64,000 nucleotides of DNA. It comes from Podarcis pityusensis. Taxonomy: Eukaryota. Shown here piece by piece: positions 1 to 64,000 of the stretch (the first letter of the stretch is position 1; each line of letters opens with the position of its first letter). The position numbers were made by a program, and so were the translations under genes. The stretch lies in the NCBI GenBank assembly GCA_964106645.2, contig OZ067046.1; one strand, written 5' to 3'. The notes under the pieces are model-generated. The model made no database searches. It had not been told where the DNA came from and saw only the letters and a list, made by a program, of their open reading frames with translations.

Positions 1-390
1 TTTCATCGTTATAACTTTTTGCCAGCAATTTATCATCTTGTTTACATTCTTATGTCCCATCTATTTATTTATAATCTTGTAGTTCTCAAAAAAGTTTATA
101 TTTTCTCATTCTCACTTTTCATCTTAAATCATCTAATTTAGTGGTGGTCAATTGTTTATGATCTAGCATCCTGCTTAACATTCACTCAAATTACAATATT
201 TTTGTAAATAAATCTTGAATTTCTTCCAGTCCTCTTCCATCCTCTCCTCTCCCAGGTCACGGATTCTGCCGGTCATCTCAGCTAGTTCCATATAGTCTAT
301 CAGTTGCATCTGCCATTCTTCCAGTGTGGGTAGATCTTGAGCTTTCCAGTGCTTTGCAAGAAGTATCCTTGCTGCTGTTGTTGCGCATAT
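1..390 (-). mobile_element. L1-clade LINE 3' fragment (ORF2 C-terminus + 3'UTR)
   Basis: Minus strand reads ATTAARILLAKHWKAQDLPTLEEWQMQLIDYMELAEMTGRIRDLGEERMEEDWKKFKIYLQKYC. Confidence 0.8.
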
Positions 391-399
391 CTAGAGTGT

Positions 400-1505
400 G
401 TGATCTTGGCAATTGGGACAGATTAGGGGTTCCACTGGTTTACTGCCCACCTTGCTGCCCAGCAGTCTCCCTGCCTGAGCCGCCAGAGCTGGTTTCGGAG
501 GTGGTGCTGAAGACTCCCAGACTGCTGGTTCTGGAAGACTTCAACACCCATGCCGAGGCAGCTGGCCCTGGGGCTGCTCAGGACTTCATGGCTGCCATGA
601 CATCCATGTGACTGTCCCAACATGTCACCAGCCCAACGCACATGGCGGGCCACACTCTGGACCTTATTTTCTCGACTGGGCAGGAATAGGGTGATTTGAA
701 GGTGGGGGACATTGGCATCAGTCCCTTGCCGTGGTCAGATCATTCCTGTTGAGATTTAGGCTGTCAGACCTTTTCCTTTCCGCAGAGGCGGGGGACCTAT
801 TAGGAAGGTCCACCCTCGGAGTCTGATGGATCCAGTGGGATTCCAAATGGCTCTGGGGGGTTTTCTGACTGATATGGCTGGCGCCCCTGTTGAAACCCTA
901 GCTGACCTCTGGAACACCCAAATGACTCGGGCTATTGACATGATCGCCCCTAAGCGGCCAGGTTGCTCACTGGAGAAAGACAGTTTGAGTGTATTACACT
1001 GATCCTGGCCCAACTGCACTGGCTGCCAATTAGTTTCTGGGCCCAATTCAAAGTGCTGGTTTTGACCTATAAAGCCTTAAATGGCTCAGGATCGCAATAC
1101 CTCAAGGACCACCTCGTTCCATATGAACCTACCCGGACCCTGAGATCATCTTCTGAGGCCCTCCTTTGTGTGCCTCCTCCTCGAGAAGGCCGGAGGGTGG
1201 CAACACGAGAACAGGGCCTTCTCTGCAGTGGCTCCCCATCTTTGGAATGCTCTCCCCAGGCAGGAAGTTCGCCTGGCACCTTCATTATCCACCTTAGGCG
1301 CAAGGCAAAAATGTTCCTTTTTAACCAGGCCTTTGGTTGACCTGATCAACATCCCATACCCTTTTAAAATGTGGCTCTTTGGGGGGGGGTATTATTGGGC
1401 TATTGCTGTTATTTTTATTATATATATTGTGGTTTTTATGTAGGCCTTTTCTGTGAACCACCCTGAGACCTCCGGGAATAGGGCAGTATATAAATTCAAT
1501 AAATA
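400..1505 (+). mobile_element. L2-clade LINE remnant: APE endonuclease piece joined to ORF2 3' end
   Basis: LVYCPPCC..LLVLEDFNTH..THMAGHTLDL..WSDH (endonuclease), then from ~963 QLHWLPISFWAQFKVLVLTYKALNG (ORF2 C-terminus) and an A/T-rich tail; RT domain absent. Confidence 0.8.
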
Positions 1506-2016
1506 GACACAAGATTTACCCACTCTGGAAGAATGGCAGATGAAGGTGATTGACTATATGGAATTGGCAGAAATGACTGGCAGAATCCGAGACCAGGGAG
1601 AAGAGTCGGTGAAAGAGGACTGGAAGAAATTTAAAGACTATTTACAGAAATATTGTAAAATTAATGAATTTTAGAAGGATGTTGGATAGAAACTAAGTGG
1701 TTTCCAGCTGTAATGCTTTAAGAGATATGAAAAAAAAGGTTCACAAATGGGTAAAAGTTTAATGGTAAGGATTTGCTGAACTAACAAATTGAACTGGAAG
1801 ACAAAAAAGGAAGGTACGAGGAGGTCCGGGGAAATAAGTGTAAGGAGGATATGTTAGGGAAAATTAATGTGTTTTTAATTGTTTTTATTTTGTATGTTCC
1901 TTTTTATTTTTCATGTATTCTTTTTTCTGTATTTTGTATTTTCTTGTATTTTTACTTTTTGTTTTTGTGTAATTCTTGTATTCTTTGAAATTTTAATAAA
2001 TATCATTTAAAAAAAA
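1506..2016 (+). mobile_element. 5'-truncated L1 with poly(A) and 18-bp TSD
   Basis: TQDLPTLEEWQMKVIDYMELAEMTGRIRDQGEESVKEDWKKFKDYLQKYC; AATAAA 1995-2000; A-tail; TSD ATATAAATTCAATAAATA at 1488-1505 and 2017-2034. Confidence 0.88.
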
Positions 2017-2907
2017 ATATAAATTCAATAAATAATAATAATAAAAGTCACCTTCCTATTTCTGTCATTTGCAGAAGTAATAGGATACAATTTGGCAGCA
2101 TTGTGGTGTCCACCGAACCTTTATTTCTTGCCACTCTTTTAAAGTGAAGGGCAAGGATTTCCTCCTCTCAGTTGCCCTGGATTGCAGACCAATCGCTTCT
2201 TCCCATACAAGCCATTGAGAACTAAGACAGGATCTTATTTGCATTTGCCTTGCCTGATGTTCTGCATAGCCCCATGCCGGTTCCAGTTGCTGATTGCCCA
2301 AACGTGGTGGAACTTCTGAGTGCCATTTATGTGTCAGAAATGTCACCTTTAAATATGACCCTGATCATCTGGGGTTCAGAGCTCTGACTCTGAAGTGAAC
2401 TCTGCAGTTCTGATGCTTTTGGAAGTGCTGGCGACTGACCTCCTGCAATAAAAAATGAGCCCCACTGTGTGAGCTTTTCAGCACTTGCGGGGATCTGCTG
2501 CCTCCTTGTGACAAAGATGTAAAGGGTTCTTTTTGGAAGCGTTGAAGAAGAAAGCTGCTCAGTATATTCCACTGATATCTTCCCAAATGGATTTTTTTAA
2601 AAAAGGGAAAGAAGATAGTTGTAGCAAAAGAGTTAGAGGAGGGTGACACTTCAGCGAAGTCTTTTGACAGGCTCTTGTTAAACTCAGCAGGGTTTGGCTG
2701 AAGTGTTAAGGGGCTGCTGAATTTTTCACACAGACGGGACAGCCTCAGCCATTGGACAAATATCTGATGTGGGTTATGGTCTGTCTAGCGAGGAGTGTGA
2801 GCTCCTGTAAGCCTCCAAGAGCATCTGGTTTGGCTGCACAAGTCCTTTCTGCTCCCAACTTCTGCCTCTGAATTTAGAAATGGTGAAAAGGGATTGGGAC
2901 TGAGGAC

Positions 2908-2982
2908 ATAGAATCATAGAGTTGGAATAGACCACAAGGGCCATTGAGTCCAACCCCCTGCCAAGCAGGAAACACCATCAGA
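2908..2982 (-). mobile_element. CR1 LINE extreme 3' end
   Basis: Reverse complement of the CR1 tail at 43375-43449 (catagaatcatagagttgg...ccctgccaagcaggaaacaccatcaga). Confidence 0.8.
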
Positions 2983-4384
2983 CATGAGCAGAGACACCAT
3001 GGGGTTTTGTTTTAGAGAGAGAAACAAAGTTGGTTCTTTGTTCAGGAGGCTTTGATGGGCCGGGATGTTGCATAGCAGAATTCCATTCTCTTGTTTTGGT
3101 CTACATTTTATTTTTTGATATTTTCTTTTTGATCGGACAAGAATTCACCTTGCAAAAGAACTTACTTTTGGACAAATATGCCCCAAACATCAAGACTAGG
3201 CGGGGAGGAGTATTAAATAACTTGCATACAACCGCTGCAGGTCTCTCTTTGTATTTTCTGTCTGCTGAATAGATTGTGTCTGTGAAATAGGAAGATTTTA
3301 AATGATACTTTATTAATGGACTTGGCATTTGCTTTGGTAAATCATCAGATAATATTTGGGCAAGTAATTTTCTGCCTTTGTTCCAGGTTGTAAACTGGAG
3401 CAAGTAGCAGCCACCTATCTAACTGTAGGGCATGCTGCTTTGAAGGTTATTGAGATAATGGGGAAAGAATGTTTGCTGGCTCTGGGTTGGCAAGTTGCTA
3501 TAATTAATTGGATCAAAAACAATTACAGAAAGATCTGGATAAAAGTAATGACATATGAAAGCTATTAGATCACCCTTTTCCTTTGTCATAACAGATGTAG
3601 AAAAATAATTGAGTACTCTTACAAAACGATTGTGAAACTGGAGAGCCCCATGGGTGGAGTGTTAGATTTGGCTTGGGTTCAAATCCCAACTCAGTTATGG
3701 AATCATTAGCTGGCTTTCGGTACATCATTCAGCCTCACTTTCCCATCTGAAAAATGGGATAACGGTGACCTCCCTTGCTTGTTTTTATGAGGATTAATGA
3801 TAACATTTGGCTAGAATCTACTCTGTGCCTTAGGGAGAGAGTAGGCCTATAAATCTCAGCCAGTGAATAAATCAATATGAACAGGGTTCATTTTCTAGTT
3901 CACTTGGTCTTATAAATAAGACGTTACCTGCGATTAGAAAGGAAACAGAACAAACATTCCTTATTTAAAATCCCTTTTGCATGTTTTCACACATTGCCGT
4001 TCCGTTTCCCTTGCTGGGTCACAGTGAGATTTGCATTAGCAGGGCCTTCTGTCATCACCGTTGAGTGATAACTTGATTGAATTATGTTGACGTTCTCAAG
4101 TGTGAAGGCAGGTGATATGGTCTCATTCTGGCTTTGTCATTCACCCTTCGCAGCGGCACATCTTGCTCCCCCCCCGCCCGCCCAAATGCCTGCTGCGCAC
4201 CACCTTACAAGACAGAGACATGAATCTTAATGTTGCCAAGCACTTTATGTGCCATTAGTATCTGTTGACAGAAGTTCATGAGAGTGCAATGCTATTTTTG
4301 TTGGTCTAGCTGTCGAATTCTCCTGCATCTCAAATCGAAAGGAAATAAGTGTTGTTGTTGTTTTTCCTGTTTCCTCCATTTCAG

Positions 4385-4463
4385 CTGTTTCTTGTCTCTG
4401 CTCCTTGTGGCCGCCGTGGTTTGGAAGATTAAGCAGAGCTGCTGGGCGTCGCGGCGGAGAGAG
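4385..4463 (+). CDS. ATRN: Attractin coding exon: second half of transmembrane helix and juxtamembrane basic stretch
   Basis: Polypyrimidine tract + AG (4383-4384), GT donor at 4464; 79 nt (1 nt + 26 codons) reading (S)CFLSLLLVAAVVWKIKQSCWASRRRE, recognised as ATRN (ATRNL1 has QTCW). Confidence 0.97.
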
Positions 4464-6291
4464 GTGGGTCAAAATGACAGAATCACTGCCTTCTTGCTAC
4501 GACCTGTGAGCTTTTGTGTCTGCTTCTTGCATGCGTTCTCCTGAGAGTTGCCAAGCACACAATTGAACCAGAAGCCTTGCTTACTGACCGAGGGCTCTTG
4601 TAATTCCATTGTGCTGGAGAAGGCAGTAGAGAGGCATCTGTCTCCTTTTGAGTTAGCTTGATGGGAGGCAGAAATGGCGTGAGATGCACATTGCTTTTGC
4701 AAAAGCCCTGCTGCAAATGTAAAAAAAAAAAGAGAGAGGGTCTGGCCCTTCTCCTCTTCCTCCTAGTTCCCTGGCAAAATGTGGGGTGTGTGTGGAAGAG
4801 ACCAGATATTGTTTCATCTTGTTTCATCCTGCACTGCAGGGGGTTGGACTAGATGACCCCTGGATTCCCTTCCAATTCTATGATTCTGTGTGCAGGATTT
4901 TTGGGCAGCCAGGAAGCAGCATGGTTCCCCTCTCTGCTTCCCCAAGCCAGCATTAATGCACCACACTCTGTGGCAAGCTGCCCTTTCGCCTCACCTGGAA
5001 GCTCCATTTGGTGCAGAATGCAATGGCTAGACTACTGATGGGAGCAGAGGTCCAGCAACTTGCTAAAACATCTGCGCTGGCTGCTCATGTGCTAATGGGC
5101 CTGGCTGAAGGTTATTGCACTGATATACATAGCCCTGAACAACTTGGACCCAGTATACTTTTACGGACCACCTGAACCCTTACCTGAGACCTTATAATCC
5201 CATATTAATCCCTGAAATCATTTGGAGGAGAACAGATGTTCCACATGTTACAGAACCCTCATTGGCCTCAACTGGAGGTTAGGTCCTGCTGTGAAATACA
5301 TGTCCAATAGATATTTAGTAGCCACCCTCGCTTTTGACTTTCAAATGTCTCCTGAACACTTTTTCTTCTTCTCAATGTGACAGCCCGTCTCTTCTGTTGT
5401 TATTTGCTTTGTTCTTGATGGTGCTTTGCGCCTTGTCATTCTTCACCACCCCGATCTTTTATGATGTGCTAATATTTAGAAATACTGAAAATACAGATCC
5501 TTGCCTCCCCTGAGGTCCCTCAGAAAGTAAGACGGAGCCCTGCCCCTCCCAGGGCTCTGTGCATGCCAGAAGACTTCAGGGTAAGTTTATTCAGCAGACC
5601 CACTGAAATTGATGAACATGTCTTAGTTAGGCCCAGTTATTTCAGTGGGTCTGCTGTAAGTAAAAATTAGCTGAATGCCACCAAGAGATTCAAATAAGAG
5701 GCAAGAGGAGTAGTGGTTTCTCATAAAGAATGTTAATAATGGTATTTCAGCAGTGAGGCAAGCAATACAATTGTTATAGGCCCAAGAGATGTCATTTTGT
5801 TTTCCGTAAGTAGTTTGAAAAGGCCCACGCATACACCTTATTGAGCAAACTATTCTTTCCTGAGCTTGACTACCTTTCCCTATCTAGTCCATCTAACATA
5901 TATTGACATGAGCAGTGACATTTACTCTGGAGCTTGAGTGTTTAAAATGCGCAAGTCCTTCTTGCACGGACATATATTTCCTCCTAGCAGTTGTACATTT
6001 GTGTGCTTATGTCATCTGCTCTGTCCTGCTCAAAAGGCTTGCATGCAACCATGCCCATCCTTAATCAGGAACCTAACTTTGAAAAGTCAGAGACCTCAAC
6101 AGGTTTGTGCCCATTCTTTGGGTATTTTTAAGTATAGTATGGAGGACTTAATTGTGAAATAAATTGGCTGAATTTGACAGTGTCAACCTATACCTTACAT
6201 GTTCCTATTCAAAACACTTTGGCCAAACGGTGGGAAGGAAGGTTGCAAACATTTTTAGATTACCCGTTATCGTGAATGGGCAACACAGAGG

Positions 6292-6299
<8 letters not shown>

Positions 6300-6331
<32 letters not shown>
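6300..6331. repeat. (GA)n microsatellite
   Basis: Seen directly. Confidence 0.95.
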
Positions 6332-6332
<1 letters not shown>

Positions 6333-7744
6333 GATAAACAGACATACAAAGCAGAATTTAAAGTTGAGACGGGCCCTTACTATACCACATCCAGAGGCAG
6401 AATACCCCTGAATAGTTGCACTTGCTAGGGGGCCAACAGAGGACAAGTGCTATAGCATTCAAGGCCTGTTTGTGGGTTTCTCAGAGGCATCCTATGGACC
6501 ACTGTGGGAAATGGGAGGATGGGCCAGATAGGTTTTTGGTCTGATTCAGCAGGGCACCAGCAGCAGGAGACAGACTTTGGGGATAAATGGCCATTGTTTT
6601 TCTCTTTCCCATCTTGACAAGAGTATAAAAAGCAAAGTGAAGGCTTCCTGGAGTTTTTCCTAAATAAAATGTTAATCAGGGTTTATGTTGGATGTAGTCT
6701 GAGAAATACCACATTCTGCCTGGAGCCAAGTGAGGCATTTAATGATGGCTTAAATGGAAAATGTCACTGGTGTGAAGTTATCCTCTGGGCATACTTTTTT
6801 TTTTGAAAGTTGCAGAGAGGATCAGCTGGTATCTTATCTTTCTCACAGTTAGGTTTCTCATACTTGGTTTGCACGCTTTAATTTCAAGTGATAGACAACT
6901 TGTCTGATTTCTAACAAACTGTCCTAAAACTTTATACTGAAGGGATCCTCATAACTTAATAGTGTTGAAGAGTTGCTGTCCAGTGGCAACTTCTTTCTGA
7001 CCCGAGTTGTGTATCAGGTCACCTGCTGTCCCTGCTCAACCCCAAAATGATGACTGAGGTCATAACCGCTTCTATGGCTGAATTCAGTTAATTCCTTTCC
7101 CATCTCCCTGCCTATTGAGATCAAGCAGACTTCACTGTACTCTTTTTGGTGCCTGGCAAAAACATTCCTATTTAGATAAGCCTACCCAGATGCTTAGAAA
7201 GTATTTTATATTTTGTAGGTTTTAAAGCATGTTTGTGAATTTTTCTCAGTTTTATTATTTTATCTTTTTTCAATCCGCTTTGAGGTTTGTTTTTTGCAAT
7301 CAAGCGGAGTAGAAATTTTGTGTAGTAAATAACAAGTAAATCTAAGAAGCCCCCTATATTGTTGCTGGTATGCTAGGAGAGGGATACATATATGGAAGAT
7401 AGGTCAGTGACCCATTTGGGGTCCCTATGACCTAGAAGGGAAAGTAGAAGTTCACTTTTGCTGGTTTTGGAAGCAACAGAGATTGCCCAGGACTCTGGAG
7501 TATTGAAGGACTGTGTGATAGGAATGTTGAGTAAGGTTGTTGAGGCTCGTGCTATTTCTAACAGCTTGAAGAATACTGCAGAAAAATATAGAATGTTATG
7601 CTTTTTTGTGGGGGGGGGATATTGTTAAAACATTATTTATAGTTGCAATAACTTCTTGTACCTGGCCAGTAGAACATGATGCAAAACACTGAAAGCAGAA
7701 GATTTTGCTCACTCTCAGGTGAGCTGGGACAACTCCATCTGCAG

Positions 7745-7856
7745 ATCATGGGGCTCTTAATCTGAAGGTTGTGGGTTCGAGCCCCACACTGGGCAAAAGA
7801 TTCCTGTATTGCAGGGGGTTGGACTAGATGACACTTGTGGTCCCTGCCAACTCTGT
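7745..7856 (+). mobile_element. tRNA-Lys-derived SINE with CR1 3' tail (decayed)
   Basis: ctcttaatctgaaggttgtgggttcgagccccacactgggca followed by CR1 tail gcagggggttggactagatga; same family as 23067-23212. Confidence 0.7.
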
Positions 7857-7995
7857 GGCGACCAGTGTTATGACCATGTCATCCTGCTTTCCTTCTCTGA
7901 TGCAGAGGACTCTAGCTGTGGTCCTAGCAGGGCCACAGTCTCCCATGTTCTTCAGGAATCCGCAAGTGCTTAAGCAGCCGGGGTCCCTTTAAAGT

Positions 7996-8135
7996 CTATC
8001 CTTTCTCAACCTGTGGGTCCCCAGATGTTGTTGAACTACAACTCCCCATCACCCCTAGCTAGCAAGGCCAGAGCTCAGGGATGATGGGAGTTGTAGTCCT
8101 ACAACACCTGGGGACCCACAGGTTGAGAACAGCTG
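7996..8135. mobile_element. Palindromic hAT-type MITE
   Basis: ttctcaacctgtgggtccccag ... ctggggacccacaggttgagaa inverted arms with internal actacaactccc/gggagttgtagt. Confidence 0.75.
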
Positions 8136-8227
8136 CAAAAAGCTTCTCACACTCTTGACACGGAAGGTGGAGCTAGCAACTGAGAAAGAACTGCAGCTCC
8201 TATTTAAGGCTCACTCAGAAGATGACT

Positions 8228-8486
8228 CAGATTGTGAAGCTGAGGCGCCAATACTTTGGCCACCTCATGAGAAGAGAAGACTCCCTGGAAAAGAGCCTGA
8301 TGTTGGGAAAGATGGAGGGCACAAGAAGAAGGGGACGACAAAGGATGAGATGGTTGGACAGTGTTCTCAAAGCTACGAACATGAGTTTGACCAAACTGCG
8401 GGAGGCAGTGGAAGACAGGAGTGCCTGGTGTGCTTTGGTCCATGGGGTCACAAAGAGTCGGACACGACTAAATGACTAAACAACAG
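8228..8486 (+). mobile_element. BovB (RTE clade) LINE 3' fragment with 12-bp TSD
   Basis: KLRRQYFGHLMRREDSLEKSLMLGKMEGTRRRGRQRMRWLD..HGVTKSRTRL, tail gactaaacaac; TSD CAGAAGATGACT at 8216-8227 and 8487-8498. Confidence 0.92.
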
Positions 8487-10282
8487 CAGAAGATGACTGC
8501 TGCTGAAGCAACATCTAAGCTCTGCTCTTAATGGAGTCTCCAGCCTGAGTCCTGCAGGGAGCTCTCCAAGGTGCCATTAAAATCCATTCCCCATTTCCAT
8601 ACTACTCAGGCCATTGCTCAAAAGAGAACAACCAAGAGCATCTGCCCAATGAGTGTAAAGCACATTTGTTTCGATGTTTCCTCCACAAATTAAAAACCAA
8701 GCCAATCCTGAAACCTAATATATCCAATGTAACTCTCTACTTAACCTAGCCCGGATACGGTGGTGATGAGGAGCATTTATTCATAACTGAGTGAGAGTAG
8801 GATATTGTAAAGCATTTGGCAGGGGTTTAGACCTATCAGTATATTATCTGAAGTAACATTTGGGCAACTTGGCAAGGCGGCATTAGAGTCTGCATGACAC
8901 TGATCTACTAAAGGGAAGTGAGTGGTTCGTAAATTCGTACCCTTTTCTCTCTCTCCACTGAGCACCGTAACGAAATGGCTTTCAGGCGCTGTATTTTGCT
9001 GGTGGAGGAAATGGAAACAAGAAAGAATGCTTGTTCGAGGCTCGGAATGATACTGAAAGACAGATAAAATTGCTCCTTTTATTACATGACTTTTGGAAAG
9101 TGATAGGAAACATGAAGGCGGTGGTGGAGAATAATGCTTGAAATAAAACCGCAATGGCATCATAAAGAGTACATCTGTCTACAACCAAGTCTTAATATGT
9201 ATTTTTTGCTCCCTTTCAGCCTCCTTTCCCTTTTTTTACATGCCTTTGGGATTCCTGTAGTCAAGCTGTGAGCCACAATCCAAGGCTTAAACCTCGGATT
9301 GTGAATCAGCTTGGGCAGGGTACGATGGAGGGCGTTTATCCAAGTCTCAATAGATAGTCTGAAAAGAGAGTGATTTGCTTTCATTCATTTTAAATATTTA
9401 TCTGCCACCTTCCAATTAATAATCTAAAATGGTTTATGAGTAAAAATTGACACAACTGAAACATATACTGAAATATATCTATATATCTCTGAGATTTGGC
9501 ACTTTCCCTTTTTTCTGGGTTATGTTTGAGAGAAAAGGCTAAATATAGTGTTTGTTTTAATTATGGCACTAATGTCCATTATTGCTTGGTTTCAGATGCA
9601 ACATTTAGGAACTTACAATGCTAACATTCAATACCAGCAGGTGTCATGGTCCATGATTTCTGTCTTGGTTCAGACTTTAATCCAAGTCAGAAAGAAACTT
9701 TGGTAGCAAGGAAGGTTAAGAACCATTATTAGCCCTGCTGTCTTACTTTCCCCTTCAAAATGAAGCTTCCTCTTTGGTGGCCCCAGGTTATGTAGTGAGA
9801 TGTGTCTTTATACCATCCATTGCGTGCTTTTTGACAGCTGGCCAAGACGCACCATTTTACTGAACCCTTTGCTTGAGTGGCTGTCTTTCCCTTTCCTGCA
9901 TTTCTGTTCTGTGCTGCTGTTTTGGTTGTTTGCTGTTGGTTCTCTGGTTTTATCTTACGATTTTAATGTAAGTTGCACTGGTTCCAATTGTGACATTTTT
10001 GTAACCCTTCCCCAGGACCATTTGCTGAAGTCAAATAGTCAATATGCTAAATATGGGGAACTTGAGGCAACTACTGAAAAGAGGATCCCTGCACCTGGTT
10101 GTTCTCCTTGTAGCCTGTAATGTCAACACTCACAGTCCCTCTGCCCCCATGAGCAGCAGCTTCTCATGCTTGTGCAGTGGAGAAACCCGCACGGTGATGT
10201 CATCATGCCACATTGTGAAGTCAGTGTGGTGGTTCAGGTTTTGGACTGTGACTTGGGAGACCAGGGTTCAAATATAATAATA

Positions 10283-10881
10283 CAGTGGACGCTCGGGTTG
10301 CGAACGTGATCCATGCTGGATGCATGTTCACAACCCGCAGCAGTGCGTCTGCTTATGCACGGGTTGCGACTCGGCACTTCTGTGCATGTGCAAAGCGTGA
10401 TTTAGCACTTCTGCGCATGCACAACCGACGAAACCCGGACGTAACCTGTTCCGGTACTTCCGGGTTTTGGCAGGTCTGTAACCTGAAAAAGGGACGCGGG
10501 TGGCGCTGTGGGTTAAACCACAGAGCCTAGGACTTGCCGATCAGAAGGTTGGTGGTTTGAATTCCCGTGACGGGGTGAGCTTCCGTTGCTCAGTCCCTGC
10601 TCCTGCCAACCTAGCAGTTCAAAAGCACATCAAAGTGCAAGTAGATAAATAGATACCGCTCCGGTGGGAAGGTAAATGGCGTTTCCATGCGCTGCTCTGG
10701 TTCGCCAGAAGCGGCTTAGTCATGCTGGCCACATGACCCGGAAGCTGTACGCCGGCTCCCTCGGCCAATAAAGCGAGATGAGCGCCGCAACCCCAGAGTC
10801 GGTCACAACTGGACCGGGTTCCCTTTACCTTTTAACCTGAAAAAATGCAACCTGAAGCGTCTGTAACCCGAGGTATGACTG
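10283..10881. mobile_element. Tc1/mariner (Tigger-like) MITE interrupted by a Sauria SINE
   Basis: TA|CAGTGGACGCTCGGGTT ... AACCCGAGGTATGACTG|TA, imperfect TIRs and TA duplication. Confidence 0.8.
10491..10832 (+). mobile_element. Sauria SINE (Squam1), full length
   Basis: gggacgcgggtggcgctgtgggttaaacc head, ACCTTT tail; TSD TAACCTGAAAAA at 10479-10490 and 10833-10844. Confidence 0.93.
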
Positions 10882-10883
10882 TA

Positions 10884-11318
10884 ACAACAACAACAACTTA
10901 TTATTTATACCCCGGCCACCTGGCTGGGTTTCCCCAGCCAACCTGGGCGGCTCCCAACAGAATATTAAAAACACAATACAGCATTCAACATTAAAAACTT
11001 CCCTAAGCAGGGCCACCTTCAGTTGTCTTTTAAAAGTAAAATAGTTGCTTATTGCCTTAACATCTGATGGGAGGGTGTTCCACAGGACGGGCACCACTAC
11101 CGAGAAGGCCCTCTGCCTGGTTCCCTGTAACCTCACTTCTCGCAGCGATGGAACCACCAGAAGGCCCTCGGCGCTGCACCTCAGTGTCCGGGCTGAACGA
11201 TGGGGGTGGAGACACTCCTTCAGGTATACAAGACTGAGGCCGTTTAGGGCTTTAAAGGTCAGCACCAACACTCTGAGTTGTGCTTACTGGGTTGTGCATA
11301 CTGGGAGCCAATGAAGGT
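10884..11318 (-). mobile_element. L2-clade LINE 3' fragment
   Basis: Minus ORF VLTFKALNGL..TRQRAFSVVVPVLWNTLP; simple-repeat tail. Confidence 0.88.
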
Positions 11319-13782
11319 CCCCGCTTACCCGTGAAGCTCATCTGGGATGACCTCTCTCAGTCTAGTCTACCTTACAGGGTTCTTGCGAGGATAAAATTGG
11401 GAGGAGGAGAGCTATGTACAACCACCTGGAGCTCCTTGGAGGGAAAGTGGAACAGTAGGTCCGCAGCTTAGATGGGAGTTACATTCTGGGCATCGTTCCT
11501 GAAAGCCGAGCTTGTGCATAGTCAAAACCCAATTGGGTTCAGTGGCGAGTGGGCTTGCCCAAGTCATTTTTCTTGGACCCTGCCCCCTTTTTAATGTTTT
11601 TTGCCCTGCACGTAAAGCTGATTGCGCACAAGTTAAATGCACTTAAGCTGCGGGCTTACTGTATATAAGTAATTAATTAGAAAATAAATATCAGTCAACC
11701 TGACAGAGAGCCAGCAAAAACATTGACGTCTGTTCTTTAAGTCTTTGGGGCAGGGAGTGAGTAGTGGCGTGCATGAGGAAGGCAGAGAGCTATGGAGCAG
11801 GATGGAAGCAAACCTTTGGTCGAGAAACTCTGGCTCATGGTTTAATCAGGCTTCAATGTTCTTCTTAAGGGCAAAAATGTCTCTGTCGACTCGGATGCTG
11901 AGATGTTGGAAGCAGAAATGCTGACGAGCTGAGACAAGAGTGCTGCAGTCTGACGAAGATACGAGTTTGGTTATTCCATGTGGCTAGCAGCCCTGAGCAG
12001 CCTTCGTGAATCTCTCTGGACTCTGATAAGGCTCAAGAATGTGCCATTAATCACCTAAAACTAGTGGAGAATTGTTTCTGCAGGTGCCTCTCCGCTGGCC
12101 TGGCCTTTACCAAAGCAATACTGAATTAACAGTGAGAAAAGAAGGCAGAAAAGTTGGGGTGCCAACGGGTGGGGATGGAAAAAGACTGCAGCTCCATGCT
12201 GGAGATCACTTTTTCTTCTCGCTTAATTTCATTGCTTAGCTCCCGTTTTGCTATCATATATTTTTGCTTGTTCTAGGCCTCTTGTGGCCCAGTTTGCCCT
12301 TTGCTTTTCTCTTTGCGAGAAGAAGGGGTTTCATGCTTTGAGCTTGTCCCTCCCTCCACTTTTGAAGTGTTTTGTGGCAATTTTTTCTGTGAATCTGCCT
12401 TTTGGGGCACAGGCTTTGGTTCATGAACAATTCTGAACAGATTTGGCTTCTGTAGTTTTATACATAAATAATTCTTGTTTTATTTTTGTTTACTCCCCGG
12501 TGAGGTTAGAAGCACACTATTTTATTTTTTGATCTTTTTCTCTTCCATGTATTGGGTCCTGGATTAATCTCTCCACCCCTCCTGGAATCCGCAGAAACTT
12601 GTTCCTTTGAGCCCCTACCTGGAAAGACAGATTTAGCATCTCCTCTTCTTCTGCTTAACTTTTAGGATTAATTTGCTATATAAGCAAAGCTTTTAACTGC
12701 TATTGACTAGTGGGTGATCTGGAAGGTAAATCAAAGCAGAGATTAAGTAAATAAAAATTACTTCTAAGTTTTGCTTGCCGTAATTGTTGACTGCGATTGA
12801 ACAGAAATATTGGAAGTATCAGATAAAATGACAAAGTAAAGTTTTAAGAGTGAAATCTTTAGATTGAATAGCATTAAGCCGCAAGGCAGAATATTCTGTT
12901 TTGTTACCCATGTAATCATTACATTCTATTTTTACCTGCATACACTGTTCCTTACAGTTGTGTATAATAAGCCTTTTTCCACTTTGATATTCTTTGTGTA
13001 TTATCCTTGCATTTTTCATCATGCAAAATGGTTTTCTGCTTGGGTATTTTAAATAAATTTTCTATATTGATTTCAGCCTCTGATCGCAACTCTCTTTCCC
13101 ATGAGGTCCTCAGTTTCAATATCTAGTTCTGTCTTTGGCTTTTGAAGGGAAAATGAGTCTTGCTTTTAACAAAACTGAGCTTCAGTTTTGGTAATTTGGG
13201 TTCCTGGGCCAGGACTGTTGAGGTCCCCTAGCCCACCAGTCAAAGATGACATGGTGGCTGATGAGATTGATTCAGGGGTCACATCCAGACCAAGAAGCGC
13301 TTGCTTGGCCATCCTTGCCCAGAAGAACCACAAGCTTGGGCTTTTGACTTGCCCTATCAAGGAACAGTTTGTTCCTGGAAAAAATGGTCAGTAATGGGTG
13401 CATTGGAATTCATTCTCTTGGAGAGTTATAATAGCCTTTTTGTAATTACATTGAACATTTCCCAGCTTTTCAGCTGATGGGTGCCCCTTGTTATCGTATT
13501 CTTCCCTGCTTTTAATTTGCATTTACAGCAGACCTCGCTTACGTTTTTTAAAGCCTCAAACCTTCAGCTTATTCTGCATACTAAAGGTCATCCATTGTGT
13601 CTTCCTTGTTTGGGGGCCTGGTTCTGATAAAATATGTATTTAATCCATGGCTGATGAAGATACATTTGTCTTGTCTTTTCACATGACATCAATTCCCAGT
13701 AGCTTTGTCCTGTGTTTGTAATAATTTGAAGTGTGAAAATGCCTGTTGAACAGCATTTGAGTTCTATTTCTCCCCCCCTTAA

Positions 13783-13793
13783 ACACACACACA

Positions 13794-13848
<55 letters not shown>
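13783..13848. repeat. Compound (CA)n(GA)n microsatellite
   Basis: Seen directly. Confidence 0.95.
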
Positions 13849-14671
13849 GCTTGCAAAGTTGGTTACAAACCTAATTAGCTAACATTAATGCAATCGCTGC
13901 CCCAGGGAACTGGAAACTTAATTTTCGGCTATGATGAAAATACTGCCAGATAATTATTTATTCGTTGTCTTACATGGTGGCTTGCAATTGTGGCTAAGTG
14001 TTACTGCCCAATTTATTTTCAAAAGAACATGCCTCTCCTCTCTCGTGATAGTTTAAGCATTTATGTTGCCTCGGTGAATAACTGTTCTGCTCCCTAGTGT
14101 TTATCTCCCAGGCAGTCTTGACGGGGCTTCATGAAACCCAGCAGGTCTGGTCCATGAACTAAGGGGGTACATGTCCATGTTTTCTGATGAAACAGAGTTT
14201 TTCAGGGTCGTAGAAGCAAAAAAGGATTTTGGCGAGCTTCAAAGGCACATCTCCCAAATTGGGAGAATGGGCAATGCACTGGCAAATGCAGTTCAGTGTA
14301 AGCTAGCGCAAAGTGTTGAACATTGAGGCAGGATACACCCCCCCAAAAAAAAGAACCCCTCCTATGGATACTAATGCAAACTGACATGGCAGTAACTGAC
14401 CAGTAAAGAGACCTTGGGTTCGTGGTGATTACAGCAATGGAAATGTTTTCCCACCTATGTTAAACCATAGCTTATTTTATGTGACTGGGCTGCATGCTGC
14501 TCAGAAGTGGCTGCTTCACATCTCCTGTTGAAAACCCCTTGCCACGAACGGGGCAAAACAACACAGAGAATGGATTTGTGTTAGGTAACCAGTGCCTGTG
14601 GTTGGTTTCCCCCAAAGGACCCATGATGAAGAGGCAGAGGCTTGATCTTGGCTTCCGGATCATGGCTTGTA

Positions 14672-15012
14672 AGGTAAAGGGACCCCTGACCATTAGGTCC
14701 AGTTGTGGCTGACTCTGGGGTTGCGGCGCTCATCTCACTTTATTGGCCGAAGGAGCTGGCGTACAGCTTCCAGGTCATGTGACCAGCATGACTAAGCCAC
14801 TTCTGGCGAACCAGAGCAGCGCTCGGAAACGCCGTTTACCTTCCCACCGGAGTGGTACCTATTTATCTACTTGCACTCTGACGTGCTTTTGAACTGCTAG
14901 GTTGGCAGGAGCAGGGACCGAGCGACGGGAGCTCACCCCGTCGCGGGGATTCGAACCGCCGACCTTCTGATTGGCAAGTCCTAGGTTTGTGGTTTAACCC
15001 ACAGCACCACCT
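14672..15012 (-). mobile_element. Sauria SINE
   Basis: Reverse complement of the 10491 copy; TSD ATCATGGCTTGTA at 14659-14671 and 15013-15025. Confidence 0.93.
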
Positions 15013-15356
15013 ATCATGGCTTGTAGTCAGATAGTAATTCTGCAGGCCATGCAGAGCTGAGTCTAAGCAATATGGAAGGCTGATGCGCCTTTTCTTCTAG
15101 TGGTCTTAGTGATGCAGGTGGTAGTTGGACGGATGAGGGCTCCCGCCTGGTCTTGTTTGTTCAGGCAACAACTGATTTGTGCGGGGGTTATGTTCCTGAC
15201 TCCTGCATGCATTGGTTCAGTGTGCATAACCTCGCATGGACCCATTTCGCCCTTTCCCCAGCCCGTTCCTTCCCCCTTTCCACCCCCGATTAGTTTTTTT
15301 TGGGGGGGAGGGTGTCAGTTACCACTGATAATGTATTTTATAATAGCTCTCCTTAA

Positions 15357-15742
15357 GGCTTCAACAGAGACAGAAGTTGGTTCAATCCAGACATCACAAC
15401 GAACCATAGCTTTCACTAATCATAGTTTAGAACTGTAGTCCAACCATAGTTTAAGCCATGGTTTGTATGACTATACAGGCAAATCATGATTTATTGCACC
15501 ATGTGTGGTTTTAATACAACATCAGCTAAGCACTTTTTTCTCCAGAGATGCAGGAGTGGCCATAATTATGGTTTGTCAGTTTAGACATCACTTCAATCCA
15601 TGGTTTGCAAAACCAATTCATGTGTGGCTTCTGATTCTAGTTTGTTGGCTGGTCACGAGCCACGGCTTATGATTTCAGACTTCAAAACAAACCAAAGTTA
15701 AATTTCTCTAACTAAGGTTTGGTGCGATGTCTGAAGAAAGCC
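15357..15742. mobile_element. Old DNA-transposon-like element with repeated AACCATGGTT-type palindromes
   Basis: Several aaccatag/ccatggttt/cagacatcac subrepeats; degenerate inverted ends (ggctt...cagac / gtctg...aagcc). Confidence 0.4.
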
Positions 15743-16508
15743 AATTGTCTATGTTCTTTATTCCAGTTCCCGTGCCCTTAAGCCCCAGATTTCATTACTC
15801 TCGTTCTCTTAGCTATAAAGAATACTAGTGAAGGTTTAAAATAAAAATTCAAAAATGTCTGCTCCCTCTTCCAACATTTCAATGGTTTTGATATCACCAC
15901 CATCCTGTCTGTCTTAGATTACTGTTGCTTGTTACTGTCATACCTCATCAAAGGTTTCTATTGTCATGAACAAAAGAATTCCATAACAATTGTGTGTTGT
16001 GCCTGGAGGTTGAATGGAAGCTCCGGCATTTTGGTCTGAGGAGTAGCGTAGTATCTTTTCGAGGGAGAATAACATTAATGACTGAAAACTTCGCTTGTTT
16101 CAGAATTCCATTTTGGCAGGCTGCCATTTCATGAATGTAAAGATAAAACATTAAAATTGATTTATCCTTGATTGCATAATATTTCATTCTTGTTACATTT
16201 CTTCAGTAAAGATGATGTATTGCTCAGTCGGGTTTTCTTGAACCAAGGTTCACTGGCAGCAATTGAGATCTGCAATGTTACCAGGGTGTGTGTGTGTGTG
16301 TGTTTTGGGTGGAGGAGTGTTGCTTCCTTTAAAAATAGATGTTCCTCTTGAAGTTAAGCAAGTCCCAAGGCTGATACGTGCCAAAGCTATTTCTTTGTAA
16401 AACAGTTTCCAGAAGGGGTGGTGTTACGGATTGATGGTAGCATAGAATCACAGAATTGTCAAGAAGTACACAATAATGGGACAAATCTATAACTTACTTC
16501 TTGATAAT

Positions 16509-16544
<36 letters not shown>

Positions 16545-18204
16545 AGTTGTGTTCCTTTTGCATATCATTTTCATAGCTGGATGACCTTTTAATTTTGATT
16601 TCCTATGGCACGAGTGACCAACTTTCATCCTTCCCAGGTGTTGTTTAACTAGGGGTAGATCTATAACGATCTTTTTAAAAAAAGCTAAGAAGAAAAGCTA
16701 TATCTCTCAATACAATTTCCCATTGAATCCTGTACAGCACCTCCTAGTATCACATTTTTATAACACATTTATAACGTTATAACTTACCAGTATAGATTAG
16801 TCCTATGACTTCTGTGATCCCCACCTCTGCGCCGACAGCAGGAGTGGGTAGAAGGAGGAGCAAGGTCTGCTAGTAGACCACTGGGTAATTCAAAGTAGAT
16901 CGGAATGGTTTCTGACTTCCATTTGTGCAGTGACAAGCAAAATGCATTTCCCTCTAAATTGGATTGCTGATAAAGAACACCTTTTGGGGTGTGGGGAGAG
17001 CAGGAATTGATTTGTGTGCGAAATAACTTGTGAATATGGTTCTGATGCTGATCACAAACTCTAAGCTGGAAAAGGCTGTTATTTATTAACCTACTCAAGA
17101 GTAACTCTAGATTAATGGGTCATTTCAGTAAGACCTACAGAGAACACATAAGTTATGCAGTCTTTCCCTAGAGACCTTTAAATGCCTGAATATTGATTTC
17201 AAAACACGATTAGATCTCGCTCTTGGAAAGCTCAGCATGGCTTTCATGAGGCTGTCTCTGGTCTCCCATCGATGGCTGGATAAGGTCCACACTTGTTTTA
17301 TTTCATCTGTGCTGCAGTACAGGGAACTCTTGCACCTAGCATTTTACTGCTGTGAGATTCCTTTGCCCCACTGTTGTTATCCTTGAATCTTGTTCTTGTG
17401 CTCCATTGAGGCGAGCAATCAGTGTCTGGGCTTGTGAATGGTTCATCATTGTCCATTCTGATCAAGGGCCTCCAGCATGAATTGAGCAATTTTTTTAAAA
17501 AAAAAACAACCAACACATTTGCCAAACATGTATTGTCTCATGATTTGAAGGCTTCGAGAGCTATTGCAAGTGCAAGATTCATGTAGCTGTACCCACATAA
17601 CCTCCTGGGTGGGCTCAGTGATTGTGTGAATATTCAACTCCTTGCCGAGTTAATGAGTTCTGCTTGATTCTTATTTTGGGCATATTTATCAGGACAGCTT
17701 GCTCTGGTTTTATTTTACAGCCATTAGACAAAGCGTTTTATGGTAGCTGAAGGGCACAATTACTGCAGCAGCAACCCTGCAATCTGTTTCGCGCTTTCTT
17801 CACTTTGCAATCTGCCGAGCATCTTTTTAAGTAGTAGTCTGGAACAGGAGGTCTGGCACATGAGTTTGGGTTCATGGCACTTGTACGGCAGGTTGTCAGT
17901 AGAGTATAGGTCGAAAATCCCTGTGGGCAAACTGCCTCCCTTTATCCTATGTAAATCTCTGTTGGCATGATCGTTGCATCGTTCAAGGCAGTCTCCAGAA
18001 TAGGTCCCAGGTCTCACACCTGGATGTTGTTCGCTAACTCTGGGCCAGGGCCGGACTGGTGGTTCCCAAACTGTGGTCCCTGAGCTTAATTCAGGTGGTT
18101 TGGGGCATGTCTGTGAAGAACACTTTGACTTCTGTACAGTCCTGTTAAGTTCAGATTGTAATGCAGTAACATACAATATAAGAATTAAAAGAAGCAAAAA
18201 GATA

Positions 18205-18455
18205 CAGTCGTACCTTGGTTGTCGAATGCCCTGGAACTTGTACATTTTGGCTCCCAGACAATAAAAAACCGAGAGTGAGTGTTCCTGTTTTCGAACAATT
18301 TTCGGAAGCTGAAGGTCCAGTGTGGTTTCCGCAGCTTCCGATTGGCTACAGGGCGCTCCTGTGGCCAATCGGAAGCCACGTCTTGGTTTTCGAACAGTTC
18401 TGGAAGTCGAATGGACTCCTGAAACGCATTCTGTTCAAGAACCAAGGTATGACTG
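18205..18455. mobile_element. Tc1/mariner MITE
   Basis: TA|CAGTCGTACCTTGGTT ... AACCAAGGTATGACTG|TA. Confidence 0.85.
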
Positions 18456-18831
18456 TACTGTCAAAATAATTCAGCATCCAGGATTCACAATTGCTACAAA
18501 CAGGCGGCGGCGGGGAATATTAAGTGGTCCACCAAGACCCTCAGCAATTTCCAAGTGGTCCATGGGGAAAAAATTGGGGAACCACTGGTACACTCTGGAT
18601 TCTGCTTCTGGGAAGGATTTCAGGCTTGGAAAGACCTCTGCCTGAAGCCTTGGAGCTTTCCAGTTGCTGTTCTGGGCTAGTTCCTAGTCCTGTAAGCTTG
18701 ACTTCGATAAGATCCCCCTGTTCTTATAAAATGCTAAGTGTAGCAAGGGGCTTAAAGAGAGGTGTTCTCAGAGACTGTTCTCCACCTCCAAAACTCCCTT
18801 CATCCTCCAAGCCTTTTCTGGAAGCAGAGTA

Positions 18832-19065
18832 CAGTGGAACCTCGGTTCTCGAACATCTCTGTTGACGAACAATTTGGAATCCGAACACCAAAAACCCAGA
18901 AGTATTTGCTTCCGTTTTTGAACGCACTTAGGATCTTGAACGAGGTGCGTTTCTCCATGTTTTCAATGGATTTTGCCAACCATCCTTTGATTCTCGGGTT
19001 TCGAACATTTCTGAAGTTGAACGGCCTTCCGGAACGGATTACGTTCAAAAACTGAGGTTCCACTG
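18832..19065. mobile_element. Tc1/mariner MITE
   Basis: TA|CAGTGGAACCTCGGTT ... AACTGAGGTTCCACTG|TA. Confidence 0.85.
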
Positions 19066-19439
19066 TATATATAATGGCTGTCTTTCAGTGTATTTTTAGG
19101 ATACTTTTCATTTCAGTAATTTTACATAGTTCATCCGCACCATGGGCCCAAGTAATAAAGGGAGATTTCAAAACGATGCTTAAAATAGTGGGAAGAGCTC
19201 TGTGGCCTTTTGCAGCTCGGTGTTTCCAGCTGAATGCCTGACCTCTTTTCAATGCAGCTAGCTAATTCGGCATGGTTACCCAACAGCACAAGCCCTGCCC
19301 AGGCTTCGCTAGTACCTCTTGAGTCTGACCTCACTGAACCAGCAGTAGGGGAAGTACTGAACCACCCCTACCAGTCTTGTTTTACCCAGGGCAATTGCAC
19401 ATGATGGCAGGCTCTCGCAATTCTGCATGAAAAAACTAC

Positions 19440-19985
19440 ATTGTTGGCATCTGTCTGTTTCAAGAGACAATGGAGTGCTCCTCCGGAGGTGAAGTCAAAC
19501 CACTGCATTAGCAGCACTCAAGTGTCCTCCATGGGGCACAGGCCTGGGCAGTGTGGATGGAGGTCCTGAGCTGCCCAGGTGGTAAGACCCCACTCTGGCC
19601 TCACTGATGTGGTTTGAAGGAAAACAGAGCAATACGCTTGGCACCAGCTTGGCTGCAGGAGTTGCGTACAACTGCCTTAGGGACTCCAGCAGATTTGTGT
19701 AGGGTCTACTCCTTAGCCTTCTCTTCTCTCAAAGATAACCTTCAAGGCAGTGGAAGTTTAGGATTAGAGTTTTCCGTTCTCCTAGATGGTTTGACAAGAC
19801 CCATCTGCTCTTCACCTCCCTCTGCAGCGTGTTGTGCAGAAGCTACTTTCTTGACCATTGGACCCATTCCCAGGGTGTGGCTGCTGTCACAGCTTCTAGG
19901 AGCCACAGGTGAGAGCTGAGTGCAGGGTAGGGATTCAGGGTGGACAAACTACCCCAGAAGGAGCATGACATATCCCCCACCAGAG
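19440..19985 (-). mobile_element. Non-autonomous RTE-derived retroposon
   Basis: Begins ttgttggcatctgtctgtttcaagagacaatggagtg (RTE-like 3' end, reversed); homologous to 32515-32990; no ORF. Confidence 0.55.
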
Positions 19986-21337
19986 GAACTACTGTCCCCT
20001 AACACCCCCCACACTACAAAAGTAGTCCTAAACAGTAAATAAAACATCAAAAACAACCAAACTGAACAATTTCCACACAACTCACAGTAAAGACACAAAA
20101 ACAACAATAACGGCAACCCCTACCCCCCAGACAAAACCCTCAAATACCCCAGCAACTGGTGGGAAGTTGGGAAAATAGACGCCCCTAAGCAATACAGACT
20201 GCAGATCAATCCACTCGGCATAATTTCTGTATCCTTTGCTCTTTTGGTTCAATTCTTTTTCTGGACCTTGGAGGAGTTGGGAGGCCCTTGAGTTATTTAC
20301 AGCTGCTGTTAATCTCAAGCAGACATATAGTCCTCCGCACTGTGGCGTACATGAATCTGATGGATTTGGGAGACCTGCTGACCTTACATGGCTGATGCTG
20401 TGGGTTTCGCTCTGTTCTGCTGTTGTTTCATTATAATTTGTCGGTGTGCAGTATCAGCCCTGCAGCTGGTGGGGGAAGTGGAGATACGTTAACCTCCCAC
20501 TCAATCACAGGGTAAAACATTCGTGCAACTTAACATTTAAATTTTGTGGCCTGCTTTTTTAATTATTTCTAAAGCATCCCCCAAATTCACAAAATGCAAC
20601 CGTTTAATTATAAAACCGTGCAATTAAAATTAAAACCACAAAACTCATGGAGCCGGGTGGAGAATATAGGTGGAAGCAGGCCAGAGAAGTAGGGAACAGG
20701 TTGGAAAACAATTTGAAAATGCTGAACTGAACAAAAACAAAGCAAGAACCAGCCATGTGATGGGGGAAGGCGCTTGGCTATCTGGCTCTGCAGATTTCCT
20801 TACGCCAGCTAGTTTCTTACATGCTCAAAATAGGGGTTTTTGGGAGGGTGTGTGTGATGGATCAGTGAAGTTGCTGTGGAAACAAGCATGCAATGAACAC
20901 CTTCTCCACCGTCATCCCAAAGCAGAAGAGTTATGAGACCTACCTTACATTGGACAAATTTGTGATGCTTTAGTACATATATTTTCTCATTTAGTTCTTC
21001 TGGGTGTATTGTTACTTGTGAGTTGCCTAGAGAGAACTTCTTTCTATACAATCAAGGGATTCAAGGTTGACTCAGCCCTCGTCTCCTTTCTGAGTTGTAG
21101 GGCACTTAACCAAGCCTGTTTTCTCTCAATGAAACATTGAGTTTTTTCTTTGTGAAAGGACCACTTTGTTTCCTGTTCACACGATTGTGAATCTCAATAT
21201 GGCAGGAAGGTGTGTGGTGAGAGCCCTGGTCGCAGCAGAGGTTTGCAACCCTTGCTGAACTATCCATCTCCTCCAACTCAGCCCTCGCATCTAGTATATA
21301 TTTTGGAAAGGAACAGGTTTTCATCTGCTTGGATGTA

Positions 21338-21579
21338 CAGTTGTACCTCGGATTACATAAGCTTCAGGTTACATACGCTTCAGGTTACAGACTCTGCTAA
21401 CCCAGAAATAGTACCTCGGGTTAGGAACTTTGCTTCAGGATGAGAACAGAAATCGTGCTCCGGCGGCACGGCGGCAGCAGGAGGCCCCATTAGCTAAAGT
21501 GGTGCTTCAGGTTAAGAACAGTTTCAGGTTAAGAATGGATCTCTGGAACGAATTAAGTACTTAACCCGAGGTACCACTG
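21338..21579. mobile_element. Tc1/mariner MITE
   Basis: TA|CAGTTGTACCTCGGATTA ... TAACCCGAGGTACCACTG|TA; internal ttcaggtta subrepeats. Confidence 0.85.
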
Positions 21580-22161
21580 TAATCAGATGCCATTTTGAAT
21601 CAAGATGGCAGAAGAACGGACCTTCCAAAACTTCCCTTGTTCTAACCCCTGGTGTCAAAACTGAACTGATACTTTGGTTTATTAGGATTTCTGGGCATTG
21701 CCAGGTATGTGGCTGTTAGCGTCCAGATGAATCTCCAAATGAAGGCAACAAAGGGATGCTTATCTCACTGTGCCTTGTGCATTGGTCCTAATAGGCGATG
21801 CCTCTTGAGCAGCCTGCCCAGCTCAGGTTGTAAATGTATAACACAAATGGACCGTGCTGTGAACTTGTTTTGAATTCACTACCACTCCCATGAGTCTACC
21901 TGCCCTAACTCAGGACCAGAGTCGTGGTAGCGGCAGGTCTGATCCTGCACCCCATGTTTTGCCACATCCTGTTAAAAATATATATATATAGCAGTATTGT
22001 TTGAACTTTCTTTAACTGCTAGTCTTGAATTATTCTCTTTCTGGGCACAGAGTGCCAGCCGCCGCTCTTGTTTCCTTGCAACTGTGTGAAAATCCCATGA
22101 ACACCCGTGACCCTTGAATATGTCGGGCTGCCGTATTAACATCTCTCCATTTATTCAACAG

Positions 22162-22269
22162 CAACTGCTCCGAGAGATGCAGCAGATGGCCAGTCGCCCT
22201 TTTGCGTCCATCAACGTTGCCTTAGAAACGGACGAGGAGCCACCCGACCTCATTGGAGGCAGCGTAAAG
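22162..22269 (+). CDS. ATRN: Attractin coding exon: cytoplasmic tail with MASRPF motif
   Basis: AG at 22160-22161, GTGAGG donor at 22270; 108 nt, phase 0-0, QLLREMQQMASRPFASINVALETDEEPPDLIGGSVK, in frame with the previous exon. Confidence 0.97.
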
Positions 22270-23066
22270 GTGAGGGAGCACCCTGTAGGAGCACTATTCC
22301 CGTAGTTAATATTCACAGATGCTGTGCTGCTTGACCGGCTTTTGCGAGAGGGAGGCGGAGGAGAGGAGAGGAAGGCAATATTAGAAGTCTAGCCACAAAG
22401 AAGCCGTAAACATTCGAAACCCAGCAGGCCTTGTTTTTGATCTAATTTTCTTTCTCCAGGCTGCTCGTTTGCATCTTTCAGGTTACGTTGGTTTAAATAA
22501 AAGTTGCAGCTCTTTTTAAAAAGATTTTTTATGCCTTGTAATCAAGAAGGATACAGTTTAATATGCCAGAACAGTTGGTTGGAAATAGCTGTAGGTGCTG
22601 CTGAAAAAGCCTTCTTTGCACGGTCTTTCAAAGGATGGGGGGAGGCTAATTGGCTAAGTATTAAGAAAGTCTTTCGGGTACAACTGGTTACAACGGGGGG
22701 GGGGGTCCTACACTTGGCAGCAGGTGATCTGGAAAGCTGGCCTGGCAACAGGTGCAATGGGCAGAGGGAGTGCCACTGCCAGACAAACTGCTTCTAGCCC
22801 CAGCATGCTGCCCTGTGGCTGAGAGTTGGGGAAATAACTTGGATAACTGCCCAGAAACCAAGGAATCTGTTGCATGTTACAACATTGCTGCCTCTGCAAC
22901 AAGGGGGAGGAGGAAATGTGTGTACAGTGGACACTCGGGTTGTGAACGTGATCCATGCGGGAAGAATACAAAGTAAAAGTAAATAATAGAGAGAGAAAAG
23001 GTGGTATAATTAAAGGTGAAGTGAAATGAATGTGAGTGGGACCGACACCGAGATCACCTGTATGCA

Positions 23067-23212
23067 CTTAGTATAGCTCACCTGGTAGAGCATAAGACTC
23101 TTAATCTCAGGGTCATGGGTTTGAGTCCCACGTTGGGCAAAAGATTCCTGCATTGCAGAGGGTTGGACTAGATAACCCGAGTGGTCCCTTCCGACTCTAC
23201 AATTCTATGATT
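23067..23212 (+). mobile_element. tRNA-Lys(CTT)-derived SINE with CR1 3' tail
   Basis: tagctcacctggtagagcataagactCTTaatctcagggtcatgggtttgagtcccacgttgggc closely follows tRNA-Lys-CTT, fused directly to a CR1 tail ending attctatgatt. Confidence 0.85.
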
Positions 23213-26200
23213 TGGAACATAATTCTGCTCATGCACATGCTCTTCATGGATGGGTTCACAGTGCTGCAACCAGTCCGAGCTGCTGGGGGGCCACTCCCCA
23301 CCTCACTGGAAAGGCAAAGGGATAGGTGGAGAAAGGAGAAATACAACCTTAGGAATGAGTGGTGGTGAGCTGGTTGTTCCAACTGACACTCCCCCCCTCC
23401 CCCGCTTTGAGGGAAGCATAGTCTGTCAGGAATTCGGCCTACACTCGAGTAGGACTCTGGCAGAGACACATGCCCAACTGGCATGTTCTCTCCCTCCTGG
23501 TCTTTTGTTCGGGAGCTTCAAAAGCTTTCTTCTGCCTGAACATTACAGCGACCAATGCCAACAGACATCAGCACACTTAGGGATCCGCAGAATTTGCGCA
23601 CCATGCATGTGACAGGCCTCAGCAAAACAAAGGACAATAGTCCCACTTCACGGAACACAGTAACACAAACATCCTGTCTCCGTCACTTCCCACTCTGTGG
23701 AGTCAAAACATACACCTTCATGTGAAAGACAACAATCCCATGACTGCAACCATGGAGCAGGAATTCTAACATAGTCTTGTTCCCAGTTCCAGTGTCTCTG
23801 CTGTGGGATAGTATCCACTGCCCCTTGGGTTGTGAACCAGTGACTGCCCTGCCTGATTTGTAGGGGGGCAAGGAGAGTGGGCTTTCTGAGGTGCAGCCAG
23901 TTAAGCGTGGGGAAGGGCTTTGGCTCAGTTGGTAGAGCGAATGCTCTGCCTTCTAGGGCTGAGCGATGCCAGCTTTTTAACATCCTGATGCATCACCAGC
24001 TAAACATCGTGATATAGTGACACATTGCAATGTTGAAAGGGAAGGAGCATCATTTGGCTTTGGCCCCGCGTGGCACCGGCATGAAGCCAAATTGCCTCAG
24101 TCAGCTCTCCCCACAACCTGCACCCAACACAGAGGGAGGGGAATCGGCCCTGGTCCCCTGCGAGGCACTGCGGTGAAGCCAAACCGCTGCTGCCAGCGCC
24201 TGGCGCAGGGAGGAAGGAGGCAGTCAGAGAAGGTAAGGCAAGACGCCGGGTGTCAGGCAAGCCTCACCCGCAATGTACTGCCAGGTGAAGGCACCATTGT
24301 GCTCTGGCCCTCAAACCAGGCCTGGACCACATATCAATGCAAGCACTCCAGGTTCAGTCCCTGCAGCTCCCGGTAGGGCTGGGAATATTCTCTGGCAGTG
24401 GCTCTCCAGGTTCTCCGGCAGCTAGTTGGGCCAGGGATCTGCTTCCGCAGCCGTCCTCCACCCTCCCTCTTTGCTTCCTCTGGCCCCTCCTGCTTCTGCC
24501 GCCTTGCTCCTCCAGCTCCTCCTGGGAGACGATTTGACAAGCTGCCACTTTTTCGTCTGCGCCCTTTTCTCCCCCAGCCGGGGAGCCGTGAGAACTTGGC
24601 ATATGTTCGCCATCAATATGGGAACAGACAGCCCTTGTTCTGAATGCGGAGCAGGGTTAGGGAGTTCATGGATGTACAAGCTATCAAAACCCTCTTAACT
24701 TTTGTGTATGCATGTGTGAGAGTGTAGAATCTGTGACTTAAACTGAAGTGGCATGACTGCAGGGGGCGCGGGGATGGTTTGCCCGTCGCTTCTCAGCGCG
24801 GGAAACAAAAAAGGAACTAATTTGTCTCTCTGCAAGCTGCCCCCTCCCTGCTTCCTTTTCCTTGCTCTGCTTATTTTGTAAGCAGAAGACAGGCGTGCCA
24901 AGTGTGCATGTAACACCTCTGAGCATACTCCCTGGGTGGTGTAGGTCAGGTGCAAATTGCCAATGTGGTTTAGTCGGGACCCTGACCCTATGCCAGGGAT
25001 GTGGGGAGAAGGACTGGCCATTTGGGTTGTCTGGCTCAGGTGCCAAAAACTCTGGGGCTGCGCCCGCACAGCGGTTTTAATTCCCAGTCATCTGTGTGTA
25101 GGGACGGACACACCCACATGAGCTGCATTATGTGAATATTGTACAAATGGTCAAGGGCACCGCTTTGTTAGAAAATTAGGCAGATTTGTATCCTACCCCA
25201 ATTTCACGCTCTTGGGAATTGCAAGGAGAGGAGCAGCTTCCACAAGCACGTTCCTCGCTAATTTTTACATGGTCCTTTTATGGCAATGTGCAGTGGCGTG
25301 CCCCAATGGGCACTGTGAGGCAGAGGGGAGACCAGAGCCTTATTTGCTGCATTGCAAGAACAGCAGTCAAGGAAGAGGATCTGCTCCGCCCCCTTCAGGC
25401 CAAAGGGAAGAATCTCTGGGATGCATCCCTTCTGGACAAGTGGCCAAGGGAGCCATCCACTCCCCACCTGCTCCTTTAGCAGCTCTGTGGCCTATTGCTG
25501 CGGCTGGTGGGAATTGTGGCCCTCAGATATTTGGGGCAGCATCCCCACCCTGCCTATGGAGTAACAGATTGGGGGGAAAGGAGCCTGGTTCCTCCCCAGT
25601 GTTTGCCAGTTCTTCTCAGCAGGCCTCCCACCCCCAAATTGCTCCTTGCTTCCTTGCCACCCAGTTGTTCAGGCAGGGCTGGATCCTGTGGGGAACCGGA
25701 TTTCGGAGCACCCCAGAGCTTTTTCTGCATGGAGATGGTGGCTGTGCAGGCAAACGCCACGTGCGAATTGGCCCTCGACTGCTTAACTTACTAGCGGCCC
25801 ACCAAATAGTAGGAAATGGGTCATTTTAGTCAGCAAGGGTCTCTCACTTTCCTTTTGTGCCTGGCCAACTGGCAGGTCAGATTAAGCTAATTGCATCCTA
25901 GGCGAACGTCTTGCAGCTGGACTCATTTTGGAACAGTAGTCTCAATTAGTATATTTCCTGCAGTGCATAAGAAGGAAAAGAGAGAGCGATTTACCCAGTA
26001 GGAATGACGTCTTTCTAAGCCAACGCGTGACTAGCAGCCTAAAGGAGTGGTTCCCCCCCCCTTCCCAACCACCCCCCTCTTTTATATTCCAGCTAGCCGG
26101 TGGGCAGCCATTTTGGTTTTGCATCTGGTAGCCCTTTGCTTCACAAGGGCCAGTGTGGCAAGTTGACCCTCTAAGGCTTATCAGCTTGTTTTGTCATTAG

Positions 26201-28407
26201 ATACCTGTGAAATACAGCTCTCTCTTTTTGGCAGAGTTGCTCCGAATCAGATTTAGAGCTGAGCTTTCTTCATCCACTTATTCCGAGAAGAATATTGCTT
26301 TGAAGTAGCTTTTATAATCGGCAGGTGTGAATGATCTAAGATTAGCAAAGCTTGTAAGCTGCTTGGCAATTTAACATTCTGTACTGAGGAAATAAAACCA
26401 GATTTCTGGCGCAATCTATCTAGTAGCGTGTAGGTCCTCATGTAATCTTGGAGCTGGGTATAACCAGGAAGTCACCTGGCAGTATGACCCACTGCTGCAA
26501 AACAAGACCCTCCCAATGTCTGTATCTGAGCACTATGCACTTTTAGCAAAGCCAATGAGGTCCACGGCCTCAGGGTGTGTGGATAGCAGATCGCTCCAAG
26601 TAATCCAAGCGGAGTCAGAAGAGCTTGATTTCCCCCTATGAACACACCGTTGTGGGTCCCTGCCAAACTCCCCCACCCCACCCCACCAAATCCCGCCTCT
26701 TCTCTGTCCTGTACTGGCTTTCTGTCCCTGCCCACCAGCCAGTTCAGGTCCTTTCTTTCAGCTGGTCTCTGTCTTCATCAGCTCTCCTCTTCTTCTCATT
26801 AATTTTGCTGGGAGCAGCCTCAGCAGCTGATGATCCTTCTCTCACTTTTGCTCCTTCTCCTGTGTTGATCTTGATGGACCAAAACTAGACGTGACTATTA
26901 AAAAACCCCATACACACACAAGAGAACATACCATACCAGAGGGATGGTTTTTGGCTTATTAAACCTTTCCCCCTTTTGTCTTCATTCTATTAAAAATTCT
27001 ACTTCCCCTCAAGCAGTTCTTCTCAACCCCCCACCCCATAAAGGAAGATACAGCAGTGCTTGTATTGTTACCCCTGAAGAGGGAGGCTGGGAGTGTAATA
27101 TCCCTTGGTCAGGTCACCCTTAATAAAGGTACTGACTATCTGGGGATTGTGGTTTCCCCCCCCCCCCAAACGGCTAACATTCAGATTCCTGTGTTTTTTG
27201 CACATGCATCACGTCCAGTGTGTCGTTCGCAGAATCACACCACCTCCGAGTTTTCAGTGTTTGGTTTGGGGCAGCATTATGAATTGGGTGAATTAGATTC
27301 GCCTTGATTTCTGCTTTTTGTAATCTTCCTTTATGAATGCTTCGGTAGGAGGGGAGTGCTGTCTTGAGGAATTTGCAAGGGTTTTCAAAAGATGAGCTGA
27401 TGATGCAATCTCCCCATCTCTGGAGATCCCCTGGACTCCGTAGCCTTCCCCAAACTTGTGGCAGCAGGGTGTCTCTTCTTCCCTTCCTCTCCCTCCTTCT
27501 CTCCATCTTTCCAGTGCCTAGCATGCTGCAATGGTCGCATCCCTGGTAATGGAAGCTCTGGCAAATCTACTTCTCCAGGGTTCCTACATCCTGAGGAAGG
27601 GAGGGGGAAACAGAGGGGACTGGAAACCTTGCTGCTAAGCTGCAAATTTCGAAGGGGGGGGGATCTGGAGATCTAGCTGGTAGACAGAAGGGATGGTGGT
27701 GACCGGATCCTGCTTCAAGGCAGTATGAGCCCAGGCTCAAATTTGGATGTATCTGGGGCTCACCTCAGATGAAGCACTTCAGACTGGGGGGAGAGTAGCC
27801 TTCTGAACTTACGAGTCCTCCCCTTTAATAAACAAAAGGACCCCTTCCTCTGCAGCGTTTTAAAAACACGCCTCTAAGGCTACCGGTTCACTCGATGCAA
27901 GCCGTGTTGGTGAGCAGGTGTGGAGCAGATTCTAATGTGCAGGGACATCAGAGCAAAAGGAGGCAAACTGTTCTTGGCTTCTGTGTTCCACTTGGTGCCT
28001 CTGCTGACATCACCTTGCTTTTTAATTCATGGAAAGGAACACGCTGCCCTTTGAACACCTGGCAGGGGGACGCTGTTGCCCACCACGAAGAGCTGGAGAT
28101 TATGCGGGCAGCTGAGGTGTGCAAAACGGATTAGCTCCGCTAAAATTTCACTTTATTCTAAAAAGGCTCCTTAGATACAGGAGCGGTAGGAGGAAACAAA
28201 CCTTTGTTGTTTAATGAATTCTTTCTAGCTAGCTTAGCAAGGCATGGAGGTAGACAGTTTTTGCAAACCTGGGACCAACTTTTCCTGGTAGGTGCAGCAG
28301 AGCGGTGACTGTGATGACCTCTGGGTGATTCTGCTTGTAGGGTTTCAAAGGGTGGGGCCGGGATTTCAGCTCGTGCATTTTCTACGCTCGCAAGTGGGGC
28401 AGGGCTG

Positions 28408-28726
28408 TGAAGGAGAGTCTCTACCCCCATCGTTCAGCCCAGACACTGAGGTCCAGCGGCGAGGGCCTTCTGGCGATTCCCTCGCTGCAAGAAGCCAAGT
28501 TACAGGGAACAAGGCAGAGGGCCTTCTCTGTAGTGGCACCCACCCTGTGGAACGCCCTCCCACTAGATGTCAAAGAGACAAACAACTACCAGACTTTTAG
28601 AAAACATCTGAAGGCATCCCTGTTTAGGGAAGCTTTTAATGTTTGACATACTATTGTATTTTAATATTTTGTTGGAAGCCGCCCAGAGTGGCTGGGGAAA
28701 CTCAGCCAGATGGGCGGGGTATAAAT

Positions 28727-28764
<38 letters not shown>

Positions 28765-28785
28765 TATTGTTGTTGTTGTTGTTAC
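28408..28785 (+). mobile_element. L2-clade LINE 3' fragment with (AAT)n tail
   Basis: HRSAQTLRSSGEGLLAIPSLQEAKLQGTRQRAFSVVAPTLWNALP. Confidence 0.88.
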
Positions 28786-29935
28786 TGCATGGGGGGATTT
28801 AATGGACATGGTTGGAGAAGAAGTGTGTGGAAGATTTTCCCCCTGGGTTCATGTTCAGTGGTCATTCTGTATTTTTATTTTTTTAAGTGTTTGGCCCTGC
28901 CTATCACCATTAATTGGATTTGAAAAAGGATAACCCAATTCACTTATTCATCTGGTGTTTCGCAATACTTAATTAGGACTGATTATCGCTCTCAGAACGA
29001 GTATGGGGAATCTGTTTTTTTGTTGTTGGCGTCTATTTTTATAAAGAATGTGTTTATCAATCCCTAGACCTTGCGACTTGGTGAATTTATGTGAAGAAAA
29101 GTAATGGGGCAGAACGGAAAGTTCCCCCCAAGGTATCTCAGCACGCTTCCACGGCATCTTGCGAAATGACACCCCTAAGAAGGGGGCGGGGGAGTGTCAG
29201 ACAGGCCACCTAAGTTTAGTAGGAAGCTTGGTCTGGGCAGAGATCCAAGAAACCTGTTCTGTCACTGTGGGAGCTGGGCTATCTAGTTAGCCTTCCTGTT
29301 CCTGGGAGAGGGAGTCAAAGCAAAGGCTCTTGGACCACACTAACAGCCTCTTGGGTGCGGAAGCGGGAGGCCTTCTTCAGCTCTGTGGCGTTAGCCATAC
29401 CGTTGAGAAGAGTAGGTACCTGCAGGTTGGGCATGGGAAGATGAACTCAATGGAGTTCCCCTTCAGTTGTGACTCACCTGATGAGATGCACATTAAGAAA
29501 ACAAGAGCCTAAGGAGAGATTGGTGGATCAGGCCAACGGCCCACATAGTCCAGCATCCTGTTCCCACAGTGGCCAACCAGATGCCTATGGGAAACCTGCA
29601 AACAGGTCCCCTTCCTGTGGTTTCCAGAAACTGGTCTTTGAATGAATGTAGTGCGTTTCTCATTTCCTTTGCAGAAACAGGGATTCATACATTACCTGGG
29701 GGTTAGGGATGCTGTGAGGGTTGCATGTTCTTTTAGTAGGGAAGGCTTGTCCTTAAGTATTTTCGTCTTCATTCTCTATTACAAGGAATGCACCTAAACC
29801 AAAGTAGCCTAAAAAATAAACATGCTATCGTAACTCTGTCCTTTAATATCAATTAAAATGTTAATGAAGATCATGTACATGTAAGTTGCTTGCTTGAACA
29901 GCTGGACCATTGGCTTTCTCTCCTTTCCCTGAAAC

Positions 29936-30068
29936 CAGTGTCCTTCAGCCTTAGCTCCTCAGATGCTGTTGGACTACAACTTCCATCGTCCATGACCATT
30001 GGCTACGTTGGCTGGGGATGGTGGGAGTTGTAGTCCATCATCATCTGAAGAACCAAGGTGGAAGAGCA
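29936..30068. mobile_element. Palindromic hAT-type MITE (old)
   Basis: cagtgtccttcagcctt ... aaggtggaagagcact ends; actacaact/gagttgtagt inner inverted repeat. Confidence 0.6.
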
Positions 30069-32019
30069 CTAATCTAAACCGTGGTGTGGAATGCCTGCTC
30101 TGCTCCCATTTGGTCTGTCCATTTGGACCCTTTCAGCCAAGCCATGCCCACCTGCCCTACAGGTAGGGCAGGTAAACAAGTGGTGCTCTACTGAAAGTGG
30201 AGTTAGCAGGCTCTGCCATGAGCTGGTGGGCCTTTGACTGCTTGGTTTGATTTCAAAGGAAAACTGGTTACTTGGTTGGGTGATTGGCACCTAGGGGGCC
30301 TGTCCACCTGTTAAAGTTGGCCTGTAGGGGAGGCAAAGATCCAGTCCGCTGGCCGGATTCCAATTCCCCATCCTTCCTCTTCTACACTGTTTATATATAC
30401 TCGTCTCCTCTTTCTCTTTCCTCTTCTTTCTGTCTATTTCTCTCTCCATGCTGGATGCCACCATGGGCAATGTATTACTTGGAGTTGCCTGGCACTGCAT
30501 GCCCATTAGTTCTAGTAATTGAGTTCCGGCAGAATATATGGTGCAAGTTTGTTCTCCACTGCTTTTGTAAGAAAAGAATTATTTTGAACTTTAGCAACTC
30601 TATAGGGAGTGGAGATTCCAGGGCACAGGCTGCTGTAAATATCAGCCTCCCTGTGGTAGACAGCAAAATGCTTTGCAGGGACTAATCCATCAGTGTGTTT
30701 GTTATCCGTTTAATACTAGAGATGCGTAAAGGCACTAATTTTGGTTTTTCTCTCTGTCACTGCCTTGTTAGGCATTTGTTAACTTAATGGTGACTTTGGT
30801 TCCTTCTCCCTTTCTTTTAACATCTTTAGTTTCTGTTTGGCTCAGAAGTACTGCATTATAATGCCTCACCTAACGAAAAAGGCAATAATTGCTCCGTTTA
30901 GGACGTCATAAAAAGAATTTGCTTGAAGCTGAAACTTTATAAGCAACAAAACGTACCAGCCGCTAAGCAGAACGGTGTTTTCCTTTCCATTCCTTTTGTA
31001 ATTGCTTCTCTGATAGTTTGCTCACACAAAGACCCAAGTTTCCGTGCCTTGTTCCCAGCTACTTTGCCGTTGAGAACACTCTGCTACTTTTAATAGATGT
31101 TGAAATACAGCTCCTTAGTACCTTTTCGATTTAATTACATGCCCCATTAAAATGAGCTGCTGATCTATCAAAGTGAAATATAGATGGAAACACTTTCCAG
31201 TTTATTTTCTTACCTTTTCGACCACAGGGTCTTGGAGCCCTGCTAAGTGCAAGTTAGACATGTTTCAGGAGCCGCACAGAAGAAACCAGCATGACAGAGC
31301 AGAGGGCTAGAGATTTGCGGCATGAGCTTGAGAGAGAAAAATGAATTTCATACTCAGGAATGCCACCTGTGTCTGTGATTTTTGGGAAGCCCTGGGGAGC
31401 TGCTGCCAGCCAGTGTAGGTAATACTGAGCTAGGCAGACCCAGTGGTCTGACTCTGTATAAGGCAGCTTCCTGTGCTCCCAGGAGTTGCCTTGTACCTGA
31501 GGATGGGGAACTTGTCGCCCTCCAAGCGTTCGTTCTGCTCCAGCTCCCAGAGCTAGTAATTCAGATGCTCTTTTTCGGTATTACTCTTCCTTCTGCACCC
31601 TGCCGTCGCCCTCCTCCCCGGTTATGCAAAGGCACGGATGAACCTTGGCTTCTGCTGTGCCTGCTAAAAAGTATTGGCTGAATTGATTCTGGGAATGTGT
31701 GCACACAAACCTGTATTTAACCACGGAGAGATCGCTTAAAGTAAGCTGAGCAAAGATAAATAAATCAGATGCACGAAAACACAGCTGCTGATTGCTTTCC
31801 CTTGACTTTAAAAATAAAAAAAGGGATGCCGCCTCTGTTCCATTCTGTGAGCTCTTCTTATCACCCCTTGCGTTTGTTCTGTCCAGGTATAGCACATCAC
31901 GGAGTTGGTGGCTACAGATTGGATTGCGGTTTGGTTGAAGATTAGAGGTCAGCTCCTAAGCTGGCAAAATCAGGTGAAACTGGCATGAAGTAAATTATGC
32001 TCTCTTTTCTCCCCCGCAG

Positions 32020-32134
32020 ACGGTCCCCAAACCCATAGCGTTGGAGCCCTGTTTTGGCAACAAAGCTGCTGTTCTTTCGGTGTTTGTGAGGTTGCCACGA
32101 GGCCTGGGAGGTATCCCCCCACCAGGGCAATCAG
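32020..32134 (+). CDS. ATRN: Attractin penultimate coding exon
   Basis: ctcttttctcccccgcAG acceptor, GTAAGC donor at 32135; 115 nt, TVPKPIALEPCFGNKAAVLSVFVRLPRGLGGIPPPGQS + G. Confidence 0.97.
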
Positions 32135-32514
32135 GTAAGCAACTACTGCCCTTCCACAGGCATGGTGCCCTTCTGTTGTTTTGCAGTATGCTGGCAGTTG
32201 TCGTCCAGTAACACTGGGAGGGCTGGCCCCATCCAAAGCCATTTGATGTCTAAGACCACCTGGCCCTTTTTCGCTTTTCTTTCCTTGGGGCCACTTTAAA
32301 CGCAACTCATTCCTTTCAGAGCACCTCCACGTGGATGGCTGCTTGTGCCGATTTGCACGCCCATGTACGGGAATTGCAATGGGTTGGTAGAACTGCATCC
32401 GCTTAAAGGCATATAACTGACATGTTGTACGCCCCGGCACATGGAAGCAAGTGCTGCTGTTGGTACAGAGACACTCATTTTCTGCATGTGCTTCCTGTCC
32501 TGTTAAGAGTGCTT

Positions 32515-32990
32515 GTTGTTGGCACCCGTCTGTCTCGAAAGACAGTGGAATTCACTTCCGTAGAAGTCAAACCGCATCATTAGAAGTAACCAAAGAGACC
32601 TCCCTGGGGCGCAAGCCTGGGCAGTGTTTGTGAAGGTTTTGGGCTGCCCAGACCACAAGACTCTCCTCTCAGCCTTGGTGCAAAGGAAAGCAGTGCAATG
32701 CATTTTGCACCAACTTGGCTGCAGGAGTTGTTGAAAGGAGGTGTACAAGGCACCATCCAACCATCTTAGCGGATCCACTCTGGATTTGTGTAGGCTTTAC
32801 CCGTTAGCCTTTTCTTCTCCCGAAGATATCCTGCAAGGAAATGGAGACTTAGGATAAGAGTTCTCCTTCTCCTAGATGAGCTGTCTTCCCAGGTTGACGA
32901 GCCCCATCTGCCCCTCACTTCCCTCAACAGCATATGCAGAAACCGTTGTTTAGTCTTGTCTTTTCACCGAAGCCTGTCTATGCACGCAGG
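32515..32990 (-). mobile_element. Non-autonomous RTE-derived retroposon (second copy)
   Basis: Homologous to 19440-19985 (ttgttggcacccgtctgtctcgaaagacagtgga...ttctcctagatg). Confidence 0.55.
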
Positions 32991-33007
32991 GGAAGTCTTA
33001 ACTGCTT

Positions 33008-33678
33008 GCGGACTGCCTCGCCAGAGTGGTGCATGCTCTAGTTATCCCCCGCTTGGACTACTGCAATGCGCCCTACATGGGGCTACCTTTGAAGGTGACC
33101 CGGAAACTGCAATTAATCCAGAATGCGTCAGCTAGACTGGTGACTAGGAGTGGCCACCGGGACCACATAACACCGGTCCTGAGAGATCTGCATTGGCTCC
33201 CAGTACGTTTCCGAGCACAATTCATAGTGTTGGTGCTGACCTTCAAAGCCCTAAACGGCCTCGGTCCAGTATACCTGAAGGAGCGTCTCCACCCCCATCG
33301 TTCAGCCCGGTCACTGAGGTCCAGTGCCGAGGGCCTTCTGGCGGTTCCCTCATTGTGAGAAGTGAGGTTACAGGGAACCAGACAGAGGGCCTTCTCGGTA
33401 GTGGCGCCCTCCCTGTGGAACGCCCTCCCACCAGATGTCAAAGAGAACAACAACTACCAGACTTTTAGAAGACATCTGAAGGCAGCCCTGTTTAGGGAAG
33501 TTTTTAACATTTAATGCTGTATTGTTTTTAACACTCAATTGGGAGCTGCTCAGAGTGGCTGGGGAAGCTCAGCCAGATTGGGGGGGGGGATAAATAAATA
33601 ATAATAATAATAATTATTATTATTATTATTACTATTACTATTACTATTACTATTATTATTATATTTATTTATTTATTA
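33008..33678 (+). mobile_element. L2-clade LINE 3' fragment with (TAT)n tail
   Basis: [56 protein letters not shown]. Confidence 0.9.
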
Positions 33679-33992
33679 ACTTTGCAAGGGCAGAGTCACC
33701 CTGCCTTAAGAGGTGTCTGTAAGCTTTGGGTTCTCTCTGGAACCTCGCGTTGCCATCTTCCACCTCATCTTCTGAATCCTGGCCAAGGGTTGGTCCACCT
33801 TCCACTGAGTGTGGAGACCAGTTGCGTCAGAGGCGGGTGCAAGGAATCTGGCCAGGGTGCGTGGAGCACCAAGAGGCAGAAACCTCCCTGGGTCTCTGGC
33901 CAGTCGAAGTTGGATGGGTGTGGTGATGCTGGCTGGGCTCCCCCGTTCTCCGTTCTGCCTGTAACTCCTTGCTCTCCCCCTTCTCCTTCCAG

Positions 33993-34117
33993 GTCTTGCA
34001 GTAGCTAGTGCGTTGGTGGACATTTCACAACAAATGCCTATTGCCTACAAAGAGAAGTCGGGAGCGGTACGAAGTCGCAAACAGCAGCCTCCAGCCCAGC
34101 CCGGCACCTGTATTTGA
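33993..34117 (+). CDS. ATRN: Attractin terminal coding exon
   Basis: Pyrimidine tract + AG (33991-33992); phase matches previous exon; (G)LAVASALVDISQQMPIAYKEKSGAVRSRKQQPPAQPGTCI then TGA at 34115-34117. Confidence 0.97.
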
Positions 34118-35487
34118 TGCATGGACATCTGAACTGCCTCTTTAGGGTTTTAAACACAAGGGATTACCTGGGAGGAGGACAGAGGTGTGGTTTTTTCTGC
34201 AAGGTTTGTGTCGCAAAGGACACCTCGAAGCACCGGGCGCAAATGTTTCTGGGGAGCATCCAGCCCTTCCTCTTGGCGTTGTCTTAGTTGGCCTTGTTTT
34301 GACATCCACTCCGTCTTAGATTTGCCAATCCCGTCGTGCCCGCCTGGCTCCCACGATTTTGCATCTCCCTCCCCTATCCAGCTAAAGGCCATTGGTTGCG
34401 AATCCATTATCCGTCCGCCTCTACCACTGAAGGTTGGCAGTAGGGAAAAGCCACGGGAAGACAAAGAACACTCGGCTTTTTGTATGTGGAAAGCGCTTTG
34501 TGGTATTTGATTTTCTTCCCCACACCCCTTCCCTGGTTGTACAAGAAAAGCTGCAGCACTTACAGATAATTTTCTGCCCTCGGCAGTTAAACCCCCAGGA
34601 TTTAAGGAGAAGCTAACTCAATTTCCTCCAGGAACCCAGTGTTGTAAAAAATTCTATTTATTTCTCTCTTATTTAGAGCTCTGTTCCAAATACAATACCT
34701 TCATTGGGGCTGGGGTTATGTTTGCCGCTTTATTTTCATCCACCTGACTGTATTAAATCGAGGGATGCTGTTGAATATGGCTGGGTGCTACGCACTGCAG
34801 CACATTGCCAGGGAAAAAAACCAACACCTCCCTTTTCTGGGAAGATTAATGTTTTTCACGTGGATCTATGTGGCAGATCTGTGTGCAAGTGTTCCCAAGG
34901 TTTTAAATAGAACCAAGAAAGCAAAGGGGAATTAGCATAGCTGGCCTCTTGCGTAACTACATTCCTCAGTTACCCTGGGCAATCCGTGGCCTTTTCCGCG
35001 CTGTGCCCAGTTAACAGGCACAGAGCATAAGGACGCTAACCTGTTTCAGGCTGATGGAGCCGTGGTGGTTGTCGGGGGGCCGGGGTGGGGGGCTGGAATG
35101 CTTCCTATTTATTGTCATTTCGCATCGTGCATCTGCTTCCATTCAAGGCAGATGTTCCCTCTTTTGGGCGCCACCCTTCTCCCACACCCCTTTTTATTTT
35201 ACCTCACTTGAGAACGAACGTGGGGAAAACCACTTTCTGCATTACAGCGGATGTGCTCTGAAGAGTGGTCCCTTCTGTTTGAACGGCTTGCATTGCTCAC
35301 TCCTCCCCAAAACCTATCAATAATCCTGCACACCAGGCAAGTGTACTCCTGCTTGGTGCAAGGGTAGGGTCTCAATTAACTCCGAAGCATCCCTTAGCCA
35401 ACCCGGTGACCTCCAGATGTTTGGGACTACAACTCCCATCACGCTGTGCTGGCTGGGGCTGATGGGAGTTGTAGTAAGCATCTGGAG

Positions 35488-35623
35488 CAGCCTTTCTCAA
35501 CCTTGGGTACCCAGATGCTTTTGGACTACAACTCCCATCATCCCTGACCACTGGTCCTGCGAGCTAGGAATCATGGGAGTTGTAGGCCAAAAACATCCCA
35601 GGGCCCAAGGTTGAGAACCACTG
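35488..35623. mobile_element. Palindromic hAT MITE with 8-bp TSD, nested in an older related MITE, within the ATRN 3'UTR
   Basis: TSD ATCTGGAG at 35480-35487 and 35624-35631; arms ttctcaaccttggg / cccaaggttgagaa. Confidence 0.85.
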
Positions 35624-38600
35624 ATCTGGAGGGTGCCAGGTTGGCAAAAGGTGCCCCAAGGAGAGGCTGGGAGACCTGTGTGTGGCGCTTGGTGGCACCC
35701 TTTGAGTGCCTTCTCAAGAAGTCGAGGTGCAGCTTCTCGGTTGGCCCAGGGGCTGGACTGCCATTGCAGATTGAGAGCCACTTACATTGCTCTGGCCTTG
35801 ATGAATCCTGGGCAGTTAACCGGGTTGCCCGTTGTACGTGCCAGGCGGAAACCAGCAGAAACCTGGGGTTTTATTAGCTTGGCAGCCAGAGAAGCAGGAG
35901 CCTTGAGAAGCAAGAGGTGTTGGCTTTGGCACTCTCTCCAATCGAGCGGGCATTGCAGAGTCAGCATGTGTCCGAAGTTGCTATAACTCAGGTTTTCACT
36001 TGCTCTTAACACCTATTGCGTTCCCTCTGAAGATGACTTGCATGTATGTTCAGAAGGGAGCAACCAGGCTTCCAAAACAGGGCAGGGATAGTCAAAGCAC
36101 CATCCCATTTTACCCAAACTGTGTCCCACTTACAATGGAACCGCTGGCAGCTGCTTGCTGGGGTGCATGCCATCCCAGTCCACGCAAGGGGGTCGTGGGA
36201 GCCAGTCCATTAGCCATAGCAAGAGTCGCGATGCAATTGCACTTTTGCCGCCGATGGAGAGCGTTCCCGTTGCCTATATGCATGCAGAAAGCAGCAGCAA
36301 AGGCTCCCGTCACTGTAGCATTGCTTCCACTCCTGCGGCCGGGAGCTGCCCCTGATGCCACACTTACTGGAGAAACCCCTGTGCCACCCTCTCAAATGGG
36401 CACAACACACTGCTGGATCAAGGCTGCTGTAGCCTAGGAGGAGCCTATGTTTGGCACTTAAGTGCGGCTGCCGCCCCCAATAGCATTTTTCTGGCAAGTT
36501 CTTCCCCTGCACAGATCTGGGGCCTGTGCTCCCAGCATCCAGGTGGGGGACAGTAGCTTGAAACATAAATGCGATTTTTTTTAGCAGTGTCGCATGTTGC
36601 AGCTCCTATAGTTACACCTGGAGTAACTGCATCCCTTCCCCCAATCTACCCCCTTTTCCTCTCTTGACTGCAGTAATGTATTACAGCTGTATTTTGAGTG
36701 GACTCATGGGGACGGGGAGGGAGTGGAGATGAGAGAGGCAGCGATCTAGACTCCTTGGAGGTGCATGCATGTGTATTGCGCGACTGGAATTAGCCGCTCA
36801 TTTGCATCTCGCAATGAACGAACGGTGAGCGACCAAAGCTTTCTTGTTCTGGACTGCCTGGCCAGAAATGTTGCTGTTGTGCATATTAATGAACCTGTAC
36901 TTCTTGAACCCTACAGAACTGGAACAAACGTACAATTAAAATAGCATCTCTCTCTCCCCGTCCCTCCCCAATTTGCTTTGTTGAAGCTGCACTTGAATTG
37001 ACTTGTCCTTGGGGAGAAGTGGAAGGCAGCAAATTACCTCTCAAAGTCCATTTTTGCAGCATTAAGGAGCGTGCCAGCTTGGGGGAGGCTGTGTGGGTTT
37101 TGTGTGCAGTAGAAAAGAGCCTGAATCTGCCATGGCAAAGGTGTTGACAAGAGTCCGGGATGAACCAAGATCCCTTGCCCACTTCCTGCTAAGCACCCGT
37201 CTCCTGGACTTTCCAGTTAGGATCACAGATCTGAAGATCTGGGAGTGGAGGAGCTGTTCCCATTCAGTTTGCTCCAGTATTATACTACCAGTATCGTTTC
37301 CGTTGAGACACTGAGGAGTTAGGGGAGTGGCGCTAACAAAGTTCTCTCCCACCACCATCGCTCAAGCAGAACTGGGAATCCCAATCTCCAAAAAGAACTG
37401 CACCACGAAAATCACGGAAGGCCTGCAGAGTTAATCCAACCACTGGACTGCAATGCTCCCCAAATACGAAAGTAAAATTATTTGCCAAAAAAATAAAGTG
37501 TGTGCATGTTTCGGGGAGGAGATCTGTTTGAAGAACTTCGGGTCTTAGTTCTGCAGAGCCCATAAACGGCATACAAGTTGATTTAAGGAATAACCTCTTG
37601 TGTCAGAGAAGGCCTTTGTGAACCCCATTTTCCATGGACTACCCACCTGCACTGACAGACCAACCTGAAATCGATGGAAGTTGTGCGGGAACACCTTGAA
37701 ATGAACAGGCCTTGTGCAACTCCCCCAGCTGGTTCTGGTGTTTTGTGCCAGCTATATTCTGCTTTTCAATGGAGGGTTGTTTCCCCTGGGAAGCAGAGGA
37801 GTTAGGGATCTTTACAGAGTTTCGCCTTTCAAGCCATTATTTCAGAATCTGAATTTTGCGGCTTTTGAAGTTCTGGAGGCAGCTGGAATTGAGATCTCTG
37901 TAGGGGGGCACGCTTTAATACCTGGGATATATATATAATTGTTTCTGTTCTCAAACAGTTCCTCGGTCATTCATCTCTGGTGAGCACCTGGGAGCCTGCT
38001 GCCATCCAAGAAACTTCTAAGGTGTTCCGTTTGGACCTGTGATTTGTACACAAAGCCAGACGAGTATCTCTGGCGATGCGTCTTGCGTGTCCTTCGGAGC
38101 TGTCAGGCCACAAATGTTCTGTGTCACAGATGCCAAAGCCCCGGCTGTCTCTTGACTGCCTGGTGCCTGAGATTCTCTTCCCTCCCCTCCTGGATCTCAT
38201 CCATGAATAATGTAACCTAACTGTGGCGAATTGCAAACGCTTGAAGAATGACAGGCTGTGAAAACACCCCTTGACAGGTATCTGCTGCCTTCTAGTTACC
38301 ATGCACACTGTATTAAGGAGGAAAGAAATTCCCCCACAGAGACCGCCGATGTGTGAGAATATATTCACTTGGTTTCCAGTGCGCTTTTAGAATTACTGTC
38401 GGAAGTGGGCTTTATATATACACAGTATCTGTATATCTATAAAATGAAGGCTGAGAGTGTATGTCTATGAGTGTAGCGCTGGAGCAAAGAAGCTGAGCTG
38501 GGAACCAGGAATCCAACCCTTTCCAGGAACTCAGTAAGTGGTCTTAGACATATATATATCCCTCCCCCCCAACCTGCAATTCTGTTCTACCTTACAGGGT

Positions 38601-40842
38601 TGTTGAGAATGTGTTTCAGAAAGGAGGAGTAGCTCAGACCCTAACTGTCTGCACCTCCAATCTCTATCTCAACCCCCCCCCCAGCTTTCTGGACTCTTTC
38701 CCCTTGCCATAGGTTCGGCTTGCCTGACCCGCTGCCAGCAAGATGTAGTCCAAAACATCTGGCAGGACCCAGGATGGCAATGGCTGCCCTCGCTAAACAT
38801 TAAGAGGGCACCCGCACAGAATTGATTTCCTCACTCGTAATAGCTGTAAACCAAAGCCCGCTGCAAACCATCCTAGTAGCAGCGACTCCTTGTTACCCTT
38901 AGGGTGATATCATATTCACACACACAGCAAAAATAGCCTGCAGGCTAAGCCCCTGGTATTGGGGAACCCTTGTATTATGCGCAGATCTCTGGGTGAGGAT
39001 TGGAGCCCCAGGTCCACAGCCAGCATGTTGCAGCGCCGCGTCTCACGCGAAGCATGTGGAACTTGTCCGGTATTGTTTGACAGCTGCTCCGAGGCGACCT
39101 GGCAAAAAGCACCCAGTTGTGCTGGTTTGTCAAACCAGTGACTCGCTTGTCTCCCTCCCATGTTTCCGGAGACTTTAGCCTGTGTGTGACCCAGCTCAGC
39201 TTTCCTAATGGGAAACCCAAAATTTGGGGAGGAAGAGCTTTTGTAGTTCAGGGCTGGGAAGGATGGAGACCCAAACAAGTCTGTCCAGTGTAGCCGCGTG
39301 GGAAATAACTGTCCGCCCCGCAAGGCAGGCTTCCCAGCGTGGAACAGGAACAGAAGTGACTTGTTGCGGTGCAGCAGTTGAGTGAAAAACTTGGCTGTGC
39401 ATGAGGCCCTGAAAGACGCTATGGGTATTGAAATATCCCCTGGGACAGCTGTCACCAATATAGTGCTCCCCGGAGGTGAGATTGCAACTCCCATCATCTC
39501 AAGCTAGCATGGCCAATGGGCAGGAATTGTGGGGGTTGTACCCCCAGCAGCCTTTGGAGAGCACCACATTGGCCTTGCCTGCTGTTCCTGGGGAAGACAA
39601 GTCCCCCCAGGCCTCATCCAGGCAAGGGCTTGTGAATAGAGCCCTTTGAGATCGGACTTGAAGAGCCACCCAGTCCAGGAGCCTGGTTTCCCCCCAAAGG
39701 GGCTGACCAAATGCATCTGGGAAGCTGGCAAAAGTGGGGCACGATGGCAACAGCAACATATCCAGAGAGAGAAAGAGACTGCCTTTCCGCAGGCCAGTTC
39801 CACCTACAGCCATCTAAGCCCAATGGGCACCACCAACGTGGTTTATTTAATTGCCAAAACCACCGCTTGTGAGTTTCTCTTTCACTTCCCCCTGCTTCTA
39901 ACACCTATTGAAGAAGTTGGGATTCAGGTCAGTTGTCTTGGCGGCTTCCTCTTCCTTTCAGCTGCTACTTGAAATAACTTTTGCTGGGTTGTGTCTTATA
40001 GACGCAGGTTGGTTCCTCTGTGCAGCTGCTCTGTAGGTAGCGTCTTCGGCCAAGAGGCCGACGGCGCTTTGTCTTTCTGTTCTTCTCATAAACCACGGCA
40101 CCAGTCTCTCTACCTTTTCCTAGCAGCTTCAAATTTTAAAATTCAGGATGTGGTTAGCTGTGCTGCTTCACGTTGCCCCCCCCCCCCAAAAAAAACCCAA
40201 CCTCTCGACTCTCCCGCCTCTCTGCAAAACTCTTCCAACAAACTTTCTTTGTTTTCCCAGAAAAAAAGCTGCTCTTTTTTTTTTGCGTCTTCCAGATTCA
40301 GAATGCTTTTGACACTTTTGAGCCTGGTCTCTTCGCATCAGGAATCTGCTCCAGCACTTAAACCGGGATGGGGGAAATTAAGTGAAATTTGTCATGGTGT
40401 GTCAAATAATGTCGGCCTTGACACAGCAAAAGAAAAAAGCCCTTACATTTCTATTACTCTGAAATTTGTGCACAAAGAGGTCTTTTCTGTAGAGTTCTTG
40501 AACTAATTTTCTCTTAGGAATTTCTTTCTGTTTCTCCTCCTCCTACAGTTCTTTCTTTTCCTGGTGTGGGGGGAAAAACACTATTCTTCTGTATTTGGAC
40601 CTGAGCTTAGTTTTGTTCATATGTATAATTTAGCCTTTATTGCATTCATATGTAAATAACGAGTAAGTATTGTAAAGTATTTCATTGCTGGGGTGGGGAT
40701 GGTATAAAAATACGCATTTTAGGGCTGCTGGTTTTTTGGTATTTTTTTGTATTGTAAAAACAAAATAACAGCTAATTTAAAAGCAGGAACAAGGTGATGA
40801 ATACGTGCATTTTAAAACACCAATGTGAAGTATATGTATGTA

Positions 40843-40889
40843 AATAAAAGTAAATAATGAACAAAAACTTTTTTCCCTTCTGGAATAAA
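40843..40889 (+). terminator. Candidate distal ATRN polyadenylation signals (two AATAAA)
   Basis: AATAAA at 40843-40848 and 40884-40889, upstream TGTA elements, downstream T/GT-rich sequence (ttttggttactgtgtattt). Confidence 0.6.
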
Positions 40890-41139
40890 AAGAAGACGAT
40901 CTGGTTAAGAATGGCTGCCTCATTTTTGGTTACTGTGTATTTCTCACATTCACACCCCACCTTTCCCTCCCAGGAGTGTGGGGCAAAATTGCTGGGTCTT
41001 CTCCCCATTTCATCGTTGCAGCAGCCCTGCGGGGTAGTCTAGGCTGTGTGTGTCACTCATGGCGTGTTTCATGGAAGCAGGCATTTGAATGCAGGTCTGC
41101 CTGACCTAAACATGCATCACAAGCTGCTGGGCTGGGGAA

Positions 41140-41436
41140 CTATGGAACTCCCTGCCACATGAGGCAGTGATGGCCACAAACTTGGATGGCTTAAAAAGAG
41201 GATTAGACAAATTCATTGAGGAGGAGAGGACTATTGATGGCTACTAGCCAGGATGTCTACTCTGCCTCCACAGTTGGAGGCAGTCATGCTTTTGAATACC
41301 AGCTGCTGGAAACCACAGGAGATGAGAGAGGTCTCTTGTGCTCGAATCCTGTTTGTGGGTTTCCCCACAGACGTCTGAAAATAGGGTGCTGGACTAGATG
41401 GGTCATTGGTGTGATCCAGCAGGGCCCTTATGTTCT
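41140..41436 (+). mobile_element. Older CR1 3' end (long 3'UTR type)
   Basis: tggaactccctgccacatgaggcagtgatggccac..ggattagacaaattcat..ggactagatgg..tatgttct. Confidence 0.7.
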
Positions 41437-42037
41437 GCACTGGCTCCTGGTGGAGTACAGGGTCAGATTTAAGGTGCTAGTTTGACCTTTAAAGCCCTTC
41501 ACGGCCTGGGACCCTCATACTTACAGGTCTGCCTCTCCTGATATTCCCCACGGAAGACCTTAAGGTCCATAAATAGCAACACCCCAGAGGTCCTGGGCCC
41601 TAAGGAAGTCAGAATAGCCTCAACCAGAGGCAGGGCCTTTTCAACACTGGCCCCGACTTGGTGGAACGCTTTGTCTCATGAGACCAGGGCCCTGCAGGAT
41701 CTGATTTCTTTCCGCAGGGCCTGCAAGACAGAGTTGTTCCACCTGGCCTTTGCCTTGGAATCAACTTGATCCCCTCCTCCTCTTACCTTTTTCCTTCTGT
41801 GATGGAAATCCTATTTGGGGACTTCCCTGGCTTTTTTCTGGCCCATGTAGGACCAGTCTGGATAGTTGGCCTTGGTGAAGACTTGACGTTTTTATCCCCC
41901 CAAAAGTTTTTGATTGAGTTTCCACTGAAATGAGGCTGCATTTTAATGTTTTAATGTTGTATTTTAATCTTGTTTTTTAAGCTGTATTTCAATCGTTTTT
42001 ATATTTGGTGTTAGCCACCCTGAGCCCAGTCTTGGCT
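41437..42037 (+). mobile_element. L2-clade LINE 3' fragment (second subfamily)
   Basis: LHWLLVEYRVRFKVLV..FKALHGLG..RAFS..WWNAL; longer 3'UTR ending tgttagccaccctgagccc. Confidence 0.75.
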
Positions 42038-42743
42038 TCCCCTTTTGTTTCATCCCCCCCCCTCCATTAGCTCAGTGGGTGACCCCGGCTGTTCCTCCAG
42101 CCCAGCCAGGTAATCCAGCCTTCGAAGAGCTCGCCTTTCTTGCGCTCAGGGTCTGCAAACAGGCTTTGGAGCCAGCTGGGTTACTCTGGAACCGGTTAGA
42201 GTATCTCCCTCCATAATCCTCGGAAAATATTCCTTAGCTTATTTGAGATGGGGCTTTCGGGGGAGATCAAATCCTCTGTTTCTTTCTCATCTTGGAGAGG
42301 AAACTGTGATTAGAGTTGCCCAAATAGCTTTAAATATTCTATATGTGTGTCAAGTGTAACAAAGAGAAAAGGAAAGCCAGTTCACATTAGCAATAAGAAT
42401 AATCCATCCAAATTTAAGCATGGGAGGAAGTCAGTGTCACACAATTATTATTGGTCCATCAGCACAACCACTTCTTCTTGCCAGATGAAAAAAAAATATC
42501 TTCCCTCTCCTTCCCCTGTGTGCTGCTCTGGGGAGCTATCTATAGCTTCTAACCACAATAGTAGCTTTGTATCTCCACCAGCAGAAGACTTTGGCATCTT
42601 GAATTTCAGTGATGCCCTTTGTGCCACCAAAATCCAGTGCCATCCCCGACCTCTCACCTTCCAATGGTCTTCTGCCTGGAGTCCTGTGTCCTGTGTCCAG
42701 TTCTGGGCACCACAATTTATGAAGGATGTTGACAAGCTGGAAA

Positions 42744-43449
42744 TACAAGATGGGTGACACCTGGCTTGAGAGCAGTACATGTGAAAAGGATCTAGGAGTC
42801 TTGGTTGACCACAAACTTGACATGAGCCAACAGTGTGACGCGGCAGCTAAAAAAGCCAATGCAATTCTGGGCTGCATCAATAGGAGTATAGCATCTAGAT
42901 CAAGGGAAGTAATAGTGCCACTGTATCCTGCTCTGGTCAGACCTCACCTGGAGTACTGTGTCCAGTTCTGGGCACCACAGTTCAAGAAGGACACTGACAA
43001 ACTGGAACGTGTCCAGAGGAGGGCAACCAAAATGGTCAAAGGCCTGGAAACGATGCTTTATAAGGAACAGCTAAGGGAGCTGGGCATGTTTAGCCTGGAG
43101 AAGAGGAGGTTAAGGGGTGATATGATAGCCATGTTCAAATATATAAAAGGATGTCACATAGAGGAGGGAGAAAGGTTGTTTTCTGCTGCTCCAGAGAAGC
43201 GGACACGGAGCAATGGATCCAAACTACAAGAAAGAAGATTCCACCTAAACATTAGGAAGAACTTCCTGACAGTAAGAGCTGTTCGACAGTGGAATTTGCT
43301 GCCAAGGAGTGTGGTGGAGTCTCCTTCTTTGGAGGTCTTTAAGCAGAGGCTTGACAACCATAAGTCAGGAGTGCTCTGATGGTGTTTCCTGCTTGGCAGG
43401 GGGTTGGACTCGATGGCCCTTGTGGTCTCTTCCAACTCTATGATTTTAT
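42744..43449 (+). mobile_element. Young CR1 LINE 3' fragment (open ORF2 C-terminus) inserted into an older CR1
   Basis: ORF 42726-43379 ([49 protein letters not shown]) and tail ctctatgattttatga. Older CR1 at ~42690-42743 resumes at 43450-43696 and 44129-44312. Confidence 0.93.
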
Positions 43450-43700
43450 GAAAGTGTGCAGAGGAGGGCAACCAAGATGAGCAAGGGTCTGGAAACCAAG
43501 CCTTATGATGAACAGTTGAAGGAGCTGGGTATGTTTGGTATGGAAAAGAGGAGACTCAGAGGAGATACGAAAGCCACCTTCAAGTATCTCACACTGAAGG
43601 TGGAGCAAGCTGGTTTTCTCCTGCTCTGGAGGGTAGTACCTAAACCAATGGCTTCAAGTTACAAGGAAGGAGATTCCAACTGAACAACATAAAGAATGTT

Positions 43701-44128
43701 TGTGGGGGATGGGTCGTCATCTTTTTGCTTGCAAATCCTGTCTTAAGGGCATATTTGTGTATGAATAGGGTGAGCCTGTGACCCAGACTTAGGAACTAAA
43801 GTATTAACCATCACAAAAGAATGGCCAGGCTGCCCAGGTAATGCAATCAGTGACCATTATCAGGTATCCTGGCAGACAGGATTTGTACTACAGACTGCCT
43901 CCTTCAGTGATGTATGTATGATGTATTGTGGGGTGGTCTTGGGCTACAGGGTGGGCAGTTTCAAAAGTCTGTATAAGGGCTTGCACACCATTGTTCGGGG
44001 TTCCTCCTCTCTCCTGCGTGGGGTGAGTGGGGGACCCTGTTGCAACAATTTAATAAAGATCAGGCTTACTAGCCTCTTTGCTTCTCATTAAGAAAAAAAG
44101 AAAGAAAGAAAAAGAAAGAAAGAAAGAA
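43701..44128 (+). mobile_element. ERV LTR U3-R segment followed by an A-rich tail
   Basis: Starts TGTGGGG; TATAAG 43972-43977; AATAAA 44052-44057; CA at 44086-44087, then (A/GAAA)n to 44128; interrupts a CR1. Confidence 0.65.
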
Positions 44129-44389
44129 CTTTGTGACAGTAAGAGGTGTTCAACAGTGAAACAGTCTCCCACAAGAAGTGGTGGACTCTCCTTCCTTGGA
44201 GGTTTTTAAGCAGAGGTTGGCTGGCCATCTGTCAGCGATGCTTTAGCTGAGATTCCTGCATTGCAGGGGGTTGGACTAGATGACCTTTGGGTTCCCTTCC
44301 AACTCTATGATTCATAGTTATGTGCCTGCTGAGGTGCTCCAGAAGCTCCATGCCTGGTGTGACCAAACCGGTCCCCTTGACAGCCACAG

Positions 44390-44775
44390 ACAGAGGGTGG
44401 TGAACACAACACATGATATCATGGGCTGTCCCCTGAGCCCGCTAGATAACATCACAAGGGATCGTTGCCTTAGGAGAGCGAGAAAAATTCTCAGGGACGA
44501 TTCACACCCCGGCCAGCACCTCTTTAATCTTCTACCCTCGGGCAGGAGATATAGAAGTATAATCAGTCATACCAACAGGCTAAAAAACAGTTTCTATCCG
44601 TGGGCTGTTAGGCTGTTGAATGGAAAATAATATAGCACAACTGACTTTCGGGGTTGGTGTGTTGTGCGACAAGCACATAGAGTGCAATGAGATTGAGTGT
44701 TTGTGGGGGAGGGAGGCTCGGTTAATTTCATTGTACACAGGTTGTACATTGACAATAAAGGTATTATTATTATTA
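44390..44775 (+). mobile_element. Rex1/Babar-clade LINE 3' fragment
   Basis: QRVVNT..RARKILRDDSHPGQHLFNLLPSGRRYRSIISHTNRLKNSFYPWAVRLLN; AATAAA + (TAT)n tail. Confidence 0.82.
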
Positions 44776-45829
44776 GATCTGCCTTTACCTCCACTGTTCA
44801 TGATCAAGGTGTCTCCCCTGCCAAGTAAGTTGGCTTCCAGTTCTGCTCTGCCTTAATGGAGGCAGCTCCCATGACAGTGAGAGATCATTGGCAAAGGAAG
44901 AAGAAGGATGATTTAGGGTAAATCATTCTTGCAAATTCTCCCCAGGGATGGGGGGAACGGGCTTCACTTGCAATTCGTCTCGGTACCTGGCTTTTGCTCT
45001 GGCATGGAATGTGAGGGGCAGGGAGGCGCTGAGTGTGAAAGCTCTTTGCCTGCCGAAAACCCTCCACCACCGCCATTAAGAAGCAGAAGTACTTCTGTTA
45101 ATTAGAGCTTAATTGGACTAAAGTGTAGGTGTATGCTGGAAGAGATGAGATCACATACTGTGGAACAAACCAACTGCAAGGACTTTAAGTTTTGAATTTG
45201 AGATAAGACTTCATTCGGTGCAAAAGACGGGGGGAGGTGAGCCTATAGTTTCTTTATTTAAAGCTTTATTCTCTGCATTTATGATTCGGCAACCCTCCTC
45301 TGAATGTTAGTTCAAACTATATTTGTACAAGTGAGGATGGAAGAAAATGGATTATAAATATTGGATATAATATCAAATGGAACTGTGTGTGTAAAAGGAA
45401 AAAGGGAGGGAAGCTCTATTTTGCAAAAGGTTTATGATGGAAACTTAGAGCTGACTATTCCCTATCCTTTACTATCTATGAAATGAACTGAATAACGCTA
45501 AGAGGACTTGGAATTTAATTTAATTGGAAGGATAACTGGCCATATATCTTCAGCTGGAAGGAAGGATGAAAGGAGTCTGTGAGCTGCCAAGGAACTGATA
45601 AGCTTCTTTATTGAGTCATCTCCAGTTTGACAGACCGCTCTTCTTCCCAGGCTGAGAGGAAAAATCGTGACAACAGTTTATTTACTGGGACAGAGTGACT
45701 TTTGCAGCTGTTGTTAAAGTTCTCAGTGCAAAACAATGAAGCACGGGACAGAGCAATGGAGAAATTTCTGGAACAACAATGAGATACCAGCTCTGCCCAA
45801 AGCATGACGGATAATAGCAACAATTGCTC

Positions 45830-45830
45830 T

Positions 45831-45868
<38 letters not shown>
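45830..45868. repeat. (TG)n microsatellite
   Basis: Seen directly. Confidence 0.95.
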
Positions 45869-45870
<2 letters not shown>

Positions 45871-47641
45871 CATCTTACAAGGACAGGAAGAAACACCACA
45901 GACAGAATAATTGCCACACACCGGAAGAACAAGGATATAGTTTGAGTTCCTCACTTGAAGTTTTATAAATCATTTAATGGGTCAACACAAATAGAAGTTA
46001 TTAATATTGCAGTTGTTGTATAAGGGATTATTATTATGACCAGAATGTAATTGAAACTAATAAGATTTTGGAATGCAGAAATAAAGAAAATAATCAAATC
46101 TAGCATGCGGCCACTTTAACTAAGTTATATAATTCGGTATTTGGATGATTGGTATTGTATTATAAATTGGTATTGTTATAATGAGGCCATTATTGGACAG
46201 TAATTGGAAACTAATAAAATTTATTCCATTGTGGGCACTACTTTGCGTTTGTGGATCAGTTGTTGGGAATCAAAGCTGGGGCGCATGATGATGCGCTCAG
46301 GTCCCGTTTGTGGGCTTCCTGCAACGAGCATCCCATTGCCTGTTGTGCAAGCAGCATGTTGGACCACATGAGCCTCTGGTCTGACGCAGAGCCTCTTCCT
46401 ATGCACAATCTGATGTGATAAGGGCAGTTCTGGAAGACAACGGGTTCCCCTGGCTCTTTGCATCTCCTCCTTGGATGAGTCAAGCGCTTTTCTGCTTGGC
46501 AGTCTGGCCTCAGGCTACCCTCCCCTGTGAGGTGAACCATTTGTAACTGGTTACATCATAAAATCTATGCCGAAGCAAAGGAGATACTTGAAGTCAGTCT
46601 AGGAATAGGAGCTGGGTGGGGGGAGGTCTGGTTTCTCACCCCCAGAAGGGAAAAAGCAGCAAGTTCCCCCTTTAATTGATTGATTTTGGAGTCCATCAAA
46701 GTTTCCACCGGCTGATTTCTCCAGATAATTTGCCAAATTCGGCCGGGAGGTTAGTTTCTGACCATTAACCTTTCTGCCTCATGGCACCTGAGCATACATT
46801 AACTCCTAAGAAGGGAGCTGAACCGGGTCTCATGGTAACAAATGGTTGTCTTGACTGGAGTGCTCCAGAAAGGAGAAAGAGACCCAAATTGGAAAGTAAA
46901 GTATTACTTTTATTTCTGTCCGAGTTGGGAATCTGCCTTTGATGGGTCCCACTTCAATGGACAGCACATAAAACGGGCTCCCCCCCCCCCCACTCCTGGC
47001 ATACTTATGCATATTTGATTTAGCTTGTTAATGAGGAGAGAGGGAAATGAGTGGCTGGGGAAAAGAGATAATAGCCCATTGTCTCAAACATTACTTTAGC
47101 CCAAGCTTCCTTTATTTCTCAGTTCTCACTGGGCTTTGCAGCTCCCCTGCCTTAGTTGGTCTTTAAGGTGCTACAGGAAGGAATTTTTTTATTTTGACTA
47201 TGGCAGACCAACACGGCTACCCATCTGTAATTTGAGCTGCTTATCGCTCTTCCCAGCCCCCCCCCCCCACATTTCTCTCATCTTTGAGTCCCTCAGTGAC
47301 CTTTGCTGCTCCAAATCCATCACCCAACAGTTCCTGAGAGTAGGGTGGCTCTCATCAAACCTTCAACGTACAAGGCACGTAAAGTACAACTATATTGCCC
47401 AATAATAGCAAATCGACACTCGTTATTTGGCAAAAGGTAGAACTGGCGAAGCTTGGGTTTGCAGTTCTGAGCCCCCGCTTTCAGGGGTGGTGGTGAGGAA
47501 GAAGATTTGTCGGGGTATCGATGCTGTGAGCCCCTCTATCTTATGCTCAGCTTCCATAAACAAAACCGGGTAGCCTAACGACACCACAGTCTCTGCTGAC
47601 CTTCGTTTCAAGAAAACAACCATGGGTAACTCCTGGAGTAA

Positions 47642-47990
47642 GGGATGCGGGTGGCGCTGTGGGTTAAACCACAGAACCTAGGACTTGCTGATCAGAAGGT
47701 CGGCGGTTCAAATCGCCACAACAGGGTGAGCTCCCATTGCTCGGTCCCTGCTCCTGCCAACCTAGCAGTTCGAAAGCACAAAAAGTACAAGTTGATAAAT
47801 AGGTACCGCTCTGGCAGGAAGGTAAACGGCGTTTCCATGCGCTGCTCTGGTTCGCCAGAAGCGGCTTAGTCATCCTGGCCACATGACCCGGAAGCTGTAC
47901 ACCGGCTCCCTCGGCCAATAAAGTGAGATGAGCGCCTCAACCCCAGTCGGTCACGACTGGACCTAATGGTCAGGGGTCCCTTTACCTTTA
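47642..47990 (+). mobile_element. Sauria SINE, full length
   Basis: gggatgcgggtggcgctg head to ccctttaccttta tail; imperfect TSD taa(c/g)tcctgga. Confidence 0.92.
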
Positions 47991-49907
47991 AGTCCTGGAA
48001 TCTCTCGCTGCTTTGAGGTTGGCGTGTACCAATATTTCGTTTTAAAAGCATGCATACACACAGAGAAAAGGGACCCTGGCCAGGCCTGTAATCTGCCCTG
48101 CCTTTCTCGAGCTCTTTGCAGCATCCTTTGCCGGAGGCCAAGTTAAACTCTTGCTTGAGGACTGATAAATGTTTCTGGACTCACAAGCGATCCTCTTTCC
48201 CTGAGGCTTCTGAGAAGGCAGCTCTGTGCTGAAATGAAGCCGTCTGATTATTTTTGCCACAATGAGGCTCTGCCGGCCAGTGACACGCAGACCTTGTTAG
48301 GTCAGGATGAAAGTCCAGATGTTACTGAAGCCCTGACAGCGTTCTCCGCTCCTGCCTTCCTCCCTGACCCCCCACCCTCAAATCTGAGCGCAGAAATAGC
48401 CCTGAGCCTCTCCTCAAATCACTCTCCACAGAATGAGCTACCCTGAACTCGCTTTCTTCTTTGGCGAGAAGAGCGATGAACTGTCGCTACCGTGCAACTG
48501 CTAATTCTGTCCCCGCTTCTTTGCCTCTGGCCTCCTGCCATCCGTCTCGGCTCTGAAGAAGCATGGACAACATTTTAATAACCACCAACAAGAGGCACAC
48601 CTGGCTGCTCAAAGATGCTGCTGCCTCCGCCGTGGCGGTTTGCGTTACAGGAAACGGGCGACACCCACGGAAAAGCCAGGCGATGCTTTTCCTTGAAGGG
48701 TTTTTGGAAGGATGCAAATTTTGGGGGCCCTACTGGGTAAAAGATGGCCAGATACGCCTTAGCCAAGGATGGGGGAAATAATGACCTTTCAGTTGTGGCT
48801 GGACTGCAACTCCCATCATCCATGGTCACTGGCCATCCAGACTGGGGCTGGAAGGAGTTAGAGTCCAAGGTTCCTCGTCTCTGCCCATTTTTAAAAAAAT
48901 AAGATTTATATATGGCCCTTCATCTGAGGATGACGGTTAGGCCCCGGACCTGACAGGAAGTGAAGACTGGTGAGGTGGTAGAGGCAGGCACAGGACAAAT
49001 CCAACATTTTGAGGAAAGTGGTTTGTGTGTCCTCTTGCTTGTTCTCTACACCTTAAGACGCCTCTCAAGACAGTGTTGGTGAACTTGGTGAGAGGATTTC
49101 CAAGGTGGGGATGATACTCTTTGTTGACATTGGGACATTGGCTGCCATTTTGAATTGAGATGGTGGACCAAAACATCACTTTGGTGTGACTTTGCCTGTA
49201 TGAGGGCATTATTTGTTGTTGTTGTTGTTGTTGTTACAGGTTATCATAGGCACAAGTTCAGACCGCTCTTGAGATATTGCCACCACACTCAGCATGAGGG
49301 TTCCCAAGGTGGGGTGGCAGACTCCATCGCCATTTGGACACTGGACACCATTTTGAATCAAGATGGCAGAACAAATCATCGCTTGGGCATGTCTTTGCCT
49401 GTTTTTTGACATAGTTTCAGCCGCCTCGCATGATAGGATGGGGTGTGCATGTGTGTCTAGGTTGGTGACTGGGCGCCAGGTGCCATTTTGAATCAAGATG
49501 GCGGGCTGAAACATGACTTTGGTATGACCTCGACCAATTTTTAGTGTGATGGGTCAAAACCCATAAATCATGCTATCCATTAAAAAAAACAAAAAACAAA
49601 GGGTGTTTTTGTTTTTGATTTGGTTTCTTAAAAATCCCAGGCAGCACCACGCACTCCCTGCTAATGTGTATTAAAAGCGGATGATCTACCATTCAGGAAA
49701 AAATTGCCCCTAGTGCGATGCCCTGAAAGGGTACAATTATCGGCGCTTCTTCTGGGCAGAGAAGCAGCAACTGCGCAGAGCCATAGCCCAGGAAGAGAGC
49801 ACATCATCTGGGTTCAGAAAGTCCCGGGTTCAGTTCCTGCCACCTCCAGGTATGGCTAGATCTCCCTGACCCAAAACTCTGGGGAGCCACTGTCAATGTA
49901 GACAATA

Positions 49908-50262
49908 CAGTGGTACCTCGCAAGACGAATGCCTCGCAAGACAAAAAACTCGCTAGACGAAAGGGTTTTTTGTTTTTTGAGCTGCTTCGCAAGACGATTT
50001 TCCCTATGGGCTTGCTTCGCAAGACGGAAACGTCTTGCAAGTTTGTTTCCTTTTTCTTAACACCGTTAATACAGTTGCGAATTGACTTCGAGGAGCAACT
50101 CATAGAACGCGGTGTGGTAGCCTTTTTTGAGGTTTTTAAAGACTTTGGTGATTTTTGAAGCTTTTCCAAAACTTTCCCGACACCGTGCTTCGCAAGATGA
50201 AAAAAATCGCAAGATGCCAAAACTCGCGGAACGAATTAATTTCGTCTTGCGAGGCACCACTG
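49908..50262. mobile_element. Young Tc1/mariner MITE inserted in a tRNA-derived SINE (Squam3-like, ~49790-50312)
   Basis: TIRs CAGTGGT(A/G)CCTCGCAAGACGAA, TA TSD, CpG-rich with repeated CGCAAGA motifs; host gtagacaata|ctgagct resumes after it. Confidence 0.88.
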
Positions 50263-50670
50263 TACTGAGCTGGGGGGACCAATGGTCTGAGCTGGTATAA
50301 GTCAGCTTCCTAGGAAAGAACCCATTGCAACGGGTCTTGTCTGAGAAACACGTCCTGATTCTGGGAGAAAACTCTCATGCCTCTGGCCGTGTCCCACGGG
50401 GGGGGGGTCATTAAAATGTTGCTGCATCTGCAGAGTTGAGGAACTGAAGGGGAAGTGCCTCCCCCCTCTCCCCCCGCAGCTCCAAGGAGCAAGAAAGGCC
50501 AGTCATAGCATCACAGAACAGTAGGGTTGGAAAGGGTACCCAGGGGTCCTCTAGTCCAACCCCTGCAATGCAGGAATCACAAGTAAATAATTCCTGGCAA
50601 ATGACCATCCAACCTCGGTGTAAGAACCTCACACCAGGCTGGAAGAGATCAAAGCCCCGAGGTGGGTGGA

Positions 50671-51637
50671 AGACCCTCCAAGTGTCCTTACTTTCCAGGG
50701 ACGTCTCTGATTTAGAGAAGCCGTCCCGGTTTCTGATTTAATCCCAGAATGCCCCACTTTTCCTTAGGATGTTCTTCTTTTCATTGGAAAAATGCCAAAG
50801 GGTATGAGCTATCTGAAGGCAATCCTGTATAGGGAAGGCTTTTTTTAATGTTTAATGTTTTATTATGTTTTTATATATGTTTGGTGCATGCTCTAGTTAT
50901 CTCTTGCTTGGACTACTGCAATGCGCTCTCCGTGGGGCTACCTTTGAAGGTGACCCGGAAACTACAACTAAGCCAGAATGTGGCAGCTAGACTGGTGACT
51001 GGGAGTGGCCACCGAGACCACATAACACCGGTCTTGAAAGACCTACATTGGCTCCCAGGACATTTCTGAGCAAAATTCAAAGTGTTGGTGCTGACCTTTA
51101 AAGCCCTAAATGGCCTCGGTCCTGTATACCTGAAGGAGCGTCTCCATTCCCATTGTTCAGCCCAGACACTGAGATCTAGCGCCGAGGGCCTTCTGGCGGT
51201 TCCCTCATTTTGAGAAGCCAAGTTACAGGGAACCAGGCGGAGGGCCTTCTCGGTAGTGGCACCCGCCCTGTGGAACACCCTCCCACCAGATGTCAAAGAG
51301 AACAACAACTACCAGACTTTTAGAAGAAATCTGAAGGCAGCCCTGTTCAGAGAAGTTTTTAATGTTTAACAGACCACTGTATTTTAATACTTTGTTGGAA
51401 GCCGCCCAGAGTGGCCGGGGAGACCCAGTCAGATAGGTGGGGTATAAATAAGAATAAGAATAAGAATAAGAATAAGAATAAGAATAAGAATAAGAATAAG
51501 AATAAATAATAATAATAACTTGGAAGCTGCCCAGAGTGGCTGGGGCAACTATGTCAGATGGGTGGGGTATAAATAGTAAAATTATCATTGTGGAATGGAA
51601 CGTCCCTATTTTCATCGGAGGAATGTTGGAGGGAATG
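50671..51637. mobile_element. Composite MITE-like element carrying an L2 3' end, split by a younger L2
   Basis: Ends agaccctccaagtgtcc / ggaatgttggagggaatg; internal L2 tail at 50810-50880 resumes at 51520-51586. Confidence 0.5.
50881..51519 (+). mobile_element. L2-clade LINE 3' fragment with (AAGAAT)n tail
   Basis: [41 protein letters not shown]; hexamer tail ~51449-51503. Confidence 0.9.
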
Positions 51638-52440
51638 GAACAGGATTTGTCTTGCTGGGGGTGGCGTTCGGTTCTCACGGCCAAGGAGCCGCTAACAGGA
51701 GCTCATCAGACAAGCGGGCAACATCTTACTGCCGCTTCCTTTTATTGCGCATTCAAGAGGCACTCCAAACGAGTGATAGATTGTAAATGTACCAGCGACT
51801 CGAAATAATGAGGAGCCATTAATTTTCGCCCCTCTTACCTGGCTCTTCTTAACAGCCAGAACCGGCCATTGAGACAGCTGCCAATAAAGTTGGCGCCTGC
51901 TGCTGGTGAGGGATACGTTGTCCCCCCCCTCAGAAAAAAATAAAGTAAAACGAAGGCTTCTTGGAAGCTTTGATGGCACCAGCCTCAACTGTGGAAATTA
52001 ATTGGGACTTTTGCAAGAGCGAAGGCTGCCTTAGTGCTTTCAGGCTCACTTGGAAGACATTGAAGCACCCGTCCATCTAGCCCAGTTTGGGCTGCTCAAC
52101 ATCAGCCTTCCATTCCATTTATGGCACACAGCTTCCCCAAAGGTTCTCCTGGGACCTCTAGTTTACCCCACAGAACAATCACTTCCAGCACCTGTAAAAA
52201 TGGGTAGTTCCCAGGATTTTGGGGGACAGCCACGTACTCTGAAAGTATGGTGTGGGTGTGATTCCCTCCCCCCCCCTTCCCATCGTGTGTTCCTGGATCC
52301 TTTTAAGCTGGAAATGCTATTTTGGACTGAAACCGGGACCTTCTGCGTATAGTCACAGAGCTGTAGGATAGGAAGGGACCCCTGGCAGATGGCCATCTTG
52401 CCTGAAAGCAAGGCAGGGGCTCTGTCATTGAGCTATGGAC

Positions 52441-52742
52441 CATAGGATCAGAGATTTGCAGAGTTGGAAGGGACCCTGAGGGTCATCTAGTCCAACCCCC
52501 TGCAATGCAGGAATCTCAACTAAAGCATCCAAGACCTCTACCGAAAAACCTCCAAGGAGCGAGAGTGCACCACCACCTGAGGGAGACTGTTCCACTGTCA
52601 AACAGCTCTTCCTGTCAGAAAGCTGATGTTGAGTCAGAATCTCCTTGTAACCTGAAGCTGTGGGTTCGAGTCCTACCCTCCAGAGCAGGAGAAAAGAAGC
52701 TTGTTGCCTCTTCCGTGTGACAGCCCTTGAGATATTTTAAAT
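52441..52742 (-). mobile_element. CR1 3' fragment
   Basis: gagttggaagggacc..tccaaccccctgcaatgcagg..aaaaacctccaagga..ttccactgtcaaacagctct. Confidence 0.75.
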
Positions 52743-53310
52743 GCTCTGTGGGCGGGTGGGGGTCTAGGAGGTTCAGTTGCAGGGGAATGAGGAATCCTTA
52801 TTATCATCTGAGGGAGGGTATGCGATATATCAGCACTGGTTCGGTGCAGATTTCAAAAGGACAACCCGCTGTTCAAATAAGAAAGTGGGTCAAGGTGGAA
52901 CCATCTGGAAGGCCTCCTTTGACTAAAGCCCTCTGCAAGTCAGGCTTTTCCTCATCAATCTCAAGGCGAAAGAGCAGCACACACACACTCTCCTGAAGCA
53001 AACCTTTTGTCGTCCTTTTGCTTCTTCTTCAGAGAGAGGTTGCCTTGCAGCTACAGATCTCGTCAGGGAGCCACCTCAGCCCTCTTGCATCTGTCGCCTC
53101 TCCCCTTGTTGTTTCTGGGGCACGACAAATGTGCCAACACACCTCTGTGTCTTCTTTGTCCGATTTCATCGGTCTGAGCTGCGACTCCTGGTTTTAATTT
53201 CCAAGAAGAAAAACGTCTCACCTTTTGAGAATGAGCTTTAAAAGGAAGCGCAGGGTTGTAGAGTTGGAAGGGACCTTGAGGGTCGCTCAACCCCCTGCAG
53301 TGCAGGAACT

Positions 53311-53924
53311 TGTGGGATGTGATACATAAGTAGCAGTCAAGTACAACATTCCTTGTTTTCCTAGAGTGGACACGCAGGGGAATGTTTGGTCCAGCCAGTC
53401 AAAAACTTCCTGTTTCCTCCTGGCTGGGACATACTTCCTTTGCATGTGACTAGAAGTGGGCGTGACCTTACCTGTCCAGGTAACACAGAAGGACAAGGAG
53501 CGCAGCACTCTCTCTTTTTGACTCCATTTGTCAATGGAGCAGCTTTTTTAGCTAGAAATGCTCTATTGGCTTTCAGCTTTTAGCCAACAGAGGACCCTAG
53601 GATTATCTCCATATGGGATAGAGCCACATGTATATACTTTGTAACTAAGTCTGCCTTCAGGGATCCAACTGTGAACTGATGATGTGAGTAAACTTCTTTT
53701 ATTAATCTTTCAATAAGATTGTGGCGTGTTTATTCTTTTAAGAGGGATATAAGGGAACTTACCAGGAACCTAATAGCGAGAGGCTTACACAAGCCTGCAA
53801 CTAGCCATCTGCACATTTAAAAGGGGACTGTAAAACTCTGCTAAGTAAAATAACTTGCTAGTCCAAGTTAGGAAGGATATTAATAAACAATATATCCTCT
53901 TCTGCTTCCCTGAACATTCCCACA
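53311..53924 (+). mobile_element. Solo LTR inserted in a minus-strand CR1 fragment (~53255-54066)
   Basis: TG...CA with terminal inverted TGTGGGA(A)TGT; flanks ggaact/ggaatc; TATA-like tatatac at 53631 and AGTAAA ~53687; host CR1 gcaggaa|tctcagctaaagcatcc resumes after it. Confidence 0.7.
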
Positions 53925-54149
53925 GGAATCTCAGCTAAAGCATCCATGACAGAGGGCCACCCAACCTCTGCTTAAAAACCTCCAAGGAAGAGGAGTCCAT
54001 CACCTCCTGAGGGAGACCGTTCCACTCTCAGACAGCTCTTACTGCCAGAAAGTTCTTCCTGATGTTTTGATATTGTATTTTAATGCTGTAACCCATCCTG
54101 GGACCTTAGGGTGAAGGGCAGGCAGCAAACAGACAAACAAACAGCAAAG

Positions 54150-54718
54150 ACCTGATGAAGAGAGCAGAGCAGAGGTTATATTTTCTGAGAATCCTCTGGA
54201 AAAACAATCTCTCAAAGGACCTGTTGATGGCATTTTACCATTGTACTGTTGAGAGTGTATTAACTTATGGTCTCTGTGTGTGGTTTGGGAGCTGCACGGT
54301 CAGGGAAAAAACAATGCTGTCCAGGGTCGTAAAGACCGCGGAGAGAATAACTGGGTGCACTCTTCCCACCTTGGACCAAATCTATGCTTCCAGGTGCTAT
54401 TAGAAAGCTGCAGAGATAGCGCAGGATAGTGCGCACCCCGGAAATGATCTCTTTCAGCTTCTGCCTTCTGGAAGAAGGTACAGGGTTATAAAGACTAGGA
54501 CTAGCCGCCTGAAAAACAGTTTCTATCCAAATGCGATTTTGGTTTTAAACGCAGTGTAAGGAGTCTCTATGGGAGTATATTGTATTTAATTATGGGGTAT
54601 CAGAGTTTTTAGGGGGATAACCAGGCTGGGATAGCTGGGATAGCAGGCTTTTTGGTTTTTGAATGTCTTATGTAGATGTTCTGTATGGGACAATGACAAT
54701 AAAGATTATCGTATCGTA
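54150..54718 (+). mobile_element. Rex1/Babar-clade LINE 3' fragment (different subfamily)
   Basis: KRAEQRLYFLRIL..FYHCTVESVLTYGLCVWFGSC..HPGNDLFQLLPSGRRYRVIKTRTSRLKNSFYP; AATAAA + (TATCG)n tail. Confidence 0.85.
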
Positions 54719-56120
54719 AAATTGAATGCTTTCTTTCCTCAACCTGCAATTTTGGCATTCGGCCACTTCATTGGGGGAAAACCTTCATGCCCATGTACAC
54801 CCTTGTATGGTCTCACCCACCCTGATAATCCTCATGTTCCTAAATTCTTAAAGAGGCAACATAAAGGTTACCAACCTATTCAGGAAAAGAATCCACATCT
54901 GCTTTATTTCAGGGTACATTTTTTTTTAAATACTGATACATACAGAAAGTACAGATTAGATCCCAAAAGTATAACCAACCCCCCCTATAAACCCATGTAT
55001 GATCTTGGGAGCACCTCCCCTCTCCAGCATCAAGGTTTTTGTGTTTTGTCTTATTGCAGAGATGAGAACATCTTAGAATCATAGAACCACAGAGCCGGGA
55101 GGGACCTCAAAGGCCATCTAACCCAACCCCCTGAAACGTAAGAATCAGAACTGACCTTATATTATATTTTTTTTCACCCGGCCACTGCCAGAGCAGCGCC
55201 CATGCTCTGGGTGTAAACGTAGGGTGTCTTTTCCTAATACCCATCTCAAGTCACAAGCAACAGAAGGCAAGTCTATGTAGACATTGGCAGAATGTTACTA
55301 TCCTTTCCTGTCTGGGCAAAGACAGCATTTTCGGAAATTAGGGACCTTTTAGCCAAGCTTCCTTGAAAAGCAGAGAGAAAGTGATTGGTAATGTGAGGCT
55401 CACCCCTTCAGTAGACATGGTCTTTGGCTTTGGACAATATGTTATTTCTCAGCCTCGGTTTCCTGTCTGTAGAATGGGCGCGAAATCAATTTGCCGTTCA
55501 GGGTGAAGAAGAAATACGTGAAGGATCGCAGCGCTCTTTGCAAAATTCAAAGTGCTGCATAGATAAAACAGGAGCAGTAATTTGGAGAACCATCGGCAGG
55601 GTTAAGGAGGTGGCGATAAGAAAACAATAAGATAGCAAAAGTGGGGGTGGTCTGAACAGATAAAAAACGAGAAGGGGGTTTGCAGTGAGACGGCACACTC
55701 ATTCTGGCCAGCATGGGTCAGGGTGATGGATGGTGCTCTCCAGAAACACCTGGAAGAAACCCTGTTGGGCACCTCTGTTTTTAGTAATACCACCGACTAA
55801 TTTCAGCTGTGCTGAAAAGAGAAAGAAAACCAGATGCTGAGGATGAGGATGAGCAAAGCCACTCCCGAGCTAAGGAGGGGGGGGTTGCGGGCTCACGCCC
55901 CCATCCCCATTCTCGCAGGGCTGGCACCAGCCCCGCGGGATTTAGAGATCTCATTATTCATGTCCGGCAGCGCCAGCCAATGGGCGGGCGCTGGGGGCGG
56001 GCCCACCAGAGGATGAGCAACACAGAATGGCCTCAGCAGCACCTGACCGACCTCTGCTGGAAGCAGGATGTGAACTGGCATGGAATGGACCTTTGTCCTG
56101 GTCCTGCAAGGGCCCTCTTA

Positions 56121-56431
56121 AAAAGGTAAAGGGACCCCTGACCATTAGGTCCAGTCGTGACCGACTGGGGTTGAGGCGCTCATCTCACTTTATTGGCCGA
56201 GGGAGCCGGTGTACAGCTTCCGGGTCATGTGGCCAGCATGACTAAGCCGCTTCTGGCGAACCAGAGCAGCGCACGGAAACGCCGTTTACCTTCCCACCGG
56301 TGTGGTACCTATTTATCTACTTGCACTTTTTGTGCTTTCAAACTGCTAGGTGGGCGGGAGCAGGGACCAAGCAACGGGAGCTCACCCCGTCGCGGGGATT
56401 TGAACTGCCGACCTTCTGATCGGCAAGTCCT
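56121..56431 (-). mobile_element. 5'-truncated Sauria SINE
   Basis: TSD AGGGCCCTCTTA at 56109-56120 and 56432-56443. Confidence 0.92.
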
Positions 56432-57516
56432 AGGGCCCTCTTATGATCCTACAAAAGCCTTCCCCAACCTGCTGCCCTCCAGGTGTTTTGACCCGCAGCC
56501 GCAGCTGGCAACACCTCCCCTCGCTCCCAAATCATTGGCTTTGCTATTTGTTTTAGATTGCAGGTTTCTAGCTCTCATGAGGCATCTTCCAGAAGACAAA
56601 CAGGATTGGTGGAATTATGGATCGCTTTTCTCCCGTTCCAGTCAATGGAGCTACGTTGGTTTGAACTTGGAGAGTAGCGATTCAACTCGGTTTACACCTG
56701 GCGGGCAAAGCTAGATTTGGAAACAGGGTGGCAAAGATGTTCTAAACCCTCAAGTGGCAAGGGAATGTGCAAAAGTTTAAAGATGCCTGAATTCTCCTCT
56801 GCCAAACCTCTTTAGGTTCATTCTGGGATTTCTCAGGCTCTGCCGTAGGTTTTTCCATCATGAAAACTGGGGGTAGGGCAGTGGGAGAATAATAAAATCA
56901 TAGCATTGTAGAGTTGGAGGGGACACAGCTAAGTTTTATCTCTTAGGATAAATAACAGCTAGGCACCCATCGCATTCCAGAAAAATAATCTGCAAATCAA
57001 CTCGACGACTGCCAACGGAAATATGAGTTTATATCGGTTGCGGCCATCTGCTTTTTAAACCTTCTCCTCTTTCCATATATTTCTCCACCCAGAAGATACT
57101 ACTTCATGCTGGTGATGATAACCATCAGGTTCTTTTGTACTACTTGCCCCCCTTTCTTAAATACTAAAATTCTAGTGGTTTTCCAAAATTTGATAGCAGA
57201 CTCAGAAGTCTGAGTTCCTCTTTTGGGATTTCAGTGCTCTCCCCAGATTTTCTTTCCATCACTTTGGCAACCAAGTGCTAAAAAAATGCCAAGCCCTCCA
57301 CCTCTGGTTTGCAGCCAGGAAAACGTGCAGCATGTCAGGTGAACATTTGACGTGTCTGAACAAACAAAACCAGGAGCTCTGAGTCAGTGGGCTTCATCAG
57401 TTACCTTCTGCGTTAATGTGAAAAGCATCCATCACCGCAAAGGACTTTATATTTGCAGTGTCCTCAGAAGGGCAAGCTGAACCAAGTGACCAAATGGTCA
57501 CCTAAAACATCTAGGC

Positions 57517-57652
57517 CAGGCATCCCCAACCTGCAGCCCTCCAGATGTTTTGGCCTACAACTCCCATGATCCCTAGCTAACAGGGCCAGTGGTCAGGGAT
57601 GATGGGAATTGTAGTCCAAAACAACTGGAGGGCCGAAGGTTGGGGGTGCCTG
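57517..57652. mobile_element. Palindromic hAT MITE
   Basis: TIR caggcatccccaacct / aggttgggggtgcctg; 8-bp TSD ATCTAGGC at 57509-57516 and 57653-57660. Confidence 0.9.
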
Positions 57653-59885
57653 ATCTAGGCTGTTTCCGGGGTGTGTGAACTGAGCAAACATCAACTTTTA
57701 TTATTTACTTATTTTATTTATTTATTGGATTTATATACGGCCCTTCGTCAAAAGATCTCAGGGTGGTTTGCGGGATAAAAACATGAGATGAAAGCCTCCG
57801 GTGCAGCGAAGAATCGCTTGCCGACGTTGCAAAGGAGCACTTGCAAACATTGCTCTGCAACGCTGCAGAATATGGCTAGGGGATCTCTTTCCACAGAGGA
57901 CCACATGTCATTCTGGAGGGCCACATACCAGTGGCAGGTGGGACCAGAGGGGCAAGAATGAGTGAAAATTGCGAATTTTGTGTTTGTGCAGTAGGCTGGC
58001 TTCTGGAGCTGAGGTTCGTCATCCCAGCTGCAGAATATCTTTAGGATGCGTGTCTCAGACTGCAAGGGGCAGAAAGATACTTCAGGCAGAACCACTCTAT
58101 AGAAATACAGTTCTAGTTCAGAGAACCAGGCAGGGCAGACTTTGGTTTTTCAAACTTTAGCGGTGCCCTTTGCGAGGCCAAAATTGGGAGCCCCCTGCCT
58201 CTTTGCTTTTTGCCCTGCTCAATTCACTACATTATAGTTGTGACGATCTGCGGCACCCCCTAGGCTTGGTGCCCAGTACAGCATAACCAGTTGCGCTGCC
58301 CCTAAATCCATCTCTCTCAAGGAACCAACTAGTGGCCAGTATAGATGAAGATACCTCTAAGTTGCTTCGTAGGTGGATGGGATGGTAATGTACTGGAATG
58401 AGCTCCCTCTGTCACTTCCCCCAAGCTTGATCATCCCTGCCTTTTCTAGCTTTGCCAAATTTGTGTGCTCATGTGCACCACCCAACAAGTTTGCTGGGCA
58501 TGCTGGAATTTTGATGCACGCATGAAGAGGAAAGCATTCCCTTCCGTAAGAACAAACGCCTGCATGTTGAGCCCTGGAGAGCTTTGGAATGTAGGTAGGT
58601 CCATTTCTGTGTGTGTTTTCTTAAAAAATAATCCTGTGCACAAGAAGAGGGAGGCCACATTTCAATACAAGGTTCAGGGCCTTTAAGTCCCTTGACCAAA
58701 AAGCTCTCCATGGGGGCTGACCTCCATCTTGAATTGGGGTCAAAATATTGTGTAGGAATCTAACTATGGTTGACCCACATGAGCCGTGACCATGAAATGG
58801 GAGATGTAACTCATTGCTAGGCAAGTTGGGGTGGTGGAAGGAGTAATTCCCACCCCCACAGACCCAGTTGACACTCTCAGGACCATCGCTTGCTATAAAT
58901 GTTCCCTTGAACCTGTGGATCAGCCATTGCTGATCAGAACCCGCCACAGATGGAATATCCATTACATCCACTCACAACCCAAAACAGTCCTTCTCTGAGA
59001 AGATATAAGTCAAACGTTTGGCTGAGTGGTCAATTCGTGCATCTGGACATCAGTCCTGAAGGTGACACTCTGCCTCTGATTCCAGTGGTTTCTGTTTTCC
59101 GGCAGCAAATGTTTGGATGTGCAAGGTGTGTTGTTTGGGGATCTCAAAATACCAGACGGTTAAAATGTTTCAATATTAACATTTTAAAGACTTCTGTCCT
59201 GCAATCTCTTTCCTGGACCAAATTACAGTGATGGGTTTTCTGCAGTAAGTACCAAACTGTCCTTTGAAAATCACCGAGGAAAGTAAGGGAGAGTCTCTCA
59301 AATATAACTCAGTGGATTGCGTCAGGATTTCAGTGAATCAGCAGCATGAATCGGCCTTCAATACAAGTGTCCAGAAGTGCAATCCAAGCTGAAGAAGCAC
59401 ACACCAGTTGCATGAGAAGATTCCAGGTACATCTACAATTGCTCTCTTGTGGAGTATCAGGTGAGGTGTGGTTTTATCCTTCGAGGTGCTGTGCTGGAAC
59501 CAAGTCAATGCCTTGCTGGTAAGAATGGGTAGTTCAGAAGTTCAGTCCTGCTGGTCCTGTCTAAATTCTCCTCGTGAAGCTCCAAATAAGCATGGATTTT
59601 CAAACCAAAGCCCTCCGCTCAACAGATACAGACCCCATTTCCCACCCAAAAATTGTGGCCAAGGAGAGAGTCAAGATACCCAGACTTGTCTGTCTCATTC
59701 TGAGTCTGGAGACCCAGGTCTCAAGGACAAAGCGCTCAGTTCATCCCTCCCCCTCCCCTTCTTAAAAAAAAAATATGGAGATTGGGTGGTGTCACTACCG
59801 CAAGATGGGAGTATTGGCATGATGAAGCAGTCCAGTTCTTTGACTCAACACATGGGAAGTTGGGGCGATAGCTTACTTCAACCCA

Positions 59886-59935
59886 TTCTTGGTATCTGAA
59901 GAAGTGTGCTTGCACACGAAAGCTCATACCAAGAA
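59886..59935 (+). ncRNA. Minimal type I hammerhead ribozyme motif
   Basis: Stem I TTCTTGGTAT/ATACCAAGAA, core CTGAAGA, stem II GTGTG-cttg-CACAC, GAAA, palindromic AGCT mini stem III, predicted cleavage after C59925. One extra A at 59903. Confidence 0.7.
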
Positions 59936-59985
59936 CTAACTTAGTTGGTCTTAAAGGTGCTACTGGAAGGATTTTTTTATTTTGA
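59893..59985 (+). mobile_element. Penelope-like element pLTR fragment with 10-bp TSD
   Basis: tatctgaagaagtgtgcttgcacacgaaagctcataccaagaactaacttagttggtcttaaaggtgctactgga; TSD CCATTCTTGG at 59883-59892 and 59986-59995. Confidence 0.8.
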
Positions 59986-60387
59986 CCATTCTTGGAAGGT
60001 ATTCCAAGATGGCAGCAAAATCCTAGTGTGCTGGAGATGTTCTTAAGACTGTTTCAGCCTACCAAAGCAGGCAACTTTTACTGACCTGCTAAATATGGGG
60101 GGCAAAAGAAGCTACTGTGAATTATTCCTTGCTGTAACCCATGATGGATCACACGCTTCCTTGCAGGGACTGATTTCTGGGTCCTTCCACAGATGAACAC
60201 ATTGTGGCTCACCAGAAAGGTGTCGACAAACAAGCTGATGAGATGAGTGTCTTTCCTTTCCTCCCGATAACCTTGAAGAGGGAGGGAGCCAGGAGCTGAC
60301 GAGGCCTTTTGCCCCAGCTCCCCGATTCAAAAACAAACAAACGGAGAGCAGTCCGGTCAGGGCGCTTGAGTGTGGGCGCGCTCCAAT

Positions 60388-60531
60388 TCACATGGACGCT
60401 AGGAGGAATGTACTGGTAGAAGTGGAACACCACATCACCAACCAGCCGTTCATGGCCAGTGACAGCGCTGAGCTGGAGCCGTCAGAAGCTAGGTGGGTGG
60501 CATCTTGTAGAAGCTTCTCCTCTGCAGATAC
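60388..60531 (-). CDS. GFRA4: GDNF family receptor alpha-4 terminal coding exon (C-terminal GPI-signal region)
   Basis: Minus-strand acceptor ttttctctttccAG, then VSAEEKLLQDATHLASDGSSSALSLAMNGWLVMWCSTSTSTFLLASM-TGA (144 nt). Resembles the chicken GFRA4 C-terminus as I recall it ([20 protein letters not shown]...LQLW...MM) and fits the known ATRN-GFRA4 convergent synteny. Not present in the ORF track as a single call. Confidence 0.82.
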   Translation of the reverse strand, partial: VSAEEKLLQDATHLASDGSSSALSLAMNGWLVMWCSTSTSTFLLASM

Positions 60532-61323
60532 CTGGAAAGAGAAAACCAGCAAAGGCAGGGCGTTAACACCTGAATGAGTTGTTAGTCTGCGGCTCCATCT
60601 GTGCTATAGCAAGGCCTCCCCCAAAGAATCATGGGAACTGTAGTTTGTTAAGGGCAATGGGCTTGTTAGGAGGCCTCTCTCCCCATAACAGAGCTACAGT
60701 TCCCACAATTCCCTGGGAAGAGAGACTGACTGCTAAACCGCTCCAGGAACTGTACCCAAGTGAAGGGAACAGGGGACTGTGGTTTGATACTGAATCATGG
60801 AACTGTAGAGCTGGAAGGGACTTCAAAGGCCATCTAGTCCAGCCCCTGAAATGCAGGAATAAATGTGCAGTGCATTAATTGTATAGTGTGGATCTGAAGT
60901 GGGTGTATTTGGATTAGGTCAGGAGTGGGAGGGAAGCCGTGTTTGTGGTTCTAGCGCCAGGTAGAGTTCAGGGATGGGGGTCACATGAAAAGGCCTTCTC
61001 TGTGGTGGCGCCCCATCTCCGGAATGACCTCCCCTCTGAGGGTATCAGCTGGCAACCTTGTTATTAGCCTTTTATCCCAGGGAAAGAGTCTGACCAGGCC
61101 TATGGGAGGATGACTTCTTGCTTGTCTGTATGCATGATAGAGGTGTGTAGAAACATTTACATCCACTGGCTCCACCCACTTTTGCCTCTGGCCCCGCCCA
61201 GTAGTGCATGGCACCCACTGGTTGTGTAAAATTCCTGGAGGCAACAGCAGGTGGCGACAGAGCCAATGGTGTGCAGTTCATTCCTTTGCTCCTCTGTGTT
61301 GTGTTTGGAAGGAAACTGGTGGC

Positions 61324-61342
61324 CAGCGCCACCTGCTGGCTA
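61324..61342 (-). promoter_or_regulatory. CTCF consensus motif
   Basis: Minus strand TAGCCAGCAGGTGGCGCTG matches CCASYAGRKGGCRS; partner motif on + strand at 61243-61259. Confidence 0.55.
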
Positions 61343-61530
61343 GCTGTGAGAAAGCAGGCAGGCAGGCGGGAGACGGATGAAGGCAGACAGGGTCCCCATT
61401 TGCCCAGATGAACCAGCCTCCTCTGTCCTCGTCCACTTCTGGGATGTGGCCCCTAAAAGCTTGACAAGAAGGGAATGCGGCCCTCAAAGTCTATCAAAGG
61501 TTTCGTGTCTCTCCCTTACGACAAAAGAAA

Positions 61531-62077
61531 GATTCAGGGAGGTAGATGTGTTGGTCTGACGCAGTCAGTATATATATATTGTCCAGTAGCACCTTAGAGA
61601 CCAACTAAGTTTGTTCTTGGTACAAGCTTTCGTGTTCCAAAGATTATACCAAGAACAAACTTAGTTGGTCTCTAAGGCGCTGTCGTCTAAACCACAGAGC
61701 CTAGGACTTGCCGATCAGAAGTTTGGCGGTTCGAATCCCCGCGACGGGGTGAGCTCCCGTTGCTCGGTCCCTGCTCCTGCCCACCTAGCAGTTCGAAAGC
61801 ACATCAAAGTGTAAGTAGATAAATAGGTACTGCTCTGGCGGGAAGGTAAATGGCGTTTCCGTGCGCTGCTCTGGTTCGCCAGAAGCGGCTTGGTCATGCT
61901 GGCCACATGACCCAGAAAAACTGTCTGCGGACAAACGTCAGCTCCCTCGGCCTATAGAGTGAGATGAGCGTGTGACCCCAGAGTCGTCCGCGACTGGACT
62001 TAACAGTCAGGGGTACCTTTACCTTTACCTTTGAGGTGCTACTGGACAATTATTTTTTTTTTAATATATATTTCAAC
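61531..62077. mobile_element. Inverted Penelope pLTR pair interrupted by a Sauria SINE
   Basis: ttgtccagtagcaccttagagaccaactaagtttgttcttggta (61579-61622) and its reverse complement taccaagaacaaacttagttggtctctaagg..[SINE]..gtgctactggacaa. Confidence 0.78.
61682..62032 (+). mobile_element. Sauria SINE (5'-clipped, variant 3' part)
   Basis: taaaccacagagcctaggacttgccgatcag.. to (ACCTTT)3 tail; flanks aggcgct/aggtgct. Confidence 0.9.
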
Positions 62078-63199
62078 AAAAAGAAAGCATCTGAAGTATT
62101 TCTAAAGAACAACAAAGCAATAACACGAGCAGCACAAAAGATGGGTATTTCCTTCCCCCCAGTCTTACAACCAAACATAGGAGCCAACTCGCAGGGTCAA
62201 GGTGCCTTCAGCCCCCCCAAGAAAATACTTGAAGGGGACACCCCCCCAAGTAAATAGGCACTGCCATTCAAATGGTGTGTGCATGGCATGTCTTGTGATC
62301 CATTATGCGGGGCATGGCTTACCCGGGCCCCCTGATATTTGATTCAAGTTGGCACCCCTGCAACCAAAAGACCCCTTTACCTGGAGATGGCAGAGATAAG
62401 CCAAAGTGAGCGTGTGCCTGACGGTTCACCTGCAGCCTCTTTGTGGCTGCTGTCAGAGCCCCAAAATAGGTACCAGGATCTGTCTGAGGCAAGGTGATCA
62501 AACAGCCGCTTGCTATATTAAGCCGCAGCTCGCAGCCAAGGCCATGATGAATAGGTGAGTCTCGACTCTCGATAGCTCATGTTCAGATCTGAACACTTTG
62601 CAGCTAGCGAGGTCCTAGATCTGAGTTACACAAACACTTTGTGCTAAGCATATCACACCCCCCCCCCCCTTACGCCGGTGGGTACCAGGCTTACATCTTA
62701 GTTCTGGTTATCCAAAGAATTGTCAGAAACAAGGGAAAACTGAAGCAGCTATGGATTTAGCTGCATTTCTGCTCCCTCACCTGCGCTTCTCTCCTCGAGG
62801 GAAATGCCATAGGTCAGGGGTAGAACATCTGCTCTGAATGCAGAAGGTCTCCGGTTCAGCCCCGACAGCATCTTCAGGGAGGCCTGGGAGAGGCACTCCT
62901 CCGAACTGGCTGCTGCCAGTCAGTGTAGACAAGGCATGAGGGATCTCCAGCCAACTTAGACCTGGCACAGGTTCGAATCTGGCCCAGGGGGCCATTTGCC
63001 CCCAAGCATGTCCTGCTGCCCCACATTTGATCTGAGTCATCAGGTAAATGGGCACATGAACATGCGGCTGCAAAGGAACATCCAGTAGTTTAAAATAGCC
63101 CTTTGGCTAGCAGAGCTCCTTTGGGGTGGCCTTTTTGCAGGTGTGGTTTGGTGTCAGGAGCAGGAGCTGGAGTCAGCAATTAAAAAACCAGTGTCCATT

Positions 63200-63590
63200 A
63201 AGGTAACTATAATAATAATAATATAATAATAATTTATTATTTGTACCCAGCCACTCTGGGCGGCTTCCACAAAAACCAAAAATACACTAAAACATCACAC
63301 ATTAAAAGCCTCCCTGAACAGGGCTGCCTTCAGATGTCTTCTGAATGTCAGGTAGTTGTTTATCACTTTGACATCTGCTGGGAGGGCTTTCCACAGGGCG
63401 GGCGCCACTACCGAGAAGGCCCTCTGCCTGGTTCCCTTTAGCTTTGCTTCTCGCAGTGAGGGAACCGCCAGAAGGCCCTCAGCGCTGGACCTCAGTGTTA
63501 GCCGCCCTGAGCCCAGTCTTGGCTGGGGAGGGCAGAGTATAAATAAAACTTATTATTAATTATTATTATTATATTATTATTATTATTACT
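63200..63590. mobile_element. Two L2 3' ends joined head-to-head
   Basis: Minus-strand L2 (~63210-63498) abuts the plus-strand 3' tip of the second L2 subfamily (63496-63590); simple-repeat tails on both outer sides. Confidence 0.7.
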
Positions 63591-64000
63591 TTGTCTCTCT
63601 GGGTGGCGTGCAGAACCATTGCCTTCCACATTTGGCAGAGACAAATACTGGACGTGTGGGACGCACACAGTCCTGTTCCTGGAAATCTGTTGACTTTACT
63701 GCTTTGTGGCACGAATTTGGGGAGGCATACAGAAATGAGTTTCAGTCAATGGGGAAAATCTCTCTCTCTCCCCGGTTTCAGGAGAGACAGCTCCTCGGTC
63801 AGAGATGTAGCTTCACAAGCCTTTCTCCGTAAGCTGGGAGTAGGGATGTTAGATGCCGTTTCTTTGAAACCTCCTGCTCCTCTGTCTAATCGGCTTAGCT
63901 CTTCTCTTATCCCACAGCTGCTGGGCGCCAGGAGGAGTTAAAGATGGCAAAAGGAAGTTCAGCTCCGAGCATGGAAGAAACGGCGGCAGCAGCCAAAGAA

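Follow-up and report, generated by a model that had tools for sequence, protein, structure and literature searches.

Genes and insertion at the locus

The window—that is, the whole 64-kb stretch of Podarcis pityusensis DNA that was analyzed—bears two genes pointing toward each other (Table 1). On the minus strand, a putative last coding exon of a GDNF-receptor-family gene is found, and exons encoding GDNF domains follow on the same strand 9–37 kb beyond the window. On the plus strand, an ATRN-like last coding exon ends with its stop codon. From short motifs and synteny, we take the minus-strand gene to be GFRA4 and the plus-strand gene to be ATRN. With GFRA-like exons on one strand and an ATRN-like exon on the other, the convergent layout described by an earlier reading of the bare letters (the sequence-only reading) holds in outline.

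Between these genes sits a 93-bp insertion, which runs from 3–4 nt before a hammerhead ribozyme core to a T-rich end and is bordered by a 10-nt direct repeat. The last G of the left repeat copy also fits the family sequence of the insertion, corresponding to a 1-nt junction microhomology. The ATRN-like stop (around 34117) lies ~25.8 kb upstream of the hammerhead core, with 14 plus-strand AATAAA hexamers in between. Read on the sense strand of the GFRA-like gene, the T-rich stretch of the insertion contains an AATAAA. Past the stop of this gene, it is the first canonical hexamer to occur (at a distance of ~410 nt); the next ones are located at 57697–57721, beginning with that at 57721.

Table 1 Features of the locus and of the parent element (window positions; the last row follows the numbering of copy L147)
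Feature	Position	Strand	Remark
ATRN-like last coding exon and stop	33990–34117	+	Based on short motifs; left edge approximate
TSD, left copy	59883–59892	+	Host DNA; last 7 bases make up most of the stem I 5′ arm
Stem I, 5′ arm	59886–59895	+	6 host-only bases, 1 shared G, 3 element bases
Insertion, 93 bp	59893–59985	+	Front of a Penelope-like (putatively Neptune/Nematis-type) pLTR; 34-nt tail absent
Core C3-U4-G5-A6-N7-G8-A9 (CTGAAGA)	59896–59902	+
Unpaired A between 9 and 10.1	59903	+	Family-wide
Stem II, 5 bp with 4-nt loop	59904–59908 / 59913–59917	+	G10.1–C11.1 present
G12-A13-A14-A15.1 (GAAA)	59918–59921	+
Palindrome AGCT	59921–59924	+	For a dimer-only stem III
C17	59925	+	Predicted cleavage 3′ of C59925; U16.1–H17 at 59924–59925
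Stem I, 3′ arm	59926–59935	+	Element sequence
AATAAA on the sense strand of the GFRA-like gene	59976–59981	−	Inside the T-rich stretch of the element
TSD, right copy	59986–59995	+	Exact 10-nt direct repeat
Putative last coding exon, GDNF-receptor-family gene	60388–60531	−	GPI-signal-like; stop 60388–60390
Parent ORF, copy L147	7403–8668	−	RVT_1 and GIY-YIG

Contigs of four DNA runs (X1, X2, X3, and X11) were aligned to positions 59300–60560. In three of the four runs—X1 and X2 from organism A and X11 from organism D—one contig each shows an empty allele: it joins 59882 to 59986, skips 103 bases with 10 letters being ambiguous, and keeps one copy of the repeat. The contigs of X3 (organism B) do not bridge the site, and a filled junction was not found among the contig rows listed from the four runs. 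In one X3 contig, the alignment picks up again at 59986 after 8 leading letters that do not align; this hints weakly at the empty allele and was not counted. As the empty allele bears a single repeat copy, the direct repeat is a true target-site duplication (TSD), which confirms the 10-bp TSD around a 93-bp insertion proposed earlier. The empty allele also keeps the seven stem bases, and these are hence host DNA that predates the insertion. Its presence in runs of the best-matching organism makes the insertion young and unfixed, if the window stems from organism A, as we infer from the share of its words present in X1 (0.93); the share in X2 is 0.67. An assembly artefact is unlikely given the exact TSD and the family-typical ends.

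In addition, the target site forms the left arm of an inverted repeat in the host DNA (59986–60012; 11 pairs, one bulge, and a 4-nt loop) with a predicted DNA fold of −8.7 kcal/mol, a value without shuffle control. GGTAT, a common junction motif of the family, occurs 2–3 nt right of the TSD. An alternative reading of the junction is a duplication of 17 nt that includes a slip of 4 nt.

The hammerhead motif and its predicted fold

Direct re-reading of the letters placed the core (59896–59925), the extra A, stem II, the AGCT palindrome, and C59925 exactly where the sequence-only reading had put them. The perfect 10-bp stem I claimed there was likewise recovered: both arms of 10 nt are 100% complementary, and within a 280-nt context the predicted fold contains stems I and II as drawn, with pair probabilities of 0.86–1.0 (0.99 for G59904–C59917, the G10.1–C11.1 pair) except for the outermost pair (0.2). 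Of the proposed 1-bp stem III, the palindrome is present, but the intramolecular A15.1–U16.1 pair has a probability of 0.0 in the same context. The host bases stabilize the predicted monomer fold by ~10 kcal/mol (−17.2 versus −6.8 kcal/mol); they hence strengthen the monomer fold, yet do not provide stem III. The fold stability of the 131-nt stretch is not higher than that of its own shuffles (z = −0.56).

The core motif is not a chance occurrence, as the 64-kb window bears one match versus zero expected from 100 shuffles. A second core on the plus strand of the window is absent even when allowing up to three mismatches. The search with Rfam covariance models suggested alongside the sequence-only reading gave seven weak matches across 58500–61500 at E values up to 10, none of them to a hammerhead family.

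A family of Penelope-like stubs

Copies of the insertion were counted as pattern matches on its own genome of 1.5 Gb, where a 29-nt core pattern finds 7931 exact matches and its backwards control none. The insertion is one of at least 7900 near-identical Penelope-like stubs. For a closer look at their structure, the first 100 matches listed on contig C1 were reduced to 95 distinct copies, which do not represent a random draw. Of these, 32 match the first 78 nt of the window copy exactly. The A following CTGAAGA, which had been regarded as a departure from the canonical core, is present in all copies matched by the core pattern, and an unpaired base between positions 9 and 10.1 is described as a conserved trait of minimal Penelope hammerheads by Cervera and de la Pena (2014, PMC4209133). 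Stem I of the family comprises 4 bp, which is also the commonest length among non-inverted short copies (22 of 49). The center of the stem II loop reads TT in the window copy and in 45 of the 95 copies; AT, found in 46 of them, turns stem II into a perfect 14-nt palindrome.

Upstream, long copies run on into a same-strand ORF that bears RVT_1 and then a C-terminal GIY-YIG. In copy L147, whose ORF is truncated, RVT_1 scores just under the cut-off of 29.6 (29.2 bits, E = 9.1e-7) and GIY-YIG over its cut-off (E = 1.1e-4), with a C-X4-C-X2-C linker located between reverse transcriptase (RT) and endonuclease. This ORF and its linker identify the insertion as the pLTR front of an endonuclease-bearing Penelope-like element. 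Hence, the sequence-only reading had correctly recognized a piece of a Penelope-like pLTR that carries a minimal type I hammerhead, as borne out by the family copies and the parent ORF. The linker, seen in 422 aa of one truncated ORF, points to a Neptune/Nematis-type parent.

The ends of the copies are informative about their formation. At most 12 nt of family sequence upstream of the core are kept by 54 of the 95 copies, with peaks at −4 (16 copies) and −6 (11 copies). Their 3′ ends are located either at the T-rich stretch or at a tail end ~34 nt further; the tail is present in 33 of 95 copies, whose 3′ ends fall ~116 nt past the point where stem II begins. In long copies, a TATA-like box starts 37 nt, and an initiator-like TCAGT covers the positions 9–5 nt, before the core, so that the RNA likely starts there. 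Almost no copies of the family start at the ribozyme cleavage site: the base before the 3′ cleavage product is a purine in 16 copies versus C or T in 7615, and only ~4–5 of the 16 have host flank at the cleavage position. This near-absence argues that the templates were uncleaved RNA, as reported in PMC11167929. Such a reading concerns the templates and says nothing on the ribozyme cutting other molecules.

Several further observations touch the 5′ ends. Copies ending at −6 bear a T at −7 in 10 of 11 cases versus A in most long copies, and copies ending at −4 mostly bear G, then A or T; these patterns are compatible with cap copying, untemplated addition, or slippage on GT. Just upstream of the junction, re-copied pieces of the first 8–15 nt of the template are seen in L010, L023, L066, L074, L076, L079, and L129. 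Such pieces occur in 6 of the 95 sampled copies, with several rounds in L129, and suggest that the RT might re-prime at the front end of the RNA, reminiscent of telomerase translocation. An inverted piece is found near 22 of the 54 short copies. Among the first 100 matches listed on C1, many minus/plus pairs stand 10–1300 bp apart as head-to-head inverted duplications. Copy L067 (C1 ~6,051,900–6,052,150) bears three tandem 74-nt units on one strand, each with a full core. Preceded by an inverted arm, these units make up a small retrozyme-like array that might form a dimer in cis.

Other pieces of the family lie close to the locus. A second copy (47151–47231, plus strand), beginning ~14 nt past the cleavage site, is devoid of the ribozyme and retains the tail, with a short TSD-like repeat on its flanks. 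An older head-to-head family pair (61531–61681) in the GFRA-like gene's last intron, followed by another repeat, is joined inside the ribozyme, which leaves neither arm with a full core. Some 2–3 kb past the right end of the window, two diverged copies in L142 (2342–2515, minus strand, and 3100–3484, plus strand; 85% and 76% to L003) stand head-to-head. Two hairpin-forming repeats at 60612–60724 and 61160–61264, whose weak matches to miRNA families lie far below gathering scores, are likely short inverted-repeat elements.

Origin of the long stem I

The family reads differently upstream of GTAT, and 6–7 of the 10 bases in the 5′ arm thus come from the host. The proposal that the target site itself extends stem I is thereby substantiated, also because the empty allele keeps these bases. 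In the comparison with sister copies, this extension is not shared across the family and fits chance. In the genome, TCTTGGTAT precedes the core in 21 copies, which were assigned by eye: only in the window copy (L044) does the arm lie inside a TSD of at least 10 nt, 16 of the 21 bear inverted element sequence upstream, three (L040, L041, and L051) show a short inverted piece that follows the flank or the TSD, and one (L043) was unassignable. In approximately 6–7 of the 21, the inverted piece is joined at the stem I arms—these arms are hence sometimes used in joining.

The flanking bases were assessed position by position. A non-family base at −5 is found in 1898 copies, 99 of which were fetched from the first 100 listed. 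Here, G is enriched (67 of 99 non-T copies), followed mostly by A or T; it extends stem I by one pair and may be cap-derived or result from re-priming or pairing. At −6, no covariation is apparent: where the arm letter is C and G would pair, the 11 copies show T (8), A (3), and G (0), and where the arm would ask for T, the 43 copies show T (22), A (18), G (2), and C (1). Of the 442 TGGTAT copies listed, the first 100 have A at −7 in 34, T in 30, C in 20, and G in 16 cases. By hand count, 8 of these 30 T-bearing copies have C next, and four of the eight continue with T, all four being inverted-element junctions. Beyond the junction G, arm-complementary flanks are not enriched at −7 and −8 in these first 100 copies. 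Target selection by pairing with the 3′ arm was rejected as a general rule, given the near-random flank and the lack of covariation.

At the junction, TSDs commonly end in G, GG, GT, or GGTA (L022, L062, L072, L080, L088, L100, L105, and L128), which represents ordinary microhomology. The automatic TSD finder overlooks TSDs that have changed internally and picks up chance repeats of 4–8 nt; the two L067 rows in its listing correspond to the tandem and not to a TSD. A TSD covers the junction G in ~5 of the 95 sampled copies, which, applied to the 1898 copies, corresponds to ~100 genome-wide. With a chance of 0.0009–0.002 for a further TTCTT, ~0.1–0.2 target-extended stems are expected per genome versus the one observed, which makes the single case a 10–17% event. 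That the landing site lengthens the stem is likely due to chance, combined with the selection of a good-looking copy.

Comparison with known systems

The comparisons below refer to the accessible parts of the cited sources. With the minimal hammerheads of metazoan Penelope-like elements (PMC4209133), the locus shares the conserved core (C3UGANGA9 ... G12AAA15.1 ... U16.1–H17), the unpaired base between 9 and 10.1, the G10.1–C11.1 pair, and the palindromic 15.2–16.2; helix III is absent or minimal and palindromic (AGCT here), and helix I is short, with 4–5 bp there and 4 bp in the family here. Thousands of solo copies tied to truncated elements are described as well, with reptiles being named and lizards not being named in the part of PMC4209133 at hand. 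Helix II, on the contrary, has 5–6 bp here versus 7–8 bp in the Schistosoma families, and the window copy alone bears a 10-bp helix I by means of host bases; none of the published tested minimal hammerheads in the portions available to us was found to have a 10-bp stem I. Solo minimal hammerheads showed no detectable cleavage in that study, and dimers little.

PAc, a Poseidon element of Anolis carolinensis (Frangieh et al. 2024, PMC11167929), likewise carries its hammerhead at the pLTR–ORF junction. It has two internal RT start sites that bracket a tail of 30–40 nt, with uncleaved RNA as the main template; counted from the beginning of stem II, 111–118 nt there compare with ~116 nt here. Its hammerhead was cleaved only with the element protein, and the activity of this protein needed RNA reaching 172 nt into the ORF, a point the stub in the window stops short of. 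Unlike PAc, the family has no ATG where stem II begins, and its parent ORF bears a CX4CxxC linker. The CX2-5CxxC linker is described for Neptune and Nematis and not for Penelope or Poseidon (PMC8557442); the Poseidon clade was hence rejected as the parent. Neptune and Nematis (Craig et al. 2021, PMC8557442; Arkhipova et al. 2013, PMC3846280) resemble the family in the C-terminal GIY-YIG with two cysteines inside the motif, the linker, inverted 5′-truncated copies, a one-sided tail, TSDs of ~8–10 bp, and a TATA box plus initiator-like motif in the pLTR. Of the traits of endonuclease-bearing Penelope-like elements, the insertion shows a 10-bp TSD, and its family shows a tail in 33 of 95 copies and inverted partners close to 22 of the 54 short ones.

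Animal non-LTR retrozymes (bioRxiv 10.64898/2026.07.22.740005) are also non-coding, carry a type I hammerhead, and derive from Penelope pLTRs. They are, however, tandem arrays in which two or more consecutive units each carry a hammerhead, whereas the window copy is a solo stub; its membership in the retrozymes was rejected, with one core in 64 kb at up to three mismatches. A domesticated host ribozyme was rejected as well, the insertion being unfixed with its empty allele in X1, X2, and X11. A limited search of the open literature found no work on Penelope hammerheads extended by their target site, and none dealing with this lizard family.

How the insertion arose and what it might do

In our view, the locus is very probably a young, unfixed, 5′-short insertion of an abundant Penelope-like retrotransposon with a true 10-bp TSD and the standard hammerhead of its family, which is likely an inactive passenger. 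Its family membership, copy number, TSD, empty allele, and the host origin of 6–7 stem bases are direct observations. The RT/GIY-YIG protein of the element would have nicked the target site, and uncleaved element RNA would have been copied from the proximal internal start site, i.e., the T-rich end, which precedes the tail end by 34 nt. Copying presumably reached the front end of the RNA, likely 4–7 nt before the core and just downstream of the TATA-like box, and the cDNA end might then have been joined to the target via a short G or GG microhomology, as in sister copies. The remaining 4–5 complementary host bases are likely a coincidence that drew notice by giving the motif a well-formed look. 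Efficient cleavage is not expected from a solo copy that lacks stem III, a same-strand partner, and downstream element RNA.

A homology-assisted joining would assign the long stem to the insertion process itself: the nicked top strand ending in TTCTTGG might have annealed to the 3′ arm of stem I in the RNA or in folded-back cDNA, been extended by three bases, and then been joined to the first cDNA via the 4-nt stem I microhomology. Long inverted pieces that end exactly in this arm (L037, L039, and L049), inverted pieces of 9–13 nt between TSD and element (L041 and L051), and the frequent head-to-head pairs among the first 100 matches listed speak for such a route, as does the low chance expectation calculated above. 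The anole protein, moreover, cleaves and extends both strands with homology not being needed (PMC11167929). However, the unenriched flanks at −7 and −8, the zero of 11 matching bases at −6, and the one of 21 arms inside a TSD are at odds with it, and simple joining needs no additional step. We therefore deem this route unlikely, although it is the likeliest of the rivals; even then, the long stem would be a functionless by-product of insertion, which is compatible with a passenger.

If the insertion has any effect at its site, the AATAAA on the minus strand is a more plausible source of it than cleavage; this putative signal, common to the family, would shorten the 3′ UTR of the GFRA-like gene in carriers. 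Its position as the first canonical hexamer after the stop and the U/GU-rich stretch that follows it on the minus strand are in favor of its use, whereas the T-rich stretch is a family trait with nothing site-specific, and an AGTAAA variant at 60077 is nearer to the stop. Altogether, we regard a shortened 3′ UTR as improbable. Far less credible still is the role envisaged by the sequence-only reading, in which the target-stabilized hammerhead would cut RNA running on from ATRN and so protect the convergent gene, presumably GFRA4. The intact core in plus-strand orientation, the high predicted probabilities of stems I and II, and the convergent layout would fit this idea. Yet the 25.8 kb with 14 AATAAA hexamers between the ATRN-like stop and the motif, the zero probability of stem III, and the lack of a full same-strand core in the window, with the two other family pieces being without it, all speak against cutting, and thousands of identical cores exist elsewhere. 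Published solo minimal hammerheads showed no detectable cleavage (PMC4209133). The empty allele in three of the four runs, absent as the insertion is from both runs of organism A and from the related organism D, fits a polymorphic relic—the very outcome the sequence-only reading had set against a functional allele.

Biological meaning

The locus is an ordinary further copy of a known motif type, and as one unfixed copy among thousands it matters little in itself. It has a corrective value, though: in a family this large, a well-formed stem can come from junction microhomology and chance. A bolder idea, which we hold to be rather doubtful, is that stem I doubles as a joining handle that captures complementary targets, with this copy as one case, and that the new AATAAA could alter the 3′ end of the GDNF-receptor transcript. 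If the handle existed, the second target strand could pair with the 3′ arm in uncleaved element RNA, and complementary targets would be captured and leave behind ribozymes with long, host-built stems, of which this allele would be a natural and segregating example. If the AATAAA were used, carriers and noncarriers would provide a natural test of a transposon shortening the 3′ UTR of a receptor gene.

More generally, the ends of this family record how Penelope-like elements copy themselves. Starts at the cleavage site in 16 copies versus 7615, together with over half of the sampled starts a few bases before the core, give genomic support to the uncleaved-template result obtained in vitro.
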